NCBI RefSeq assembly: GCF_013122565.1 | Contig: NZ_CP053258.1 | DNA from: Escherichia coli | Lineage (GTDB): Bacteria > Pseudomonadota > Gammaproteobacteria > Enterobacterales > Enterobacteriaceae | Reading direction: 5' to 3' (one strand) | Length of the DNA stretch: 64,000 nucleotides | Part shown: positions 1-64,000 of the stretch, one piece after another | Layout: each line of letters begins with the position of its first letter | Position numbering within the stretch: position 1 is the stretch's first letter | Program-made: the position numbers and the translations under genes | Notes under the pieces: generated by a model | What the model saw: the letters and a program-made list of their open reading frames with translations, nothing else | Told to the model about the DNA's origin: nothing | Database searches by the model: none

Positions 1-7
1 TTGGGCA

Positions 8-763
8 ATGGCAGTCGGCGCGCCTTATGCCATTGCGGGTAACAATCACTGGGCGCGACGAGTCGTTAATGATGATTCCGAGGAAGCAGAGAATGATTGC
101 AAAAGTGAAGTTGAGTCCCTTGCTGACATGTGGGGCGTCTTTGATCGGGATTCGTTACTTGAGCAACTCTTAGCTTTGTTTGTTGCAGGGCATCGTTCAG
201 TTTATGAAGAACAGATCAAAAACGATAGCGAAATGCCGGATGCTGAATATCGCGCGTTCGCTCAGCAATTAGCCCAGAACGCGAAATCAAGTAGCGAAGC
301 GAAAGAGCGTTTGTGGCAGCTACAGATGGTCAGAAAAAATCGACGTAAAATATGCGATATAGATTTTTGTGCCTGGGATATGGTGCGTTTTGTCATGCTA
401 TGTAATAGCGGGGCGCAAGTGGGATACATTACCCAGCGTGAAATGGTCGATTTTTCGATGCTGGCAGCCAGACGCGTACAGCAACATTACAGAAGCTGGC
501 GCGAATTGGCCGGGCATTTTTTGCTGGCCCGTTGGTACTGGAAAGCAACGGATAAACGGCACCTGATTACCCATATTCTTTTTAAGAAAGCCATTACATC
601 TTTATTAAAAGAGCAGGGGAGTCCGTGGCGTACTTTACCCTGGGATACTCCATTACCTGAAGGAACAGAGACGGCTTTTGCCTGGGCTTGTGGCGTAAGC
701 ACTGCCGATGTAGTAGAGGTGCGATTGGATACACCAGATAAAGCAATCTACGAAGCGAATTGA
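8..763 (+). CDS. DUF1266-family protein (YbeU/YbeR-like); may be 5'-incomplete at window edge
   Basis: 251-aa ORF; reading frame stays open to position 2 so true start may lie upstream; sequence resembles DUF1266 proteins by eye; no gene recalled at this position in K-12. Confidence 0.5.
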   Translation: MAVGAPYAIAGNNHWARRVVNDDSEEAENDCKSEVESLADMWGVFDRDSLLEQLLALFVAGHRSVYEEQIKNDSEMPDAEYRAFAQQLAQNAKSSSEAKERLWQLQMVRKNRRKICDIDFCAWDMVRFVMLCNSGAQVGYITQREMVDFSMLAARRVQQHYRSWRELAGHFLLARWYWKATDKRHLITHILFKKAITSLLKEQGSPWRTLPWDTPLPEGTETAFAWACGVSTADVVEVRLDTPDKAIYEAN

Positions 764-811
764 TGCTCCAAATGATTGAACTTGTTTAATGACTGTGGCC
801 GGCTCTGAATG

Positions 812-842
812 AAAATTTCTCCGACATTCCTGTCGGAGAAAT
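812..842 (-). terminator. hairpin plus U-run downstream of loiP (intrinsic terminator candidate)
   Basis: inverted repeat tttctccgaca/tgtcggagaaa followed on minus strand by ttttcattc. Confidence 0.5.
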
Positions 843-848
843 ATGAAA

Positions 849-1607
849 TTACTTAACCCCATCCGCGCTCATGCGATCGCGAATATGCTGGGCGCGTTCG
901 GCGGATGCCGGGTGGTCGTCAAACATTGAGCTTTGACGGCCTTCTTCCAGCTTCGCCAGTTTTTCAAAGCTGGTGGCAAGACCTGCCGGGCTGATGCCGC
1001 GTTGGCGCAGAAGATCGTAAGAATAATCATCGGCTTCTGCTTCCTGGCGCTGGGAGAATTGCGAATTGACTAATTTCTCGCCCAGATCACCAAGTTGTGA
1101 TTGAGATAAACTGCCGACAATCCCGCCCGCAGAGGCCGCAGCTACTCGCACGGCATTTGTACCAAGCGCTACCTGCATCCCTTTCTTCACATGGCCTAAC
1201 GCCACGTGCCCCATTTCGTGACCGATCACCGCTTCGACTTCGTTATCCGTCATCATATCCATCAGCCCGCTATAGACGCGGATACAGCCGTTAGCCATTG
1301 CAAAGGCGTTCACATCCTTCGCCATATACACTTTGTAATTTACCGGCTGACCGTTGATATTGTTGCCTAGCGCATTGGCAATAGTTGTCAGACGTTTAGC
1401 ATATTCGCTATTGGCTGGCGCAATCGTCGCCTTGCTGTCCATCTCCTGACATGCCTGATCGCTCAGGGCTTTCACCTGCGCATCACTCAAACTGTAAGCC
1501 TGAAAAGCTTCCGCTCCTGATGAAAGCAGTCCGTTGGAGTCCATATTCTGGCAACCGGTCAGTACCGTTGCCACGCTCATTGCTACCAATAAGGCGCGAA
1601 TTTTCAT
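849..1607 (-). CDS. loiP: metalloprotease LoiP (M48 family, HEMGH motif)
   Basis: ORF track 849..1826; start moved to MKIRALLVAMS (signal peptide, 252 aa); HEMGHVALGH zinc motif. Confidence 0.9.
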   Translation of the reverse strand: MKIRALLVAMSVATVLTGCQNMDSNGLLSSGAEAFQAYSLSDAQVKALSDQACQEMDSKATIAPANSEYAKRLTTIANALGNNINGQPVNYKVYMAKDVNAFAMANGCIRVYSGLMDMMTDNEVEAVIGHEMGHVALGHVKKGMQVALGTNAVRVAAASAGGIVGSLSQSQLGDLGEKLVNSQFSQRQEAEADDYSYDLLRQRGISPAGLATSFEKLAKLEEGRQSSMFDDHPASAERAQHIRDRMSADGVK

Positions 1608-1884
1608 GTTTTCTCTTCCGCACAAGGTCAGGATTATTCTAAAAATGCGCCGTTTGCAGGTGAATCGACGCTCAGTCTCAGTATAAGGAAAAGCGCAGCA
1701 GACGGGCGAGAAGATTGCGCAACATGCGAGCATGATCCAGAGATTTCTGAAGCGGCAAAAGGATGTTCCATGTACATGACGCGCGGCTTGCGGTAAATTG
1801 TTGGCAAATTTTCCGGCGTAGCCCAAAACGCGCTGTCGTCAAGTCGTTAAGGGCGTGCCCTTCATCATCCGATCTGGAGTCAAA

Positions 1885-3876
1885 ATGTCCTCACGTAAAG
1901 AGCTTGCCAATGCTATTCGTGCGCTGAGCATGGACGCAGTACAGAAAGCCAAATCCGGTCACCCGGGTGCCCCTATGGGTATGGCTGACATTGCCGAAGT
2001 CCTGTGGCGTGATTTCCTGAAACACAACCCGCAGAATCCGTCCTGGGCTGACCGTGACCGCTTCGTGCTGTCCAACGGCCACGGCTCCATGCTGATCTAC
2101 AGCCTGCTGCACCTCACCGGTTACGATCTGCCGATGGAAGAACTGAAAAACTTCCGTCAGCTGCACTCTAAAACTCCGGGCCACCCGGAAGTGGGTTACA
2201 CCGCTGGTGTGGAAACCACCACCGGTCCGCTGGGTCAGGGTATTGCCAACGCAGTCGGTATGGCGATTGCAGAAAAAACGCTGGCGGCGCAGTTTAACCG
2301 TCCGGGCCACGACATTGTCGACCACTACACCTACGCCTTCATGGGCGACGGCTGCATGATGGAAGGCATCTCCCACGAAGTTTGCTCTCTGGCGGGTACG
2401 CTGAAGCTGGGTAAACTGATTGCATTCTACGATGACAACGGTATTTCTATCGATGGTCACGTTGAAGGCTGGTTCACCGACGACACCGCAATGCGTTTCG
2501 AAGCTTACGGCTGGCACGTTATTCGCGACATCGACGGTCATGACGCAGCATCCATCAAACGCGCAGTAGAAGAAGCGCGCGCAGTGACTGACAAACCGTC
2601 CCTGCTGATGTGCAAAACCATCATCGGTTTCGGTTCCCCGAACAAAGCCGGTACCCACGATTCCCACGGTGCGCCGCTGGGCGACGCTGAAATTGCCCTG
2701 ACCCGCGAACAGCTGGGCTGGAAATACGCGCCGTTCGAAATCCCGTCTGAAATCTATGCTCAGTGGGATGCGAAAGAAGCAGGCCAGGCGAAAGAATCCG
2801 CATGGAACGAGAAATTCGCTGCTTACGCGAAAGCTTATCCGCAGGAAGCCGCTGAATTTACCCGCCGTATGAAAGGCGAAATGCCGTCTGACTTCGACGC
2901 TAAAGCGAAAGAGTTCATCGCTAAACTTCAGGCTAATCCGGCGAAAATCGCCAGCCGTAAAGCGTCTCAGAATGCTATTGAAGCGTTCGGCCCGCTGTTG
3001 CCGGAATTCCTCGGCGGCTCTGCTGACCTGGCACCGTCTAACCTAACTCTGTGGTCTGGTTCTAAAGCAATCAACGAAGATGCTGCGGGTAACTACATCC
3101 ATTACGGTGTTCGCGAGTTCGGTATGACCGCGATTGCTAACGGTATCTCCCTGCACGGTGGTTTCCTGCCGTACACCTCCACCTTCCTGATGTTTGTGGA
3201 ATACGCACGTAACGCCGTACGTATGGCTGCGCTGATGAAACAGCGTCAGGTTATGGTTTACACCCATGACTCCATCGGTCTGGGCGAAGATGGCCCGACT
3301 CACCAGCCGGTAGAGCAGGTTGCTTCTCTGCGCGTGACCCCGAACATGTCTACATGGCGTCCGTGTGACCAGGTTGAATCCGCGGTTGCGTGGAAATACG
3401 GTGTTGAGCGTCAGGACGGCCCGACTGCGCTGATCCTCTCCCGTCAGAACCTGGCGCAGCAGGAGCGTACCGAAGAGCAGCTGGCAAACATCGCGCGCGG
3501 TGGTTATGTGCTGAAAGACTGTGTCGGTCAGCCGGAACTGATCTTCATCGCGACCGGTTCTGAAGTTGAACTGGCTGTCGCTGCCTACGAAAAACTGACT
3601 GCTGAAGGCGTGAAAGCGCGCGTGGTTTCCATGCCGTCTACCGACGCATTCGACAAGCAGGACGCGGCTTACCGTGAGTCTGTCCTGCCGAAAGCGGTTA
3701 CTGCACGCGTTGCGGTAGAAGCGGGTATTGCTGACTACTGGTACAAGTATGTTGGCCTGAACGGTGCTATCGTCGGCATGACCACCTTCGGTGAATCTGC
3801 TCCGGCAGAGCTGCTGTTTGAAGAGTTCGGCTTCACCGTTGACAACGTTGTTGCGAAAGCCAAAGCGCTGCTGTAA
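1885..3876 (+). CDS. tktA: transketolase 1
   Basis: 663 aa from [12 protein letters not shown]; RBS ggagt upstream; matches TktA as recalled. Confidence 0.95.
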
Positions 3877-3895
3877 TCAGTAAGACGTTTTGTGA

Positions 3896-4243
<348 letters not shown>

Positions 4244-4245
4244 CA

Positions 4246-4270
4246 AGGGCCGCAAATGCGGTCCTTTTTT
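4246..4270 (+). terminator. hairpin plus T-run (third, degenerate copy of the BIME hairpin)
   Basis: aagggccgcaaatgcggtcc followed by ttttttatt. Confidence 0.5.
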
Positions 4271-5177
4271 ATTTAGTTGAGATAAACGGAACGGTGCTGC
4301 CGGGGATCATGGTATCGGGCAGTTTACCGTCCCAACGTTCGGCAGTGGTGAGGGCTACAAGTCCGGGATTATCCCGCAGAGCTTCACCGCGCAGGCGGAT
4401 TGCTTCTGCTTCAGCCGCACTTTTTAAACGAATAGTTTCAGCCTCTGCCGCGCCTCTTACGCGAATAGTTTCCGCTTCTGCTTTGGCTGCCGCCAGTTTA
4501 CTGTCTGCTTCTGCCTGGGCCTGAGTTACCGCTATTTGCGCCTGGATTTTCTCTGTTTCCAGATTTTGCTTACGCGTGGCAATGGCGACTTCTGCTTTCA
4601 TTCGGTCTTCAATCGACTTTTCATAAGCGTCAGAAAAATCAATATTTTCAATCTGGACCCCGTCAATTACCACTGGCCCAACAACCGCTTTGCGCATCGC
4701 ATTTTGCAGATCCTGAACCAGTTTTGTACGATCCTGTACGGCGCTGATGGCGGTATATTGGCCGAAAACGTTCTCCAGTTGAGTTGGCAACTGACGGACA
4801 ATCAGACGATCTTTTAATGCTTCAATGGTGTTGTAGGTGGTATAAACCGCGCCTGCTTCTGAAGGTTTAATGTGGAAGCTGACTGATACTGTCATTTGTG
4901 CCGGTTGCTGGTCGCGGCTGTAGGCCTGTAATCCCTGATAGACCACAGCCTGATTACGCGTGGAAATTTTCTCCACGCTTTCCATAAACGGGATCTTAAA
5001 ACCCAGACCCGGCTCGGCAACTTTTACGATTTTTCCGTAGCGCAGCAAAATGCCGCGTTCACCTTCATTAACGGTGTAATACGAGAGAAATGGCAGCACA
5101 ACCACGGCAAGCACGCCAATGGCGATAGCAATAGATTTTTGAGGGCGAAATGAGGTTATAGAAACAGGTGCTTTCAT
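4269..5177 (-). CDS. SPFH/band-7 (prohibitin/HflC-like) membrane protein
   Basis: 302 aa; N-terminal TM helix, SPFH core, Ala/Glu-rich C-terminal repeats; not YqiK/QmcA/HflKC by sequence recall. Confidence 0.75.
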   Translation of the reverse strand: MKAPVSITSFRPQKSIAIAIGVLAVVVLPFLSYYTVNEGERGILLRYGKIVKVAEPGLGFKIPFMESVEKISTRNQAVVYQGLQAYSRDQQPAQMTVSVSFHIKPSEAGAVYTTYNTIEALKDRLIVRQLPTQLENVFGQYTAISAVQDRTKLVQDLQNAMRKAVVGPVVIDGVQIENIDFSDAYEKSIEDRMKAEVAIATRKQNLETEKIQAQIAVTQAQAEADSKLAAAKAEAETIRVRGAAEAETIRLKSAAEAEAIRLRGEALRDNPGLVALTTAERWDGKLPDTMIPGSTVPFISTK

Positions 5178-5554
5178 GACAATCTTCCTTGAGTAAAGTG
5201 TGGGAATATGTCACATGAGATGAGGAGAAAACAGCCGACAGGTGAGAATTCAGAATCTATAAAGGGGTATAGCGAAAAAACATTGCATTAGAAAAGTATG
5301 TTTTCGAACATTCAATAAATAAATAGAGACATGCATCACAAATACAATAACAAACAAAGCGTTGATTTTGTGATAAACATAACAAATACAAAGTCGACTT
5401 TAAAAATATCAATTTCATATTGTTGTTATTTAAGCTTTTATTATTTTGGTTTGTGGGGTTTTTCTTCTCGCGTACCCAATTGCTTTCATTAAATCGCACG
5501 AGTATTTTATTTTTACCGCCGGACGGTACCCTAAAAATAAAATAAGGATAATTT

Positions 5555-5998
5555 ATGCGGCTTAGTGATTATTTTCCAGAATCATCAATCTCAGTTATAC
5601 ATTCAGCAAAAGATTGGCAGGAAGCTATCGATTTCTCGATGGTATCATTGCTGGATAAAAACTATATCAGCGAGAATTACATTCAGGCAATTAAAGATTC
5701 CACTATTAACAATGGCCCTTATTATATTCTCGCACCAGGCGTGGCAATGCCTCATGCGCGACCGGAATGTGGGGCGCTTAAAACCGGGATGTCTTTGACG
5801 TTACTTAAACAAGGCGTTTATTTCCCGGAGAATGACGAACCGATTAAATTACTCATCGGACTTTCTGCTGCCGATGCCGATTCGCACATTGGCGCTATTC
5901 AGGCGTTAAGTGAATTACTGTGCGAAGAAGAAATACTCGAACAACTCTTAACAGCATCATCAGAAAAACAATTAGCGGACATTATCAGCCGCGGATAA
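5555..5998 (+). CDS. cmtB: PTS mannitol-like IIA component
   Basis: 147 aa, matches CmtB as recalled. Confidence 0.9.
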   Translation: MRLSDYFPESSISVIHSAKDWQEAIDFSMVSLLDKNYISENYIQAIKDSTINNGPYYILAPGVAMPHARPECGALKTGMSLTLLKQGVYFPENDEPIKLLIGLSAADADSHIGAIQALSELLCEEEILEQLLTASSEKQLADIISRG

Positions 5999-6025
5999 TT
6001 ACTCTCTCCTCTACAGGATAATATT

Positions 6026-7414
6026 ATGGAAAACAAGTCTGCTCGTGCAAAGGTCCAGGCTTTTGGGGGCTTTTTGACGGCAATGGTCATCCCCAATATC
6101 GGTGCTTTTATTGCCTGGGGCTTTATAACTGCGTTATTTATTCCCACCGGTTGGCTGCCGAATGAACATTTCGCCAAAATTGTCGGCCCGATGATTACCT
6201 ATTTATTGCCCGTGATGATTGGTTCTACCGGTGGTCACCTGGTCGGCGGTAAACGCGGGGCGGTCATGGGCGGAATAGGTACTATTGGTGTGATCGTCGG
6301 CGCTGAAATCCCGATGTTCCTTGGCTCGATGATTATGGGGCCGCTCGGTGGTCTGGTGATTAAATATATCGACAAGGCGCTGGAAAAACGCATACCTGCC
6401 GGTTTTGAGATGGTTATCAATAACTTCTCATTAGGTATCGCGGGGATGCTCCTTTGTCTGCTGGGTTTTGAAGTGATCGGCCCGGCGGTGTTAATTGCCA
6501 ATACTTTCGTCAAAGAGTGTATCGAGGCGCTGGTACATGCGGGTTATCTGCCTCTGCTGTCAGTTATCAATGAACCGGCGAAAGTGCTTTTCCTCAATAA
6601 TGCGATCGATCAGGGCGTCTATTATCCGCTGGGAATGCAACAGGCTTCTGAAACGGGTAAATCCATCTTCTTTATGGTGGCGTCCAATCCGGGGCCTGGA
6701 TTAGGGCTGCTGCTGGCGTTTACCTTGTTTGGTAAAGGGATGAGTAAACGTTCTGCGCCCGGGGCGATGATTATTCACTTCCTCGGTGGGATCCACGAAC
6801 TGTATTTCCCGTATGTGCTGATGAAGCCGCTGACCATTATTGCCATGATTGCGGGCGGTATGTCTGGCACCTGGATATTTAACTTACTGGACGGTGGTCT
6901 GGTGGCTGGCCCAAGTCCGGGGTCTATCTTTGCGTACCTGGCACTGACGCCGAAAGGCTCGTTCCTGGCGACAATTGCTGGTGTTACGGTAGGTACCCTG
7001 GTGTCCTTTGCTATCACTTCGCTGATACTGAAGATGGAAAAAACGGTGGAAACGGAGAGCGAAGATGATTTTGCTCAGTCAGCCAATGCGGTTAAGGCGA
7101 TGAAACAAGAGGGTGCATTCTCATTAAGCCGTGTTAAGCGTATCGCTTTTGTTTGCGATGCAGGGATGGGATCGAGTGCGATGGGCGCGACCACCTTCCG
7201 TAAACGCCTGGAAAAAGCGGGGCTGGCAATAGAAGTAAAACATTACGCGATAGAAAACGTGCCTGCGGATGCGGATATCGTCGTTACTCATGCCAGTCTG
7301 GAAGGGCGCGTGAAACGTGTGACGGATAAACCGCTGATATTGATTAATAACTATATTGGCGATCCAAAACTCGACACTTTATTTAATCAATTAACCGCCG
7401 AACATAAACACTGA
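6026..7414 (+). CDS. cmtA: PTS mannitol-like IICB component
   Basis: 462 aa polytopic membrane protein. Confidence 0.9.
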   Translation: MENKSARAKVQAFGGFLTAMVIPNIGAFIAWGFITALFIPTGWLPNEHFAKIVGPMITYLLPVMIGSTGGHLVGGKRGAVMGGIGTIGVIVGAEIPMFLGSMIMGPLGGLVIKYIDKALEKRIPAGFEMVINNFSLGIAGMLLCLLGFEVIGPAVLIANTFVKECIEALVHAGYLPLLSVINEPAKVLFLNNAIDQGVYYPLGMQQASETGKSIFFMVASNPGPGLGLLLAFTLFGKGMSKRSAPGAMIIHFLGGIHELYFPYVLMKPLTIIAMIAGGMSGTWIFNLLDGGLVAGPSPGSIFAYLALTPKGSFLATIAGVTVGTLVSFAITSLILKMEKTVETESEDDFAQSANAVKAMKQEGAFSLSRVKRIAFVCDAGMGSSAMGATTFRKRLEKAGLAIEVKHYAIENVPADADIVVTHASLEGRVKRVTDKPLILINNYIGDPKLDTLFNQLTAEHKH

Positions 7415-7428
7415 TTACAGAGGTAAAA

Positions 7429-8706
7429 ATGAAAACCAAAGTTGCTGCTATTTATGGCAAGCGGGATGTCCGTCTGCGCGAATTTGAACTGCCAGAAATT
7501 ACCGATAATGAACTGCTGGTGAGTGTAATTTCTGACAGCGTCTGTTTATCGACCTGGAAAGCGGCGTTACTCGGTAGTGAACATAAACGCGTACCCGACG
7601 ATTTAGAAAATCATCCGGTCATTACCGGGCATGAATGTGCCGGGGTTATTGTCGAAGTGGGTAAAAATCTCACTGGCAAATATAAAAAAGGCCAGCGTTT
7701 TGTATTGCAACCGGCGATGGGGTTACCAAGCGGATATTCAGCGGGCTACAGCTACGAATATTTTGGCGGCAATGCCACTTATATGATTATTCCCGAAATC
7801 GCCATTAATTTGGGCTGCGTATTACCGTATCACGGCTCTTATTTTGCTGCGGCGTCGCTGGCAGAGCCTATGTGCTGCATTATTGGTGCTTATCATGCCA
7901 ATTATCACACCACGCAATATGTTTATGAGCATCGCATGGGCGTCAAACCTGGCGGCAATATTGCACTGCTGGCGTGTGCAGGTCCGATGGGCATTGGCGC
8001 TATCGATTACGCCATTAACGGCGGCATACAACCGTCGCGGGTGGTGGTGGTCGATATCGACGACAAACGCCTGGCGCAGGTACAGAAGCTGCTGCCGGTG
8101 GAACTGGCGGCCAGTAAAGGCATTGAGCTGGTGTATGTGAATACCAAAGGGATGAGCGATCCAGTCCAGATGCTGCGGGCGCTTACAGGAGATGCCGGGT
8201 TCGATGACATTTTTGTTTATGCGGCGGTGCCTGCTGTCGTTGAGATGGCTGACGAATTACTGGCGGAAGATGGCTGTCTGAACTTCTTTGCTGGTCCGAC
8301 GGATAAAAACTTCAAAGTGCCGTTTAATTTCTACAACGTCCATTACAACAGCACGCACGTCGTCGGTACATCCGGCGGTTCAACAGACGACATGAAAGAG
8401 GCGATTGCCCTTAGCGCCACAGGGCAGTTACAGCCGTCGTTTATGGTGACCCATATCGGTGGCCTGGATGCGGTGCCAGAAACCGTGCTCAATCTGCCGG
8501 ATATCCCTGGCGGAAAAAAACTCATTTATAACGGCGTGACTATGCCGCTCACTGCCATTGCCGATTTTGCCGAAAAAGGCAAAACCGATCCGCTGTTTAA
8601 AGAGTTGGCGCGGCTGGTTGAGGAAACGCACGGCATCTGGAATGAGCAGGCCGAGATATATCTGCTGGCGCAATTTGGCGTTGATATCGGGGAGGCCGCG
8701 CAATGA
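7429..8706 (+). CDS. yggP: zinc-dependent sugar-phosphate dehydrogenase (sorbose-1-P reductase-like)
   Basis: 425 aa. Confidence 0.85.
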   Translation: MKTKVAAIYGKRDVRLREFELPEITDNELLVSVISDSVCLSTWKAALLGSEHKRVPDDLENHPVITGHECAGVIVEVGKNLTGKYKKGQRFVLQPAMGLPSGYSAGYSYEYFGGNATYMIIPEIAINLGCVLPYHGSYFAAASLAEPMCCIIGAYHANYHTTQYVYEHRMGVKPGGNIALLACAGPMGIGAIDYAINGGIQPSRVVVVDIDDKRLAQVQKLLPVELAASKGIELVYVNTKGMSDPVQMLRALTGDAGFDDIFVYAAVPAVVEMADELLAEDGCLNFFAGPTDKNFKVPFNFYNVHYNSTHVVGTSGGSTDDMKEAIALSATGQLQPSFMVTHIGGLDAVPETVLNLPDIPGGKKLIYNGVTMPLTAIADFAEKGKTDPLFKELARLVEETHGIWNEQAEIYLLAQFGVDIGEAAQ

Positions 8707-9668
8707 TGTCCCTGGCGTGGCCATTATTTCGCGTTACGGAACAGGCAGCGTTGGCTGCCTGGCCGCAAACCGGATGTGGCGACAAAAATAAAATTGATGG
8801 CCTGGCGGTCACCGCGATGCGCCAGGCATTAAACGACGTTGCTTTTCGTGGGCGAGTGGTTATCGGCGAAGGAGAAATTGACCATGCGCCGATGTTGTGG
8901 ATTGGCGAAGAGGTGGGCAAAGGCGATGGGCCAGAAGTCGATATCGCGGTTGACCCGATCGAAGGCACGCGAATGGTGGCGATGGGGCAGAGCAATGCGC
9001 TGGCGGTCATGGCTTTCGCCCCTCGGGATAGCCTGTTACATGCGCCCGATATGTATATGAAAAAGCTGGTTGTTAATCGGCTGGCGGCGGGCGCGATTGA
9101 TCTGTCTTTGCCTCTGACGGACAACCTGCGCAACGTAGCGAAAGCGTTAGGCAAACCGCTGGACAAGCTGCGCATGGTTACGCTGGATAAACCGCGCCTG
9201 AGTGCCGCAATTGAGGAAGCAAAGCAACTGGGCGTGAAGGTTTTCGCTCTGCCGGATGGCGATGTCGCCGCCAGCGTGCTGACCTGCTGGCAGGATAATC
9301 CTTACGACGTGATGTACACCATCGGCGGTGCGCCAGAAGGCGTGATTTCTGCCTGTGCCGTTAAAGCATTAGGCGGGGATATGCAGGCCGAGCTGATTGA
9401 CTTTTGTCAGGCTAAAGGGGATTACACGGAAAATCGGCAGATTGCAGAGCAGGAGCGCAAGCGTTGCAAGGCAATGGGCGTTGACGTTAACCGTGTGTAC
9501 TCGCTCGATGAACTGGTGAGGGGGAACGATATCCTCTTTAGCGCTACGGGCGTGACGGGCGGTGAGCTGGTGAACGGTATCCAACAGACGGCGAATGGGG
9601 TGCGGACGCAGACATTACTGATCGGCGGCGCGGACCAAACGTGTAATATAATAGACTCCCTGCATTGA
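8703..9668 (+). CDS. yggF: fructose-1,6-bisphosphatase class II (GlpX-like)
   Basis: 321 aa; ATG overlaps yggP stop (caATGa). Confidence 0.85.
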   Translation: MMSLAWPLFRVTEQAALAAWPQTGCGDKNKIDGLAVTAMRQALNDVAFRGRVVIGEGEIDHAPMLWIGEEVGKGDGPEVDIAVDPIEGTRMVAMGQSNALAVMAFAPRDSLLHAPDMYMKKLVVNRLAAGAIDLSLPLTDNLRNVAKALGKPLDKLRMVTLDKPRLSAAIEEAKQLGVKVFALPDGDVAASVLTCWQDNPYDVMYTIGGAPEGVISACAVKALGGDMQAELIDFCQAKGDYTENRQIAEQERKRCKAMGVDVNRVYSLDELVRGNDILFSATGVTGGELVNGIQQTANGVRTQTLLIGGADQTCNIIDSLH

Positions 9669-9689
9669 TGGTGATCTATCGGAAGACCA

Positions 9690-10199
9690 ATGGCGACGCT
9701 GACAGAAGATGATGTGCTTGAGCAACTGGATGCACAGGACAATTTATTTTCATTTATGAATACTGCGCATTCTATTTTGCTCCAGGGGATACGCCAGTTT
9801 CTGCCGTCGCTGTTTGTCGATAACGATGAAGAGATCGTCGAATATGCAGTGAAGCCGTTACTCGCCCAAAGCGGCCCGCTTGACGATATTGATGTTGCAC
9901 TGCGTTTGATTTATGCGCTGGGGAAAATGGATAAATGGCTGTACGCCGATATCACGCATTTTTCCCAGTTCTGGCATTACCTGAACGAACAGGATGAAAC
10001 GCCCGGATTTGCCGATGTCATGACCTGGGATTTTATCAGCAACGTCAATAGCATAACCTGCAATGCGACGCTCTATGACGCGTTGAAAGCGATGAAGTTC
10101 GCCGATTTCGCCGTCTGGTCAGAGGCGCGTTTTAGCGGAATGGTCAAAACGGCGCTGACGCTGGCAGTAACGACCACCTTAAAGGAATTAACGCCGTGA
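9690..10199 (+). CDS. yggD: MtlR-like regulator
   Basis: 169 aa. Confidence 0.85.
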   Translation: MATLTEDDVLEQLDAQDNLFSFMNTAHSILLQGIRQFLPSLFVDNDEEIVEYAVKPLLAQSGPLDDIDVALRLIYALGKMDKWLYADITHFSQFWHYLNEQDETPGFADVMTWDFISNVNSITCNATLYDALKAMKFADFAVWSEARFSGMVKTALTLAVTTTLKELTP

Positions 10200-10909
10200 A
10201 AATTGAATTAACGGTGAATGGGCTGAAGATACAGGCACAGTACCAGAACGAAGAGATTGAAAATGTACATAAACCGTTGCTGCGTATGCTGGCGGCCTTA
10301 CAGACGGTAAATCCGCAGCGGCGTACGGTGGTTTTTCTTTGCGCTCCGCCGGGGACGGGTAAATCTACCCTAACTACCTTCTGGGAATATCTCGCGCAAC
10401 AAGACCCGGAACTGCCCGCTATTCAGACGCTGCCGATGGATGGTTTTCACCATTACAATAGCTGGCTGGATGCGCATCAATTGCGCCCCTTCAAAGGCGC
10501 ACCAGAGACATTTGACGTTGCGAAACTGGCGGAAAATCTGCGCCAGGTCGTGGAAGGGGATTGTACGTGGCCGCAGTACGATCGACAAAAGCATGATCCT
10601 GTTGAAGATGCGTTGCACGTTACCGCACCACTCGTCATCGTCGAAGGAAACTGGTTGTTGCTGGACGACGAGAAGTGGTGCCAGCTAGCGCAGTTTTGTG
10701 ATTTCTCGATCTTTATCAATGCGCCAGCTACTGCGTTGCGGGAACGACTGGTGGGGCGCAAGCTGGCGGGAGGGTTATCGCTGGCAGACGCAGAAGCTTT
10801 TTATGACCGTACCGACGGGCCGAATGTTCGCCGGGTGCTGGAAGAGAGTCTGCCTGCAAATTTGACCTTAATGATGACCGCTACGGGTGAATATCGTCTG
10901 GTGGATTAA
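10196..10909 (+). CDS. yggC: P-loop kinase (uridine/pantothenate kinase-like)
   Basis: 237 aa, GTG start overlapping yggD stop (GTGA); Walker A APPGTGKST. Confidence 0.85.
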   Translation: MKIELTVNGLKIQAQYQNEEIENVHKPLLRMLAALQTVNPQRRTVVFLCAPPGTGKSTLTTFWEYLAQQDPELPAIQTLPMDGFHHYNSWLDAHQLRPFKGAPETFDVAKLAENLRQVVEGDCTWPQYDRQKHDPVEDALHVTAPLVIVEGNWLLLDDEKWCQLAQFCDFSIFINAPATALRERLVGRKLAGGLSLADAEAFYDRTDGPNVRRVLEESLPANLTLMMTATGEYRLVD

Positions 10910-11558
10910 CGTTCCTGATTAGACCATCTTCCAGTCGCACCACACGAGAGAAATGACGCCGGGTAAATGCGGCGTCATGACTGATTGCTACGACGCTCGT
11001 GCCTCGCTGGCGGCACTTCTCCAGCCAGCTTTCAAACACGCTCAACCAATTTTCGTCAAAATCCCGACTCGGCTCGTCCAGCAGCAATAGTGGCGGAGAG
11101 AGTGCTTCCAGGCAGGCGACGGCGACCATCCGTCGCTGCGCACTATGCAGATCCAACGGGTGCGCGCTGGCAGTGTCTGCTAACTGACAGCATTGCAGGG
11201 CAGCATGGGTACGTTGAGTGATTTCATCCGCCGGGCATTTTTGCAGTTTCAAACCAAATGCGATCTCGTCAGCGACGGTGCTGTGAAAAAGTTGGTTTTC
11301 CGCTTCCTGAAACAGTACGCCAACCTTTGCCGCGCGCTGGCGGTTTTTCAGGTTTTTCACCGCCTGTTGTTGCAGCATAACCGTACCGGCTGTGGGCGTA
11401 AGAAGACCTGCCATTACTCGTAACAGCGTCGATTTCCCTGCGCCATTGTCGCCGGTCAGCGCCAACCATTCACCTTGTTTGAGTTGCAGAGAAATGTCGC
11501 AAAGACAATCCGTTGCCGCGTCAGGCCAGCGATAAGTTATCTGATTTAACGTTAACAT
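10881..11558 (-). CDS. ABC-type ATPase, ECF transporter A' component
   Basis: Walker A GDNGAGKST, LLLLDEP Walker B; start taken at MLTLNQITY (225 aa); 3' end overlaps yggC 3' end by 29 nt. Confidence 0.75.
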   Translation of the reverse strand: MLTLNQITYRWPDAATDCLCDISLQLKQGEWLALTGDNGAGKSTLLRVMAGLLTPTAGTVMLQQQAVKNLKNRQRAAKVGVLFQEAENQLFHSTVADEIAFGLKLQKCPADEITQRTHAALQCCQLADTASAHPLDLHSAQRRMVAVACLEALSPPLLLLDEPSRDFDENWLSVFESWLEKCRQRGTSVVAISHDAAFTRRHFSRVVRLEDGLIRNVNPPDDIHP

Positions 11559-12229
11559 AGTGGCTGGAGCGCTCCGTTTTGCAATTGCCACGCTTGCTGG
11601 CAGTAGTTCAGGAAAGGTGTGCGATGACGTTCAAAAAGAATAATCAGCGAACCACGTTCAAGCGCCCAGTGTTGTAAGCGCTGCAACAGCATTTCGCTGG
11701 CCTGCGGCGTCAGGCGGCTAAAGGCTTCATCAAGAATTAATAGCTTTGGCTGCATCGCGATAGCGCAGGCGATGACCACGCGCTGTGTCTCTCCACCGGA
11801 GAGTGTTGCCGGGTGACGATGGCGCAACGGCTGGCACTCGGTCAGAGTCAGGGCGGCATCAATCCGCGCCATAATCTCTGCTTCAGCAAGACACAGATTT
11901 TCTGGCCCAAAGGCAACTTCTTCTTCCACGCTAAAGGTACAGCCGGATAGCTGCAAATAGGGCGATTGCTGGACGAGCTGGATGGTGGCGGATTGTTCAT
12001 TAAGCGGGAGATGCCCAATGGGCGTACCGAGGAGCGTCCCCGTGCCTGTTATATCTCCTGGCAGAAAGTCCGGATACCAGCCCGCCATCAGTTGCGCCAG
12101 CGTACTTTTGCCACTGCCGTTGTCACCAAAGATGGCGACCATCCCCGGTTTGACATAGTGAAAGTCATAACAGAACGGAGGATTTGTTGAGTGTGTCGGG
12201 CAATAGCGAAACTGTTCTAACGTAACCAT
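11552..12229 (-). CDS. ABC-type ATPase, ECF transporter A component
   Basis: 225 aa; Walker A GDNGSGKST, signature LSGGETQR, Walker B LLILDEA. Confidence 0.8.
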   Translation of the reverse strand: MVTLEQFRYCPTHSTNPPFCYDFHYVKPGMVAIFGDNGSGKSTLAQLMAGWYPDFLPGDITGTGTLLGTPIGHLPLNEQSATIQLVQQSPYLQLSGCTFSVEEEVAFGPENLCLAEAEIMARIDAALTLTECQPLRHRHPATLSGGETQRVVIACAIAMQPKLLILDEAFSRLTPQASEMLLQRLQHWALERGSLIILFERHRTPFLNYCQQAWQLQNGALQPLC

Positions 12230-12924
12230 ATCCAGGCTCCGAATTCAGCCAGCATCAGCAAGATCATGGTATAACGCGCTACGCGTTGTAGGGTGCTATC
12301 GGCTGGTGCCCACAACGTTGTTCGTCGGTTGTGGATCCGAAATGCCCGCATATCCAGCGCCGCACCGCGGACAGCCAGATCGTTAAGCGCATTGTGTGTT
12401 AGCGGAATAATTAATGCGGGCATCGCGCGTAAACGCTGATACCAGCCTTCATCAAGCGGCACGCCGCGGGCGCGCTGCGCTTCATGGATAATCGCTAATT
12501 GCCGTTTTAATTGCTCAACGACCAATAACGGCCCGGCAAACAGATAAGCGACGCCTGGCGGTAGACGAGAAGCAAACAAAGCGCGGATAAAACATTGCAC
12601 GGGGACGTACTGCATCCACAACTGTGAGGTTGAAACGATAGCCATAATGCGCAACCAGAGTGTAATGGCATACGTCCACCGTTCAGGCGAGCGTGGCGTG
12701 CCGCTAAGCCATTCTGTCAGCCAGCCACCGTGCACCAGCCACAGCCCGGCTCCCAGCGAGAACATCAGCCAGGCGACATATTTTGCCCGCCGCCGCGTGG
12801 CCTTAAGCGCGATAAGGCAGAAAAAGGTCGCCGCGCTATAGACCGGCAAAAGGGTCTGCGCGGGCAGAATAAGCGTGGTGCAGGCCGCCAGCGCCCACAG
12901 CGTTAAGGATGTAAACGGATGCAT
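12217..12924 (-). CDS. ECF transporter transmembrane T component (CbiQ/EcfT family)
   Basis: 235 aa polytopic; conserved ...EAQRARG... coupling motif; ATG directly abuts upstream stop. Confidence 0.75.
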   Translation of the reverse strand: MHPFTSLTLWALAACTTLILPAQTLLPVYSAATFFCLIALKATRRRAKYVAWLMFSLGAGLWLVHGGWLTEWLSGTPRSPERWTYAITLWLRIMAIVSTSQLWMQYVPVQCFIRALFASRLPPGVAYLFAGPLLVVEQLKRQLAIIHEAQRARGVPLDEGWYQRLRAMPALIIPLTHNALNDLAVRGAALDMRAFRIHNRRTTLWAPADSTLQRVARYTMILLMLAEFGAWIWLR

Positions 12925-13503
12925 TTAGCGCACGGCAGCCATTGCCGGAAAATGGCGCGTGGTGCGAATCGGTAGCTGTCGCAGTAAAAGCCAGACAATC
13001 ACCGCTGTAAGAATTTTATCGACCAGGTTTGCGCCTATCACCGTAATCGCCACCGACTCCAACAGGTTTTGCCCCATCGAGTGCATCCAGGCAACGAACA
13101 AATCGGCTCCGCTACCGGTGACACCGCCGAACAGCGCAGTACGCAGCGGTACAGCGACGACCGTTACCGCAAGCGTAATAATCACGCCGCTGACAACGAC
13201 TTTTGGCAGGGTGCGGAACCAACCCGCTCGCGCCAGCCAACCAGCGACCAGGCCTATGACCATCGCGACGGGCGTAAATGCGGCGGCGATCGGGTCGGTC
13301 AGCAATCCCCAAAGTAAATTGGTCAGTAAGCCGGTCAGCATCCCGATCACCGGACCAAGCAGTACCGCGCTAATAAGTGTGCCGATGGAATCGAGAAATA
13401 TAGGTAATTTGACCATGCTGGCCAGTTGCCCGCCGATCATATTGATGGCGATAGATATAACGATTAACACCAGCGCCTGACTGGAAAAGTGGCGACGCGC
13501 CAT
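12925..13503 (-). CDS. small polytopic membrane protein, putative ECF substrate-capture (S) component
   Basis: start chosen at MARRHFSS (192 aa) with RBS gagagg; hydrophobic Gly-rich helices; position in operon. Confidence 0.55.
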   Translation of the reverse strand: MARRHFSSQALVLIVISIAINMIGGQLASMVKLPIFLDSIGTLISAVLLGPVIGMLTGLLTNLLWGLLTDPIAAAFTPVAMVIGLVAGWLARAGWFRTLPKVVVSGVIITLAVTVVAVPLRTALFGGVTGSGADLFVAWMHSMGQNLLESVAITVIGANLVDKILTAVIVWLLLRQLPIRTTRHFPAMAAVR

Positions 13504-13525
13504 ATGAAAACCTCTCTGAAAATAG

Positions 13526-13957
13526 TTATTTAACGGGGGAAATATGCAACTCGTCGTAACCAGAAAGCGCGCAAGGCTGGCGGCTAAACGCCAGTTCCTC
13601 AAGGCAGCCGATCACCAGTTCAAGCGTGGTCCGCACGGTACAGCCGGGCATCATATGACCGCCAAGCATCGTGCCGTGTGGATCGGAAACGCAGAGATGA
13701 AGATGTTCACCACTCTGTTCCAGCGTGCCGTTCAATGCGATGACTTCGAACTTACCGCTTAGTAGGGCCGTGTTTTCTTGCCCGGCATAGCGTAAGGCGA
13801 CGTCAGTCAGACTGCCGGTACAACCTGCAATCCACGCGGCGTGGAGTTGTTGTTGCTGCGCGAAGGCGCGCAATAGGGAGAGAACTTCCTGCCCGGGGAG
13901 CAGGCGCAGCGCGTAAAAGCGTGCGGAGGAAGAATATAGGTAGGGCAATGCCATCAT
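13526..13957 (-). CDS. PCC/DUF296-like protein, first gene of the ECF operon
   Basis: 143 aa; N-terminal ...ARFYALRLLPGQEVLSLL... pattern typical of PPC/DUF296 by recall. Confidence 0.5.
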   Translation of the reverse strand: MMALPYLYSSSARFYALRLLPGQEVLSLLRAFAQQQQLHAAWIAGCTGSLTDVALRYAGQENTALLSGKFEVIALNGTLEQSGEHLHLCVSDPHGTMLGGHMMPGCTVRTTLELVIGCLEELAFSRQPCALSGYDELHISPVK

Positions 13958-14191
13958 TGGAGTACTCCGAAACTCGGACGTATTGCGGATAATATCGACG
14001 CTGCATCAGTCATATTCTGATATAAGTCAGGGTTTGTGACGGCACAACGAAAAGATTTTGCTACGCTTATTCGTGATTCTGCAAAGTGGAATAAATTCCA
14101 CAGGGGCGGGGCTGAAAACGTGACGTAAGTCAGATAATTGTCTTCTTTGACTGGACAATCATTCCTTTTATTCCATGTTTCGCTTATCCTA

Positions 14192-14208
14192 GCTGAAGCG
14201 TTTCAGTC
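14192..14208. promoter_or_regulatory. Cra (FruR)-type operator in the epd promoter region
   Basis: gctgaagcgtttcagtc, a near-palindrome matching the Cra half-sites TGAA-N-CGTTTCA, about 120 bp upstream of epd ATG. Confidence 0.45.
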
Positions 14209-14328
14209 GATTAAATGTTCGACAATTAACCAATCAGTCGCAGTTTGCGACAGGTAAGGTTTCCCCGGACGATTTGCTGGATTACTCTGTCTGGCAAATT
14301 TGCTCAGGGAAAACCTTGCAGGAGATCT

Positions 14329-15348
14329 ATGACCGTACGCGTAGCGATAAATGGCTTCGGTCGCATCGGGCGTAATGTGGTTCGTGCTTTGTATGAATCC
14401 GGACGCCGGGCGGAAATTACCGTGGTGGCAATCAACGAACTGGCGGATGCTGCGGGCATGGCGCATTTGTTGAAATATGACACCAGCCATGGCCGTTTTG
14501 CATGGGAAGTACGACAGGAACGCGATCAGCTTTTTGTTGGTGATGACGCCATCCGCGTATTGCATGAACGTTCACTGCAATCGCTCCCCTGGCGTGAACT
14601 TGGCGTTGATGTAGTCCTCGACTGCACCGGCGTATATGGCTCCCGCGAGCATGGCGAAGCGCATATTGCCGCCGGGGCCAAAAAAGTGCTCTTTTCACAT
14701 CCTGGCAGTAACGATCTCGACGCGACCGTTGTTTACGGCGTCAATCAGGATCAACTTCGTGCGGAACACCGCATCGTTTCTAACGCTTCCTGTACCACGA
14801 ATTGCATAATTCCCGTCATCAAATTGTTAGATGATGCGTACGGTATTGAGTCCGGCACTGTGACCACAATTCACTCCGCCATGCACGATCAACAGGTTAT
14901 TGATGCATACCATCCTGACCTGCGTCGCACCCGGGCAGCCAGCCAGTCGATCATTCCGGTCGATACTAAACTGGCCGCCGGTATCACACGATTTTTTCCG
15001 CAATTTAACGATCGCTTTGAAGCGATTGCGGTACGTGTGCCAACCATAAATGTGACGGCAATCGATTTAAGCGTGACGGTGAAGAAACCTGTAAAAGCCA
15101 ATGAAGTCAACCTGTTGCTGCAAAAAGCAGCACAAGGTGCATTTCATGGTATAGTTGACTATACGGAATTGCCGTTGGTCTCTGTAGATTTTAACCACGA
15201 TCCGCACAGTGCCATTGTCGATGGCACCCAAACCCGGGTCAGTGGCGCACACCTGATCAAAACGTTGGTCTGGTGCGATAACGAATGGGGCTTTGCTAAC
15301 CGAATGCTCGACACGACGTTAGCTATGGCTACTGTTGCTTTCAGGTAA
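14329..15348 (+). CDS. epd: erythrose-4-phosphate dehydrogenase
   Basis: 339 aa from [15 protein letters not shown]. Confidence 0.95.
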
Positions 15349-15397
15349 GACGCAAGCAGCGTCTGCAAAACTTTTAGAATCAACGAGAGGATTCACC

Positions 15398-16561
15398 ATG
15401 TCTGTAATTAAGATGACCGATCTGGATCTTGCTGGGAAACGTGTATTTATCCGTGCGGATCTGAACGTACCAGTAAAAGACGGGAAAGTAACCAGCGACG
15501 CGCGTATCCGTGCTTCTCTGCCGACCATCGAACTGGCCCTGAAACAAGGCGCAAAAGTGATGGTAACTTCCCACCTGGGTCGTCCTACCGAAGGCGAGTA
15601 CAACGAAGAATTCTCTCTGCTGCCGGTTGTTAACTACCTGAAAGACAAACTGTCTAACCCGGTTCGTCTGGTTAAAGATTACCTCGACGGCGTTGACGTT
15701 GCTGAAGGTGAACTGGTTGTTCTGGAAAACGTTCGCTTCAACAAAGGCGAGAAGAAAGACGACGAAACCCTGTCCAAAAAATACGCTGCACTGTGTGACG
15801 TGTTCGTAATGGACGCATTCGGTACTGCTCACCGCGCGCAGGCTTCTACTCACGGTATCGGTAAATTCGCTGACGTTGCGTGCGCAGGCCCGCTGCTGGC
15901 AGCTGAACTGGACGCGCTGGGTAAAGCACTGAAAGAACCTGCTCGCCCGATGGTGGCTATCGTTGGTGGTTCTAAAGTATCTACCAAACTGACCGTTCTG
16001 GACTCCCTGTCTAAAATCGCTGACCAGCTGATTGTTGGTGGTGGTATCGCTAACACCTTTATCGCGGCACAAGGCCACGATGTGGGTAAATCCCTGTACG
16101 AAGCTGACCTGGTTGACGAAGCAAAACGTCTGCTGACCACCTGCAACATCCCGGTTCCGTCTGATGTTCGCGTAGCAACCGAGTTCTCTGAAACCGCTCC
16201 GGCTACCCTGAAATCTGTTAACGATGTGAAAGCTGACGAGCAGATCCTGGATATCGGTGATGCTTCCGCTCAGGAACTGGCTGAAATCCTGAAGAATGCG
16301 AAAACCATTCTGTGGAACGGTCCGGTTGGCGTGTTCGAATTCCCGAACTTCCGCAAAGGTACTGAAATCGTGGCTAACGCTATCGCAGACAGCGAAGCGT
16401 TCTCCATCGCTGGCGGCGGCGACACTCTGGCAGCAATCGACCTGTTCGGCATTGCTGACAAAATCTCCTACATCTCCACTGGCGGCGGCGCATTCCTCGA
16501 ATTCGTGGAAGGTAAAGTACTGCCTGCAGTAGCGATGCTCGAAGAGCGCGCTAAGAAGTAA
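15398..16561 (+). CDS. pgk: phosphoglycerate kinase
   Basis: 387 aa from [15 protein letters not shown]. Confidence 0.95.
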
Positions 16562-16611
16562 AAAATCACAGGGCAGGGAAACCTGCCCTTGTTTCAGCGC
16601 GCTTTTAGAGC

Positions 16612-16750
16612 ACGCATTTTTTCATACTCTAAATAATTCGAGTTGCAGGAAGGCGACAAGAGAGTGAATCCCCAGGAGCTTACATAAGTAAGTGACCGGG
16701 GTGAGCGAACGCAGACGCAGCACATGCAACTTGAAGTATGACGAGTATAA
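16612..16750. repeat. ERIC/IRU element
   Basis: contains gagtgaatccccaggagcttacataagtaagtgaccggggtgagcg; inverted copy at 31477-31609. Confidence 0.8.
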
Positions 16751-16775
16751 GGCCCGACGATACAGGACAAGAGAC

Positions 16776-17855
16776 ATGTCTAAGATTTTTGATTTCGTAA
16801 AACCTGGCGTAATCACTGGTGATGACGTACAGAAAGTTTTCCAGGTAGCAAAAGAAAACAACTTCGCACTGCCAGCAGTAAACTGCGTCGGTACTGACTC
16901 CATCAACGCCGTACTGGAAACCGCTGCTAAAGTTAAAGCGCCGGTTATCGTTCAGTTCTCCAACGGTGGTGCTTCTTTTATCGCTGGTAAAGGCGTGAAA
17001 TCTGACGTTCCGCAGGGTGCTGCTATCCTGGGGGCGATCTCTGGTGCGCATCACGTTCACCAGATGGCTGAACATTATGGTGTTCCGGTTATCCTGCATA
17101 CCGACCACTGCGCGAAGAAACTGCTGCCGTGGATCGACGGTCTGCTGGACGCGGGTGAGAAACACTTCGCTGCTACCGGTAAGCCGCTGTTCTCTTCTCA
17201 CATGATCGACCTGTCTGAAGAATCTCTGCAAGAGAACATCGAAATCTGCTCTAAATACCTGGAGCGCATGTCCAAAATCGGCATGACTCTGGAAATCGAA
17301 CTGGGTTGTACCGGTGGTGAAGAAGACGGCGTGGACAACAGCCACATGGACGCTTCTGCACTGTACACCCAGCCGGAAGACGTTGATTACGCATACACCG
17401 AGCTGAGCAAAATCAGCCCGCGTTTCACCATCGCTGCGTCCTTCGGTAACGTACACGGTGTTTACAAGCCGGGTAACGTGGTTCTGACTCCGACCATCCT
17501 GCGTGATTCTCAGGAATATGTTTCTAAGAAACACAACCTGCCGCACAACAGCCTGAACTTCGTATTCCACGGTGGTTCCGGTTCTACTGCTCAGGAAATC
17601 AAAGACTCCGTAAGCTACGGCGTAGTGAAAATGAACATCGATACCGATACCCAATGGGCAACCTGGGAAGGCGTTCTGAACTACTACAAAGCGAACGAAG
17701 CTTATCTGCAGGGTCAGCTGGGTAACCCGAAAGGCGAAGATCAGCCGAACAAGAAATACTACGATCCGCGCGTATGGCTGCGTGCCGGTCAGACTTCGAT
17801 GATCGCTCGTCTGGAAAAAGCATTCCAGGAACTGAACGCGATCGACGTTCTGTAA
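16776..17855 (+). CDS. fbaA: fructose-bisphosphate aldolase class II
   Basis: 359 aa from MSKIFDFVKPG. Confidence 0.95.
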   Translation: MSKIFDFVKPGVITGDDVQKVFQVAKENNFALPAVNCVGTDSINAVLETAAKVKAPVIVQFSNGGASFIAGKGVKSDVPQGAAILGAISGAHHVHQMAEHYGVPVILHTDHCAKKLLPWIDGLLDAGEKHFAATGKPLFSSHMIDLSEESLQENIEICSKYLERMSKIGMTLEIELGCTGGEEDGVDNSHMDASALYTQPEDVDYAYTELSKISPRFTIAASFGNVHGVYKPGNVVLTPTILRDSQEYVSKKHNLPHNSLNFVFHGGSGSTAQEIKDSVSYGVVKMNIDTDTQWATWEGVLNYYKANEAYLQGQLGNPKGEDQPNKKYYDPRVWLRAGQTSMIARLEKAFQELNAIDVL

Positions 17856-17877
17856 GTCATTCCTTTCTGCTTATCTC

Positions 17878-17905
17878 AAGGCCCGCTCTGCGGGTCTTTT
17901 TTTCG
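17878..17905 (+). terminator. fbaA intrinsic terminator
   Basis: gcccgctctgcgggtc followed by ttttttt. Confidence 0.6.
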
Positions 17906-18045
17906 CCAAAAGCAAGGTGATACAGATGAGAAATCTGTGATCTATTTGGCAAAATTATGCTTTATTGTTTACCCTTGTCAGACTGCCCGTCATAAGGCGG
18001 CGGAGTGTATTTCTCCATTTTGAGTCAGTTGAAAAGGAATATTGA

Positions 18046-18906
<861 letters not shown>

Positions 18907-19044
18907 TCAACGCTGAGGCCAGATAATACTCTCTGGCCTCTCTCTTATTAGTTTTTCTGATTGCCAATTAATATTATCAATTTCCGCTAATAACAATCCC
19001 GCGATATAGTCTCTGCATCAGATACTTAATTCGGAATATCCAAC

Positions 19045-19680
19045 GTGTTTTCTTATTACTTTCAAGGTCTTGCTCTTGGGGCAGCTATGATTCTGCCGCT
19101 CGGCCCACAAAATGCTTTTGTGATGAATCAGGGCATTCGTCGTCAGTACCACATTATGATTGCCTTACTTTGCGCTATCAGCGATTTGGTCCTGATTTGC
19201 GCGGGGATTTTTGGTGGCAGCGCGTTATTGATGCAGTCACCGTGGTTGCTGGCGCTGGTCACCTGGGGCGGCGTAGCCTTCTTACTCTGGTATGGTTTTG
19301 GCGCTTTTAAAACAGCAATGAGCAGTAATATTGAGTTAGCCAGTGCCGAAGTCCTTAAGCAAGGCAGATGGAAAATTATCGCCACCATGCTGGCAGTGAC
19401 CTGGCTGAATCCGCATGTTTACCTGGATACTTTTGTTGTACTGGGCAGCCTCGGCGGGCAACTTGATGTGGAACCAAAACGTTGGTTTGCGCTCGGGACA
19501 ATTAGCGCCTCTTTCTTGTGGTTCTTTGGTCTGGCTATTCTCGCAGCCTGGCTGGCACCGCGTCTGCGCACGGCAAAAGCACAGCGCATTATCAATCTGG
19601 TAGTGGGATGTGTGATGTGGTTTATTGCCTTGCAGCTGGCGAGAGACGGTATTGCTCATGCACAAGCCTTGTTCAGTTAG
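19045..19680 (+). CDS. argO: arginine exporter
   Basis: 211 aa LysE-family; GTG start. Confidence 0.9.
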
Positions 19681-19772
19681 GCGCTATCTGATGGAAAAAT
19701 AAAACAGAGGCGCTAAGCTTGCCTCCAGAGGTCCTGAATTTTAGGCAAGTCAAATAACACGGAGAGACTAAC

Positions 19773-20513
19773 GTGAAGTTCAAAGTTATCGCCCTGGCGG
19801 CATTAATGGGTATTAGCGGGATGGCAGCGCAGGCTAACGAATTGCCGGATGGACCGCATATTGTCACCTCCGGTACGGCAAGCGTGGATGCGGTGCCAGA
19901 CATTGCCACTCTTGCGATTGAAGTCAACGTGGCCGCGAAGGATGCCGCTACTGCCAAGAAACAGGCAGATGAGCGCGTCGCACAATACATTTCCTTCCTT
20001 GAACTCAATCAGATCGCGAAAAAAGATATCAGCTCAGCGAACTTACGCACCCAGCCAGATTATGATTATCAGGATGGTAAAAGTATCCTGAAAGGCTACC
20101 GTGCTGTGAGAACGGTGGAAGTCACGCTCCGTCAGTTAGACAAACTGAATTCCTTGCTGGATGGCGCGCTGAAGGCGGGTCTTAACGAAATTCGTTCTGT
20201 GTCGCTGGGCGTGGCGCAGCCGGATGCCTATAAAGATAAAGCGCGTAAGGCAGCGATTGATAACGCGATTCATCAGGCGCAGGAACTGGCGAACGGCTTT
20301 CATCGCAAACTGGGGCCGGTATATAGCGTGCGCTACCATGTTTCCAACTATCAGCCCAGCCCAATGGTGCGGATGATGAAAGCCGATGCCGCGCCGGTCT
20401 CAGCCCAGGAAACTTACGAGCAGGCCGCTATTCAGTTTGATGATCAGGTCGATGTGGTCTTCCAGTTAGAACCTGTGGATCAACAACCCGCTAAAACACC
20501 TGCCGCACAATAA
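19773..20513 (+). CDS. yggE: DUF541 periplasmic/oxidative-stress protein
   Basis: 246 aa with signal peptide; GTG start. Confidence 0.9.
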   Translation: MKFKVIALAALMGISGMAAQANELPDGPHIVTSGTASVDAVPDIATLAIEVNVAAKDAATAKKQADERVAQYISFLELNQIAKKDISSANLRTQPDYDYQDGKSILKGYRAVRTVEVTLRQLDKLNSLLDGALKAGLNEIRSVSLGVAQPDAYKDKARKAAIDNAIHQAQELANGFHRKLGPVYSVRYHVSNYQPSPMVRMMKADAAPVSAQETYEQAAIQFDDQVDVVFQLEPVDQQPAKTPAAQ

Positions 20514-20520
20514 TACTTGT

Positions 20521-20553
20521 AGCCCGACGTATTTGTCGGGCTAATGCTTTTAC
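20521..20553 (+). terminator. yggE intrinsic terminator
   Basis: tagcccgac gtattt gtcgggcta followed by atgctttt. Confidence 0.55.
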
Positions 20554-20680
20554 CCGATATTGCCTCCTTTTTCTGTAATTTTCTGTAAAACCATGACGTA
20601 ATCACCTATCTTTGCCCGCAATTTCATCAAGGATAGGCTGACTGAAACGGTTAAGCGGACAAGGATGCGGGGGAGGGAGT

Positions 20681-21577
20681 ATGGACATTTTTATTTCGAA
20701 AAAGATGCGCAATTTCATTTTATTAGCGCAAACCAATAATATTGCCCGGGCGGCAGAAAAAATCCATATGACGGCTTCGCCATTTGGCAAAAGCATTGCT
20801 GCGCTGGAAGAACAAATTGGCTATACGCTATTTACCCGCAAAGATAATAATATCAGCCTCAATAAAGCCGGACAGGAACTGTATCAAAAGCTGTTCCCGG
20901 TTTATCAACGACTTTCTGCGATTGATAATGAAATACATAACTCAGGACGTCGTTCACGAGAAATTGTGATAGGCATAGATAATACTTATCCGACAATTAT
21001 TTTCGATCAGTTGATTAGTCTCGGGGATAAGTATGAAGGCGTGACCGCCCAGCCAGTTGAGTTCAGCGAAAACGGCGTTATCGATAATCTTTTTGACCGT
21101 CAGTTAGATTTTATTATCTCCCCACAGCATGTATCTGCACGAGTTCAGGAACTGGAAAACCTGACTATCAGTGAATTACCACCGCTGCGATTGGGCTTTC
21201 TCGTTTCTCGCCGTTATGAAGAGCGTCAAGAGCAAGAGCTGCTTCAGGAGCTGCCCTGGCTACAAATGCGCTTTCAGAACCGGGCCAACTTCGAAGCAAT
21301 GATTGATGCGAATATGCGACCTTGTGGGATCAATCCAACCATTATTTATCGTCCCTACAGTTTTATGGCCAAAATCAGCGCCGTGGAGCGCGGACATTTT
21401 CTGACGGTGATCCCGCATTTTGCCTGGCGACTGGTGAATCCGGCAACGCTGAAATATTTTGATGCACCGCACAGGCCGATGTATATGCAGGAATATCTTT
21501 ATTCAATCAGAAATCATCGTTATACCGCCACGATGCTTCAGCATATTGCTGAAGATCGTGACGGGACGAGTCATTAA
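20681..21577 (+). CDS. ygfI: LysR-family transcriptional regulator
   Basis: 298 aa, N-terminal HTH. Confidence 0.85.
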   Translation: MDIFISKKMRNFILLAQTNNIARAAEKIHMTASPFGKSIAALEEQIGYTLFTRKDNNISLNKAGQELYQKLFPVYQRLSAIDNEIHNSGRRSREIVIGIDNTYPTIIFDQLISLGDKYEGVTAQPVEFSENGVIDNLFDRQLDFIISPQHVSARVQELENLTISELPPLRLGFLVSRRYEERQEQELLQELPWLQMRFQNRANFEAMIDANMRPCGINPTIIYRPYSFMAKISAVERGHFLTVIPHFAWRLVNPATLKYFDAPHRPMYMQEYLYSIRNHRYTATMLQHIAEDRDGTSH

Positions 21578-23052
21578 CCCAGCATCGAGCCGGTTGCAAT
21601 TAAATTACGGTGTAAGTCGAAGACGTGGCTAAGATCGTGGTGAATATGTCCGCCAGGCGCATTTTCCAGATAGCGATGCAGATAATCCCGATACATAGGA
21701 TGTGCACAATTATCAATGATCGTGCGGGCGCGTTGAAGCGGGGAAAGACCGCGCAGATCGGCGATCCCTTGTTCGGTGATGATCACTTTGACGCTGTGTT
21801 CGCTGTGATCAACATGGCTGCACATTGGCACGACGGTTGAGATCTTGCCTTCTTTAGCAATCGACGGGGCCATAAAGATCGACAGATACGCGTTGCGTTC
21901 AAAATCACCGCTGCCGCCGATGCCGTTCATCAGATCGACCCCGGCTACGTGCGTTGAGTTGGCATGCCCGTAAATATCAAACTCCAGGCCGACGTTCAGA
22001 GCGATGACGCCCAGACGACGGATGATTTCCGGGTTATTGGAAATCTCCTGCGGACGCAACACAATGCGGCTGGCAAAGTAATCCATATTGTCGTAAATCT
22101 TGCGCAGGGAATCGGCCGAGATTGTCAGGCTGGAGGCGCTGGCCCCGCTGATTTTGCCGGTTTCCAGTAAATGCACCACCGATTCCTGTAGCACTTCCGA
22201 ATACATCATAAACGGAGGAATTTCCGGGTTTTCCCCCAGACGCGCCATTACCGCATTATTGATATTGCCCACGCCACTTTGCAGCGGCAGAAATTCCGGC
22301 GGAATACGCCCATGCGCCATTTCCTGCAATAAGAACGTGACCACGTTATCGGCAATCTGCTGGCACATGGGATTTTGCTTATCCAGCATATTACCGGCGT
22401 CGGGCAAGTTGGTTTCCACGACGGCGACAATCTTTTTCGGATCGATTTGCACATAGCGGGTACCGACGCGATCCATTGCATGGAAGATCGACACGCTATT
22501 GCGCCGCGGTGGCGCGCCAGGAATCACAATATCCGCCAGTTCTGCAACGCGCGGATCGTGATAGTGATTGAGTTCAATGATCACTTTCTTCGCTCGCAGC
22601 AGCCAGGTCGGCGCATTACCGATCCCGCTGGTTAACCAGACTCGACCATCTGGTGCCAGTGCCGATGCTTCAATGACGGCAACATCAATGTCGCCGAAGA
22701 AACCGTAATTGACCATTTGCGCCACTTCGCTCAAATGCAGGTCAACGAAACTCACCGCGCCCTGATTGATCTTTTTACGTAAACCGGACGATGTTTGATA
22801 TGGCGCACGCCAGGAAACAGCATCGGCGTCAGAAAGTACATCGTCAGCGGCGGCGCTGATTGACGCCCCCGTCAGCAGGCGAATTTGATACGGCTTTTTG
22901 GCCTCATGCTGTTCGTTAGCTCTGCGGGCAATCGCGGTCGGTAGGGCTTTCGGCGAACCCGCTGGGGTAAAGCCGCTAAATGCCACCATGTCGTTATGCT
23001 GGATAATTTCTGCCGCTTCATCGGCGGTCATCCTTGTCCATTGAGTTTCCAT
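21574..23052 (-). CDS. scpC: propionyl-CoA:succinate CoA transferase
   Basis: 492 aa. Confidence 0.9.
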   Translation of the reverse strand: METQWTRMTADEAAEIIQHNDMVAFSGFTPAGSPKALPTAIARRANEQHEAKKPYQIRLLTGASISAAADDVLSDADAVSWRAPYQTSSGLRKKINQGAVSFVDLHLSEVAQMVNYGFFGDIDVAVIEASALAPDGRVWLTSGIGNAPTWLLRAKKVIIELNHYHDPRVAELADIVIPGAPPRRNSVSIFHAMDRVGTRYVQIDPKKIVAVVETNLPDAGNMLDKQNPMCQQIADNVVTFLLQEMAHGRIPPEFLPLQSGVGNINNAVMARLGENPEIPPFMMYSEVLQESVVHLLETGKISGASASSLTISADSLRKIYDNMDYFASRIVLRPQEISNNPEIIRRLGVIALNVGLEFDIYGHANSTHVAGVDLMNGIGGSGDFERNAYLSIFMAPSIAKEGKISTVVPMCSHVDHSEHSVKVIITEQGIADLRGLSPLQRARTIIDNCAHPMYRDYLHRYLENAPGGHIHHDLSHVFDLHRNLIATGSMLG

Positions 23053-23075
23053 TTTTACTCCTTCGTTCGCAGGGA

Positions 23076-23861
23076 TTAATGACCAACGAAATTAGGTTTA
23101 CGTTTTTCGAGGAAAGCGTTCATCCCTTCCTGGTAATCTTCGCTGTCATAAACCGCGCGGCGCATCCCCTGAATACGTTCAAATTCATCGGAGTTCATGG
23201 TGTGTGCTTCGCCCAGTACACGCAGCTCTTCTTTGATAACGGCAATGGCTAACGGCGCTTTCTCAGAGATGTGGTGCGCCATTTGTAAGGTGAAATCTTC
23301 CAGTTCTTCCACTTCCACAACATGGTTGAGGATGCCGACAGCCAGCGCGCGCTGGGCGGTGATTGGCGAAGCGGTAAAAATCAGCTCTTTGACAATGTGG
23401 AAGCCCGCGTCGCGGGTCAGGTTGTGAATGCCGACCAGGTTATACGGGACGCCGAGGTTTACAGGCGTCATTGAGAAGGTTGAGGTACTGGCGGCGATGA
23501 TCAGATCGGAACTCATGATCATTTCAAATGCGCCACCCCAAACACTACCTTCCACCATCGAAATGATCGGTTTCGGGAATTTTTGGATCATGCGGGTGAT
23601 TTGACGCAATGGATCATCATAGGAGAGCGGATCGCGACCGCCAGACGGCAGTTCGTGAATATCGTGACCTGCGGAGAAGACTTTGGATCCACTCGGCGCG
23701 CGCAAAATGATACAGCGAATTTCCGGCCGGTTGAGATCGCTTAACGCCTGCATAAGATCATCAATAAAGACTTTACTTAAGGCATTAAGTTTTCGGCCAT
23801 AGTTAAACTCAATGACCGCCACTTTGTTGATAGTGGCAACGTTCACATACTGATAAGACAT
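23076..23861 (-). CDS. scpB: methylmalonyl-CoA decarboxylase (crotonase fold)
   Basis: 261 aa from MSYQYVNVATINK. Confidence 0.9.
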   Translation of the reverse strand: MSYQYVNVATINKVAVIEFNYGRKLNALSKVFIDDLMQALSDLNRPEIRCIILRAPSGSKVFSAGHDIHELPSGGRDPLSYDDPLRQITRMIQKFPKPIISMVEGSVWGGAFEMIMSSDLIIAASTSTFSMTPVNLGVPYNLVGIHNLTRDAGFHIVKELIFTASPITAQRALAVGILNHVVEVEELEDFTLQMAHHISEKAPLAIAVIKEELRVLGEAHTMNSDEFERIQGMRRAVYDSEDYQEGMNAFLEKRKPNFVGH

Positions 23862-23871
23862 AAAAATTCCT

Positions 23872-24867
23872 TTAATCAAAATATTGCGTCTGGATAAATT
23901 CACTGAGCTGCCGCAGGCCGGTGCGCGGTGAGAGCGTATTGTTTTTGACCGCTAAAAGCGTCTGGCGGTAATAGCGATCGAAATCTTCATTCGCGAACAG
24001 GTGATTCAGTACTTCTTCTTCGGTCTGCTTACGCAGCCATTCCACCGATTGTTGTTGCCGCACTTGTTGTAAACGACCACTGGCAGTTAGCGCGGTTTTG
24101 AAGTCGATGATGGCGTGCCAGATCTCATCGATTCCACGTTTTTCCAGTGCGCTACAAGTCAGAACCCGTGGCTGCCATTCGTCGTATTTACGTCGCAGAA
24201 TATGCAGGGCACTCTCGTACATATGCCGGGCAATGGCGACATTGGTATGGTTATCGCCATCGTCTTTGTTGATAACGATCAGATCAGCCACTTCCATCAG
24301 CCCTTTTTTAATGCCCTGCAGATCATCGCCGCCACCGGCAATTTGCAACGAGATAAAACAGTCCACCATGCGGGCGACTTCCGTTTCCGACTGCCCGACG
24401 CCAACCGTTTCGACAATCACTACGTCATAACCCGCCGCTTCGCATAACAGCATTAATTCCCGCGCTCGCTGACTGGCACCGCCCAGATGACCGGAGGATG
24501 GTACCGGGCGAATAAACGCCGTCTCGGCACGCGCCAGGTCATTCATGCGGGTTTTATCCCCGAGAATGCTACCGCCAGTGACCGGACTGCTGGGATCGAC
24601 CGCAATAACCGCAACCTTTAATCCATCACGAATCAACAACATGCCAAAGGCTTCAAGAAAGGTACTTTTCCCCGCGCCGGGTGTGCCGGTAACGCCCAGT
24701 CGCAGGGCGTTACCGCAGTACGGCATAATGGCATCAAGCAGTTGCGTACTTAGCGCCTGATGACGCGGGTGACGGCTTTCCACCAGCGTCATGGCCTGGG
24801 CGAGTGTGGCACGCTCACCCTGACGTAAGCGGCGAATACTTTCTGCCAGCGTGGCTTCATTAATCAT
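23872..24867 (-). CDS. argK: MeaB/ArgK-type GTPase of methylmalonyl-CoA mutase
   Basis: 331 aa; P-loop GTPGAGKST. Confidence 0.9.
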
Positions 24868-27004
24868 GATGCTGGCTTATCAGATTCAGTACGTCGCGCA
24901 CGCTGTCGAGCATAGGTGTACCTGGACCATAAATCGCCGCCACGCCGCGCTCTTGCAGGAAGGCGTAATCCTGCGGCGGAATGACGCCACCCGCGACCAC
25001 GCAGATATCTTCGCGTCCCCATTTTTTCAGCGCTTCGACCAGTTCCGGGATCAGCGTTTTATGACCGGCAGCCAGTGAGGATGCGCCCACTACGTGAACG
25101 TCGTTTTCTACGGCCAGGCGGGCGATCTCTTCAGGTGTAGAGAACATCGGGCTTAAATCTACGTCGAAACCGAGATCGGAATAGGCGCTGGCGATCACTT
25201 TCGCGCCGCGATCGTGCCCATCCTGGCCCATTTTAGCGATCAGAATGCGCGGGCGACGACCATTGTCGGCAAGGAACTGCTCCGTTTGCGCAACAATGGC
25301 ATCGAACTCGGAGGCCGATTTCTCAGACTGATGATAGCTTTGCGCAATCACGCCGGTAACACACTGGCTTGGCACCAGATAACGGTCGAAAGCGGCTTCC
25401 AGCGCATCGGAAATTTCACCCAGGGTGGCGCGAACGCGAGCGGCATTAACAGCGGCAGCCAGCAGGTTTTCGTTATGCTGTGCGGCGTGAGTCAGGGCGT
25501 TCAACGCGGCGGTTACGGCGGCATCATCACGGGTGGCGCGAATGCGTTCCAGCGAAGCAATTTGCTCGTTACGCACCATCACGTTGTCGATCTCAAGTAC
25601 ATCGGTTTCGTCTTCGTGATCCAGTTTGTACTTGTTGACACCAACGATGACACGCTTGCCCTGGTCGATCAGCGACTGTTCGCGCGCTGAGGCCTCTTCG
25701 ATCATTCGTTTTGGCAGACCTGCTTCGATCGCTTTCGCCATGCCACCGGCTTCGTCGATCTGTTGGATAATAGCTCTGGCTTGTTTGACGATTTGATCGG
25801 TCAGCGACTCAATGTAATAGGATCCGGCCAGTGGATCGACGGTGCGGCAGAGTTCTGATTCTTCCTGGATGATGATCTGGGTGTTGCGGGCAATGCGTGC
25901 TGAGAAATCGGTAGGCAAACCAAGCGCTTCGTCAAAGGCGTTGGTATGCAGTGACTGAGTACCGCCCAGCGTCGCAGCCAGTGCTTCAATGGTGGTGCGG
26001 ATAACGTTGTTATACGGATCCTGTTCAGTCAGGCTCCAGCCTGAGGTCTGGCAGTGGGTACGCAGCGCCAGTGATTTCGGATCCTGTGCGCCAAATCCAC
26101 TGACCGCTTCGCTCCATAAATAACGTGCCGCACGCAACATGGCGACGTTCATAAACAGATCCATGCCGATGCCGAAGAAGAACGACAGGCGAGGAGCGAA
26201 GTCATCAATTTTCAGTCCGGCAGAGATTGCTGCTTTGATGTACTCAATCCCATCGGCGAGCGTAAATGCTACCTGCTGCACGCAGTTGGCACCCGCTTCA
26301 CCCATGTGGTAACCGCTGATACTGATGGTATTAAATCGCGGCATGTTGCCGGAACACCAGGCGATGATGTCGGCGATAATGCGCATTGACGGTTTTGGCG
26401 GGTAAATATAGGTGTTGCGGCAAAGATACTCTTTGAGGATATCGTTCTGAATGGTGCCGGTCAGTTTATCAGGTGTAACACCTTGCTCTTCTGCGGCGAC
26501 GATATAAAACGCCAGTACTGGTAGCACTGCGCCATTCATGGTCATCGAAACCGACATTTTATCCAGCGGGATCTGGTCGAACAGGACTTTCATATCTTCC
26601 ACGGTGTCGATAGCGACGCCCGCTTTGCCTACGTCGCCCGCCACTCGTGGGTTATCGGAGTCGTAGCCTCGGTGGGTGGCAAGGTCAAACGCAACGGAAA
26701 GACCTTTTTGCCCGGCGGCCAGGTTACGGCGATAAAAAGCGTTGGACTCTTTTGCTGTCGAGAAACCAGCATACTGACGGATGGTCCACGGTTGGGCGGT
26801 ATACATAGTGGCACGCGGGCCACGAACGTAGGGCGGCAAACCAGGAAGGGTACCTGTCACCTCCAGATTATCGAGATCGGCTTCGGTATACAGCGGCTTG
26901 ATGGCGATCCCTTCCGCGGTTTGCTGAACCAGCGAGTCGACAGTTTTCTCCCGACGGCTCAATTCCTTGTTGGCAAGCTGTTGCCACTCCTGCACGTTAG
27001 ACAT
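24860..27004 (-). CDS. scpA: methylmalonyl-CoA mutase (sleeping beauty mutase)
   Basis: 714 aa from [15 protein letters not shown]. Confidence 0.9.
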
Positions 27005-27207
27005 TATTTGCTCCGTAAAACGCAATCAAAATGAGGGTATTTGCGCCTACGGTGAGCTTTTTACGTGGGTTTGTCGCCAGCAAAAAAAATGCATTCAGAC
27101 GTCGTTTTTTGCCGCCTGAGATTTGTCTATTTTGTGATGTGATTCAAGGAATATAAAAAGAAGTGAGGATAACGCCTGATATGTGCTATCAGGCATTATT
27201 TGATGGA

Positions 27208-28101
27208 TTAATCCTGACGAAGGACTTTGTGACCATAATCGAGTAACGCATCAGTGACTTTACGCATCATGCGGCTTTCAGGAGCAAAGCGGTGCCAGTA
27301 GAGCATCCGTCGTTGAAATAGCCCAGGCGTTAAGTCAATCAGTTCGCCGCTGGCCAGCTCTTTCTCTATTTGCAGGTGCGGAATCATACAGCAGGTGGTG
27401 CCCTGGCGAGCAAGTTGCACGAACGCTTCTGAAGAATTAACGATATGGCAGGGTACGCTGCCAGGAGGCAGATCGAAGTTTTGCTGCAAAAAGGCCTGGT
27501 GCATATCGTCAAGATGGTCAAACGCGACCACTGGCGCTTTTAATAATGCCGAACGCGTTACGCCGTTAGGGAAATATTTTTCGGCAAACGGTTTTGAGCT
27601 GACGAACAGATAGTCGAGCGCACCAAGTTTATCGACAAGACAACTCGGCAGCGCCTGATGTTGAATACTCACCGCGCCGACCACTTCGCCGCGACGCAGA
27701 CGTTCCTGAGTGCGGGTTTCATCTTCTACCTGCAAGTTGAGGCGGATAGGCGAGTCAGCCAACACAGGAGCCAGTGCCGGAAGCAACCACGTCGCCAGAC
27801 TGTCGGCGTTGACCGCCAGTGAAAGCAGCAGCGGAGTCGAACCGGTTTGTTCATCACCCAGCCACTCTTCTTCCAGCAACTCCACCTGGCGCAGCAGTGC
27901 CAGCAGTTTTTGCCCTTGTTCCGTCGGGCGCGGCGGTACGGTACGCACCAACAGCGGCTGCCCGAACATATTTTCCAGTTGCTTAATGCGCTGTGAGACG
28001 GCTGATTGTGTAATGCACAGCTTTTGTGCCGCGCGCTCAAATCCTCGTTCACGTATCACCGCATCCAGTGCCTGTAATGTTCTGTAGTCCGGGCGTTTCA
28101 T
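27208..28101 (-). CDS. argP: LysR-family regulator ArgP/IciA
   Basis: 297 aa. Confidence 0.95.
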
Positions 28102-28170
28102 TGCTGTTGTCTGCTCCTGGTAAATGCTTTTTCCGCACTATGACACAATTTTGCGTTGGGTACAGAGCAT

Positions 28171-29496
28171 TTAACGCATACAAAAGCGGTCGTAATGGAA
28201 GTTTTGGCTGGCAATCCCATTTTCATATAACCCTTTGCTGAGCGCTTTGGCAAAACTCTGTGGGCCGCAAAACCAGAAATGGGTGTCACCTTTATTTGCT
28301 ATTTTATCAGCAAGATAGTGCGACTGTAGGCGCTCACCTTTATGCGCATCAAGCAGATGCAGTGTGACACTGGCCAGGGCACAAAGTGAGGTAAGTTTAT
28401 CAACATACCATGCATCCTCGCTTCGGCTGACGCAATACCAGAGATCCACAGGAACACGGGACGCGCCATGCTGGTTCAGATACTCAAGCTGGGCGATAAA
28501 GGGGGTAATGCCGATGCCTCCAGCTATCCATACCTGGCGGGAGCAAGGGAGAGTAAAATCAAACTTTCCCCATGGCCCTTCAACGATGGCGGACTGGCCG
28601 ATTTTTATCGAGGATGCAAGGGTAGAGGTATAATCCCCTAAATTTTTGATGGCAAAGCGCAACGTGTTCTTCTCTATTGCATATGAAGCGATAGTAAAAG
28701 GGTGAGATTCTTTACTGTGTGCGAACGTTAAGAATGCAAACTGACCCGGAGAATAGTCGATGGCATGTTCCAGCTCCAGTATGACTTCGGTAATTTGTCC
28801 CGGATGGTTAACAATACTTTTAATGGTGGCCTGATGCTTGTTTTTATTACCGTTTAATTTCAGCAGCGAAATGAAAGCCGCAAAGACGCCTGGGATGGTA
28901 ATTAAAATTAATAAATACGCCGCAGGAGTTTCCCACCAATATGATTTAAACAAAGCAGTAAACACATGAAAGGCAATTGCCAGATAAAAAACAGGGAACA
29001 AACGGTGAACAAGATGAAATAAATGATAGGGAACCTTTTTGCTTAGAGACACGAAAACCATCGCTATCATAATAAACATTGCACATTCACCCGCTAACAG
29101 TCCCGCATGAAGCCAATTTTCTTGTACTGGCGTCAGGTTAATATCAACGATTTTACCAGGGTGAGTAAGCCAGCAAAAGGCGACGAATAACTGGGGTAAT
29201 TTTTCATCCAGCCAGTGGGTGAAAGCAAAAGCTATGGCGCATATTCCTGCCCACTTATGTAATCGCCACGCTTTATCCAGACCGCCCAGCACTTTGTTAA
29301 ACCATGATGAACGCAGCGATAAACACATCGTCAGCGTCATCAGACACCACGCAAGGGTTCCCGTAAAAAAGAGTATGTTTTGTCGAAGGAACCATATTAG
29401 CGCGATTGGCTTTTCACGAAAAATATCACCGGACGACAAAAAAATAAGGCATGTGACAAAGCAAACCAATGTACCTGTAAGATTAGCTTTTTTCAT
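28171..29496 (-). CDS. ferric-reductase-like membrane flavocytochrome (TM domain plus FAD/NAD(P)-binding domain)
   Basis: 441 aa; N-terminal polytopic His-containing helices, C-terminal ferredoxin-reductase-like fold; AT-rich by eye. Confidence 0.6.
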   Translation of the reverse strand: MKKANLTGTLVCFVTCLIFLSSGDIFREKPIALIWFLRQNILFFTGTLAWCLMTLTMCLSLRSSWFNKVLGGLDKAWRLHKWAGICAIAFAFTHWLDEKLPQLFVAFCWLTHPGKIVDINLTPVQENWLHAGLLAGECAMFIMIAMVFVSLSKKVPYHLFHLVHRLFPVFYLAIAFHVFTALFKSYWWETPAAYLLILITIPGVFAAFISLLKLNGNKNKHQATIKSIVNHPGQITEVILELEHAIDYSPGQFAFLTFAHSKESHPFTIASYAIEKNTLRFAIKNLGDYTSTLASSIKIGQSAIVEGPWGKFDFTLPCSRQVWIAGGIGITPFIAQLEYLNQHGASRVPVDLWYCVSRSEDAWYVDKLTSLCALASVTLHLLDAHKGERLQSHYLADKIANKGDTHFWFCGPQSFAKALSKGLYENGIASQNFHYDRFCMR

Positions 29497-29557
29497 TTTT
29501 TATTTCATTTTGGCAGAGGAGCATAGAATAGTTCCATGCTCCCGTTAAACAGGGTGA

Positions 29558-29818
29558 TTATTTATAGAAAATTACAGTGGCGTGGATATAATTTTTACCG
29601 GAGAAAGAACTGATGTAGTAATTACTGGCTTGCAATTCTTCCGCTTTCTCTTTGATTTGACTTTCAACGCCCGCTGGATTGCTATTGTGTGTGGAAATAC
29701 TCACTTTTGATATCTGTTCAAGATTATTGTCCGGTTTTTGTATCTCGGTTGCTGCAAATACGTGTCCTGTGAGAGTGCAAAGAAATAACGCGGCAAATAA
29801 ATTTTGCTTAATAGACAT
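29558..29818 (-). CDS. DUF1471 (YdgH/BhsA/McbA-family) secreted small protein
   Basis: 86 aa with signal peptide MSIKQNLFAALFLCTLTGHVFA. Confidence 0.6.
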   Translation of the reverse strand: MSIKQNLFAALFLCTLTGHVFAATEIQKPDNNLEQISKVSISTHNSNPAGVESQIKEKAEELQASNYYISSFSGKNYIHATVIFYK

Positions 29819-29834
29819 AATAACTCCTTTTATA

Positions 29835-30464
29835 TTAAAGAAAATGATTAAATACTTGTGTAATAAGATCAGGGATTTGCGCTAATGCATTTTGCTCGGC
29901 GAGTTCGCGTCCCGGTTGGGTTTTGTCGACGCCTTCCGCACGTAAAATATGTGTATTGGTAATGCCCATTAATTTCAGCGTGGCTTGCAGGTAACTTTCC
30001 TGATGATCCAGCGCCAGATGTGCTTTATCGCAATAGATACCGCCGCGCGTCGAGACAATAAACGTCGGTTTATCCGTCAGTAACCCAACGGCACCAGCGG
30101 AAGTAAAACGAAACGTTAAACCAGCCTGACAGACCTGATCTATCCAGGTTTTGAGGCCAGATGAAACGCTGTGATTAATCATCGGCGCGCCAATAATGAG
30201 CACATCGCACGATGCCAGTTCTTCAATAGCGGCGTGAATCCCATTCACCTCCTGCTGAATTTGTGCGTTCTCGCACTCCGCTTTACCGCAAAGCGCCAGA
30301 AAGGTTTCTTCACGCAAATGGGGCGGCGGCGTCAGGCCGACGTCGCGATGAATAATTGTGGCTTGCGGAAAGTGTTGGCAAAGCGCTTCTACCAGCGCCT
30401 GGCTTAATTTCCGCGAACTTGAATGCTTAAGCATTGGGCTGCTGTCGATATGGAGAATTTTCAT
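29835..30464 (-). CDS. FMN-dependent NAD(P)H azoreductase/quinone reductase-like flavoprotein
   Basis: 209 aa; flavodoxin-like fold pattern MKILHIDSSP...LIIGAPM.N. Confidence 0.65.
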   Translation of the reverse strand: MKILHIDSSPMLKHSSSRKLSQALVEALCQHFPQATIIHRDVGLTPPPHLREETFLALCGKAECENAQIQQEVNGIHAAIEELASCDVLIIGAPMINHSVSSGLKTWIDQVCQAGLTFRFTSAGAVGLLTDKPTFIVSTRGGIYCDKAHLALDHQESYLQATLKLMGITNTHILRAEGVDKTQPGRELAEQNALAQIPDLITQVFNHFL

Positions 30465-30564
30465 GGGCTTGCTCTCGTTTCTGCGATGAGAGAAGTTTAA
30501 CTGTTGTTGATATGGTGATTAAATAGACATAATTGAACTTCATTGTTGTGAAAATAGAACAATC

Positions 30565-31461
30565 ATGATCGACTGGAATGATTACTACTACTTTGCCCTG
30601 ATTGCCGATGAAGGCAGCTACAGCCAGGCGGCGCTGCGTGCGGGCGTGTCGAAATCGGTATTAAGCCGACGAATGGCTGCGCTGGAGGAGCGCCTTGGCG
30701 TACGGCTTATTCAGCGAACTACGCGGCGTCTGGCCCTGACGGCGGAAGGCGAACAGTTTGCCGTCGAATGTCGGGCGCTGGTGGCGCAGGGGGAACGGGC
30801 CAGAGCGGTGGTGATGGCCGCCCAGGAAAGCCCACAGGGAATGCTGCGCGTCAGCGCACCGGTATTTATGGCTGAAACATGGTTTGGTGAGTTTGTCAGT
30901 GAGTTTATCGCCCGCTGGCCCCTGGCGAAGGTGCAACTGCTGGCAATTAATCGCCCGGTGGATATGGTCGCTGAAGGCATTGATATTGCGCTGGTTACGG
31001 CTTCCGGCGCGCTTGCGGACTCGACGCTGCATTATAAAAAATTACATACCCAGGCCGATATTTTAGTTGCCAGTTCGCAGTGGCTGGCCCGCCATCCGCA
31101 GGTGAAGGTCATTGACGATCTTAACCGCGTTGACGGGATCCTCCGCCTGACGAACAATGGCGGGAGCCAGTGGCAGTTAATTAATGGCGAACAGGAGATT
31201 ACGCTGCAACCCGAGGCTCGTTTGCAGACGAATAACATTCGCGTCATGTTGCAGGCAGTGCTTGGTGGGAATGGCGTGGCGTTATTGCCTCAATTTGCCT
31301 GTAAACAGGGGCTTGCGAACGGTGAATTGGTGCGCCTGTTTGCACCGTGGAGCGGCATACCCAGACCGTTGTATGCTTTATTTGCGGGGCGAAAGGGGAT
31401 GCCCGCCATTGCGCGATATTTTATGGATGAGTTATCTGTACGGCTTGCCAACGGGGTCTGA
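30565..31461 (+). CDS. LysR-family transcriptional regulator (divergent from the redox operon)
   Basis: 298 aa; likely intact counterpart of K-12 pseudogene yqfE (from memory). Confidence 0.7.
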   Translation: MIDWNDYYYFALIADEGSYSQAALRAGVSKSVLSRRMAALEERLGVRLIQRTTRRLALTAEGEQFAVECRALVAQGERARAVVMAAQESPQGMLRVSAPVFMAETWFGEFVSEFIARWPLAKVQLLAINRPVDMVAEGIDIALVTASGALADSTLHYKKLHTQADILVASSQWLARHPQVKVIDDLNRVDGILRLTNNGGSQWQLINGEQEITLQPEARLQTNNIRVMLQAVLGGNGVALLPQFACKQGLANGELVRLFAPWSGIPRPLYALFAGRKGMPAIARYFMDELSVRLANGV

Positions 31462-31476
31462 CTCGCTTTTTTTGTA

Positions 31477-31609
31477 TATACTCGTCATACTTCAAGTAGC
31501 ATGTGCTGCGTCTGCGTTCGCTCACCCCAGTCACTTACTTCTGTAAGCTCCTGGGGATTCACTCTCTTGTCGCCTTCCTGCAACTCGAATTATTTAGAGT
31601 ATAATGCGT
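31477..31609. repeat. ERIC/IRU element, inverted relative to 16612-16750
   Basis: reverse complement aligns nearly base-for-base with the pgk-fbaA copy. Confidence 0.8.
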
Positions 31610-31639
31610 CTGAAATTTCATACCACAGGCGAAACGATC

Positions 31640-32299
31640 ATGACGCAGGATGAATTGAAAAAAGCAGTAGGATGGGCGGCACTTCAATATGTTCAGCCCG
31701 GCACCATTGTTGGCGTAGGTACAGGTTCTACCGCCGCACACTTTATTGACGCGCTCGGCACGATGAAAGGCCAGATTGAAGGGGCGGTTTCCAGTTCGGA
31801 CGCTTCCACTGAAAAACTGAAAAGCCTCGGCATTCACGTTTTTGATCTCAATGAAGTAGACAGCCTTGGCATCTACGTCGACGGCGCAGATGAAATCAAT
31901 GGTCACATGCAGATGATCAAAGGCGGCGGCGCGGCGCTGACCCGTGAAAAAATCATTGCTTCGGTTGCAGAAAAATTTATCTGTATTGCAGACGCTTCCA
32001 AGCAGGTTGATATTCTGGGTAAATTCCCGCTGCCAGTAGAAGTTATCCCGATGGCACGTAGTGCAGTGGCGCGCCAGCTGGTGAAACTGGGCGGTCGTCC
32101 GGAATACCGTCAGGGCGTGGTGACCGATAATGGCAACGTGATCCTCGACGTCCACGGCATGGAAATCCTTGACCCGATAGCGATGGAAAACGCCATAAAT
32201 GCGATTCCTGGCGTGGTGACTGTTGGCTTGTTTGCTAACCGTGGCGCGGACGTTGCGCTGATTGGTACACCTGACGGTGTCAAAACCATTGTGAAATGA
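31640..32299 (+). CDS. rpiA: ribose-5-phosphate isomerase A
   Basis: 219 aa from [12 protein letters not shown]. Confidence 0.95.
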
Positions 32300-32554
32300 T
32301 CTGACGGGGGAACCTCCCCCGTTAAAAAAATTCTCTTCATTAAATTTGGTGACATGTGTCACGTTTTTACCTGGCTATTGTCGATTGCTCTAAATAAATC
32401 CTCTAAACCAGCATATTCATCCAAGAAATACCTTTGCGTGATATTTCCTCAACATCGCGACGCAAACGTTCATATTGCCGCAATATTATTTTTTGATATG
32501 TTGAAAGGCGGATGCAAATCCGCACACAACATTTCAAAAGACAGGATTGGGTAA

Positions 32555-33787
32555 ATGGCAAAGGTATCGCTGGAGAAAGACAAGATTAAGTTTCTGCTGG
32601 TAGAAGGCGTGCACCAAAAGGCGCTGGAAAGCCTTCGTGCAGCGGGTTACACCAACATTGAATTTCACAAAGGCGCGCTGGATGATGAACAATTAAAAGA
32701 ATCCATCCGCGATGCCCACTTCATCGGCCTGCGATCCCGTACCCATCTGACTGAAGACGTGATCAACGCCGCAGAAAAACTGGTCGCTATCGGCTGTTTC
32801 TGTATCGGAACAAACCAGGTTGATCTGGATGCGGCGGCAAAGCGCGGGATCCCGGTATTTAACGCACCGTTCTCAAATACGCGCTCTGTTGCGGAGCTGG
32901 TGATTGGCGAACTGCTGCTGCTATTGCGCGGCGTACCGGAAGCCAATGCTAAAGCGCACCGTGGCGTGTGGAACAAACTGGCGGCGGGTTCTTTTGAAGC
33001 GCGCGGCAAAAAGCTGGGTATCATCGGCTACGGTCATATTGGTACACAATTGGGCATTCTGGCTGAATCGCTGGGAATGTATGTTTACTTTTATGATATT
33101 GAAAACAAACTGCCGCTGGGCAACGCCACTCAGGTACAGCATCTTTCTGACCTGCTGAATATGAGTGATGTGGTGAGTCTGCATGTACCAGAGAATCCGT
33201 CCACCAAAAATATGATGGGCGCGAAAGAAATTTCACTAATGAAGCCCGGCTCGCTGCTGATTAATGCTTCGCGCGGTACTGTGGTGGATATTCCGGCGCT
33301 GTGTGATGCGCTGGCGAGCAAACATCTGGCGGGGGCGGCAATCGACGTATTCCCGACGGAACCGGCGACCAATAGCGATCCATTTACCTCTCCGCTGTGT
33401 GAATTCGACAACGTCCTTCTGACGCCACACATTGGCGGTTCGACTCAGGAAGCGCAGGAGAATATCGGCCTGGAAGTTGCGGGTAAATTGATCAAGTATT
33501 CTGACAATGGCTCAACGCTCTCTGCGGTGAACTTCCCGGAAGTCTCGCTGCCACTGCACGGTGGGCGTCGTCTGATGCACATCCACGAAAACCGTCCGGG
33601 CGTGCTAACTGCGCTGAACAAAATCTTCGCCGAGCAGGGCGTCAACATCGCCGCGCAATATCTACAAACTTCCGCCCAGATGGGTTATGTGGTTATTGAT
33701 ATTGAAGCCGACGAAGACGTTGCCGAAAAAGCGCTGCAGGCAATGAAAGCTATTCCAGGTACCATTCGCGCCCGTCTGCTGTACTAA
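32555..33787 (+). CDS. serA: D-3-phosphoglycerate dehydrogenase
   Basis: 410 aa. Confidence 0.95.
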   Translation: MAKVSLEKDKIKFLLVEGVHQKALESLRAAGYTNIEFHKGALDDEQLKESIRDAHFIGLRSRTHLTEDVINAAEKLVAIGCFCIGTNQVDLDAAAKRGIPVFNAPFSNTRSVAELVIGELLLLLRGVPEANAKAHRGVWNKLAAGSFEARGKKLGIIGYGHIGTQLGILAESLGMYVYFYDIENKLPLGNATQVQHLSDLLNMSDVVSLHVPENPSTKNMMGAKEISLMKPGSLLINASRGTVVDIPALCDALASKHLAGAAIDVFPTEPATNSDPFTSPLCEFDNVLLTPHIGGSTQEAQENIGLEVAGKLIKYSDNGSTLSAVNFPEVSLPLHGGRRLMHIHENRPGVLTALNKIFAEQGVNIAAQYLQTSAQMGYVVIDIEADEDVAEKALQAMKAIPGTIRARLLY

Positions 33788-33807
33788 TTCCCCTTCTCTG
33801 AAAATCA

Positions 33808-33839
33808 ACGGGCAGGTCACTGGCTTGCCCGTTTTTTTA
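33808..33839 (+). terminator. serA intrinsic terminator
   Basis: cgggcaggtcactggcttgcccg followed by ttttttt. Confidence 0.75.
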
Positions 33840-33959
33840 TCCCTTCTCCACACTGTTGCCGCGTTGCGCATTCTACTTTGCGAGTCTGCTCCAGAAAATA
33901 AATCAAAGTCAGATCAATGCGTTGTGTTTATTTAATGGGGATTTACGATGGCAGGACAG

Positions 33960-34100
33960 CACAGGGCTGTAACGGTAAAGCCCTCACCGAAGCGAGGGCT
34001 TGAAGGAGAAGGGTTATGATGCGACTTGTCATCATACTGATTGTACTGTTACTGATAAGTTTCGGAGCTTATTAACAGTCAGTCTCAGGGGAGGAGTCAT
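33960..34100 (-). ncRNA. sibC: Sib-family antisense sRNA (approximate boundaries)
   Basis: inferred from Ibs ORF position and family architecture; ends not mapped. Confidence 0.35.
34016..34075 (+). CDS. ibsC: Ibs-family type I toxin (19 aa, MMRLVIILIVLLLISFGAY)
   Basis: below ORF-track size cutoff; near-identical to recalled IbsC. Confidence 0.8.
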   Translation: MMRLVIILIVLLLISFGAY

Positions 34101-34352
34101 CCTCCCTTACCCTTACTCACTAAATTAGGTCAAAGAATCAACGATGTCAATCAGGGCGATGCGGGGTGCATCGCCCTGAACCGATCTTTTTGATAGCCAC
34201 ATCATCGCCCGCGTTTACTGCTGCAATAAATCCCTTTTCCCTGCAATGTATGTCTGCCTTACATGACGTTTTACGAGTGCACTCGAAGAAAAGATTTAAA
34301 GGCAGATCAATGCGTTGTGTTTATTTAATGGGGATTTACGATGGCAGGGCAG

Positions 34353-34493
34353 CATGGGGCTGTAACGGTAAAGCCCTCACCGAAGCGAGTGCTTGAAGGA
34401 GAAGGGTTATGATGCGACTTGCCATCATACTGATTGTACTGTTACTCATAAGTTTCCCAGCTTATTAACAGTCAGTCTCAGGGGCGGAGTCAT
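34353..34493 (-). ncRNA. Sib-family antisense sRNA, second copy (approximate)
   Basis: by analogy with copy 1. Confidence 0.3.
34409..34468 (+). CDS. Ibs-family type I toxin (19 aa, MMRLAIILIVLLLISFPAY)
   Basis: small ORF in second repeat copy; three residues differ from copy 1. Confidence 0.75.
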   Translation: MMRLAIILIVLLLISFPAY

Positions 34494-34568
34494 CCTCCCT
34501 TACCCTTACTCACTAAATTAGGTCAAAGAATCAACGATGTCAATCAGGGCGATGCAGGTGTGTCGCCC

Positions 34569-35117
34569 TCACCACTCCCAGACTTTCGACGGTGTAACCA
34601 CCGCAGGAAGAGGGATATCCCACTCTTCAACGGGGAGTTTTTCCACCAACTGACAATCATGCGCATAACCCACCGGTTGCATTTTATAGTGCTGCCAGTT
34701 TTGTAAGGTCCGATCATAAAAACCACCGCCCATTCCCAGGCGCTGGCCGTACTCATCAAAGGCGACCAGCGGTGTGATCAACACGTCTAATCGGGAAAGG
34801 GGTAGCACGTCACGCACATCCAATTTTGGCTCATGGATCTTCAACCTGTTCATCACCAGTTCGCTTTGCGGATGGTAATTCAGGAACAGCAAATTACCGG
34901 CACTAAAGGGATGCAAAACTGGAAGATATACGCGCTTACCGGCGCGCCAGAGTTGTTCTATGAGTGGCTGGGTGTCGAGTTCGCCATCAAAAGAGAGGAA
35001 TACAGCGACCGTATGTGCCATCACCACCGGGGGATAAGTCATCATCCGGGTAGCGGCTTGTTGACCCATTTCCTGCTGTTGTTCCGGCGTTAACGTACGA
35101 CGACGTTGCCGAATCAT
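34569..35117 (-). CDS. ygfA: 5-formyltetrahydrofolate cyclo-ligase
   Basis: start at MIRQRRRTL gives 182 aa as recalled for K-12; an in-frame ATG at 35171 (MTQLPEL) is an alternative. Confidence 0.85.
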   Translation of the reverse strand: MIRQRRRTLTPEQQQEMGQQAATRMMTYPPVVMAHTVAVFLSFDGELDTQPLIEQLWRAGKRVYLPVLHPFSAGNLLFLNYHPQSELVMNRLKIHEPKLDVRDVLPLSRLDVLITPLVAFDEYGQRLGMGGGFYDRTLQNWQHYKMQPVGYAHDCQLVEKLPVEEWDIPLPAVVTPSKVWEW

Positions 35118-35190
35118 TTTGCGGATTTCTTGTCGGGATAATGTCAGTGGGAGTTCTGGTAGTTGCGTCATGGCTGGTGCCAGATAAGAA

Positions 35191-35374
35191 GGGAATCTCC
35201 GAGATGCCGCCGCAGGCTGTAACCCTTGAACCCTTGGTTCAAGGTGAATGTGTCGTCGCAGTTTTAAGGCTTCTCGGACGGACCGAGCATGCTCACCAAC
35301 CGCGGAGCGCCACATTCTTGTGGTATGAAATATCGGCTCAGGGGACTGGCCCGCTTGCGAACATCTCAGAGAAA
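35191..35374 (-). ncRNA. ssrS: 6S RNA
   Basis: reverse complement reads ATTTCTCTGAGATGTTCGCAAGCGGGCCAGTCCCCTGAGCC...CGGAGATTCCCT, matching 6S RNA as recalled. Confidence 0.9.
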
Positions 35375-35416
35375 TTTTGTCTTCACGGTTACTCTACCAC
35401 AGTAAACCGAAAAGTG

Positions 35417-35812
<396 letters not shown>

Positions 35813-35913
35813 CTATAGCTACCCTGATGAGAAGAGACAAGCCCTTTTCTGGTCCACCAGGGCCCAAAGTGGTAGCATATCATGAATATTCCTCCCTTTG
35901 ACGACGAATGCTT

Positions 35914-36492
35914 ATGTCTATACAGAACGAAATGCCTGGTTACAACGAAATGAACCAGTATCTGAACCAACAAGGGACGGGTCTGACCCCTGCCGAGATG
36001 CATGGTTTAATCAGTGGGATGATATGTGGCGGTAACGATGACAGCTCATGGCTGCCGCTACTTCACGACCTGACGAACGAAGGCATGGCTTTCGGTCATG
36101 AGCTGGCACAGGCACTGCGTAAAATGCACTCTGCCACCAGCGATGCCCTGCAGGATGACGGCTTCCTTTTTCAGCTTTATCTGCCTGATGGCGATGATGT
36201 CAGCGTTTTCGATCGGGCTGATGCACTGGCAGGTTGGGTCAATCACTTCCTGCTTGGTCTTGGCGTTACGCAACCGAAGCTGGACAAAGTGACCGGAGAA
36301 ACCGGTGAAGCCATCGACGATCTGCGTAACATCGCGCAGCTGGGCTACGACGAAGACGAAGATCAGGAAGAGCTTGAAATGTCGCTTGAAGAGATCATCG
36401 AATACGTTCGTGTTGCCGCGCTGTTATGCCACGACACCTTTACTCATCCGCAACCGACCGCGCCAGAAGTACAAAAACCGACTCTACACTAA
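35914..36492 (+). CDS. ygfB: UPF0149 protein YgfB
   Basis: 192 aa from [10 protein letters not shown]. Confidence 0.9.
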
Positions 36493-36517
36493 AAACAAAA
36501 AACGTAAGGAGAGTGTT

Positions 36518-37843
36518 ATGAGTGAGATATCCCGGCAAGAGTTTCAGCGTCGCCGTCAGGCCCTGGTGGAGCAAATGCAACCCGGCAGCGCTGCGCTGAT
36601 TTTTGCTGCACCAGAAGTAACACGTAGCGCCGACAGCGAATACCCCTATCGTCAGAACAGTGACTTCTGGTACTTCACCGGCTTTAACGAACCGGAAGCG
36701 GTGCTGGTGCTGATTAAAAGCGATGACACTCATAACCACAGCGTTCTGTTTAACCGCGTTCGCGACCTGACGGCGGAGATCTGGTTTGGCCGTCGCTTAG
36801 GCCAGGATGCCGCGCCAGAGAAACTGGGCGTTGACCGCGCACTGGCATTCAGCGAAATCAATCAGCAACTTTATCAACTACTTAACGGCCTGGATGTGGT
36901 TTACCATGCCCAGGGCGAATATGCATATGCTGATGAAATCGTGAACAGTGCGCTGGAAAAACTGCGTAAAGGTTCGCGGCAAAATCTCACCGCACCGGCA
37001 ACGATGATCGACTGGCGTCCCATTGTTCATGAAATGCGCCTGTTCAAATCACCAGAAGAGATTGCCGTACTCCGCCGCGCGGGTGAAATCACCGCCCTGG
37101 CGCATACCCGGGCGATGGAAAAATGTCGTCCGGGAATGTTCGAGTACCATCTGGAAGGCGAAATTCACCACGAATTTAACCGCCACGGCGCGCGCTATCC
37201 TTCCTATAACACCATTGTCGGCAGCGGTGAAAACGGCTGCATTCTGCATTACACCGAAAACGAGTGTGAACTGCGCGACGGCGATCTGGTGTTGATTGAC
37301 GCGGGTTGCGAATACAAAGGTTACGCTGGCGATATTACCCGCACCTTCCCGGTCAACGGCAAATTCACTCAGGCTCAGCGTGAAATCTACGACATTGTGC
37401 TGGAGTCTCTCGAAACCAGCCTGCGCCTGTATCGTCCGGGAACTTCCATTCAGGAAGTCACCGGTGAAGTGGTGCGCATCATGGTTAGCGGCCTGGTAAA
37501 ACTCGGCATCCTGAAAGGTGATGTTGATGAACTGATCGCTCAGAACGCCCATCGTCCTTTCTTTATGCATGGCCTTAGCCACTGGTTAGGACTGGATGTC
37601 CATGACGTGGGTGTTTATGGTCAGGATCGCTCGCGCATTCTGGAACCGGGGATGGTACTGACCGTAGAGCCTGGTCTGTATATCGCGCCGGATGCGGATG
37701 TGCCGGAACAATATCGCGGTATCGGCATTCGTATTGAAGACGACATTGTGATTACCGAAACCGGCAACGAAAATCTCACCGCCAGCGTGGTGAAAAAGCC
37801 GGAAGAAATTGAAGCGTTGATGGCTGCTGCGAGAAAGCAATGA
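36518..37843 (+). CDS. pepP: Xaa-Pro aminopeptidase
   Basis: 441 aa from MSEISRQEFQ; RBS aaggagag. Confidence 0.95.
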   Translation: MSEISRQEFQRRRQALVEQMQPGSAALIFAAPEVTRSADSEYPYRQNSDFWYFTGFNEPEAVLVLIKSDDTHNHSVLFNRVRDLTAEIWFGRRLGQDAAPEKLGVDRALAFSEINQQLYQLLNGLDVVYHAQGEYAYADEIVNSALEKLRKGSRQNLTAPATMIDWRPIVHEMRLFKSPEEIAVLRRAGEITALAHTRAMEKCRPGMFEYHLEGEIHHEFNRHGARYPSYNTIVGSGENGCILHYTENECELRDGDLVLIDAGCEYKGYAGDITRTFPVNGKFTQAQREIYDIVLESLETSLRLYRPGTSIQEVTGEVVRIMVSGLVKLGILKGDVDELIAQNAHRPFFMHGLSHWLGLDVHDVGVYGQDRSRILEPGMVLTVEPGLYIAPDADVPEQYRGIGIRIEDDIVITETGNENLTASVVKKPEEIEALMAAARKQ

Positions 37844-39018
37844 GCGTAATCATCGTCGGTGGCGGCATGGCGGGCGCGACGCTGGCGCTGGCTATTTCCC
37901 GGTTAAGTTACGGGGCGCTGCCGGTACATTTGATTGAAGCGACCGCGCCAGAGTCACATGCTCATCCGGGCTTTGATGGACGAGCGATTGCGCTGGCGGC
38001 GGGTACCTGTCAGCAACTGGCGCGCATCGGCGTCTGGCAATCTCTGGCTGATTGCGCAACCGCCATCACCACCGTGCATGTCAGCGATCGTGGTCATGCT
38101 GGATTCGTCACCCTCGCCGCAGAAGATTACCAACTGGCGGCGCTGGGGCAGGTTGTTGAGTTGCACAATGTCGGGCAACGGCTGTTTGCATTGCTGCGCA
38201 AAGCACCTGGCGTAACGCTGCATTGCCCTGATCGCGTGGCTAACGTTGCCCGTACTCAGAGTCACGTTGAAGTGATGCTGGAGAGTGGCGAGACGCTGAC
38301 GGGCTGCGTGCTGGTAGCCGCTGATGGCACCCATTCAGCGTTAGCCACTGTGTGCGGCGTTGACTGGCAGCAGGAGCCTTACGAACAACTGGCCGTGATT
38401 GCCAACGTTGCGACTTCCGTTGCGCACGAAGGCCGCGCTTTTGAACGCTTTACGCAACATGGCCCGCTGGCGATGTTGCCGATGTCTGACGGACGCTGTT
38501 CGCTGGTCTGGTGTCATCCACTGGAACGGCGCGAAGAGGTGCTGTCGTGGAGTGACGAGAAGTTTTGCCGTGAGCTCCAGTCTGCCTTTGGCTGGCGACT
38601 GGGGCAAATTACCCACGCCGGTAAACGCAGTGCTTACCCGCTGGCATTAACCCGCGCCGCCAGACCGATTACCCATCGCACTGTGCTGGTGGGCAATGCG
38701 GCGCAAACCCTGCACCCCATCGCCGGGCAAGGGTTCAACCTCGGTATGCGAGATGTGATGAGCCTTGCGGAAACCCTGACTCAGGCGCAGGAGCGCGGAG
38801 AAGACATGGGTGATTACGGCGTATTGTGTCGTTATCAGCAGCGTCGACAGAGCGATCGCGAAGCAACCATTGGCGTCACGGACAGCCTTGTACATCTTTT
38901 TGCCAACCGTTGGACGCCGCTGGTTGTCGGGCGCAACATCGGGCTGATGACGATGGAATTATTTACCCCGGCACGCGATGTGCTGGCGCAGCGCACTCTC
39001 GGTTGGGTGGCGCGTTGA
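37840..39018 (+). CDS. ubiH: 2-octaprenyl-6-methoxyphenol hydroxylase
   Basis: 392 aa; start overlaps pepP stop. Confidence 0.95.
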   Translation: MSVIIVGGGMAGATLALAISRLSYGALPVHLIEATAPESHAHPGFDGRAIALAAGTCQQLARIGVWQSLADCATAITTVHVSDRGHAGFVTLAAEDYQLAALGQVVELHNVGQRLFALLRKAPGVTLHCPDRVANVARTQSHVEVMLESGETLTGCVLVAADGTHSALATVCGVDWQQEPYEQLAVIANVATSVAHEGRAFERFTQHGPLAMLPMSDGRCSLVWCHPLERREEVLSWSDEKFCRELQSAFGWRLGQITHAGKRSAYPLALTRAARPITHRTVLVGNAAQTLHPIAGQGFNLGMRDVMSLAETLTQAQERGEDMGDYGVLCRYQQRRQSDREATIGVTDSLVHLFANRWTPLVVGRNIGLMTMELFTPARDVLAQRTLGWVAR

Positions 39019-39040
39019 AGGCGGTTTTAAGGAATAAACA

Positions 39041-40243
39041 ATGCAAAGTGTTGATGTAGCCATTGTTGGCGGCGGCATGGTGGGGCTGGCGGTTGCCTGC
39101 GGCTTACAGGGGAGCGGCTTACGCGTTGCCGTACTGGAGCAGCGCGTACCGGAACCTCTGGCGGTAGATGCACCACCACAACTGCGCGTTTCGGCTATCA
39201 ATGCCGCCAGCGAAAAATTACTCACCCGTCTTGGCGTCTGGCAGGACATTCTCTCTCGTAGGGCCAGTTGCTATCACGGTATGGAAGTGTGGGACAAAGA
39301 CAGTTTTGGTCACATTTCGTTTGACGATCAAAGCATGGGCTATAACCATCTTGGGCATATCATTGAAAACTCAGTGATTCACTACGCGCTGTGGAACAAA
39401 GCGCAGCAGTCGTCAGATATCACTCTGTTGGCCCCCGCAGAATTACAGCAGGTCGCCTGGGGAGAAAATGAAACCTTCCTGACGTTGAAAGATGGCAGTA
39501 TGTTAACGGCGCGTCTGGTGATTGGCGCGGACGGCGCTAATTCCTGGTTGCGCAACAAAGCCGATATTCCGCTGACTTTCTGGGATTATCAGCATCACGC
39601 GCTGGTGGCGACCATTCGCACGGAAGAACCGCATGATGCGGTGGCGCGGCAGGTTTTCCATGGCGAAGGCATTCTGGCCTTTTTACCGCTTAGCGATCCG
39701 CATCTTTGCTCGATTGTCTGGTCACTGTCGCCAGAGGAAGCGCAGCGGATGCAGCAGGCAGGGGAAGACGAATTTAATCGCGCGTTAAATATCGCTTTTG
39801 ATAATCGCCTGGGCTTATGCAAGGTTGAGAGCGAGCGTCAGGTGTTCCCGCTAACGGGGCGTTATGCGCGCCAGTTTGCCGCGCACCGTCTGGCGCTGGT
39901 GGGCGACGCCGCGCATACCATTCACCCGCTGGCGGGGCAGGGGGTAAATCTCGGCTTTATGGATGCTGCAGAGCTGATTGCTGAACTGAAACGGTTGCAT
40001 CGTCAGGGTAAAGACATCGGGCAGTACATTTACCTGCGTCGCTATGAACGTAGCCGCAAGCACAGCGCGGCGCTGATGCTGGCTGGTATGCAGGGATTCC
40101 GCGATCTGTTTTCCGGTACCAATCCGGCGAAAAAACTGCTGCGTGATATTGGTCTGAAACTGGCCGACACGCTTCCTGGCGTTAAATCACAACTTATCCG
40201 CCAGGCAATGGGATTAAACGATTTGCCTGAATGGCTGCGTTAA
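39041..40243 (+). CDS. ubiI: 2-octaprenylphenol hydroxylase
   Basis: 400 aa. Confidence 0.95.
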   Translation: MQSVDVAIVGGGMVGLAVACGLQGSGLRVAVLEQRVPEPLAVDAPPQLRVSAINAASEKLLTRLGVWQDILSRRASCYHGMEVWDKDSFGHISFDDQSMGYNHLGHIIENSVIHYALWNKAQQSSDITLLAPAELQQVAWGENETFLTLKDGSMLTARLVIGADGANSWLRNKADIPLTFWDYQHHALVATIRTEEPHDAVARQVFHGEGILAFLPLSDPHLCSIVWSLSPEEAQRMQQAGEDEFNRALNIAFDNRLGLCKVESERQVFPLTGRYARQFAAHRLALVGDAAHTIHPLAGQGVNLGFMDAAELIAELKRLHRQGKDIGQYIYLRRYERSRKHSAALMLAGMQGFRDLFSGTNPAKKLLRDIGLKLADTLPGVKSQLIRQAMGLNDLPEWLR

Positions 40244-40286
40244 AAATTTCTCTTCTGCTGTTTATTTGATACCCATCACACTTTCA

Positions 40287-40322
40287 TCTCCCGGTTTTTT
40301 CGCCGGGAGATTTTCCTCATTT
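40287..40322 (+). terminator. ubiI intrinsic terminator
   Basis: tctcccgg ttttttcg ccgggaga followed by ttttcctcattt. Confidence 0.65.
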
Positions 40323-40689
40323 GAAATAAACTAATTTCACCTCCGTTTTCGCATTATATTTTCTAATGTCACGAATTTTTGATTTAGTGTTTTTTGACAT
40401 TTTTTCAGCTCTTAATATTGCCTTATTCAAATTAACTCTCTCATCACATCATCTTTATATAGAAATTGGTGTGTTTTTTGGTTTTTTATTCCGTTGCGAT
40501 TTTGGCGTTTTTTAACCATAAGCTAATGTGATGATCAATTTTACCTTATGGTTAACAGTCTGTTTCGGTGGTAAGTTCAGGCAAAAGAGAACGATTGCGT
40601 TGGGGACCGGGAGTGGCTCCGATGCTGGGTTTCGTGGTGATAATTTCACCATGAAAAGTTGTCAGCCCCGCTTATTCAATGAGGACAAG

Positions 40690-41784
40690 ATGGCACAACA
40701 GACTCCTTTGTACGAACAACACACGCTTTGCGGCGCTCGCATGGTGGATTTCCACGGCTGGATGATGCCGCTGCATTACGGTTCGCAAATCGACGAACAT
40801 CATGCGGTACGTACCGATGCCGGAATGTTTGATGTGTCACATATGACCATCGTCGATCTTCGCGGCAGCCGCACCCGGGAGTTTCTGCGTTATCTGCTGG
40901 CGAACGATGTGGCGAAGCTCACCAAAAGCGGCAAAGCCCTTTACTCGGGGATGTTGAATGCCTCTGGCGGTGTGATAGATGATCTCATCGTCTACTACTT
41001 TACTGAAGATTTCTTCCGCCTCGTTGTTAACTCCGCCACCCGCGAAAAAGACCTCTCCTGGATTACCCAACACGCTGAACCTTTCGGCATCGAAATTACC
41101 GTTCGCGATGACCTTTCCATGATTGCCGTGCAAGGGCCGAATGCACAGGCAAAAGCTGCCACACTGTTTAATGACGCCCAGCGTCAGGCGGTGGAAGGGA
41201 TGAAACCGTTCTTTGGCGTGCAGGCGGGGGATCTGTTTATTGCCACCACTGGTTATACCGGTGAAGCGGGCTATGAAATTGCGCTGCCCAATGAAAAAGC
41301 GGCCGATTTCTGGCGCGCGCTGGTGGAAGCGGGCGTTAAGCCATGCGGCCTGGGCGCGCGTGACACGCTGCGTCTGGAAGCTGGCATGAATTTGTATAGT
41401 CAGGAGATGGACGAAACCATCTCTCCTTTAGCCGCCAACATGGGCTGGACCATCGCCTGGGAACCGGCAGATCGTGACTTTATCGGTCGTGAAGCTCTGG
41501 AAGCGCAGCGTGAACATGGCACAGAAAAACTGGTTGGTCTGGTGATGACCGAAAAAGGCGTGCTGCGTAATGAACTGCCGGTACGTTTTACCGATGCGCA
41601 GGGCAACCAGCATGAAGGCATTATCACCAGCGGGACTTTCTCCCCGACGCTGGGTTACAGCATTGCGCTGGCGCGCGTGCCGGAAGGTATTGGTGAAACA
41701 GCGATTGTGCAAATTCGCAACCGTGAAATGCCGGTTAAAGTGACGAAACCTGTTTTTGTGCGTAACGGCAAAGCCGTCGCGTGA
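40690..41784 (+). CDS. gcvT: glycine cleavage T protein (aminomethyltransferase)
   Basis: 364 aa from [11 protein letters not shown]. Confidence 0.95.
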
Positions 41785-41807
41785 TTTACTTTTTTGGAGA
41801 TTGATTG

Positions 41808-42197
41808 ATGAGCAACGTACCAGCAGAACTGAAATACAGCAAAGAACACGAATGGCTGCGTAAAGAAGCCGACGGCACTTATACCGTTGGCATCACCGAA
41901 CACGCTCAGGAGTTGTTGGGCGATATGGTGTTTGTTGACCTGCCGGAAGTGGGCGCGACGGTTAGCGCGGGCGATGACTGCGCGGTTGCCGAATCGGTAA
42001 AAGCGGCGTCAGACATTTATGCGCCAGTAAGCGGTGAAATCGTGGCGGTAAACGACGTACTGAGCGATTCCCCGGAACTGGTGAACAGCGAACCGTATGC
42101 AGGCGGCTGGATTTTCAAAATCAAAGCCAGCGATGAAAGCGAACTGGAATCACTGCTGGATGCGACCGCATACGAAGCATTGTTAGAAGACGAGTAA
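41808..42197 (+). CDS. gcvH: glycine cleavage H protein
   Basis: 129 aa from [10 protein letters not shown]. Confidence 0.95.
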
Positions 42198-42314
42198 CGG
42201 CTTTATTCCTCTTCTGCGGGAGAGGATCAGGGTGAGGAAATTTACGCCTCACCCTCACTCTCTTCGTAAGGAGAGAGGTTCACAATTCACTGCACGTTTC
42301 AGGAACCATCGCTC

Positions 42315-45188
42315 ATGACACAGACGTTAAGCCAGCTTGAAAATAGCGGCGCTTTTATTGAACGCCATATCGGACCGGACGCCGCGCAACAGCAAGAAAT
42401 GCTGAATGCCGTTGGCGCACAATCGTTAAACGCGCTGACCGGCCAGATTGTACCGAAAGATATTCAGCTTGCGACCCCGCCGCAGGTTGGCGCACCGGCG
42501 ACCGAATACGCCGCGCTGGCGGAACTCAAGGCTATTGCCAGTCGCAATAAACGCTTCACGTCTTACATCGGCATGGGTTACACCGCCGTGCAGCTACCGC
42601 CGGTTATCCTGCGTAACATGCTGGAAAATCCGGGCTGGTATACCGCGTATACTCCGTATCAACCTGAAGTCTCCCAGGGCCGCCTTGAGGCACTGCTCAA
42701 TTTCCAGCAGGTAACGCTGGATTTAACCGGGCTGGATATGGCCTCTGCTTCTCTTCTTGACGAAGCCACCGCTGCCGCCGAAGCAATGGCGATGGCGAAA
42801 CGCGTCAGCAAACTGAAAAATGCCAACCGCTTCTTCGTGGCTTCCGATGTGCATCCGCAAACGCTGGATGTGGTACGTACTCGTGCCGAAACCTTTGGTT
42901 TTGAAGTGATTGTCGATGATGCGCAAAAAGTGCTCGACCACCAGGACGTCTTCGGCGTGCTGTTACAGCAGGTCGGCACTACTGGTGAAATTCACGACTA
43001 CACCACGCTTATTAGCGAACTGAAATCACGCAAAATTGTGGTCAGTGTCGCCGCCGATATTATGGCGCTGGTGCTGTTAACTGCGCCGGGTAAACAGGGC
43101 GCGGATATTGTCTTTGGTTCGGCGCAACGTTTCGGCGTGCCGATGGGCTACGGAGGCCCACACGCGGCATTCTTTGCGGCGAAAGATGAATACAAACGCT
43201 CAATGCCGGGCCGTATTATCGGTGTATCGAAAGATGCAGCTGGCAATACCGCACTGCGCATGGCGATGCAGACTCGCGAGCAACATATTCGTCGTGAGAA
43301 AGCGAACTCCAACATTTGTACTTCCCAGGTGCTGCTGGCAAACATCGCCAGCCTGTATGCCGTTTATCACGGCCCGGTTGGCCTGAAACGTATCGCTAAC
43401 CGCATTCACCGTCTGACCGATATCCTGGCGGCGGGCCTGCAACAAAAAGGTCTGAAACTGCGCCATGCGCACTATTTCGACACTCTGTGTGTGGAAGTGG
43501 CCGACAAGGCGGGCGTACTGGCGCGTGCCGAAGCGGCTGAAATCAACCTGCGTAGCGATATCCTGAACGCGGTTGGGATCACCCTTGATGAAACCACCAC
43601 GCGCGAAAACGTGATGCAGCTTTTCAGCGTACTGCTGGGGGATAACCACGGCCTGGACATCGACACGCTGGACAAAGACGTGGCTCACGACAGCCGCTCT
43701 ATCCAGCCTGCGATGCTGCGCGACGACGAAATCCTCACCCATCCGGTGTTTAATCGCTACCACAGCGAAACCGAAATGATGCGCTATATGCACTCGCTGG
43801 AGCGTAAAGATCTGGCGCTGAATCAGGCGATGATCCCGCTGGGTTCCTGCACTATGAAACTGAACGCCGCCGCCGAGATGATCCCCATCACCTGGCCGGA
43901 ATTTGCTGAACTGCATCCGTTCTGCCCGCCGGAGCAGGCCGAAGGTTATCAGCAGATGATTGCGCAGCTGGCTGACTGGCTGGTGAAACTGACCGGTTAC
44001 GACGCCGTTTGTATGCAGCCGAACTCTGGCGCACAGGGCGAATACGCGGGCCTGCTGGCGATTCGTCATTATCATGAAAGCCGCAACGAAGGGCATCGCG
44101 ATATCTGCCTGATCCCGGCTTCTGCGCACGGCACTAACCCTGCTTCTGCACATATGGCAGGAATGCAGGTGGTGGTTGTGGCGTGTGATAAAAACGGAAA
44201 TATCGATCTGACTGATCTGCGCGCGAAAGCCGAACAGGCAGGTGATAATCTCTCCTGCATCATGGTGACCTATCCTTCCACCCACGGTGTGTATGAAGAA
44301 ACGATCCGTGAAGTGTGTGAAGTCGTGCATCAGTTCGGCGGTCAGGTTTACCTTGATGGCGCGAACATGAACGCCCAGGTTGGCATCACCTCGCCAGGCT
44401 TTATTGGCGCGGACGTTTCGCACCTCAACCTGCATAAAACTTTCTGCATTCCGCACGGCGGTGGTGGTCCGGGTATGGGACCGATCGGCGTGAAAGCGCA
44501 TCTGGCACCGTTTGTACCGGGTCATAGCGTGGTACAAATTGAAGGCATGTTAACCCGTCAGGGCGCGGTTTCTGCGGCACCGTTCGGTAGCGCCTCTATC
44601 CTGCCAATCAGCTGGATGTACATCCGCATGATGGGCGCAGAAGGGCTGAAAAAAGCAAGCCAGGTGGCAATTCTTAACGCCAACTATATTGCCAGTCGCC
44701 TGCAGGATGCCTTCCCGGTGCTGTATACCGGTCGTGACGGTCGCGTGGCGCACGAATGTATTCTCGATATTCGTCCGTTGAAAGAAGAAACCGGCATCAG
44801 CGAGCTGGATATTGCCAAGCGCCTGATCGACTACGGTTTCCACGCGCCGACGATGTCGTTCCCGGTGGCGGGTACGCTGATGGTTGAACCGACTGAATCT
44901 GAAAGCAAAGTGGAACTGGATCGCTTTATCGACGCGATGCTGGCTATCCGCGCAGAAATTGACCAGGTGAAAGCCGGTATCTGGCCGCTGGAAGACAACC
45001 CGCTGGTGAACGCGCCGCACATTCAGAGCGAACTGGTCGCCGAGTGGGCGCATCCGTACAGCCGTGAAGTTGCGGTATTCCCGGCAGGCGTGGCAGACAA
45101 ATACTGGCCGACAGTGAAACGTCTGGATGATGTTTACGGCGACCGTAACCTGTTCTGCTCCTGCGTACCGATAAGCGAATACCAGTAA
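42315..45188 (+). CDS. gcvP: glycine dehydrogenase (decarboxylating) P protein
   Basis: 957 aa. Confidence 0.95.
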
Positions 45189-45210
45189 TTCACTGATTCG
45201 ACTATCTTCT

Positions 45211-45232
45211 AAAGGCGCTTCGGCGCCTTTTT
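45211..45232 (+). terminator. gcvP intrinsic terminator
   Basis: aaaggcgcttcggcgccttttt. Confidence 0.8.
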
Positions 45233-45314
45233 AGCTTGTTAATAAAGTGCGCTTTGTGTGTCGGATGAAGCGTAAATATAAAATCCTGGAGTTCAATATA
45301 TGACAGGAGCGCCA

Positions 45315-45340
45315 GGCCTGATGAGCGGGGCGCATCAGGC
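45315..45340. repeat. REP-like palindrome in the gcvP-bglA spacer
   Basis: gcctgatg agcggggcg catcaggc. Confidence 0.5.
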
Positions 45341-45351
45341 ACATCGGGTAA

Positions 45352-46812
<1,461 letters not shown>

Positions 46813-46829
46813 TTACAGGAAATAGTACC

Positions 46830-47141
46830 ATGCAGCCAAACGACATCACTTTTTTTCAACGTTTCCAGGATGACATTCTGGCTGGGCGTAAAACCATCAC
46901 CATCCGCGACGAGTCTGAATCGCACTTCAAAACGGGTGATGTGCTTCGTGTCGGGCGTTTTGAAGATGACGGTTATTTTTGCACGATTGAAGTCACCGCA
47001 ACCTCAACCGTAACGCTGGATACGCTGACGGAAAAACATGCAGAGCAGGAAAATATGACCCTGACTGAACTGAAAAAGGTCATTGCCGACATCTATCCCG
47101 GTCAGACACAGTTTTATGTGATTGAATTTAAATGTCTTTAA
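46830..47141 (+). CDS. yqfB: ASCH-domain protein
   Basis: 103 aa. Confidence 0.9.
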
Positions 47142-47301
47142 ATTGAACTCACGCCTGTTAGTTGAAATTTCGCATTTAATTTCATGATTTTTAGGGGATT
47201 AGTCTCAAATCAGAATTTATTTTAGCTAACAGGTGTTCACTGGAACTATTCTCAGTTACGCTGGAGAGGTATACATGTGCGTGTACGTTTCTCCGGAGTA
47301 A

Positions 47302-47964
<663 letters not shown>

Positions 47965-47981
47965 TGGGTATGCCTTTGTAG

Positions 47982-48013
47982 GCCTGATAAGACGCGCCAG
48001 CGTCGCATCAGGC
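47982..48013. repeat. REP element
   Basis: gcctgataagacgcgccagcgtcgcatcaggc between yqfA and ygfZ. Confidence 0.8.
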
Positions 48014-48040
48014 GATAAATGCGTGATGCGACACAGAGAT

Positions 48041-49021
48041 TTACTCTTCGAGCGAATACGGCAGCGGCTCGATATGCAATGTATTCGCATCGTCACGTAC
48101 GCGGAAGATGCTGTCCGGTTCCATATCGTTATTCATGACGACCTGTACCACGACCTGACCATCTTCCAGTTTTACCGCAGCCAGCACCGTACCAGTACGA
48201 CGCCAGTTCTCGCCCATTTTCAGCTCTAAGTCTTCACCAGCTTCCGGCAGTCGGCTGGCACTACCTGTCAGCAACCAGAGCGCGCGTTTGTTGGCACCAC
48301 GGAATTTTGCTCGCGCCACCATCTCTTGTCCGGTATAGCAGCCTTTCTTAAAGCTGATACCGCCCAGCGCCTGGAGATTGGTCGCCTGTGGAATAAACTG
48401 CCCGCTGTTGGCGGCATCAATCACCGGGAAACCCGCTTCAATGTTTAATGCCAGCCACTGTTGGCTATTGTTCAGTTCCGCTTCACCGCGCAGTTTGTCG
48501 GTCAGCATATTGGCAGTAGCTTCATCGGTTACGATCAGGAAACGTTCTGCCGGGTGTTCAAACCATAGCAAAGTGGTCGCGCCTTCTTTAACTACCTGTT
48601 TTTCTTTCGAAGGCAGTTCACTAAAGAGATTGGCCAGTGCGGCGCGCGCCTGAAAACCGGCAACACCAAGCAGCACACGCTCGTCGTCTGGCGCGATGGT
48701 CACTTTAGAGAATACCGCATATTTTTTCAGTTCAGTCAGCTGCGGTTCACGCACGCTGCGCCGTTCAATCCACGCAAAGCCATCGCCGTCGCGGAACAGA
48801 CGTAAATTGCTCCACATTTTACCTTTGGCGTCGCAATGGGCGGCCAGCAGGTGCTGATCTTCTGTCATCTGGCTGACGTCTGCTGTCACCTGACCCTGCA
48901 TATATTTTTCGCTGTCCGCGCCAGTAATGGTGGCAAGCGCCCAGTCATCAAGCGTCATCAGTGTCAGTGGCAAACGGGCAGAAGCCGTAGGCTGACGGGG
49001 AGGAAAAGGTGTAAAAGCCAT
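48041..49021 (-). CDS. ygfZ: folate-binding Fe-S cluster repair protein
   Basis: 326 aa. Confidence 0.9.
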
Positions 49022-49251
49022 AATAGAGTCCTGAGTTGCTTAACGGCGTATTAATCACTAATGGTAAAAGAGCTATGAGGCAATGCAAGTGCTTTCACTA
49101 CGCGATCTGTGCCTTCTGCGAGGCGACTTCCAAAAAAATGAAGCCCTTGAATTGTTGTGAATTAATTTCGCGATCGCGATGGTGTTTACTGATATTCCCG
49201 TAAAAGAAGTCGAAAAACACGTTACAATAGCGGGGTACTGGATTTTCGTGA

Positions 49252-49918
<667 letters not shown>

Positions 49919-49957
49919 AGATGACGGCAAAGCATATGCGCTAAGCCGTCAGTGACA

Positions 49958-50479
49958 TCAGGCGTAATGCTCTGCCATTTCGTTGAGGATTTGCTCGCAC
50001 CAGCTCTGAATACGCTCGTCGCTAAGGTCATACTGGTTAGTTTCGTCCAGCGCCAGCCCCACGAACAGTTGCCCGTCAGCAATCACCGGTTTCGGGCTGG
50101 TAAATTCATATCCTTCCGTTGGCCAGTAGCCGACGAACTTCACGCCTTTGGTCGAGAGTTTGTCATGCAGCATACCGAGCGCATCGAGGAACCACTCGCC
50201 GTATCCCAGTTGATCGCCAAGCCCATACAGCGCAACAATTTTACCTTCAAGGTTCAGGTCGTCGAGCTGATCCCAGACGGCTTCCCAGTCTTCCTGGATT
50301 TCACCAAAATCCCAGGTCGGGATACCCAGAATGAGCACATCGTACTGCTCCATTAATTTCGGGGAGTCGTCCTTGAGGTTATGTAAGGTCACCAGTTCTG
50401 GGCCGATAATATCGCGGATTTTTTCTGCCGCCATTTCGGTGTAACAGGTGCTGGAACCGTAAAAAAGACCCATATTCAT
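49958..50479 (-). CDS. fldB: flavodoxin 2
   Basis: 173 aa. Confidence 0.9.
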
Positions 50480-50590
50480 AACGTAAGCTTCTCGATTCTG
50501 CTGTGGCTTTTGCAGCTAGTGTATCAGAATCGCTTTAGTCACGGCACAATAAGGCATAATGGATCAAATGAGTGACCATAAGGGGCGCAA

Positions 50591-51487
50591 GTGAAACAGG
50601 ATCTGGCATGCATCGAGCAGTTTCTTGATGCTCTGTGGCTGGAAAAAAATCTGGCTGAAAATACGTTGAACGCTTACCGTCGCGATCTGTCAATGATGGT
50701 GGAGTGGTTGCATCACCGCGGGTTGACGCTGGCGACGGCGCAAAGTGACGATTTGCAGGCATTACTGGCAGAACGGCTGGAGGGCGGGTATAAAGCCACC
50801 AGCTCAGCGCGTTTGCTGAGTGCAGTGCGCCGATTGTTCCAGTATCTTTATCGCGAAAAGTTTCGTGAAGACGATCCCAGTGCGCATCTCGCTTCACCGA
50901 AATTGCCCCAGCGTTTGCCAAAAGATTTAAGCGAAGCGCAGGTCGAACGTTTATTACAGGCACCATTAATTGATCAGCCACTGGAGCTACGCGATAAAGC
51001 CATGCTTGAAGTGTTGTATGCTACCGGGCTGCGTGTCTCTGAACTGGTCGGGCTGACAATGAGTGATATCAGCCTGCGTCAGGGCGTAGTGCGGGTCATT
51101 GGTAAAGGCAACAAAGAGCGCCTGGTGCCGTTAGGTGAAGAGGCGGTTTACTGGTTGGAGACCTATCTGGAACATGGGCGTCCGTGGCTGCTGAATGGTG
51201 TGTCAATTGACGTGTTGTTTCCCAGCCAGCGTGCGCAGCAGATGACGCGACAGACCTTCTGGCACCGCATTAAACATTATGCCGTGCTGGCGGGTATCGA
51301 CAGCGAAAAGCTGTCCCCGCATGTGTTGCGTCACGCTTTTGCCACTCATTTATTAAATCATGGTGCGGATTTACGCGTGGTGCAGATGCTACTGGGCCAC
51401 AGCGATCTCTCCACCACGCAAATTTATACGCATGTCGCTACCGAGCGTCTGCGGCAACTTCATCAACAGCATCACCCGCGGGCGTGA
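50591..51487 (+). CDS. xerD: tyrosine recombinase XerD
   Basis: 298 aa; GTG start; core context with dsbC-recJ. Confidence 0.95.
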   Translation: MKQDLACIEQFLDALWLEKNLAENTLNAYRRDLSMMVEWLHHRGLTLATAQSDDLQALLAERLEGGYKATSSARLLSAVRRLFQYLYREKFREDDPSAHLASPKLPQRLPKDLSEAQVERLLQAPLIDQPLELRDKAMLEVLYATGLRVSELVGLTMSDISLRQGVVRVIGKGNKERLVPLGEEAVYWLETYLEHGRPWLLNGVSIDVLFPSQRAQQMTRQTFWHRIKHYAVLAGIDSEKLSPHVLRHAFATHLLNHGADLRVVQMLLGHSDLSTTQIYTHVATERLRQLHQQHHPRA

Positions 51488-51511
51488 TGTCTGAAAAGAA
51501 CGGGAAGATTT

Positions 51512-52222
51512 ATGAAGAAAGGTTTTATGTTGTTTACTTTGTTAGCGGCGTTTTCAGGCTTTGCTCAGGCTGATGACGCGGCAATTCAACAAACGTTAGC
51601 CAAAATGGGCATCAAAAGCAGCGATATTCAGCCCGCGCCCGTAGCTGGCATGAAGACAGTTCTGACTAACAGCGGCGTGTTGTACATCACCGATGATGGT
51701 AAACATATCATTCAGGGGCCAATGTATGACGTTAGTGGCACGGCTCCGGTCAATGTCACCAATAAGATGCTGTTAAAGCAGTTGAATGCGCTTGAAAAAG
51801 AGATGATCGTTTATAAAGCGCCGCAGGAAAAACACGTCATCACCGTGTTTACTGATATTACCTGTGGTTACTGCCACAAACTGCATGAGCAAATGGCAGA
51901 CTACAACGCGCTGGGGATCACCGTACGTTATCTTGCTTTCCCGCGCCAGGGGCTGGATAGCGATGCTGAGAAAGAAATGAAAGCTATCTGGTGTGCGAAA
52001 GACAAAAACAAAGCGTTTGATGATGTGATGGCAGGTAAAAGCGTCGCACCAGCCAGTTGCGACGTGGATATTGCCGACCATTACGCACTTGGCGTCCAGC
52101 TTGGCGTTAGCGGTACTCCGGCAGTTGTGCTGAGCAATGGCACACTTGTTCCGGGTTACCAGCCGCCGAAAGACATGAAAGAATTCCTCGACGAACACCA
52201 AAAAATGACCAGCGGTAAATAA
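51512..52222 (+). CDS. dsbC: thiol:disulfide interchange protein DsbC
   Basis: 236 aa, signal peptide, CGYC active site. Confidence 0.95.
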   Translation: MKKGFMLFTLLAAFSGFAQADDAAIQQTLAKMGIKSSDIQPAPVAGMKTVLTNSGVLYITDDGKHIIQGPMYDVSGTAPVNVTNKMLLKQLNALEKEMIVYKAPQEKHVITVFTDITCGYCHKLHEQMADYNALGITVRYLAFPRQGLDSDAEKEMKAIWCAKDKNKAFDDVMAGKSVAPASCDVDIADHYALGVQLGVSGTPAVVLSNGTLVPGYQPPKDMKEFLDEHQKMTSGK

Positions 52223-52227
52223 TTCGC

Positions 52228-53961
52228 GTGAAACAACAGATACAACTTCGTCGCCGTGAAGTCGATGAAACGGCAGACTTGCCCGCTGAATTGCCTCCCT
52301 TGCTGCGCCGTTTATACGCCAGCCGAGGAGTACGCAGTGCGCAAGAACTGGAACGCAGTGTTAAAGGTATGTTGCCCTGGCAGCAACTGAGCGGCGTCGA
52401 AAAGGCCGTTGAGATCCTTTACAACGCTTTTCGCGAAGGAACGCGGATTATTGTGGTCGGTGATTTCGACGCCGACGGTGCCACCAGCACGGCTCTAAGC
52501 GTGCTGGCGATGCGCTCGCTTGGTTGCAGCAATATCGACTACCTGGTTCCAAACCGTTTCGAAGACGGTTACGGCTTAAGCCCGGAAGTGGTCGATCAGG
52601 CCCATGCCCGTGGCGCGCAGTTAATTGTCACGGTGGATAACGGTATTTCCTCCCATGCAGGGGTTGAACACGCTCGTTCGTTGGGCATTCCGGTTATTGT
52701 TACCGATCACCATTTGCCGGGCGACACATTACCCGCGGCGGAAGCGATCATTAACCCTAACTTGCGCGACTGCAATTTCCCGTCGAAATCACTGGCAGGC
52801 GTGGGGGTGGCGTTTTATCTGATGCTGGCGCTGCGCACCTTTTTGCGCGATCAGGGCTGGTTTGATGAGCGCGGCATCGCAATTCCTAATCTGGCAGAAC
52901 TGCTGGATCTGGTCGCGCTGGGGACAGTGGCGGACGTCGTGCCGCTGGACGCTAATAATCGCATTCTGACCTGGCAGGGGATGAGTCGCATCCGTGCCGG
53001 AAAGTGCCGTCCGGGAATCAAAGCGCTGCTGGAAGTGGCGAACCGCGATGCGCAAAAACTCGCCGCCAGCGATTTAGGTTTTGCGCTGGGGCCACGTCTC
53101 AATGCTGCCGGGAGACTGGACGATATGTCCGTCGGTGTGGCGCTGTTGCTGTGCGACAACATCGGCGAAGCGCGCGTGCTGGCAAATGAACTCGATGCCC
53201 TAAACCAGACGCGAAAAGAGATCGAACAAGGAATGCAGGTTGAAGCCCTGACCCTGTGCGAGAAACTGGAGCGCAGCCGTGACACGCTACCCGGCGGGCT
53301 GGCAATGTATCACCCCGAATGGCATCAGGGCGTTGTCGGTATTCTGGCTTCGCGCATCAAAGAGCGTTTTCACCGTCCGGTTATCGCGTTTGCGCCAGCA
53401 GGTGACGGTACGCTGAAAGGTTCCGGTCGCTCCATTCAGGGGCTACATATGCGTGATGCGCTGGAGCGATTAGACACACTCTACCCCGGCATGATGCTCA
53501 AGTTTGGCGGTCATGCGATGGCGGCGGGTTTGTCGCTGGAAGAGGATAAATTCGAACTCTTTCAACAACGGTTTGGCGAGCTGGTTACTGAGTGGCTGGA
53601 CCCTTCGCTATTGCAAGGCGAAGTGGTGTCAGACGGTCCGTTAAGCCCGGCCGAAATGACCATGGAAGTGGCGCAGCTGCTGCGCGATGCTGGCCCGTGG
53701 GGGCAGATGTTCCCGGAGCCGCTGTTTGACGGTCATTTCCGTCTGCTGCAACAGCGGCTGGTGGGCGAACGTCATTTGAAAGTCATGGTCGAACCGGTCG
53801 GCGGCGGTCCGCTGCTGGATGGTATTGCTTTTAATGTCGATACCGCCCTCTGGCCGGATAACGGCGTGCGCGAAGTGCAACTGGCTTACAAGCTCGATAT
53901 CAACGAGTTTCGCGGCAACCGCAGCCTGCAAATTATCATCGACAATATCTGGCCAATTTAG
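52228..53961 (+). CDS. recJ: ssDNA-specific exonuclease RecJ
   Basis: 577 aa; GTG start. Confidence 0.95.
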   Translation: MKQQIQLRRREVDETADLPAELPPLLRRLYASRGVRSAQELERSVKGMLPWQQLSGVEKAVEILYNAFREGTRIIVVGDFDADGATSTALSVLAMRSLGCSNIDYLVPNRFEDGYGLSPEVVDQAHARGAQLIVTVDNGISSHAGVEHARSLGIPVIVTDHHLPGDTLPAAEAIINPNLRDCNFPSKSLAGVGVAFYLMLALRTFLRDQGWFDERGIAIPNLAELLDLVALGTVADVVPLDANNRILTWQGMSRIRAGKCRPGIKALLEVANRDAQKLAASDLGFALGPRLNAAGRLDDMSVGVALLLCDNIGEARVLANELDALNQTRKEIEQGMQVEALTLCEKLERSRDTLPGGLAMYHPEWHQGVVGILASRIKERFHRPVIAFAPAGDGTLKGSGRSIQGLHMRDALERLDTLYPGMMLKFGGHAMAAGLSLEEDKFELFQQRFGELVTEWLDPSLLQGEVVSDGPLSPAEMTMEVAQLLRDAGPWGQMFPEPLFDGHFRLLQQRLVGERHLKVMVEPVGGGPLLDGIAFNVDTALWPDNGVREVQLAYKLDINEFRGNRSLQIIIDNIWPI

Positions 53962-54051
53962 CGTCATCTTCTCTATAAAAAAGAGCGTGGATTGGGTACA
54001 ATCCCGCTCTTATCACCGCATTTTGACTAGCTCAATAAAAGAAATCAGACC

Positions 54052-55150
54052 ATGTTTGAAATTAATCCGGTAAATAATCGCATTCAGGACCTCACGGAAC
54101 GCTCCGACGTTCTTAGGGGGTATCTTTGACTACGACGCCAAGAAAGAGCGTCTGGAAGAAGTAAACGCCGAGCTGGAACAGCCGGATGTCTGGAACGAAC
54201 CCGAACGCGCACAGGCGCTGGGTAAAGAGCGTTCCTCCCTCGAAGCCGTTGTCGACACCCTCGACCAAATGAAGCAGGGGCTGGAAGATGTTTCTGGTCT
54301 GCTGGAACTGGCTGTAGAAGCTGACGACGAAGAAACCTTTAACGAAGCCGTTGCTGAACTCGACGCCCTGGAAGAAAAACTGGCGCAGCTTGAGTTCCGC
54401 CGTATGTTCTCTGGCGAATATGACAGCGCCGACTGCTACCTCGATATTCAGGCGGGGTCTGGCGGTACGGAAGCACAGGACTGGGCGAGCATGCTTGAGC
54501 GTATGTATCTGCGCTGGGCAGAATCGCGTGGTTTCAAAACTGAAATCATCGAAGAGTCGGAAGGTGAAGTGGCGGGTATTAAATCCGTGACGATCAAAAT
54601 CTCCGGCGATTACGCTTACGGCTGGCTGCGTACAGAAACTGGCGTTCACCGCCTGGTGCGTAAGAGCCCGTTTGACTCCGGCGGTCGTCGCCATACGTCG
54701 TTCAGCTCCGCGTTTGTTTACCCGGAAGTCGATGACGATATCGATATCGAAATCAACCCGGCGGATCTGCGCATTGACGTTTATCGCGCGTCCGGCGCGG
54801 GCGGTCAGCACGTTAACCGTACCGAATCTGCGGTGCGTATTACCCACATCCCGACCGGGATCGTGACCCAGTGCCAGAACGACCGTTCCCAGCACAAGAA
54901 CAAAGACCAGGCCATGAAGCAGATGAAAGCGAAGCTTTATGAACTGGAGATGCAGAAGAAAAATGCCGAGAAACAGGCGATGGAAGATAACAAATCCGAC
55001 ATCGGCTGGGGCAGCCAGATTCGTTCTTATGTCCTTGATGACTCCCGCATTAAAGATCTGCGCACCGGGGTAGAAACCCGCAACACGCAGGCCGTGCTGG
55101 ACGGCAGCCTGGATCAATTTATCGAAGCAAGTTTGAAAGCAGGGTTATGA
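54052..55150 (+). CDS. prfB: peptide chain release factor 2, with programmed +1 frameshift
   Basis: frame 0 ATG at 54052 runs 25 codons to CTT TGA (54124-54129) preceded by SD-like AGGGGG; +1 frame continues from 54128 to 55150; combined 365 aa. Confidence 0.9.
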
Positions 55151-55159
55151 GGAACCAAC

Positions 55160-56677
55160 ATGTCTGAACAACACGCACAGGGCGCTGACGCGGTAGTCGA
55201 TCTTAACAATGAACTGAAAACGCGTCGTGAGAAGCTGGCGAACCTGCGCGAGCAGGGGATTGCCTTCCCGAACGATTTCCGTCGCGATCATACCTCTGAC
55301 CAATTGCACGCAGAATTCGACGGTAAAGAGAACGAAGAACTGGAAGCGTTGAACATCGAAGTCGCCGTTGCTGGCCGCATGATGACCCGCCGTATTATGG
55401 GTAAAGCGTCTTTCGTTACCCTGCAGGATGTGGGTGGCCGCATTCAGCTGTACGTTGCCCGTGACGATCTGCCGGAAGGCGTTTACAACGAGCAGTTCAA
55501 AAAATGGGACCTCGGCGACATCCTCGGCGCGAAAGGTAAACTGTTCAAAACCAAAACCGGCGAACTGTCTATCCACTGTACCGAGCTGCGTCTACTGACC
55601 AAAGCACTGCGTCCGCTGCCGGATAAATTCCACGGCTTGCAGGATCAGGAAGCGCGCTATCGTCAGCGTTATCTGGATCTCATCTCTAACGATGAATCCC
55701 GTAACACCTTTAAAGTGCGCTCGCAGATCCTCTCTGGTATTCGCCAGTTCATGGTGAACCGCGGCTTTATGGAAGTTGAAACGCCGATGATGCAGGTGAT
55801 CCCTGGCGGTGCCGCTGCGCGTCCGTTTATCACCCACCATAACGCGCTGGATCTCGACATGTACCTGCGTATCGCGCCGGAACTGTACCTCAAGCGTCTG
55901 GTGGTCGGTGGCTTCGAGCGTGTATTCGAAATCAACCGTAACTTCCGTAACGAAGGTATCTCCGTACGTCATAACCCAGAGTTCACCATGATGGAACTCT
56001 ATATGGCTTACGCAGATTACAAAGATCTGATTGAGCTGACCGAATCGCTGTTCCGTACTCTGGCACAGGATATTCTCGGTAAGACGGAAGTGACCTACGG
56101 CGACGTGACGCTGGACTTCGGTAAACCGTTCGAAAAACTAACCATGCGTGAAGCGATCAAGAAATATCGCCCGGAAACCGACATGGCGGATCTGGACAAC
56201 TTCGACTCTGCGAAAGCGATTGCTGAATCTATCGGTATCCACGTTGAGAAGAGCTGGGGTCTGGGCCGTATCGTTACCGAGATCTTCGAAGAAGTGGCAG
56301 AAGCACATCTGATTCAGCCGACCTTCATTACTGAATATCCGGCAGAAGTTTCTCCGTTGGCGCGTCGTAACGACGTTAACCCGGAAATCACAGACCGCTT
56401 TGAGTTCTTCATTGGTGGTCGTGAAATCGGTAACGGCTTTAGCGAGCTGAATGACGCGGAAGATCAGGCGCAGCGCTTCCTGGATCAGGTTGCCGCGAAA
56501 GATGCAGGTGACGACGAAGCGATGTTCTACGATGAAGATTACGTCACCGCACTGGAACATGGCTTACCGCCGACAGCAGGTCTGGGGATTGGCATCGACC
56601 GTATGGTAATGCTGTTCACCAACAGCCATACCATCCGCGACGTTATTCTGTTCCCGGCGATGCGTCCGGTGAAATAA
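55160..56677 (+). CDS. lysS: lysyl-tRNA synthetase (constitutive)
   Basis: 505 aa. Confidence 0.95.
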
Positions 56678-56695
56678 GCATTACGTTATGCTCAC

Positions 56696-56721
56696 AACCC
56701 CGGCAAATGTCGGGGTTTTTT
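56696..56721 (+). terminator. lysS intrinsic terminator
   Basis: aaccccggcaaatgtcgggg followed by ttttttatt. Confidence 0.75.
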
Positions 56722-57268
56722 ATTTAAGCTGGGTAAATGCAGATAATCGTATTCTGGCTTCGCGATTTGTCGCCTGCATCACCATCCACGGACTGAACGC
56801 CCACGGCGTGGCATCAATACCGCGTAATACATCAGCTAAATCACACCATTGATAATCCATCACTTCATCATCGTTGATCTGTAACGCACTGGTGGTGCGT
56901 GCGGCAAATACCGGACACACTTCATTTTCCACAATGCCATTCGGATCGGTGGCGCGATAGCGAAAGTCAGGATAGATAGATTCAGGAGGCGTAATTTCCA
57001 CGCCAAGCTCATAACGGCAACGGCGGATCACCGCGTCTTCGTTGCTTTCTCCCAGTTGTGGGTGCCCACAAACCGAGTTAGTCCACACGCCAGGCCATGC
57101 TTTTTTGCTCAGTGCGCGGCGGGTAACTAATAATTGTCCTTTGGCATTAAACAGCCAACTGGAGAACGCGAGATGTAAGCGGGTGTCTGCCGTGTGTGCG
57201 GCATACTTTTCCAGCGTACCCGTGGGAACTCCCTGTGCATTCAATAAAATGACGTGTTCCGTTTGCAT
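56720..57268 (-). CDS. idi: isopentenyl-diphosphate delta-isomerase
   Basis: 182 aa. Confidence 0.9.
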
Positions 57269-57517
57269 AATTTCTCACATGTAATTCTGATCACTCATCA
57301 TTATAGATAATTGAAGAGTGAAATGATTAACCAAGTGAGCGTTTATCGACAACCGCCCGTTTTGAGCGGATGTCGACAGGTAAAAACCATTTAAAAAAGT
57401 AGCATCATATATTTGAAGCGACTTTCAATGGCCATTGCAACACAGTCAGAAATGACAGGAATAGAGAGAGTAAAAAGCAACAGCAGACTGAATATAGCGC
57501 GCATTAAAAAATTCATA

Positions 57518-58966
57518 TTATTCTCCATGCTCATTTTTCTTCAGCTTGCGCATCAGAAGCCACATACGTACTGTCCTGACTTTTAAATCTTTATCAGAGA
57601 CGGATTCCTTCACCAGGTCAGCATGATGCTGGTAGCCATTAAAGAAGACATTCAGCACAACGGCGCTAAGGGTTGCGAGCATAATGCCGCTATGCAGCAG
57701 CGGTTGCAGTACGGCCGGTAACTTAGAAAAGAAATCGTGAGAGAGCGTTGGAGTCATGCCAACGCCGAGACTGATCGCCACAATATAGAGGTTGTAACGG
57801 TTGGTGGTGTAGTTACAGCGCGACAGAATTCGAATCCCTGTCGCCAGTACCATGCCGAACATCACCAGCCCAGCGCCGCCCAGCACAAATTGCGGAATGG
57901 AGGCTACCAGCACCGCCATTTTTGGCACCATGCCAAACAGGATTAATATAATTCCCGAAGAAATACACACCCAGCGGCTATGAACGCGCGTCACGCTAAC
58001 CAGGCCAACGTTTTGAGAAAATGACGTATGGGGGAAGCTGTTAAACGTTCCGCCTATCATTGTCCCTACGCCATCGACACGCAGCCCGCGAATAATATCG
58101 TGTGAAGAGAGTTTACGACCAACTATTTCACCCAGTGCCAGGAACATCCCCATCGACTCGATAAACACGATGATTAACACGGCAGTCATGGTCAGAATGG
58201 AAACGGGATCAAAAATCGGCATACCAAACGACATCGGCGTAACAATCGCAAACCATGAAGCATCATGTAGCCCGGATAAATTGACTTCATTCATCATCCA
58301 CGAAAGTAAAAAGCCAAATACAATCCCCAGTAATACGGCGACGTTGGACATAAATCCTTTCGCATAGCGAGTAATGAGCAAGATAAAAATTAAGACGGCA
58401 AAGGAGATACCTAAATAAACGGGATTACCATATTGCGGATTCCCTTTACCTCCGGCGGCCCAGTCAATACCCACCTGAATGATGCTAAGCCCGATAGAAG
58501 TAATAACCACACCGGTAACCAGTGGCGGAAATAAAGGCATCAAGCGACCGATAAGTGGCGCTAATAATGTGGTGATAAAACCCGCGGCGATAGTGGCACC
58601 AAATATCCCCAGCAGGCCGATATCCGGGTTCATCCCAATGGCTATCATTGGTGTTACAGCAGCAAAGGTCACCGACATAATCACCGGCAGGCGGATCCCC
58701 ATAAAGCGGCCGATACCGATACATTGCAATAATGTGACGATCCCGCAGCAAAAGAGATCCGAGCTAATGAGCATCGCAATAGCATCTTTTGAGAGGCCCA
58801 GTCGGTCACCAATCATAAGAGGAACAGCGACTGCACCTGCGTACATGACAAGGACGTGTTGCAGACCGAGTATGATCAGCTTTCCTGGTGATAATATGCG
58901 GTCAACCTCATCAGTTGGGCGGTCTTGCCCAGAAGATGAGGGAAGTTGGGAATCTATGGCGCTCAT
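57518..58966 (-). CDS. uacT: uric acid/xanthine permease (NCS2 family)
   Basis: 482 aa from MSAIDSQLPSSSG. Confidence 0.85.
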   Translation of the reverse strand: MSAIDSQLPSSSGQDRPTDEVDRILSPGKLIILGLQHVLVMYAGAVAVPLMIGDRLGLSKDAIAMLISSDLFCCGIVTLLQCIGIGRFMGIRLPVIMSVTFAAVTPMIAIGMNPDIGLLGIFGATIAAGFITTLLAPLIGRLMPLFPPLVTGVVITSIGLSIIQVGIDWAAGGKGNPQYGNPVYLGISFAVLIFILLITRYAKGFMSNVAVLLGIVFGFLLSWMMNEVNLSGLHDASWFAIVTPMSFGMPIFDPVSILTMTAVLIIVFIESMGMFLALGEIVGRKLSSHDIIRGLRVDGVGTMIGGTFNSFPHTSFSQNVGLVSVTRVHSRWVCISSGIILILFGMVPKMAVLVASIPQFVLGGAGLVMFGMVLATGIRILSRCNYTTNRYNLYIVAISLGVGMTPTLSHDFFSKLPAVLQPLLHSGIMLATLSAVVLNVFFNGYQHHADLVKESVSDKDLKVRTVRMWLLMRKLKKNEHGE

Positions 58967-59401
58967 CAGTGTTTCTCCTTTCGCCCGCCAGAGTAAAAAG
59001 CAACCGTTTACGTTAATGAAACTGTCTAAACACATGCTCGTGGAGTGCCAGTTTTTGCGAGGAAGGGGAGTTAGAGACAGGAATTGCGGAGGCAATCACA
59101 TAATCGTGCTTAAACCACGAAAATGACAAGAGAACCTGACAATGGAATTATCTGTAATTTTCTCATATTGATATTTCATTAATCATTCTGGCATGTCGCA
59201 CTCTCGCATTTAATCGTTTTTATCTGGATAGCGCTCTTTTGATCGGCAATGTTGAAATAATGAAAGCGGCATAGATTGAGGGGCAATAATTTGAACTCAG
59301 TCGCAAAATTATAATTAAAACGGTCATGCTACCTAATATATGCCCGTTTATTGCATCGCGAAATTTGAGAAGACATAACTCATTAAATGAAAGGGATGCA
59401 A

Positions 59402-61321
59402 ATGAATAAGTTTATCGCTGCTGAAGCTGCGGAATGTATAGGCTGTCATGCTTGTGAAATTGCCTGTGCGGTGGCACACAATCAAGAAAACTGGCCGCTG
59501 AGTCACAGTGACTTTCGACCACGTATCCACGTTGTAGGGAAAGGCCAGGCTGCGAATCCGGTGGCCTGCCATCACTGCAACAATGCCCCTTGCGTTACGG
59601 CTTGTCCGGTTAATGCTCTGACTTTCCAGTCCGATAGCGTACAACTGGACGAGCAAAAATGTATTGGTTGTAAAAGATGCGCAATCGCTTGCCCCTTTGG
59701 CGTCGTTGAGATGGTCGATACGATTGCGCAGAAATGCGACCTTTGTAACCAGCGCAGTTCCGGCACGCAAGCCTGTATTGAAGTTTGCCCAACACAGGCG
59801 TTACGACTGATGGACGATAAAGGGTTACAGCAGATAAAGGTGGCCCGCCAGCGCAAAACGGCAGCAGGAAAAGCGTCATCAGACGCTCAGCCATCTCGCA
59901 GTGCAGCGTTGCTCCCCGTTAACTCGCGTAAAGGCGCAGATAAAATTTCAGCAAGTGAACGGAAAAACCACTTTGGCGAAATCTATTGCGGGCTGGATCC
60001 ACAACAAGCGACTTATGAGAGTGACCGCTGTGTTTATTGTGCCGAAAAAGCTAACTGCAACTGGCATTGCCCGCTGCATAACGCTATTCCGGATTACATC
60101 CGTCTGGTACAGGAGGGAAAGATTATTGAAGCGGCAGAACTTTGCCACCAGACCAGTTCCTTACCAGAAATCTGCGGCAGGGTATGTCCACAGGACCGTC
60201 TTTGTGAAGGTGCATGTACTTTGAAAGATCACTCTGGCGCAGTCTCTATCGGTAATCTGGAACGCTACATCACCGATACCGCGCTGGCGATGGGCTGGCG
60301 TCCCGATGTCAGCAAAGTTGTTCCCCGTATCGAGAAAGTGGCGGTGATTGGCGCTGGGCCTGCAGGGTTAGGGTGTGCTGATATTCTGGCGCGCGCAGGA
60401 GTTCAGGTCGATGTCTTTGATCGCCATCCAGAAATTGGCGGTATGCTGACTTTTGGCATTCCTCCTTTCAAACTCGATAAAACGGTATTAAGCCAGCGGC
60501 GAGAGATATTCACCGCAATGGGAATCGACTTTCATCTTAACTGTGAAATTGGCCGCGATATTACCTTTAGCGATTTAACTTCTGAATATGATGCAGTTTT
60601 CATCGGCGTGGGGACTTACGGGATGATGCGAGCAGATCTGCCACATGAAGATGCGCCCGGTGTCATTCAGGCTCTACCGTTCCTGACTGCCCATACCCGC
60701 CAGCTCATGGGATTGCCGGAGTCTAAAGAGTATCCGCTGACGGACGTGGAAGGTAAGCGAGTCGTGGTATTGGGCGGTGGCGATACGACAATGGATTGTT
60801 TGCGGACTTCCATTCGCCTCAATGCTGCCAGCGTGACCTGCGCGTATCGTCGTGATGAAGTCAGTATGCCGGGCTCGCGCAAAGAGGTGGTCAATGCGCG
60901 CGAGGAAGGTGTCGAGTTTCAATTCAATGTTCAGCCGCAATATATCGCTTGTGACGAAGATGGGCGTTTAACTGCGGTGGGCCTGATTCGTACCGCCATG
61001 GGTGAGCCGGGGCCGGATGGTCGCCGTCGTCCTCGTCCGGTAGCGGGTTCAGAGTTTGAATTGCCCGCCGATGTTCTCATTATGGCCTTTGGTTTCCAGG
61101 CGCATGCCATGCCGTGGTTGCAGGGCAGCGGAATTAAACTCGATAAATGGGGCCTGATTCAAACCGGCGACGTTGGGTATTTACCTACCCAGACGCATCT
61201 GAAAAAAGTCTTTGCTGGTGGTGATGCAGTTCATGGCGCGGATCTGGTTGTCACTGCAATGGCCGCAGGAAGGCAGGCGGCGCGCGATATGTTAACTCTG
61301 TTTGATACGAAGGCATCGTGA
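59402..61321 (+). CDS. ygfT: Fe-S/FAD oxidoreductase (ferredoxin domain fused to glutamate-synthase-beta-like domain)
   Basis: 639 aa from [15 protein letters not shown]; several CxxCxxCxxxCP motifs. Confidence 0.9.
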
Positions 61322-61809
61322 TGAAATCGTTAATTATCGTTAATCCGGCTGACTGTATTGGCTGCCGTACTTGTGAAGTAGCCTGTGTGGTCGCTCACCC
61401 TTCAGAACAGGAGTTGAATGCCGATGTCTTTTTACCCCGGCTGAAGGTACAGCGATTGGACAGCATCAGTGCGCCGGTGATGTGCCATCAGTGTGAAAAC
61501 GCCCCTTGTGTTGGCGCTTGCCCCGTGGGGGCGCTGACGATGGGCGAGCAGGTGGTGCAGACCAATTCTGCCCGTTGTATTGGCTGTCAGAGTTGCGTCA
61601 GTGCGTGCCCGTTTGGAATGATCACCATTCAGTCGTTGCCGGGGGATACCCGGCAACAAATCGTGAAATGCGATCTCTGTGAACAGCGGGAAGAGGGGCC
61701 AGCCTGCGTTGAATCTTGCCCAACACAGGCGCTGCAGTTGCTTACTGAAAGAGAACTCAGGCGAGTCCGCCAGCAGCGTATTGTTGCCAGCGGTGAGAAT
61801 CCTCTGTGA
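61321..61809 (+). CDS. ygfS: 4Fe-4S ferredoxin-like protein
   Basis: 162 aa; ATG overlaps ygfT stop (TGATG). Confidence 0.85.
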
Positions 61810-61813
61810 AAGA

Positions 61814-61842
61814 AATCTCCGCGCTGAAAGGCGCGGAGAATC
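61814..61842 (-). terminator. hairpin between convergent ygfS and ygfQ
   Basis: tctccgcgc tgaaag gcgcggaga; U-run on minus strand side. Confidence 0.5.
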
Positions 61843-61844
61843 TA

Positions 61845-63212
61845 TTAGATTGCCCAACCACCCGCGTAAAATGCGACCAGTGCGGCAGTAATGATCACCG
61901 TACCAATATTCAGCTTTTGCCATTCGCGTGCAAAGACGCGGCCTACGACCAGTGTCACAAAGCCCAGCATAATACCGGTAACGATATTACAAGTCAGAAC
62001 GATGAACACGGCACACACCAGGCCAGCCATAGCGTCAATAAAATCATTGAAATCCAGCTTCGAGACGTTACTTAACATCAGCAAACCCACGTACATCAGA
62101 GCGGGTGCAGTGGCGTAACCAGGGATCAAAAATGACAGCGGTGATAAGAACAGAATCAGCAGGAATAACGCCCCCACTACGGTTGCGGTTAACCCTGTTT
62201 TACCCCCGGCGGCGGTTCCTGCCGCTGATTCGATATAAACCGCTGCGGGCGCTGCGCCCACCAGACCGGAGAATATTGAACTTACTGAGTCACTGGTCAG
62301 GGCTTTGCCGCCGTTGATGATCTGGTTGTCTTTATCCAACAAATTCGCCTGACCGGCGACAGCACGGATGGTGCCAGTAGCGTCGAACACTGCGGTCATC
62401 ACCAATGCCAGTACACTCGGAAGTACAGTTGGCTGGAGTGCGCCCATAATATCGAGGCTGAAAATCAGAGACTTACCATCTTCGCCAGTCAGGCTTGGCA
62501 TCGCCACCAGACCGTGGTATTTCACCGCTGGGTCAAAGATTAAGCCGATGATCGAAATTGCAATAATCACCAACAAGATCCCGCCGGGTACGCGACACTT
62601 CTCCAGACCGAAGATGACCGCCAGCCCCAGCAAGCTCATCATCACCGGGAAGGAGGTAAACGCACCGAGCGCCACTGGCAAGCCTTCAATCGGGTTTTTG
62701 ATAACCATACCCACACCGTTAGCAGCAATCAGCAGCAGAAACAGCCCGATACCGATACCTGTACCGTGAGCGATACCCATCGGCAAATTACGTAAGATCC
62801 AGGTACGCACACCGGTTACGGAAATGGCGGTGAAGATGACGCCCATCAGAAAGACCGCGCCCAGTGCGACAGGAACGCTAATTTGTTGCCCGAGTACCAG
62901 ACTGAATGCGGTAAACGCCGTCAGGGAAATCGCGCAACCAATCGCCATTGGCAAATTGGCCCATAACCCCATCAGCAACGAGCCGAAGCCCGCGACCAGA
63001 CAGGTGGCAACAAACACAGCTGCGGGAGGAAAACCTGCTTTGCCCAGCATTCCCGGAACAACGATAACGGAATAAACCATGGCCAGAAAGGTCGTTAAGC
63101 CAGCCAGTACTTCCTGACGAACGGTACTGCCACGAGCGGTAATTTTAAAATAATTATCCAGCGCGCCCTGTGGCTTTGGTGCGTCCGGTGTTTGTAGGAT
63201 GTCTCCAGACAT
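61845..63212 (-). CDS. ygfQ: purine permease (NCS2 family)
   Basis: 455 aa. Confidence 0.85.
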
Positions 63213-63247
63213 AATGATGTCCTCACGAGGATGTTAAAGTTTTATTA

Positions 63248-64000
63248 TTAGTTGCGTTCGTACACCAGACGACCATCAACGTAGGTGCGGTAGATCGAAC
63301 GGTCATCGCCCAACGTCATCATCACGAACAATTTGTCGACTAAAGAAACAGAGTTGTCATAGCGCAGCTGCTGTAGCGGAGTGGCGGTGGGTTCCATCAC
63401 CACGAAATCAGCCTCTTTGCCAGGTAAAAAGTTGCCAATCAAATCGTCAAGGCCCAGAGATTTCGCTCCGCCGAGCGTGGCCAGGTAAAACGCTTCATAT
63501 GCCGAGAGGCGATAGCCTTGTAATTGCAATACTTTGTAGGCTTCGTTCAGCGTTTGCAGCATGTTGAAAGTGGTTCCGGCACCAATATCCGTTCCCATGC
63601 CCACTTTGACTTTCTTCTGCCATGCTTTTTTCAGGTTGAATAAGCCGCTGCCGAGGTAAAGGTTGGAGGTCGGACAGAAAGCAATGCTGGATTTGGTTTC
63701 GCTGAGACGATCCCACTCTTTTTCTTCGAGATGGACGCAGTGAGCAAAGACACAGTTTTTACCGGTCAGGCCGTACTGATGGTAAACATCCAGATAACCA
63801 TCATGGTCAGGATAAAGCGATTTCACCCAGGCAATTTCATCTTTGTTTTCACAGAGATGGGTATGTACCCACGTATCCGGATATTCCTCTTTCAGGCGTT
63901 GCGCCATCGCCATCTGTTCAGGAGAAGAAGTAGGGGCGAAGCGTGGTGTAATCGCATATAGCAGACGACCATTTTTGTGCCAGCGTTCAATCAGTTCTTT
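63248..64000 (-). CDS. guaD: guanine deaminase, 3' part only (5' end beyond window)
   Basis: amidohydrolase C-terminal region ending ...YRTYVDGRLVYERN. Confidence 0.8.
   Translation of the reverse strand, partial: KELIERWHKNGRLLYAITPRFAPTSSPEQMAMAQRLKEEYPDTWVHTHLCENKDEIAWVKSLYPDHDGYLDVYHQYGLTGKNCVFAHCVHLEEKEWDRLSETKSSIAFCPTSNLYLGSGLFNLKKAWQKKVKVGMGTDIGAGTTFNMLQTLNEAYKVLQLQGYRLSAYEAFYLATLGGAKSLGLDDLIGNFLPGKEADFVVMEPTATPLQQLRYDNSVSLVDKLFVMMTLGDDRSIYRTYVDGRLVYERN

What the first reader, a model, noticed from the sequence alone, without database searches (positions are those of the whole stretch)
40512..40555. Perfect 11-bp inverted repeat in the gcvT upstream region
ttaaccataag and cttatggttaa are separated by 22 bp, about 135-180 bp upstream of the gcvT start codon inside a 446-bp AT-rich control region. 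The gcv operon is regulated by GcvA, GcvR, Lrp, PurR and CRP; this symmetric element is a candidate protein-binding site or leader RNA structure that I cannot assign.
Basis: seen in the sequence. Interest (0 to 1): 0.2.

Follow-up and report, generated by a model that had tools for sequence, protein, structure and literature searches.

The report
Known GcvA repressor site at gcvT promoter
The inverted repeat is real, but it brackets the already mapped binding site 1 of the glycine-cleavage regulator GcvA just upstream of the gcvT promoter, so it is an ordinary, already explained control element and not a leader RNA structure.

Summary
TTAACCATAAG (40512-22) and CTTATGGTTAA (40545-55) are perfectly complementary, 22 bp apart, 135-178 bp upstream of the gcvT ATG (40690). 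A repeat like this arises by chance in about 0.3% of composition-matched 446-nt regions.

The window is Escherichia ubiH-ubiI-gcvTHP. The repeat is identical in K-12 and present in 5423 of 5426 complete E. coli genomes.

The repeat encloses the promoter-proximal CTAAT (40523-27) and an invariant LysR-type T-N11-A dyad, CAT-N11-ATG. It sits at about -74 to -31 of the gcvT promoter (extended -10 TGGTAAGTT 40569-77; PurR box 40585-600). [quoted passage not shown]

In 71 Enterobacteriaceae sequences only the inner 6 bp (CATAAG/CTTATG) are conserved. The outer 5 bp pair only in Escherichia. In Erwiniaceae and Yersiniaceae the right arm (-35 region) persists without the left arm.

Nothing supports an RNA structure: the repeat lies upstream of the inferred start, has no Rfam match, shows no covariation, and RNAalifold does not predict it.

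Verdict: already known, low interest. The exact -69 to -34 coordinates come from my memory of Wilson et al. 1995, which I could not read. The held literature confirms only the footprint sizes.

The parts
40512..40522 (.). Left arm of the inverted repeat (TTAACCATAAG). The inner CATAAG is invariant in Enterobacteriaceae. The outer part belongs to the left half (RRYCAT, 40514-19) of the T-N11-A dyad.
40523..40527 (+). CTAAT, the motif shared by all mapped GcvA sites. Here it lies directly next to the left arm, at the centre of the T-N11-A dyad.
   Evidence: Sequence. TAAT is invariant and C is present in 65/67 sequences. Literature. CTAATGT recurs at 40363 (D4).
40514..40536 (.). LysR-type dyad RRYCAT-N11-ATGRYY (E. 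coli AACCAT...ATGATC; family consensus GGTCAT...ATGACC). This is the presumed recognition site of a GcvA dimer.
   Evidence: CAT/ATG pairs are kept in 65-67 of 67 sequences. The flanking three positions are restricted to mirrored purine/pyrimidine classes.
40545..40555 (.). Right arm (CTTATGGTTAA). It overlaps the -35 region of the gcvT promoter and is a third ATGRYY copy (40548-53). It is conserved even in Erwiniaceae and Yersiniaceae.
40517..40552 (.). Inferred extent of GcvA-binding site 1 (published footprint -69 to -34), taking +1 at about 40586.
   Evidence: Inference. The coordinates are from memory of Wilson et al. 1995. Anchoring uses.
40569..40577 (+). Extended -10 element TGGTAAGTT of the gcvT promoter. 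The inferred transcription start is at 40584-40586.
   Evidence: A conserved block in the alignments. The simple consensus scan found no promoter, as expected for an activator-dependent one.
40585..40600 (+). PurR operator AAGAGAACGATTGCGT.
   Evidence: The same 16-mer is listed for gcvT-gcvH-gcvP in the PurR regulon paper PMC3159470. It is conserved.
40331..40367 (+). The two upstream CTAAT motifs (40331-35 and 40363-67, 32 bp apart), which correspond to the activating GcvA sites 3 and 2.
   Evidence: The spacing to the right arm is fixed at 214-215 and 182-183 bp across Enterobacterales.
40690..41784 (+). gcvT coding sequence (aminomethyltransferase).

Best explanation
The repeat marks GcvA-binding site 1 of the gcvTHP promoter. 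It is a double-stranded DNA operator, not an RNA element. The left arm plus the adjacent CTAAT form a LysR-type T-N11-A recognition dyad (RRYCAT-N11-ATGRYY) centred near -60. The right arm lies over the -35 region (about -41 to -31) and carries a third copy of the same ATGRYY core. GcvA bound here, in the published model together with GcvR when glycine is low or purines are present, occupies DNA from about -69 to -34. It thereby interferes with RNA polymerase at the -35 region and represses gcvTHP. Activation works instead through the upstream CTAAT sites 3 and 2, with Lrp. What is shown here: the sequence features, their conservation, and their position relative to the -10 element and the PurR box. 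What is taken from the literature: GcvA binding, the CTAAT requirement, and the repression-only role of site 1. What is inferred: that both arms are GcvA contact elements. The perfect 11-bp symmetry is an Escherichia-specific extension of a 6-bp conserved inverted core and is probably not required as such.
For: 1. A CTAAT and a T-N11-A dyad, the two published hallmarks of GcvA sites, lie inside the repeat and are invariant in 67 distinct Enterobacteriaceae sequences.
2. Wilson et al. reported GcvA footprints of 35 bp and 57 bp upstream of gcvTHP. The three CTAAT motifs at 40331, 40363 and 40523 can all fall inside footprints of -271/-214 and -69/-34 only if +1 lies at 40581-40592.
3. That range agrees with the conserved extended -10 at 40569-77 and with the PurR box at 40585-600, confirmed.
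4. Site 1 is required for repression and not for activation (title of Wonderling et al. 2000, cited).
5. The stretch 40508-40689 has no substitution against K-12, versus about 17 in 40244-40507. The 58-nt stretch is found in 5423 of 5426 E. coli genomes.
6. Variation at 40514-16 and 40534-36 is restricted to mirrored purine/pyrimidine classes, as expected for a dimer-binding dyad.
7. The inner 6 bp of both arms are invariant. A 6-bp inverted match between two short conserved blocks is unlikely by chance (my rough estimate is below 1%).
Against: - The exact footprint coordinates (-69 to -34) and the start site come from my memory of papers that are not held. No tool gave a measured transcription start.
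- The register of GcvA half-sites in site 1 is ambiguous. The ATTA-N7-TAAT or ATTAG-N5-CTAAT form seen at gcvB and at site 2 fits site 1 only as ATAA-N7-TGAT.
- Covariation in the T-N11-A dyad does not exceed the shuffles.
- The right arm is conserved in taxa that lack the left arm. Its conservation may owe more to promoter function than to GcvA.
Confidence: 0.8

Rival explanations
1. Coincidental composite. The left arm belongs to the GcvA recognition dyad and the right arm is simply the -35 region of the promoter. On this reading their complementarity has no function of its own.
For: The right arm is conserved in Erwiniaceae and Yersiniaceae without any left arm or nearby CTAAT. The outer 5 pairs are Watson-Crick in only 5-21 of 68 Enterobacteriaceae sequences.
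Against: The inner 6 bp are complementary and invariant in both arms throughout Enterobacteriaceae, which is unlikely by chance. The published footprint reaches -34, that is, into the right arm.
Confidence: 0.12
2. The two arms are bound by a different symmetric factor, for example the LysR-type regulator Nac or an unmapped protein.
For: Nac is reported to bind the gcvTHP transcription unit (PMC4299494). ATA-N9-GAT at 40518-32 resembles the Nac ATA-N9-TAT box (the box is from my own knowledge).
Against: The location of Nac binding is not given. The arm centres are 33 bp apart, which is atypical for a single dimer. The GcvA hallmarks already explain the conservation.
Confidence: 0.05
3. A hairpin in a plus-strand transcript (a leader or a ubiI read-through RNA), or a DNA cruciform.
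For: As single-stranded DNA the stretch folds at -7.3 kcal/mol, z = -2.8. In other genera the left arm GGT could still form G-U pairs with the invariant right arm, giving 91.7% of cells 'paired' if G-U is allowed.
Against: - The repeat lies upstream of the inferred start site and downstream of the ubiI terminator hairpin at 40286-40311.
- It has no Rfam match.
- The percentage paired does not exceed the shuffles (496 of 500 shuffles as high).
- RNAalifold gives a consensus energy of only -0.54 kcal/mol and does not predict the helix.
- The purine/pyrimidine restriction is mirrored in the T-N11-A partner columns, which a protein dyad explains.
- There is no U-tract after the stem.
Confidence: 0.03

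Closest known systems
GcvA-binding site 1 of the E. coli gcvTHP promoter (Wilson, Urbanowski & Stauffer 1995; Wonderling et al. 2000)
   Same: Same locus and the same sequence as K-12. It contains the CTAAT and T-N11-A features. Its position matches the 35-bp footprint next to the -35 region.
   Different: Nothing differs in substance. The 11-bp perfect symmetry of the flanks is a descriptive detail that I could not find mentioned in the held literature.
GcvA operator in the gcvA-gcvB intergenic region (ATTAG-N5-CTAAT, IR1 at -65 and IR2 at -43 of gcvB)
   Same: Same regulator. Both have a LysR-type dyad with a T-N11-A frame and a CTAAT-like half-site.
   Different: At gcvB the CTAAT-like pentamer is a half-site of a 15-bp dyad (ATTAGTTTTTTTAAT). 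In gcvT site 1 the CTAAT sits at the centre of the CAT-N11-ATG dyad. The site is also centred about 5 bp closer to the start, over the -35 region, which fits repression rather than activation.
Generic LysR-type regulator RBS/ABS promoter architecture
   Same: A strong symmetric recognition site near -60 plus a weaker promoter-proximal site that overlaps -35.
   Different: Here the proximal element is better conserved than the distal one and predates it phylogenetically.
Glycine riboswitch upstream of gcvT in Bacillus and Vibrio
   Same: Same gene context (gcvT upstream region).
   Different: No match to any Rfam family here. The element lies upstream of the promoter. Enterobacteria regulate gcvT by proteins.

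Membership tests
GcvA (LysR-type) binding site | T-N11-A dyad | tested here: met
   T40519-N11-A40531 lies within CAT-N11-ATG. These three pairs are kept in 65-67 of 67 distinct Enterobacteriaceae sequences.
GcvA (LysR-type) binding site | Contains 5'-CTAAT-3' | tested here: met
   CTAAT at 40523-27. TAAT is invariant and C is present in 65/67 sequences.
GcvA (LysR-type) binding site | Falls inside the DNase I footprint of purified GcvA (site 1, -69 to -34) | tested here: inconclusive
   The position is inferred from the extended -10, the PurR box and the requirement that all three CTAAT motifs fall in the reported footprints. The footprint sizes are confirmed. The coordinates are recalled from memory, because the primary paper is not held.
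GcvA (LysR-type) binding site | Binds GcvA and mediates GcvA-dependent regulation | not testable with these tools
   This needs EMSA, footprinting or reporter assays. It was reported for this locus in K-12 by Wonderling et al. 2000 (cited).
cis-regulatory leader RNA / riboswitch | Match to a curated RNA family | tested here: not met
   cmscan of 39800-41200 at E-values up to 10 gave only sub-threshold noise.
cis-regulatory leader RNA / riboswitch | Helix supported by compensatory changes | tested here: not met
   Only 2 cells have double-sided changes, and the measures do not exceed the shuffles. The RNAalifold consensus lacks the helix.
cis-regulatory leader RNA / riboswitch | Lies within the transcribed 5' leader | tested here: not met
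   The repeat ends 14 bp upstream of the extended -10 (40569-77) and 30 bp upstream of the PurR box that overlaps +1. The start site itself is inferred, not measured.
Intrinsic terminator | G+C-rich short-loop hairpin followed by a T-run | tested here: not met
   The terminator scan found none in 40200-40720. The stem is A+T-rich, the loop is 22 nt and no T-run follows.

The most novel reading that the evidence does not exclude
Site 1 may be three evenly spaced copies of one GcvA contact element (RRYCAT at 40514-19, ATGRYY at 40531-36 and at 40548-53, in 17-bp steps). The outer two would form the inverted repeat. The distal two copies plus CTAAT would have been added only in Enterobacteriaceae next to an older, promoter-embedded copy. 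On this reading GcvA-dependent repression at the promoter is a family-specific innovation built by mirroring a pre-existing -35-region element. The geometry (outer contacts 34 bp apart) would be unusual for a LysR-type tetramer.
Probability: 0.2. Interest if true: 0.3.

Novelty: already known. Interest (0 to 1): 0.1.

Why it matters
It matters little beyond annotation. The finding rediscovers, from sequence alone, one of the best-studied bacterial control regions. The useful result is the assignment: the symmetric element is the GcvA repression operator, not an RNA leader.

There is also a small comparative observation. The upstream activating sites and the -35-region arm keep a rigid spacing across Enterobacterales. 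The promoter-proximal CTAAT and the left arm are confined to Enterobacteriaceae. This could guide anyone studying how repression by a LysR-type regulator was layered onto an older activation mechanism.

Tried and rejected
- **Primary papers.** I tried to read the primary footprinting and genetics papers (PMID 7665470 / PMC177269, the Microbiology 2000 DOI, PMC93593, PMC107511, PMC11081524, PMC4288677). None is held.
- **Measured start site.** I looked for a measured gcvT start site in the supplements of PMC3415461 and by text searches. Nothing usable turned up.
- **Other held papers.** Several mention GcvA but give no site coordinates.
- **Promoter and terminator scan.** The simple scan found nothing in the region. 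This is not informative for an activator-dependent promoter with an extended -10.
- **RNA hypotheses.** Rejected.
- **ATTAG-N5-CTAAT frame.** I tried to fit site 1 to the frame derived for gcvB. With CTAAT as the right half, the left half (TAACC or TGGTC) does not match, so I did not adopt that register.
- **Lrp site.** I considered an Lrp site in the spacer. It matches the recalled consensus at only about 10/15, and the recalled Lrp footprint (-229 to -92) ends upstream of the repeat. Rejected.

Full report
**Observation**

The sequence is as described. TTAACCATAAG occupies 40512-40522 and its exact reverse complement CTTATGGTTAA occupies 40545-40555, with 22 bp between them. The symmetry extends inward to 14/15 (I1).

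- The gcvT ATG is at 40690 and the ubiI stop codon ends at 40243, so the intergenic region is 446 bp with 36.8% G+C.
- Only 0.3% of 4000 composition-matched simulations of that region contain a perfect inverted repeat of 11 bp or more with a spacer of 40 or less.
- The 64-kb window holds six such loci, against about one expected.

**Identity of the locus**

The window is Escherichia ubiH-ubiI-(yqfI)-gcvTHP.

- The intergenic region matches 5425 of 5426 complete E. coli genomes at 90-99% identity.
- It aligns to K-12 MG1655 with the repeat unchanged.
- From 40508 to the ATG there is no substitution against K-12 and only a 1-nt indel. The upstream 264 bp carry about 17 substitutions.
- A 58-nt stretch around the repeat is found in 5423 of 5426 genomes, and is identical in 4270.

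**What lies inside and around the repeat**

- Directly after the left arm comes CTAAT (40523-27). CTAAT also occurs at 40331 and 40363, and CTAATGT is shared between 40363 and 40523 (D4).
- The held literature states that the GcvA site is a T-N11-A dyad containing CTAAT (PMC3658693).
- It also states that Wilson et al. 1995 found one 35-bp and one 57-bp GcvA footprint upstream of gcvTHP, that CTAAT is needed for binding and negative regulation, and that site 1 is required for repression but not activation (PMC5002191; titles cited).
- Downstream of the repeat are a conserved TGGTAAGTT (40569-77, an extended -10) and the 16-mer AAGAGAACGATTGCGT (40585-600). That 16-mer is listed verbatim as the gcvTHP PurR operator in PMC3159470.

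**Placing the footprint**

I could not read the primary papers. From memory the coordinates are:

| Element | Position relative to +1 |
|---|---|
| GcvA site 1 | -69 to -34 |
| GcvA sites 3 and 2 | -271 to -214 |
| PurR | about -3 to +17 |
| CRP | centred at -313.5 |
| Lrp | -229 to -92 |

The footprint sizes (35 and 57 bp) agree.

- If each of the three CTAAT motifs must lie in its footprint, +1 is confined to 40581-40592.
- The extended -10 and the PurR box put +1 at 40584-40586.
- A CRP-like TTTGA-N6-TCACA at 40265-80 is centred at -313.5 if +1 is 40586.
- Site 1 then spans about 40517-40552, inside the repeat (40512-40555, that is -74 to -31).
- This mapping is inference resting partly on recalled numbers, but the anchors agree with each other.

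**Comparative evidence**

One scan of GTDB species genomes with the GcvT protein returned 80 loci from Enterobacteriaceae, Erwiniaceae and Yersiniaceae.

- The block CATAAGCTAATGTGATG and the block CTTATGGTT are nearly invariant in 67 distinct Enterobacteriaceae sequences.
Pairs 2-5 from the outside are Watson-Crick in only 5-21 of 68.
- Most genera read GGTCATAAG on the left, against CTTATGGTT on the right. The perfect 11-bp symmetry is therefore an Escherichia feature.
- A second symmetry is general: RRYCAT-N11-ATGRYY (40514-19 and 40531-36), which is the T-N11-A frame centred on CTAAT.
- Variation at 40514-16 is 85% transitions, against 38% in the other variable columns. The partner columns 40534-36 show the mirrored restriction.
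- That pattern fits a dimer-binding dyad. It also removes the only hint in favour of RNA pairing, namely G-U compatibility.
- The right arm carries a third ATGRYY (40548-53), 17 bp after the second.

**Outgroups**

- In nine Erwinia, Winslowiella, Pantoea, Rahnella, Edaphovirga and Serratia loci, CTTATGGTTAA and the -10/PurR block are retained.
- The left arm and the proximal CTAAT are absent in all nine.
- Across all 81 sequences a CTAAT lies 214-215 bp upstream of the right arm in 76, and 182-183 bp upstream in 31. A CTAAT lies 22 bp upstream only in Enterobacteriaceae (67 sequences, 0 of 9 outgroups).
- The distance from the right arm to the ATG ranges from 102 to 224 bp.
- So the right arm is an old, promoter-fixed element. 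The distal half of site 1 is younger.

**RNA and other alternatives**

- Rfam gives nothing.
- As single-stranded DNA the stretch folds at -7.3 kcal/mol, z = -2.8.
- Pair counts do not exceed shuffles.
- RNAalifold gives -0.54 kcal/mol and omits the helix.
- No terminator-like site is present.
- The repeat lies between the ubiI terminator hairpin (40286-311, I9) and the inferred gcvT start, so no known transcript contains it.
- Nac is reported to bind the gcvTHP unit and might share the dyad. The location is not given.

**Mechanism**

The most likely mechanism (0.8) is that this is GcvA site 1.

- A GcvA oligomer recognises the T-N11-A/CTAAT dyad near -60 and reaches to the -35-region arm.
- With GcvR it blocks productive RNA polymerase binding.
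- Glycine relieves this, and activation proceeds from sites 3 and 2 with Lrp.
- Binding and the regulatory role come from the literature. The assignment of the arms as contacts is my inference (about 0.5).

**Verdict**

The element is already known and of low interest. The comparative details (rigid spacing, family-restricted distal half, three cores spaced 17 bp apart) are minor additions.

Noticed in passing
window 40317-40400 (minus strand): The 27-codon small-protein gene yqfI (detected by epitope tagging, PMC6001520) is intact here: MSKNTKSKIRDIRKYNAKTEVKLVYFK, versus NNG in K-12 at residues 9-11. Its coding DNA contains the two upstream CTAAT motifs that correspond to GcvA sites 3 and 2, so a coding sequence and activator sites overlap.
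   Followed up: partly
window 40331-40555; loci L002-L081: The distance from the distal CTAAT to the right arm is fixed at 214-215 bp in 76 of 81 Enterobacterales loci. The distance from the right arm to the gcvT ATG varies from 102 to 224 bp. This points to a strict phasing requirement between the upstream activator sites and the promoter.
   Followed up: partly
L071, L073-L075, L077-L081 (upstream of gcvT): Erwiniaceae and Yersiniaceae keep CTTATGGTTAA, the -10 and the PurR box. They lack the promoter-proximal CTAAT and the left arm, so the equivalent of GcvA site 1 appears confined to Enterobacteriaceae.
   Followed up: partly
window 40265-40280: TTTGA-N6-TCACA, a CRP-like site. If +1 is 40586 it is centred at -313.5, the position I recall for the published gcv CRP site.
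   Followed up: no
window 40286-40311: A perfect 9-bp G+C-rich hairpin (ATCTCCCGG/CCGGGAGAT, 8-nt loop) followed by TTTTCC. It is probably the ubiI terminator. The simple terminator scan missed it.
   Followed up: no
window 40244-40689 versus K-12 (L001): Divergence within E. coli is uneven. There is no substitution from 40508 to the ATG, only one 1-nt indel at about 40651, against about 17 substitutions in 40244-40507. No complete E. coli genome exceeds 98.9% identity over the 446 bp, so the strain is not in that collection.
   Followed up: no
window 40518-40532: ATA-N9-GAT resembles the Nac ATA-N9-TAT box. A held paper reports Nac binding to the gcvTHP unit without giving the position (PMC4299494).
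   Followed up: no

Follow-up and report, generated by a model that had tools for sequence, protein, structure and literature searches.

The window analysed here, a 64,000-nucleotide stretch of Escherichia coli DNA, includes the gcvTHP operon, and in the RefSeq annotation gcvH and gcvP lie on either side of a 117-nt intercistronic spacer bounded by the gcvH stop codon (TAA, 42195-42197) and the gcvP ATG at 42315 (Table 1). At a threshold of at least 90% identity the spacer is present, and at a single place, in 5425 of 5426 complete E. coli genomes, and it is 100% identical in E. coli strain 214-4. An initial annotation, made from the sequence, noted three consecutive hairpins in the spacer, with no T-run after them and no likeness to REP elements, and proposed that they could serve as RNA stability or processing determinants that tune gcvP expression against that of gcvTH; folding, conservation, and mapping of gcv transcript ends were suggested as checks.

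Table 1. Coordinates of features in and around the gcvH-gcvP spacer (window numbering).
Feature	Position	Strand	Sequence or structure	Evidence
gcvH CDS	41808..42197	+	129 aa + stop	translation; RefSeq annotation of identical flanks
gcvH-gcvP intercistronic spacer	42198..42314	+	117 nt	single locus in 5425/5426 E. coli genomes
Composite inverted boxC pair	42203..42280	+	full match to model R1	48.2 bits, E ~5e-10
boxC unit 1	42207..42238	+	HP1 (42207-42226), linker UCA, GGGUGAGG	consensus match; HP1 -11.8 kcal/mol
HP1	42207-42226	+	UCCUCUUC / UGCG loop / GGAGAGGA; 8 bp including one U.G	-11.8 kcal/mol
HP2 (middle hairpin)	42229-42255	+	AGGGUGAGG / 9-nt loop / CCUCACCCU; 9 bp	-15.2 kcal/mol
boxC unit 2, inverted	42246..42277	-	on the + strand: CCUCACCC, linker UCA, HP3	inverted repeat; minus-strand pattern match
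HP3	42258-42277	+	CUCUCUUC / GUAA loop / GGAGAGAG; 8 bp including one U.G	-10.6 kcal/mol
Equivalent of major K-12 RNA 3′ end	42259	+	RNA ...GCCUCACCCUCACU	Adams 2021 supplementary file 1, coordinate mapping checked
gcvP leader/translation-initiation region	42278..42314	+	AGGA 42301-42304	spacer comparison
gcvP CDS	42315..45188	+	957 aa + stop	translation, RefSeq annotation
Operon-end intrinsic terminator	45214..45233	+	GGCGC-UUCG-GCGCC + U-run	sequence; K-12 Term-seq end 3046123 inside U-run

Folding bears out the three hairpins, with stems slightly longer than had been noted; for HP3 the hairpin itself stands, but the 5-bp stem given earlier is refined to 8 bp. The spacer has a minimum free energy of -44.4 kcal/mol, compared with -29.9 +/- 3.3 kcal/mol for 200 dinucleotide shuffles, none of which folds as well (z = -4.36), and the antisense strand folds more weakly (-37.0 kcal/mol, z = -2.46). 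HP2 is the most stable of the three (pair probabilities 0.87-1.0), and all three persist when the fold is extended to a 450-nt context (pair probabilities 0.72-1.0). The sequence has no T-run after HP1, HP2, or HP3, and a terminator-pattern scan of the spacer, with no matches, agrees. REP motifs are likewise absent from the spacer in the window, which has sequence of a pyrimidine/purine-arm type instead. A single long hairpin, a possible RNase III substrate, was considered and set aside for this allele (-30.0 kcal/mol versus -44.4 for three hairpins), and is favoured only in a divergent Escherichia genome, L003; an internal gcvP promoter was also discarded, as a scan of the spacer found no promoter-like site. 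Separately, we note that the last codons of gcvH (AGAAGACGAGTAA, 42185-42197) are 85% complementary to the region of the HP1 5′ arm (42203-42215); where no ribosomes are present, pairing of the two would compete with HP1.

BoxC repeats are said to have been described by Bergler in 1992 and by Bachellier. They are 56 bp long and present in 32 copies according to a survey as it is cited in PMC2267715, and were later rediscovered as PIT elements (Hoyne and Maher 2000) and as TMECO (Holder 2015); in MG1655 there are 23 TMECO copies, and five are inverted pairs that join a TTA-linker unit to a CCG-linker unit (Holder 2015). Judged by its sequence, the three-hairpin structure between gcvH and gcvP is a degenerate inverted pair of boxC (PIT, TMECO) units, an identity that the initial annotation had missed. 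With the gcv copy as the BLAST query against E. coli genomes there is no second copy at E <= 1e-5, and with one place per genome the spacer therefore at first seemed to be unique sequence; the repeat identity emerged from orthologous spacers and from the use of a canonical copy as query. The canonical Enterobacter cloacae composite matches a median of 17 and a maximum of 33 places per E. coli genome, and canonical copies in K-12 include those at hrpB-mrcB (a full inverted pair), upstream of fabI, and at glnH-glnP, lldD-trmL, and ilvC-ppiC.

Two kinds of search place the gcv copy in this family. A covariance model, R1, built from the K-12 hrpB-mrcB pair and six composites of other genera (7 sequences), matches only 42203-42280 across the 64-kb window, with the next best score at 11 bits; the minus strand of the same segment scores 41.7 bits. 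Six of the seven training sequences come from gcvH-gcvP spacers of other genera, so they may descend from the same insertion; these six are nearly identical to the unrelated hrpB-mrcB pair of K-12. The K-12 boxC consensus GGGAGAGGGNNNGGGTGAGGG, which was derived from non-gcv K-12 copies only, has its sole match in the window at 42218-42238 (2/18 mismatches, 0.04 matches expected), and the inverted unit 2 departs from the consensus at four positions. A search of 41000-43500 against Rfam 15 at a permissive threshold returned only chance matches, which scored 19.9 and 19.8 bits where the families' gathering thresholds are 93 and 37 bits. Single boxC units aligned with MAFFT had their 5′ arms misplaced, and this alignment was kept out of model building.

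The layout of a boxC unit, CCCTCTCCC - loop - GGGAGAGGG - 3-nt linker - GGGTGAGGG, is found here in degenerate form, and there is overall dyad symmetry between arms at 42209-42237 and 42247-42275, which are 72% complementary. HP1 and HP3 are the pyrimidine/purine hairpins, one in each unit, and HP2 is formed by pairing of the GGGTGAGG blocks of the two units, and thus exists only because the units are inverted. Since all three belong to the boxC family, they were inherited from the repeat rather than evolved for the gcv operon. The gcv copy shares with other members the pyrimidine arm, short loop, purine arm, 3-nt linker, and GGGTGAGG block, the three hairpins that follow from inverted units, and an intergenic position, and its units lie 9 nt apart in the same arrangement as at hrpB-mrcB. 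It differs from canonical copies in its 8-bp stems with A/T substitutions and U.G pairs, its short 9-nt central loop, its apparently reduced triplex potential (by inspection, at most 7/9 triads in unit 1 together with a T.G mismatch in the duplex, and fewer in unit 2), and its linkers, UCA and UGA, which are neither type A (TTA) nor type B (CCG). In their own gcvH-gcvP spacers, E. cloacae and E. asburiae carry copies with the linkers CAG and TTA. Among the gcv-region rows of Holder's Table S2 we found a ygfF-gcvP pair only and no entry for gcvH-gcvP, so the copy described here appears to be uncatalogued in those rows.

Seven alleles of the spacer were sampled in E. coli, and they differ only in the loop of HP2 (42238-42246), which has substitutions and a 1-nt insertion and looks hypervariable, and in the loop of HP3 (42267), where GUAA is replaced by GCAA, both being GNRA tetraloops; the other ~100 nt of the spacer are invariant. 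As no stem position varies among these alleles, covariation within E. coli is not informative. Compared with the family consensus, HP1 and HP3 have each undergone one double change from C-G to U-A and contain U.G pairs, and no pair is disrupted; of the 27 pairs in the R1 model, 25 are kept on the sense strand, where U.G pairs are used, and 22 on the antisense strand. Template switching at the DNA level can match changes across a palindrome, so these compensatory changes are no proof of selection on RNA. Nearly perfect arms are found in L003, the divergent Escherichia genome. In E. coli VTB96775v (NZ_CP178634.1 855477-855691) the spacer is expanded, with HP2 duplicated and an inverted copy of HP3 in between, which could be either a palindrome-mediated template-switch rearrangement or an assembly artefact.

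To place the element in a wider context, the gcvH locus was taken from 80 species genomes and the gcvH-gcvP spacers, which range from 8 to 445 nt, were extracted. Within the Enterobacteriaceae conservation is limited to the ~37 nt that precede the gcvP ATG, and this leader (..ATTCACTGCACGTTTCAGGAACCATCGCTC ATG) is kept whichever repeat lies upstream of it. A near-perfect three-hairpin form, CCCTCTCCC..GGGAGAGGG - GGGGTGAGGG..CCCTCACCC - CCCTCTCCC..GGGAGAGGG, is present in Enterobacter cloacae, E. asburiae, Pseudocitrobacter, Buttiauxella, Siccibacter, and others, and the hairpins of E. coli are a worn version of it at the same place relative to both flanks. Cedecea and Phytobacter have one boxC-type hairpin; the spacers of Citrobacter, Lelliottia, and Trabulsiella hold REP elements, and those of C. 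koseri and Kluyvera hold ERIC elements. There is thus turnover of spacer elements from genus to genus, and occupation by mobile repeats may mean only that the spacer tolerates insertion. We also observed very long spacers in a Providencia MAG (L078, 445 nt) and in Serratia marcescens (L079, 319 nt); the former has accumulated repeats to an extreme degree, with roughly three ERIC-like copies in tandem.

By a crude parse, 66 of the 80 species have a stable hairpin (-7 kcal/mol or better) in the spacer, the first usually starting ~10 nt past the gcvH stop codon. In the Enterobacteriaceae the hairpin is derived from boxC, REP, or ERIC and has no T-run, whereas a hairpin followed by a T-run is found in many other Enterobacterales (roughly half) and in most Alteromonadales. 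Dickeya dadantii has a measured internal intrinsic terminator after gcvH, with ~71% termination (Forquet 2022), and terminators of similar appearance are found in Pectobacterium, Yersinia, Photorhabdus, Providencia, Pantoea, and Shewanella. These terminators and the E. coli element share their operon position and a presumed excess of gcvTH over gcvTHP mRNA, but the former are canonical GC hairpins with T-runs and the latter is repeat-derived and has none. Not every species punctuates the operon after gcvH, as Rosenbergiella and two Erwinia species have hairpin-free spacers of 8-23 nt.

The suggestion that gcv transcript ends be mapped can be followed up in published data. In the Term-seq data for K-12 (Adams 2021, eLife), a 3′ end at MG1655 3049097 on the minus strand, classed as "orphan" and with scores of 412219 and 171112, is entered three times in a file that spans three growth conditions. 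It corresponds to window position 42259, which is 4 nt past the HP2 stem and 2 nt into the 5′ arm of HP3, within CACU; the convention of the Adams 2021 table (each entry giving 50 nt before the end and 10 nt after it) was verified on known terminators and on the K-12 sequence. In the sole condition with both ends, the gcvTH end has ~11 times the score of the operon-end terminator after gcvP (36065; Adams 2021), although Term-seq scores are not calibrated for transcript ratios. An internal E. coli transcript end after gcvH, seen by SMRT-Cappable-seq and SEnd-seq, is also cited by Forquet 2022. The proposed role in RNA stability or processing therefore gains from a strong 3′ end, but for HP2 and not for all three hairpins, since HP2 alone coincides with the mapped end. 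As an aside, Adams 2021 also lists strong minus-strand 3′ ends at K-12 3050723 and 3050602 (window ~40634 and ~40755), one 56 nt before the start of gcvT and the other 66 nt into the gene, a hint that the gcvT leader may undergo premature termination or processing.

The same offset recurs at other boxC hairpins. Canonical copies in K-12 at glnH-glnP (847200), lldD (3781065), and ilvC-ppiC (3959467) each have a Term-seq end exactly 4 nt past the stem, and at a fourth boxC hairpin (632098) the end lies 11 nt past it. These ends resemble those described genome-wide by Dar and Sorek (2018), in which stable stem-loops without a U-tract halt PNPase and RNase II and so determine where transcripts end at steady state. 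HP2 has the features of such a stem-loop, being stable (Table 1), free of a U-tract, and placed directly before a precise end. In this it is like the exonuclease-blocking stem-loops at Rho-dependent ends, which also combine a stable stem-loop, the absence of a U-tract, and a precise 3′ end just downstream; the gcv site differs in having no reported bicyclomycin-sensitive region and a weak downstream bias of C over G (1.24 at most). Supplementary file 2 of Adams 2021 lists no Rho (bicyclomycin-sensitive) region in K-12 3048000-3049199, and given this and a C/G bias too weak for a C-rich, G-poor rut region downstream, Rho dependence is not supported.

REP elements and BIMEs are familiar inside polycistronic operons, as in malE-malF and hisJ-hisQ. 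The gcv element is similar in being a repeat-derived, stable, intercistronic hairpin without a U-tract that would give the more abundant upstream segment its 3′ end by blocking exonucleases; it differs in that its sequence is unrelated to the REP consensus GCCGGATG...CATCCGGC. We know of no link between boxC and REP-associated transposases, IHF, or gyrase sites. The element is a degenerate boxC member that would work like an operon REP, and it is not itself a REP, an intrinsic terminator, or a member of an Rfam family. We also note that in the glnH-glnP spacer (NC_000913.3 847120-847257) one canonical boxC unit separates glnH, which encodes a periplasmic binding protein, from glnP, which encodes a membrane component, the same arrangement as that of the REP elements in malE-malF.

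A decayed boxC pair is fixed between gcvH and gcvP in E. coli and is transcribed within the gcvTHP mRNA, and we think it probable, if well short of certain, that HP2 blocks 3′ exonucleases, which leaves a stable gcvTH mRNA and uncouples gcvP from it. RNA polymerase would read through at first, and the long gcvP segment would then be lost by cleavage or by a polymerase stop downstream. Exonucleases moving 3′ to 5′ would enter from downstream and be halted by HP2, with HP1 behind it, and the outcome would be an abundant gcvT-gcvH transcript ending 4 nt past HP2 and a rarer full-length gcvTHP mRNA. Such a difference in abundance implies that the GcvP message is lower than, and partly uncoupled from, the message for GcvT and GcvH, and the 3′ end would accordingly lower GcvP relative to GcvH. 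The boxC element would then fill the role played at the same position in more distant genera by a classical leaky terminator.

The 3′ end could instead arise by termination. RNA polymerase might itself stop at or just past HP2, at the pyrimidine-rich CACUCUCUUC, perhaps with the help of NusA or NusG, so that the hairpins would be a leaky terminator. Forquet 2022 does describe the site in E. coli as one of internal transcription termination, citing SMRT-Cappable-seq and SEnd-seq, true terminators occupy the same place in more distant genera, and we found no Rho region or downstream stop that would feed exonucleases. A direct intrinsic stop, however, is expected 7-9 nt past the stem and in a U-run. 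The hairpins have no U-tract and the RNA ends 4 nt past the stem, unlike the end at the gcvP terminator, which does lie in a U-run; other boxC hairpins, followed by different sequence, show the same 4-nt offset, and reporter assays by Maher are reported to have detected no terminator activity in canonical PIT elements. A constant short offset from the stem, irrespective of downstream sequence and with no U-tract, is a hallmark of exonuclease trimming back to a stable hairpin, and we regard direct termination as unlikely. A stronger competitor, though one we still consider less likely than not, is that the repeat is a selfish or accidental insertion decaying in a tolerant spacer, the 3′ end being an unavoidable by-product of any stable hairpin with no adaptive effect on gcv expression. 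The copy is degenerate and is missing from the gcv-region rows of Holder's TMECO table, different genera have different mobile repeats here and some have almost no spacer, and published work found no role in expression for the family, with the Maher and Holder studies reporting canonical boxC/TMECO elements to be without effect on gene expression. Against a neutral relic are the fixation of the element in 5425 of 5426 genomes, the confinement of all polymorphism in the 7 alleles to hairpin loops with none in stems, the changes from consensus in HP1 and HP3, which are compensatory or give sense-strand U.G pairs and never break a pair, and the recurrence of a hairpin soon after gcvH, from unrelated sources, in 66 of 80 species. 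These observations suggest that the gcvTH 3′ end, or the lowering of GcvP, may be under selection.

Two further readings place the function elsewhere than in the RNA 3′ end, and both seem improbable to us. The element could act in DNA, a triplex or cruciform affecting replication or promoting local rearrangement while the RNA hairpins are incidental; TM loci have been reported to form triplexes in vitro and to undergo more rearrangement (Holder 2015), the gcvH-gcvP element shows an apparently palindrome-mediated expansion in VTB96775v, and the canonical pair that lies downstream of gcvP in K-12 is absent from the window strain. By inspection, however, unit 1 offers no more than 7/9 triads with its T.G mismatch and unit 2 does worse still, the locus otherwise shows extreme stability over 5425 genomes, and a DNA-level function leaves the strong RNA end without an account. 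Slighter still, in our estimate, are the chances of translational control, in which HP1 would hinder terminating ribosomes or HP3 would hide an AAGGAG that draws ribosomes upstream of gcvP. REP elements close to stop codons are said, in 2015 work by Liang, Rudd, and Deutscher, to interfere with terminating ribosomes, and HP1 begins at 42207, 9 nt past the gcvH stop; the 3′ arm of HP3 contains UAAGGAGAGAGG, and the alternative pairing of the gcvH end with the HP1 5′ arm could also favour such a role. Yet the AAGGAG is ~40 nt from the gcvP ATG and, on comparison of spacers, is not conserved in genera with other repeats, and the only in-frame start nearby is an AUU.

If exonuclease blocking by HP2 is correct, the boxC copy between gcvH and gcvP explains why the gcv operon of E. 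coli has a very strong and unannotated ("orphan") RNA 3′ end, and the gcvTH end illustrates how glycine-cleavage genes can differ in level when expressed from one promoter. It also suggests a role at the RNA level for boxC/PIT/TMECO elements, the function of which has been in question since the 1990s. The spacer also illustrates an evolutionary pattern in which mobile repeats and classical terminators replace each other at one position of an operon. More tentatively, and with confidence that falls somewhat below even, we speculate that these elements, hitherto seen either as lacking a function or as sites of DNA-triplex instability, act generally, in the manner of REP, as RNA modules that set and shield mRNA 3′ ends, and that the gcv pair has been retained, in place of an ancestral leaky terminator, as a determinant of the GcvTH:GcvP ratio. 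What is new here is modest, namely an uncatalogued boxC copy tied to a strong orphan 3′ end, and the general placement of boxC hairpins 4 nt upstream of mapped ends; the components are all of known kinds, the mechanism is familiar from REP elements, and current understanding is not overturned.

Several minor observations concern gcvP and the region beyond it. The gcvP leader has a small predicted hairpin in which UUCaCUG pairs with the CAGGAA of the Shine-Dalgarno region. Pairing of the GcvB sRNA with the C/A-rich gcvP leader (42256-42340) was considered and rejected, as 31-70% of shuffled or random genomic controls were as good, and an N-terminally extended GcvP was rejected because the Shine-Dalgarno-like sequence that would serve its in-frame AUU start (42285), the AAGGAG upstream of it in HP3, is not conserved in other genera. 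Just past the gcvP terminator, K-12 (L086 1-268) has a canonical boxC/TMECO inverted pair and ygfF. Both are absent from the window strain at 45235-45350, where R1 finds nothing; this segment has a different sequence with a REP-like palindrome, gcctgatgagcggggcgcatcaggc, and runs straight into the next minus-strand gene, which, going by the order of genes in K-12, is probably bglA.

Follow-up and report, generated by a model that had tools for sequence, protein, structure and literature searches.

The window analysed here comprises 64,000 nucleotides of Escherichia coli DNA. It carries gcvP, the last gene of gcvTHP (gcvT, gcvH and gcvP all lie on the plus strand), facing the convergent gene bglA. 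Since the gcvP stop codon ends at 45188 and that of bglA (45352-45354) starts at 45352, the spacer between the convergent stop codons is 163 bp long (45189-45351). An earlier note on this DNA had described this spacer as apparently lacking ygfF and as holding only the gcvP terminator and a REP-like palindrome. The locus reads as follows, with N96 and L092 denoting two ygfF-bearing alleles and the OMP allele one in which a gene for an outer-membrane-protein-like product replaces ygfF.

42315-45188, plus strand: gcvP, glycine dehydrogenase, the P protein of the glycine cleavage system (open reading frame list and RefSeq annotation of matching E. coli loci).
45211-45232, plus strand: predicted intrinsic terminator of gcvP, an inverted repeat with an 8-bp stem (AAAGGCGC / GCGCCTTT), a TTCG loop and then a T run.
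45234-45259, no strand: shared post-terminator segment, GCTTGTTAATAAAGTGCGCTTTGTGT, to which the corresponding positions of K-12, E. albertii and the OMP allele align.
45260-45289, no strand: putative decayed y-type REP, GTCGGATGAAGCGTAAATATAAAATCCTGG, colinear with the y REP of the N96/L092 BIME and with a better-preserved copy in the OMP allele.
45290-45313, no strand: putative BIME linker remnant, AGTTCAATATATGACAGGAGCGCC, whose TTCAATAYAT aligns with the inter-REP linker of the N96/L092 BIME and of the OMP allele.
45314-45341, no strand: intact REP, AGGCCTGATGAGCGGGGCGCATCAGGCA, an inverted repeat with arms at 45316-45326 and 45330-45340.
45342-45351, no strand: the 10 nt preceding the bglA stop, CATCGGGTAA, which with the CA before them make up a 12-nt flank.
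45352-46785, minus strand: bglA, 6-phospho-beta-glucosidase A, convergent with gcvP (RefSeq annotation of matching loci; RefSeq-style GTG start, the longest open reading frame reaching 46809).

The genes flanking the spacer are ordinary E. coli genes. BglA is 98.95% identical to its K-12 counterpart over 478 aligned positions (tblastn), and YqfB, encoded downstream of bglA, is 100% identical to that of K-12. The C-terminus of BglA reads ...KL* in the window, as in K-12, versus ...NL* in B2. At the nucleotide level gcvP diverges by 1.7-3.2% from three E. coli reference alleles (O157:H7, O145 and B2). The sequence looks natural, since its differences from the reference alleles fall overwhelmingly at third codon positions, nearly all of them in the case of gcvP, and are mostly synonymous. 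The nearest references are O145:H28 for bglA and O157:H7 for gcvP. The best complete E. coli genome matches the region 33000-57000 at 98.4% identity over 24 kb, and the exact 957-residue GcvP is absent from a collection of 15 billion proteins, so the source lineage does not appear to be closely represented in the collections.

The spacer holds no trace of ygfF. With K-12 YgfF as query, tblastn detects no YgfF-like coding sequence in the 64-kb window (no match at E<=10), and YgfF of K-12 together with eight relatives (tblastn, word size 2) yields only chance matches of 4-9 residues in the spacer. The 163-bp, ygfF-less spacer of the earlier note thus stands on the stop-codon coordinates and on the tblastn result, and its suggestion that a ygfF homologue be sought elsewhere turned up none within the window; among E. 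coli genomes, ygfF DNA is found at this locus only. When the spacer is compared by blastn with outgroup intervals, the terminator is the sole match. RefSeq annotates nothing in the spacer, and the covariance models of Rfam 15 give no match at E<=1 between 44800 and 45800. Open reading frames at 45202-45342 (minus), 45231-45377 (minus) and 45300-45461 (plus) were rejected as genes because the spacer diverges by 13% between subtypes, because RefSeq does not annotate them and because they run through the REP or the terminator.

A probable BIME relic behind the gcvP terminator

The first element of the spacer is a GC-rich hairpin that starts 23 nt past the gcvP stop codon, with arms at 45211-45218 and 45223-45230 directly followed by TTTTT, and is thus predicted to act as a Rho-independent terminator. 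It folds with a centroid energy of -12.7 kcal/mol (z = -2.2), and the hairpin is kept after gcvP in Citrobacter, Kluyvera, Enterobacter and Pseudocitrobacter. A consensus terminator scan of 44900-45700 called nothing, but since folding and conservation across genera both reveal the hairpin, this null appears to reflect the limits of the scan rules.

A BIME consists of two REPs in inverse orientation across a linker (PMC3479197, PMC2817692), and the remainder of the spacer is, judged by alignment, a worn BIME: after the terminator come a decayed y-type REP, a linker remnant and an intact REP. The terminator and the palindrome of the earlier note are therefore both present, but the word "only" has to be dropped, since a second, decayed REP and a linker remnant lie between them. 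The segment at 45234-45259 aligns not only with the alleles listed above but also, in reverse complement, beside the second terminator copy of N96 and L092. By our own count, 17 of the first 25 positions of the decayed y REP match the reverse complement of the published y REP GTAGGACGGATAAGGCGTTTACGCCGCATCCG (PMC3479197). Positions 45260-45313 are colinear with the y REP and linker of N96/L092 and of the OMP allele, but the right arm of the y REP is destroyed, so that its hairpin can no longer form. Positions 45260-45313 are therefore best described as a relic of a BIME rather than an intact BIME. Behind the terminator, the OMP allele and E. albertii have this terminator-BIME module in a better-preserved form that runs on past the REP. 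In N96 and in Escherichia sp. L092 the module is reversed and sits between two terminator copies; it was possibly turned, relative to the window, by inversion across the palindromic terminator.

As a REP we counted any imperfect palindrome, roughly 25-40 nt long, whose arms keep GCC(G/T)GATG ... CATC(C/A)GGC. The core of the intact REP, GCCTGATGAGCGGGGCGCATCAGGC at 45316-45340, shows such arms, 11 nt long and 91% complementary. Like the REPs and BIMEs of E. coli described by Gilson, Bachellier and Hofnung and known as RAYT substrates (PMC3479197, PMC2817692), it is an extragenic imperfect palindrome with GCCTGATG...CATCAGGC arms, it has further copies in the window, and beyond a linker remnant it faces what looks like an inverted y-type REP. 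REPs typically occupy the 3' ends of genes and are present in many copies per genome, and the location of this one, between two convergent stop codons, fits; on the minus strand it forms a stem-loop 11 nt past the bglA stop codon (RNA fold of -17.8 kcal/mol). The REP pattern occurs four more times in the 64-kb window (4022-4046, 4196-4220, 27174-27194 and 47982-48013), where chance would predict none, and two of these copies lie within 3 mismatches over 28 nt. The copies at 4022-4046 and 4196-4220 are canonical and have the same 25-nt architecture as 45316-45340; that at 47982-48013 is longer. The former two are identical 25-mers, 174 bp apart, and probably belong to a larger BIME cluster.

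However, the element at the gcvP-bglA locus departs from the published systems in that its y partner is decayed, its linker is shortened and CCAG stands in place of the 5' GTAG, as it does in B2; the homologous REP of N96 and L092 has GTAG. Since GTAG at the 5' foot of the REP hairpin serves in recognition by RAYT (PMC3479197), the intact REP is probably no longer a RAYT substrate. It would thus be a relic, not an active element.

Alleles of the locus across E. coli

In DH1, a K-12 derivative, gcvP is followed by a 266-bp spacer, ygfF (744 bp, on the gcvP strand, annotated as an SDR family oxidoreductase), a 56-bp spacer and bglA. The ygfF gene of MG1655 is 100% identical to that of DH1, and a published table of K-12 gene order likewise places ygfF beside gcvP (PMC5100583). 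The earlier note had placed such a short-chain dehydrogenase gene between bglA and gcvP in K-12, and these three sources confirm the placement; direct adjacency of the two genes in K-12, which would have undone its argument, is found in none of them. Aligned with the K-12 interval, as that note had advised, the window shows 98-99% identity as far as 45234 and once more from 45352 onward; the 117 bp in between stand in place of 1020 bp in K-12. Beyond the first 62 bp, a global alignment of the K-12 spacer with that of the window returns only scattered short blocks that are not evidence of homology. K-12 (bglA-ygfF-gcvP, b2901-b2903) thus shares with the window the flanking genes, the gcvP terminator and the convergence of bglA with gcvP, but differs in carrying a G-rich palindromic repeat (an HPGQ element, PMC5100583), ygfF and a Y-like palindrome before bglA. 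The G-rich imperfect palindrome of the K-12 gcvP-ygfF spacer (GGGGAGAGGGTTAGGGTGAGGGG..., locus L001, 2255-2375), which corresponds to HPGQ elements 32 and 33 of PMC5100583, is absent from the window.

Neither arrangement is rare. Among 5426 complete E. coli genomes, 3057 contain ygfF DNA, always chromosomal and essentially once per genome (3061 places). The 117-bp core of the window spacer is present in 2372 of the 5426, in 2349 of them at a coverage of at least 80%, and 17 of the 5426 have the OMP-like gene instead of ygfF. The ygfF, short and OMP alleles are mutually exclusive, as 3053 + 2349 + 17 account for 5419 of the 5426 genomes. The ygfF-less spacer is thus a common, old and ordinary polymorphism of E. 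coli (about 44% of complete genomes, with ygfF present in about 56%), and the presence/absence polymorphism that the earlier note had suspected is borne out. Since about 2350 complete genomes share the spacer, the arrangement is not a quirk of assembly.

The short spacer comes in two subtypes. In one, 397 genomes are at least 99% identical to the window, among them O145 RM9872, whose spacer, like that of A30, is 100% identical to it. In the other, 1949 genomes are 80-90% identical, including O157:H7 and the B2 strain NRG 857C, with a spacer of 165 bp that is about 13% divergent across the 117-bp core. O145:H28, O157:H7 and NRG 857C nevertheless have the same ygfF-less architecture and the same joint.

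The genomes that carry ygfF are themselves of more than one kind. Those of the K-12 type have the G-rich palindromic repeat upstream of ygfF, and those of the N96 type (ygfF 93.8% identical) have in that place a BIME with a copy of the gcvP terminator hairpin on either side. In the OMP allele, ygfF is replaced by a gene annotated as 'transporter', whose 297-residue product has a signal peptide and a Phenol_MetA_deg domain (E=1.4e-12). As read from sequence comparison, the locus thus has at least four structural alleles: ygfF with the G-rich repeat, ygfF with the inverted or duplicated BIME, the OMP-like gene, and the empty form seen in the window.

Several individual genomes show further variation. 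A terminator-BIME unit of about 173 bp is tandemly duplicated in Escherichia sp. GCA_004323655.1 (L092, 3596-4000; the corresponding N96-type region is L006, 2768-3000). The OMP-like gene occupies 3956-4849 in L090 and 3955-4848 in L091 and is preceded by AT-rich DNA. The E. albertii type strain (L010, 2467-2787) has sequence matching the OMP allele downstream of gcvP, on a contig that ends 321 bp past gcvP. E. coli 2017-02-2CC has IS621, of the IS110 family, between gcvP and ygfF (L009, 1968-2948); it carries a YgfF of the N96 type (WP_000150659.1), and N96 has its BIME at the position of IS621. The ygfF gene of E. coli EC2341 (L097, 701-1444) contains an internal stop and is annotated as a pseudogene, which suggests that ygfF is decaying even where it is retained. 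In E. coli HH97 (L007, 2266-3101), gcvP and bglA are separated by an 836-bp interval with heavily scrambled and unannotated ygfF sequence; this looks like assembly noise rather than biology.

Direction of the change and a proposed joint at the REP

The difference between the window and K-12 could in principle reflect loss or gain of ygfF. We scanned one genome per species with the GcvP C-terminus and searched the downstream DNA with YgfF, BglA and YqfB; among the matches listed, Escherichia is represented by E. albertii, with E. fergusonii and most cryptic clades lying outside the sample. Among these matches, the order gcvP-ygfF-bglA occurs in Enterobacter cloacae, Pseudocitrobacter faecalis, Citrobacter sp. 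FP75, C. werkmanii, Kluyvera and Superficieibacter, and gcvP-ygfF occurs in Rahnella and Yersinia, while the identity of YgfF to that of K-12 drops from 83% to 75% with phylogenetic distance. A protein search separates YgfF homologues into a group of at least 90% identity (Escherichia, Shigella) and one of at most 85% (Klebsiella, Citrobacter, Metakosakonia and others). Moreover, ygfF sits at this locus, with 93% nucleotide identity, in an unclassified Escherichia (GCA_004323655.1) whose gcvP and bglA are about 95% identical to those of E. coli. Since gcvP-ygfF-bglA is conserved in other enterobacterial genera and in this divergent Escherichia lineage, ygfF is, on comparative grounds, ancestral and vertically inherited, and the window represents a derived loss rather than K-12 an insertion. 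Such loss appears to be recurrent, as ygfF was deleted independently in Enterobacter sp. Bisph1 (L011, 6604-6887) and in Mangrovibacter yixingensis (L024, 6607-6766), again bringing gcvP and bglA together. However, the internal deletion in Bisph1 leaves the first ~15 and the last ~60 codons of ygfF, and in M. yixingensis the first ~9 codons remain, with bglA about 160 bp from gcvP, whereas the short allele of E. coli is devoid of any remnant.

The sequence around the intact REP points to how the gene may have been lost. The window follows the terminator-BIME module to GCATCAGGCA and then passes to CATCGGGTAA and the bglA stop codon, whereas N96 and L092 continue with ATGTTGAGTTTGACATCAG. Up to GGCA (45338-45341) the body of the REP agrees with the z-type REP in the BIME of N96 and L092, and beyond that point the two diverge. 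In the ygfF-bearing L092, the palindrome between ygfF and bglA ends in ...GCATCCGGCACATCAGCTAA immediately before the bglA stop. The bases preceding that stop read GGCACATCGGGTAA in the window, GGCACATCGGCTAA in the B2 short allele and GGCACATCAGCTAA in L092, and the 12-nt flank of the window (CA plus 45342-45351) is homologous to the flank that follows the ygfF-bglA palindrome in L092. The intact REP thus looks chimeric, its left side coming from the BIME on the terminator side and its right bases from the palindrome downstream of ygfF, and we infer that the deletion joint lies at its 3' end, at GGCA. The earlier note had taken a REP-like element to mark the polymorphism; the REP does lie at the junction and, given its match to the module up to GGCA and to the L092 flank thereafter, appears to be the recombination joint itself.

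We therefore consider it very probable that the 163-bp spacer is the ygfF-less allele of an old polymorphism, in which about 0.9 kb was lost, most likely by recombination or slippage from one REP to another. Dispersed REP copies are known to recombine and to give rise to chromosomal rearrangements, for example at the join-points of tandem duplications in Salmonella. Recombination between dispersed REPs would likewise be the cause here, although the outcome in E. coli would be a fixed deletion of about 0.9 kb and a single gene, deduced by comparison. The ancestral enterobacterial order would be gcvP, terminator, ygfF, palindrome and convergent bglA, and from it the whole of ygfF would have been lost, without a coding remnant, in the ancestry of part of E. 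coli. The partners in recombination or replication slippage would have been two REP palindromes, the z-type REP of the BIME beside the gcvP terminator and the REP-like palindrome between ygfF and bglA, with the crossover falling within their shared right arm GCATC(A/C)GGCA. In such an event, ygfF would have been lost along with the remainder of the module and the greater part of the palindrome downstream, and the gcvP terminator would have stayed untouched. The product would be a chimeric REP (45314-45341) that now provides the bglA transcript with a stem-loop at its 3' end. A single event suffices in this proposal, because the left side of the REP equals the terminator BIME and its right bases the palindrome downstream of ygfF. 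It would also be one old event, because both short subtypes share the joint despite their 13% divergence. The flanks of the spacer are mosaic: the identity of bglA in the window is 99.0% to O145 and 96.0% to B2, and gcvP comes nearest to O157. Homologous recombination of the flanks would thus later have carried the short allele from one lineage to another. The case for the crossover consists of a shared arm of about 10 nt and the 12-nt flank, and REPs can also undergo replacement or conversion independently. The predicted progenitor would carry, in order, terminator, y REP, linker, z REP, about 25 bp, ygfF, palindrome, CACATCAGCTAA and bglA. None of the sampled genomes has exactly this form, with the BIME in the orientation of the window followed by ygfF; N96 and L092 have the BIME inverted between two terminator copies, and K-12 has the G-rich repeat instead. 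The K-12 region upstream of ygfF, compared with the post-REP module of E. albertii and the OMP allele, gave one 11-mer (E=0.18) and one 9/10 match, neither of them significant.

Other histories can be envisaged. If the short arrangement were ancestral for Escherichia, ygfF would have been inserted or re-acquired on the way to K-12 and other strains of groups A and B1. The repeat-rich spacers that flank E. coli ygfF and differ between alleles would fit such a gain, as would the lack of ygfF in B2, which is often placed as early-branching. However, a gain is extremely unlikely: six other enterobacterial genera and the divergent Escherichia lineage have ygfF in identical position and orientation, the terminator-ygfF junction looks similar in Citrobacter and in N96 and L092, and the protein search revealed no close foreign donor, no foreign homologue exceeding 85% identity. 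Descent of the short allele from the OMP allele, by replacement of ygfF with the outer-membrane-protein-like gene and subsequent deletion of that gene, is nearly as hard to sustain and in our view very unlikely. While the window spacer is closer in its first 85 bp to the OMP allele (91-93% identity) than to K-12 (88% over 60 bp), and the linker motif TTCAATATAT occurs in both the spacer and the OMP allele, the latter has another hairpin, GTTACCCGCCGACTGGCGGGTAAC, beside the bglA stop and does not have the CACATCRGSTAA flank that the short allele shares with the ygfF-bearing L092; its z-type REP is, moreover, partly deleted in L090 and L091 but intact in the window.

A more serious contender, though still an unlikely one, is that an unrelated illegitimate event deleted ygfF and that the BIME or REP arrived, or was converted, only later, marking the site without having caused the loss. 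REPs and BIMEs are indeed mobile and variable at this locus, as illustrated by the G-rich repeat of K-12, the inverted BIME of N96, the tandem duplication in L092 and the IS621 of L009, and the missing exact progenitor is compatible with such a sequence of events. However, two events would then be needed where one suffices. Furthermore, the stretch from terminator to REP has a colinear counterpart in the OMP and E. albertii alleles, and because the module there continues past the REP it would predate the joint; the copy in the window ends exactly at the REP arm. Deletion from REP to REP thus remains the scenario that we favor.

YgfF and the turnover of the spacer

The immediate consequence of the deletion would be the loss of YgfF, a classical SDR (adh_short_C2 domain, E=1.5e-56) of the SDR63C type. 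YgfF is reported to have glucose 1-dehydrogenase activity in vitro (PMC10645960), and an independent critique accepts this assignment as consistent with the SDR63C subgroup (PMC12506659). As 44% of complete E. coli genomes are without it, YgfF is evidently dispensable, and ygfF should be viewed as an accessory gene of E. coli, which bears on the weight to be given to the reported glucose 1-dehydrogenase activity. It is possible that the gcvP-bglA spacer is a small recombination hot spot, in which REP/BIME sequences and a palindromic terminator generate the four or more alleles, and that selection on YgfF activity, rather than drift and recombination alone, maintains both states at intermediate frequency (56% and 44%) throughout the phylogroups of E. 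coli; we regard this proposal as rather improbable.

The feature itself is an ordinary and widespread polymorphism that public annotation already shows. The comparison adds a polarity (loss), a multi-allelic locus and a plausible REP-by-REP origin, without opening a new question. For annotators, it indicates that a missing ygfF is real, inherited and common to O157:H7, O145:H28 and B2, and neither an assembly error nor peculiar to one strain. If its proposed origin is correct, the chimeric REP would provide a natural example of REP-associated gene loss and would illustrate how fast repeat-filled 3' spacers may turn over.

Follow-up and report, generated by a model that had tools for sequence, protein, structure and literature searches.

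The +1 frameshift site of prfB in a 64-kb segment of an Escherichia coli genome

The stretch of Escherichia coli DNA analysed here (64,000 nucleotides, referred to as the window) carries prfB, the gene of release factor 2 (RF2), in a form that an open reading frame (ORF) finder does not recognize as one gene. At this place the ORF list contains a 25-aa ORF (54052..54129) and a 293-aa ORF (54269..55150), and an ORF for the whole gene is absent. The locus raises the question of how RF2 is encoded: by two frames joined in translation through a +1 ribosomal frameshift, by a shorter factor with a start codon of its own, or by a gene whose frame has been broken by mutation or error. We examined the reading frames and signals of the site, the joined product, its counterparts in other species, and the same locus in other E. 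coli genomes.

Reading frames and signals at the prfB site

In the translation of the window, the zero frame opens on the plus strand with ATG at 54052-54054 and comprises 25 codons before an in-frame TGA at 54127-54129 (codon 26); termination there yields a peptide of 25 aa. The last sense codon of this frame is CTT (54124-54126), and the base that follows the TGA is C (54130). A Shine-Dalgarno (SD)-like hexamer, AGGGGG, is located at 54115-54120, 3 nt 5' of the shift codon and 6 nt 5' of the TGA, and is separated from the CTT by the codon TAT (54121-54123). The hexamer is complementary to the E. coli anti-SD sequence CCUCC; an Rfam scan of the window detected no rRNA genes.

The +1 frame runs uninterrupted from 54074, directly after a TAA at 54071, to TGA 55148-55150. 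Its earliest ATG, GTG or TTG is the ATG at 54269, and for this reason the ORF list reports only 54269..55150 for the long frame and no single ORF spans prfB. These readings agree in full with the preliminary description, which had the zero frame run for 25 codons from ATG 54052 to CTT TGA C, with AGGGGG 3 nt before the CTT, the long RF2 frame accessible by a +1 shift, and the gene not covered by any one ORF. Every coordinate was recovered by re-reading and translation, the +1 frame is without a start before 54269, and the in-frame TGA leaves no continuous ORF.

The motif AGGGGGNNNCTTTGAC, searched on both strands with up to one mismatch allowed, has one match in the 64-kb window. The match is exact and is located at the prfB site, and the mean number of matches in dinucleotide-preserving shuffles was 0.06. 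Similarly, the 16-mer AGGGGGTATCTTTGAC has a single occurrence in the window. The heptamer CTTTGAC alone occurs 15 times and is uninformative by itself; the informative part is therefore the combination of the elements and their position in the gene.

A +1 programmed ribosomal frameshift in prfB of E. coli K-12 was reportedly described by Craigen and Caskey in 1986, and reporter work of the 1980s and 1990s is said to have shown that a short cassette, corresponding to about 54112-54131 of the window, shifts as efficiently as the full context. More recently, a premature stop in prfB was found in 64% of 12,753 genomes (PMC12421855). The consensus derived from that survey consists of AGGGGG, a 3-nt spacer, CTTT, the stop, and a highly conserved C; the AGGGGG was drawn from 8,164 frameshift-containing prfB genes, and the internal stop is nearly always TGA and never TAG (PMC12421855). 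The window agrees with this bacterial motif at every consensus element and shows no differences from it. By the published account, CTT T (54124..54127) is the slippery sequence on which tRNA-Leu in the P site exchanges its pairing with CUU for one with UUU, and TGA together with the C (54127..54130) corresponds to UGAC, an RF2-specific stop in a weak termination context (PMC12421855). The spacer codon TAT lies in the E site of the ribosome while CUU occupies the P site, a role described in the same source (PMC12421855).

From these elements, the following course of translation is proposed. Ribosomes would start at ATG 54052 and read 25 codons, which would bring CUU into the P site and the UGA stop into the A site. 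With C as its next base, this UGA would be a poor termination signal: with abundant RF2 the UGA would be read and the 25-aa peptide released, whereas with scarce RF2 the ribosome would wait at the UGA. Pairing of the AGGGGG with the 16S rRNA anti-SD tail would take place at an unusually short spacing of 3 nt, and the duplex would displace the E-site tRNA and destabilise the pairing in the E and P sites. The peptidyl-tRNA-Leu would slip from CUU to UUU (54125-54127), GAC (54128-54130) would enter the A site, and the +1 frame would then be read to TGA 55148-55150 to give the full-length RF2 of 365 aa. RF2 would thereby repress its own synthesis. The steps of weak termination at UGAC, waiting, displacement of the E-site tRNA, and slippage of tRNA-Leu follow PMC12421855. 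Ribosome profiling at the endogenous E. coli locus gave approximately 28% frameshifting in K-12, and approximately 47% in the K-12 RF2 background without RF3 (PMC5373646).

With a probability of about 0.98, we consider this the canonical +1 programmed ribosomal frameshift by which prfB of E. coli regulates its own expression; for actual, RF2-dependent shifting we rely on published studies of this identical sequence. The prfB frameshift seen here is already known, and the site is the type example for the bacterial consensus. Antizyme, yeast Ty1/Ty3 and E. coli pheL also shift by +1 when a hungry or stop codon occupies the A site and the tRNA in the P site can re-pair or tolerate slippage. Unlike prfB, these systems are without an internal SD stimulator and without feedback by a product that reads the stop, and they are non-homologous to prfB. 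The pheL event is mentioned in the ribosome profiling study (PMC5373646).

It is highly improbable that the shift, while real, is driven mainly by downstream mRNA structure, of the kind known from many -1 frameshift sites, or by transcriptional slippage rather than by the SD-like element and the stop. The 100 nt 3' of the site do fold somewhat better than shuffles (z = -1.77), but 11 of the 200 shuffles fold equally well or better, and the fold is thus not significant. As for slippage, the sequence offers RNA polymerase no long homopolymer run, the only run being TTT. Published mutagenesis (PMC12421855) instead credits the SD-like sequence, CUUU, UGA and the C behind it, and these are exactly the conserved bases. 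A scan of 53500-55500 with Rfam at E values up to 10 showed no RNA family over the prfB site; a model is not expected there because the signal is short and linear. The sole match in this interval was Erse, with 9.9 bits against a gathering score of 138, and is attributed to chance.

The joined product and its counterparts in other species

Joining 54052-54126 to 54128-55147 gives a protein of 365 aa, which was compared with solved structures and family models. The alignments with the RF2 structures PDB 1gqe and 1ml5 extend from 1-365 on 1-365 with 364/365 identity (approximately 801 bits, E ~1e-240), and the sole mismatch is at residue 298 with 1gqe and at residue 246 with 1ml5. The junction, between ...LRGYL and DYDAKK..., is aligned to PDB RF2 without gap or mismatch. 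The protein scored 525.9 bits with TIGR00020 (NCBIfam prfB; cutoff, 370); its scores with the RF1 and RF-H models fell short of their cutoffs. The +1 frame (54128..55150) encodes residues 26-365, including the RF2 hallmarks, the SPF tripeptide at 205-207 and the GGQ motif at 250-252, as well as Ala246. In addition, the joined protein is exactly WP_001701073.1, the RefSeq RF2 of E. coli that strain 730V1 encodes. The neighbouring ORFs were identified as DsbC, RecJ and LysS, and the gene order dsbC-recJ-prfB-lysS is that of E. coli. The join at 54126/54128 that the preliminary description had put forward is upheld by the 365-aa match to PDB RF2, TIGR00020 and WP_001701073.1.

To obtain a cross-species set, contigs representing one genome per species were scanned for exact copies of AGGGGGTATCTTTGAC, which gave at least 120 matching contigs. 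Under uniform base composition, the 16-mer would be expected by chance on the order of 100 times in the 298-Gb collection, and each match therefore needed checking. For this, the zero frame was extended upstream and the +1 frame downstream of each match, and the joined product was compared with the RF2 of the window. Because the set was chosen by exact match, conservation of the 16-mer within it is circular and was not used as evidence; the independent evidence consists of the location in the gene and the periodicity of the flanking sequence.

Among the matches listed, 117 of 120 contigs have the 16-mer at approximately codon 25 of a gene for an RF2 homologue, with protein identities to the window RF2 of 42-99.7%. 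The hosts among the matches listed include Gamma- and Betaproteobacteria, Bacteroidota and Nitrospirae. An RF2 match was absent in the other three of the 120 listed contigs (L043, L064 and L101). Around the 16-mer in L043 and L064, stop codons close the reading frame on either side after a short distance, and L101 ends 8 codons past the site and is uninformative.

The periodicity was determined for 114 listed loci as the mean majority-base fraction at each codon position, counted in the zero frame. Upstream of the site, position 3 is the least conserved (0.39), and the values of positions 1 and 2 are 0.64 and 0.71. Downstream of the site, position 1 is the least conserved (0.50), and those of the other positions are 0.77 and 0.81. 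The wobble minimum moves from phase 3 to phase 1, and the protein-level constraint therefore shifts its phase by +1 exactly at the site. The change of phase independently indicates that the two pieces are translated into a single protein.

The same data bear on the idea that RF2 is produced without a frameshift, from an independent start at ATG 54269, as an N-truncated factor of 293 aa, with 54052-54129 forming a separate small ORF. The ATG is indeed the earliest start codon in the long frame, as the ORF finder reports. However, residues 1-72 of the solved RF2 structures are encoded, exactly and across the junction, by 54052-54126 plus 54128-54268; the start-less segment 54128-54268 is under coding conservation in the +1 frame in the 114 listed species; and the alignment to the RF2 family profile begins as early as residue 12. 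We regard the chance of such an internal start as close to nil.

Comparison with other E. coli genomes

The 1.4-kb region around the site (53900-55300) was present at an identity of at least 95% in 5,425 of 5,426 complete E. coli genomes. The best match had 99.7% identity, and none of the 5,426 genomes was fully identical. The four differences from the best match, a single one in recJ plus three in prfB that affect third codon positions, are ordinary strain-level diversity over 1.4 kb. Within prfB, all substitutions relative to strain 730V1 are synonymous and at the third position. The 40 nt immediately around the site (54100-54139) were found with 100% identity in 4,411 E. coli genomes and with 1-2 differences in about 1,008. 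In three sampled variants of the latter group, the changes are only downstream of TGAC; they replace TAC by TAT, a silent change in the +1 frame, or GCC by ACC. In other E. coli, RefSeq gives prfB at this locus as a CDS in two pieces, annotated "programmed frameshift", and prfB of MG1655 (b2891) is likewise a two-piece CDS.

Compared with prfB of K-12 MG1655, the window shows no difference at positions 54052-54273, which include AGGGGG TAT CTT TGA C, or in the 91 nt of spacer upstream of the gene. The order recJ-prfB-lysS and the product length of 365 aa are also shared. There are 10 nucleotide differences in 1,099, all located beyond 54273, and one of them is non-synonymous. The single amino acid difference between the two RF2 proteins is Ala246 in the window (GCG, 54787-54789) as opposed to the K-12-specific Thr246. 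The RF2 product, the K-12-identical site, and the two-piece CDS in RefSeq together bear out the earlier identification of the locus as the classic prfB frameshift site.

A pseudogene, or an extra T introduced by sequencing or assembly error so that the two frames are accidental, would be suggested by a single-base frame break, which resembles an indel error or an inactivating mutation, but the probability of this explanation is negligible: essentially every complete E. coli genome carries the identical break with its flanking signals, as do the RF2 genes of the 117 contigs of other species among the matches listed, coding periodicity is found in both frames with the +1 phase change at the site, the differences from 730V1 are only synonymous and just one of the ten from K-12 alters an amino acid, and RF2 is essential in E. 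coli. The correct annotation is accordingly join(54052..54126, 54128..55150) on the plus strand, rather than a 293-aa ORF or a pseudogene. The intact frameshift site confirms that the essential gene prfB is intact. As a textbook case of a +1 programmed frameshift, described in 1986 and surveyed in more than 12,000 genomes in 2025, the site in this E. coli segment adds nothing new.

E. coli B and other lineages carry the Ala246 allele, which is the normal state outside K-12 and terminates better (PMC5373646). The presence of Ala246 in place of Thr246 thus assigns the window to an E. coli lineage other than K-12, one that has the more active allele of RF2. Frameshifting with the B-type (Ala246) RF2 was 21%, which is slightly lower than the K-12 value (PMC5373646). 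It is conceivable, though quite unlikely, that the combination of Ala246 RF2 with a cassette identical to that of K-12 would give an autoregulatory set-point (frameshift efficiency and RF2 level) measurably different from the usual K-12 values, or that the 25-aa termination product would have a function of its own. Nothing unusual in the sequence points to either.

Neighbourhood of prfB and other elements of the window

Downstream of prfB on the plus strand is lysS (55160..56677), which encodes lysine-tRNA ligase (NF009101, 1110 bits). Its ATG at 55160 follows the prfB stop after a gap of 9 nt, and its SD sequence GAGGA overlaps the stop. The prfB stop is itself a TGA, which is readable by RF2, and is embedded in TGAGGA, the lysS Shine-Dalgarno sequence (55148-55162). 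The overlap of stop and SD and the 9-nt gap suggest a tightly coupled prfB-lysS operon. A terminator-like hairpin is located 3' of lysS, at 56696-56717.

At the threshold used, a consensus promoter scan of 53700-56900 detected no sigma-70-like site in the spacer between recJ and prfB. The sole promoter match in the scanned interval lies inside prfB, and this count is below the number expected from shuffles. The spacer contains an imperfect hairpin, AAGAGCG-T-GGATTG-GGTA-CAATCC-CGCTCTT, at 53981-54011, 20 nt past the recJ stop. The T-run that an intrinsic terminator should have is on the side of the minus strand (the complement of an A-run at 53977-53982) and not on the plus strand. This hairpin may act as a weak terminator for recJ, stabilise RNA, or terminate antisense transcription.

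An antisense ORF of 334 aa with a TTG start extends across nearly all of prfB (54113-55117, minus strand). Most probably it is the shadow ORF of a gene with strong codon bias; RefSeq E. coli shows no annotated feature at its position.

Elsewhere in the window, two tandem copies of the SIB antitoxin RNA were found on the minus strand at 34000-34150 (133.8 bits) and 34393-34543 (132.8 bits), with 146 of 151 positions identical. Opposite each copy, on the plus strand, is a 19-aa hydrophobic Ibs-like ORF, at 34016-34075 and 34409-34468, with the sequences MMRLVIILIVLLLISFGAY and MMRLAIILIVLLLISFPAY, respectively. The SIB copies adjoin 6S RNA (35192-35375, minus strand). K-12 presumably has a single copy (sibC/ibsC) at this locus, and the two copies here may represent a difference in copy number from K-12.

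Finally, two matches to the Rfam family ES036 (CssrF), an sRNA, were found on the plus strand at 3983-4025 and 4157-4199, with 47-50 bits against a gathering score of 37.6. Both are within a direct repeat with a unit of approximately 175 nt (3950-4230), which also contains the REP-like palindromes GCCTGATAAGCGTAGCGCATCAGGC and TCGGATGCGGCGTGAACGCCTTATCCGA. The pair is more suggestive of repetitive extragenic DNA than of two dedicated sRNA genes.
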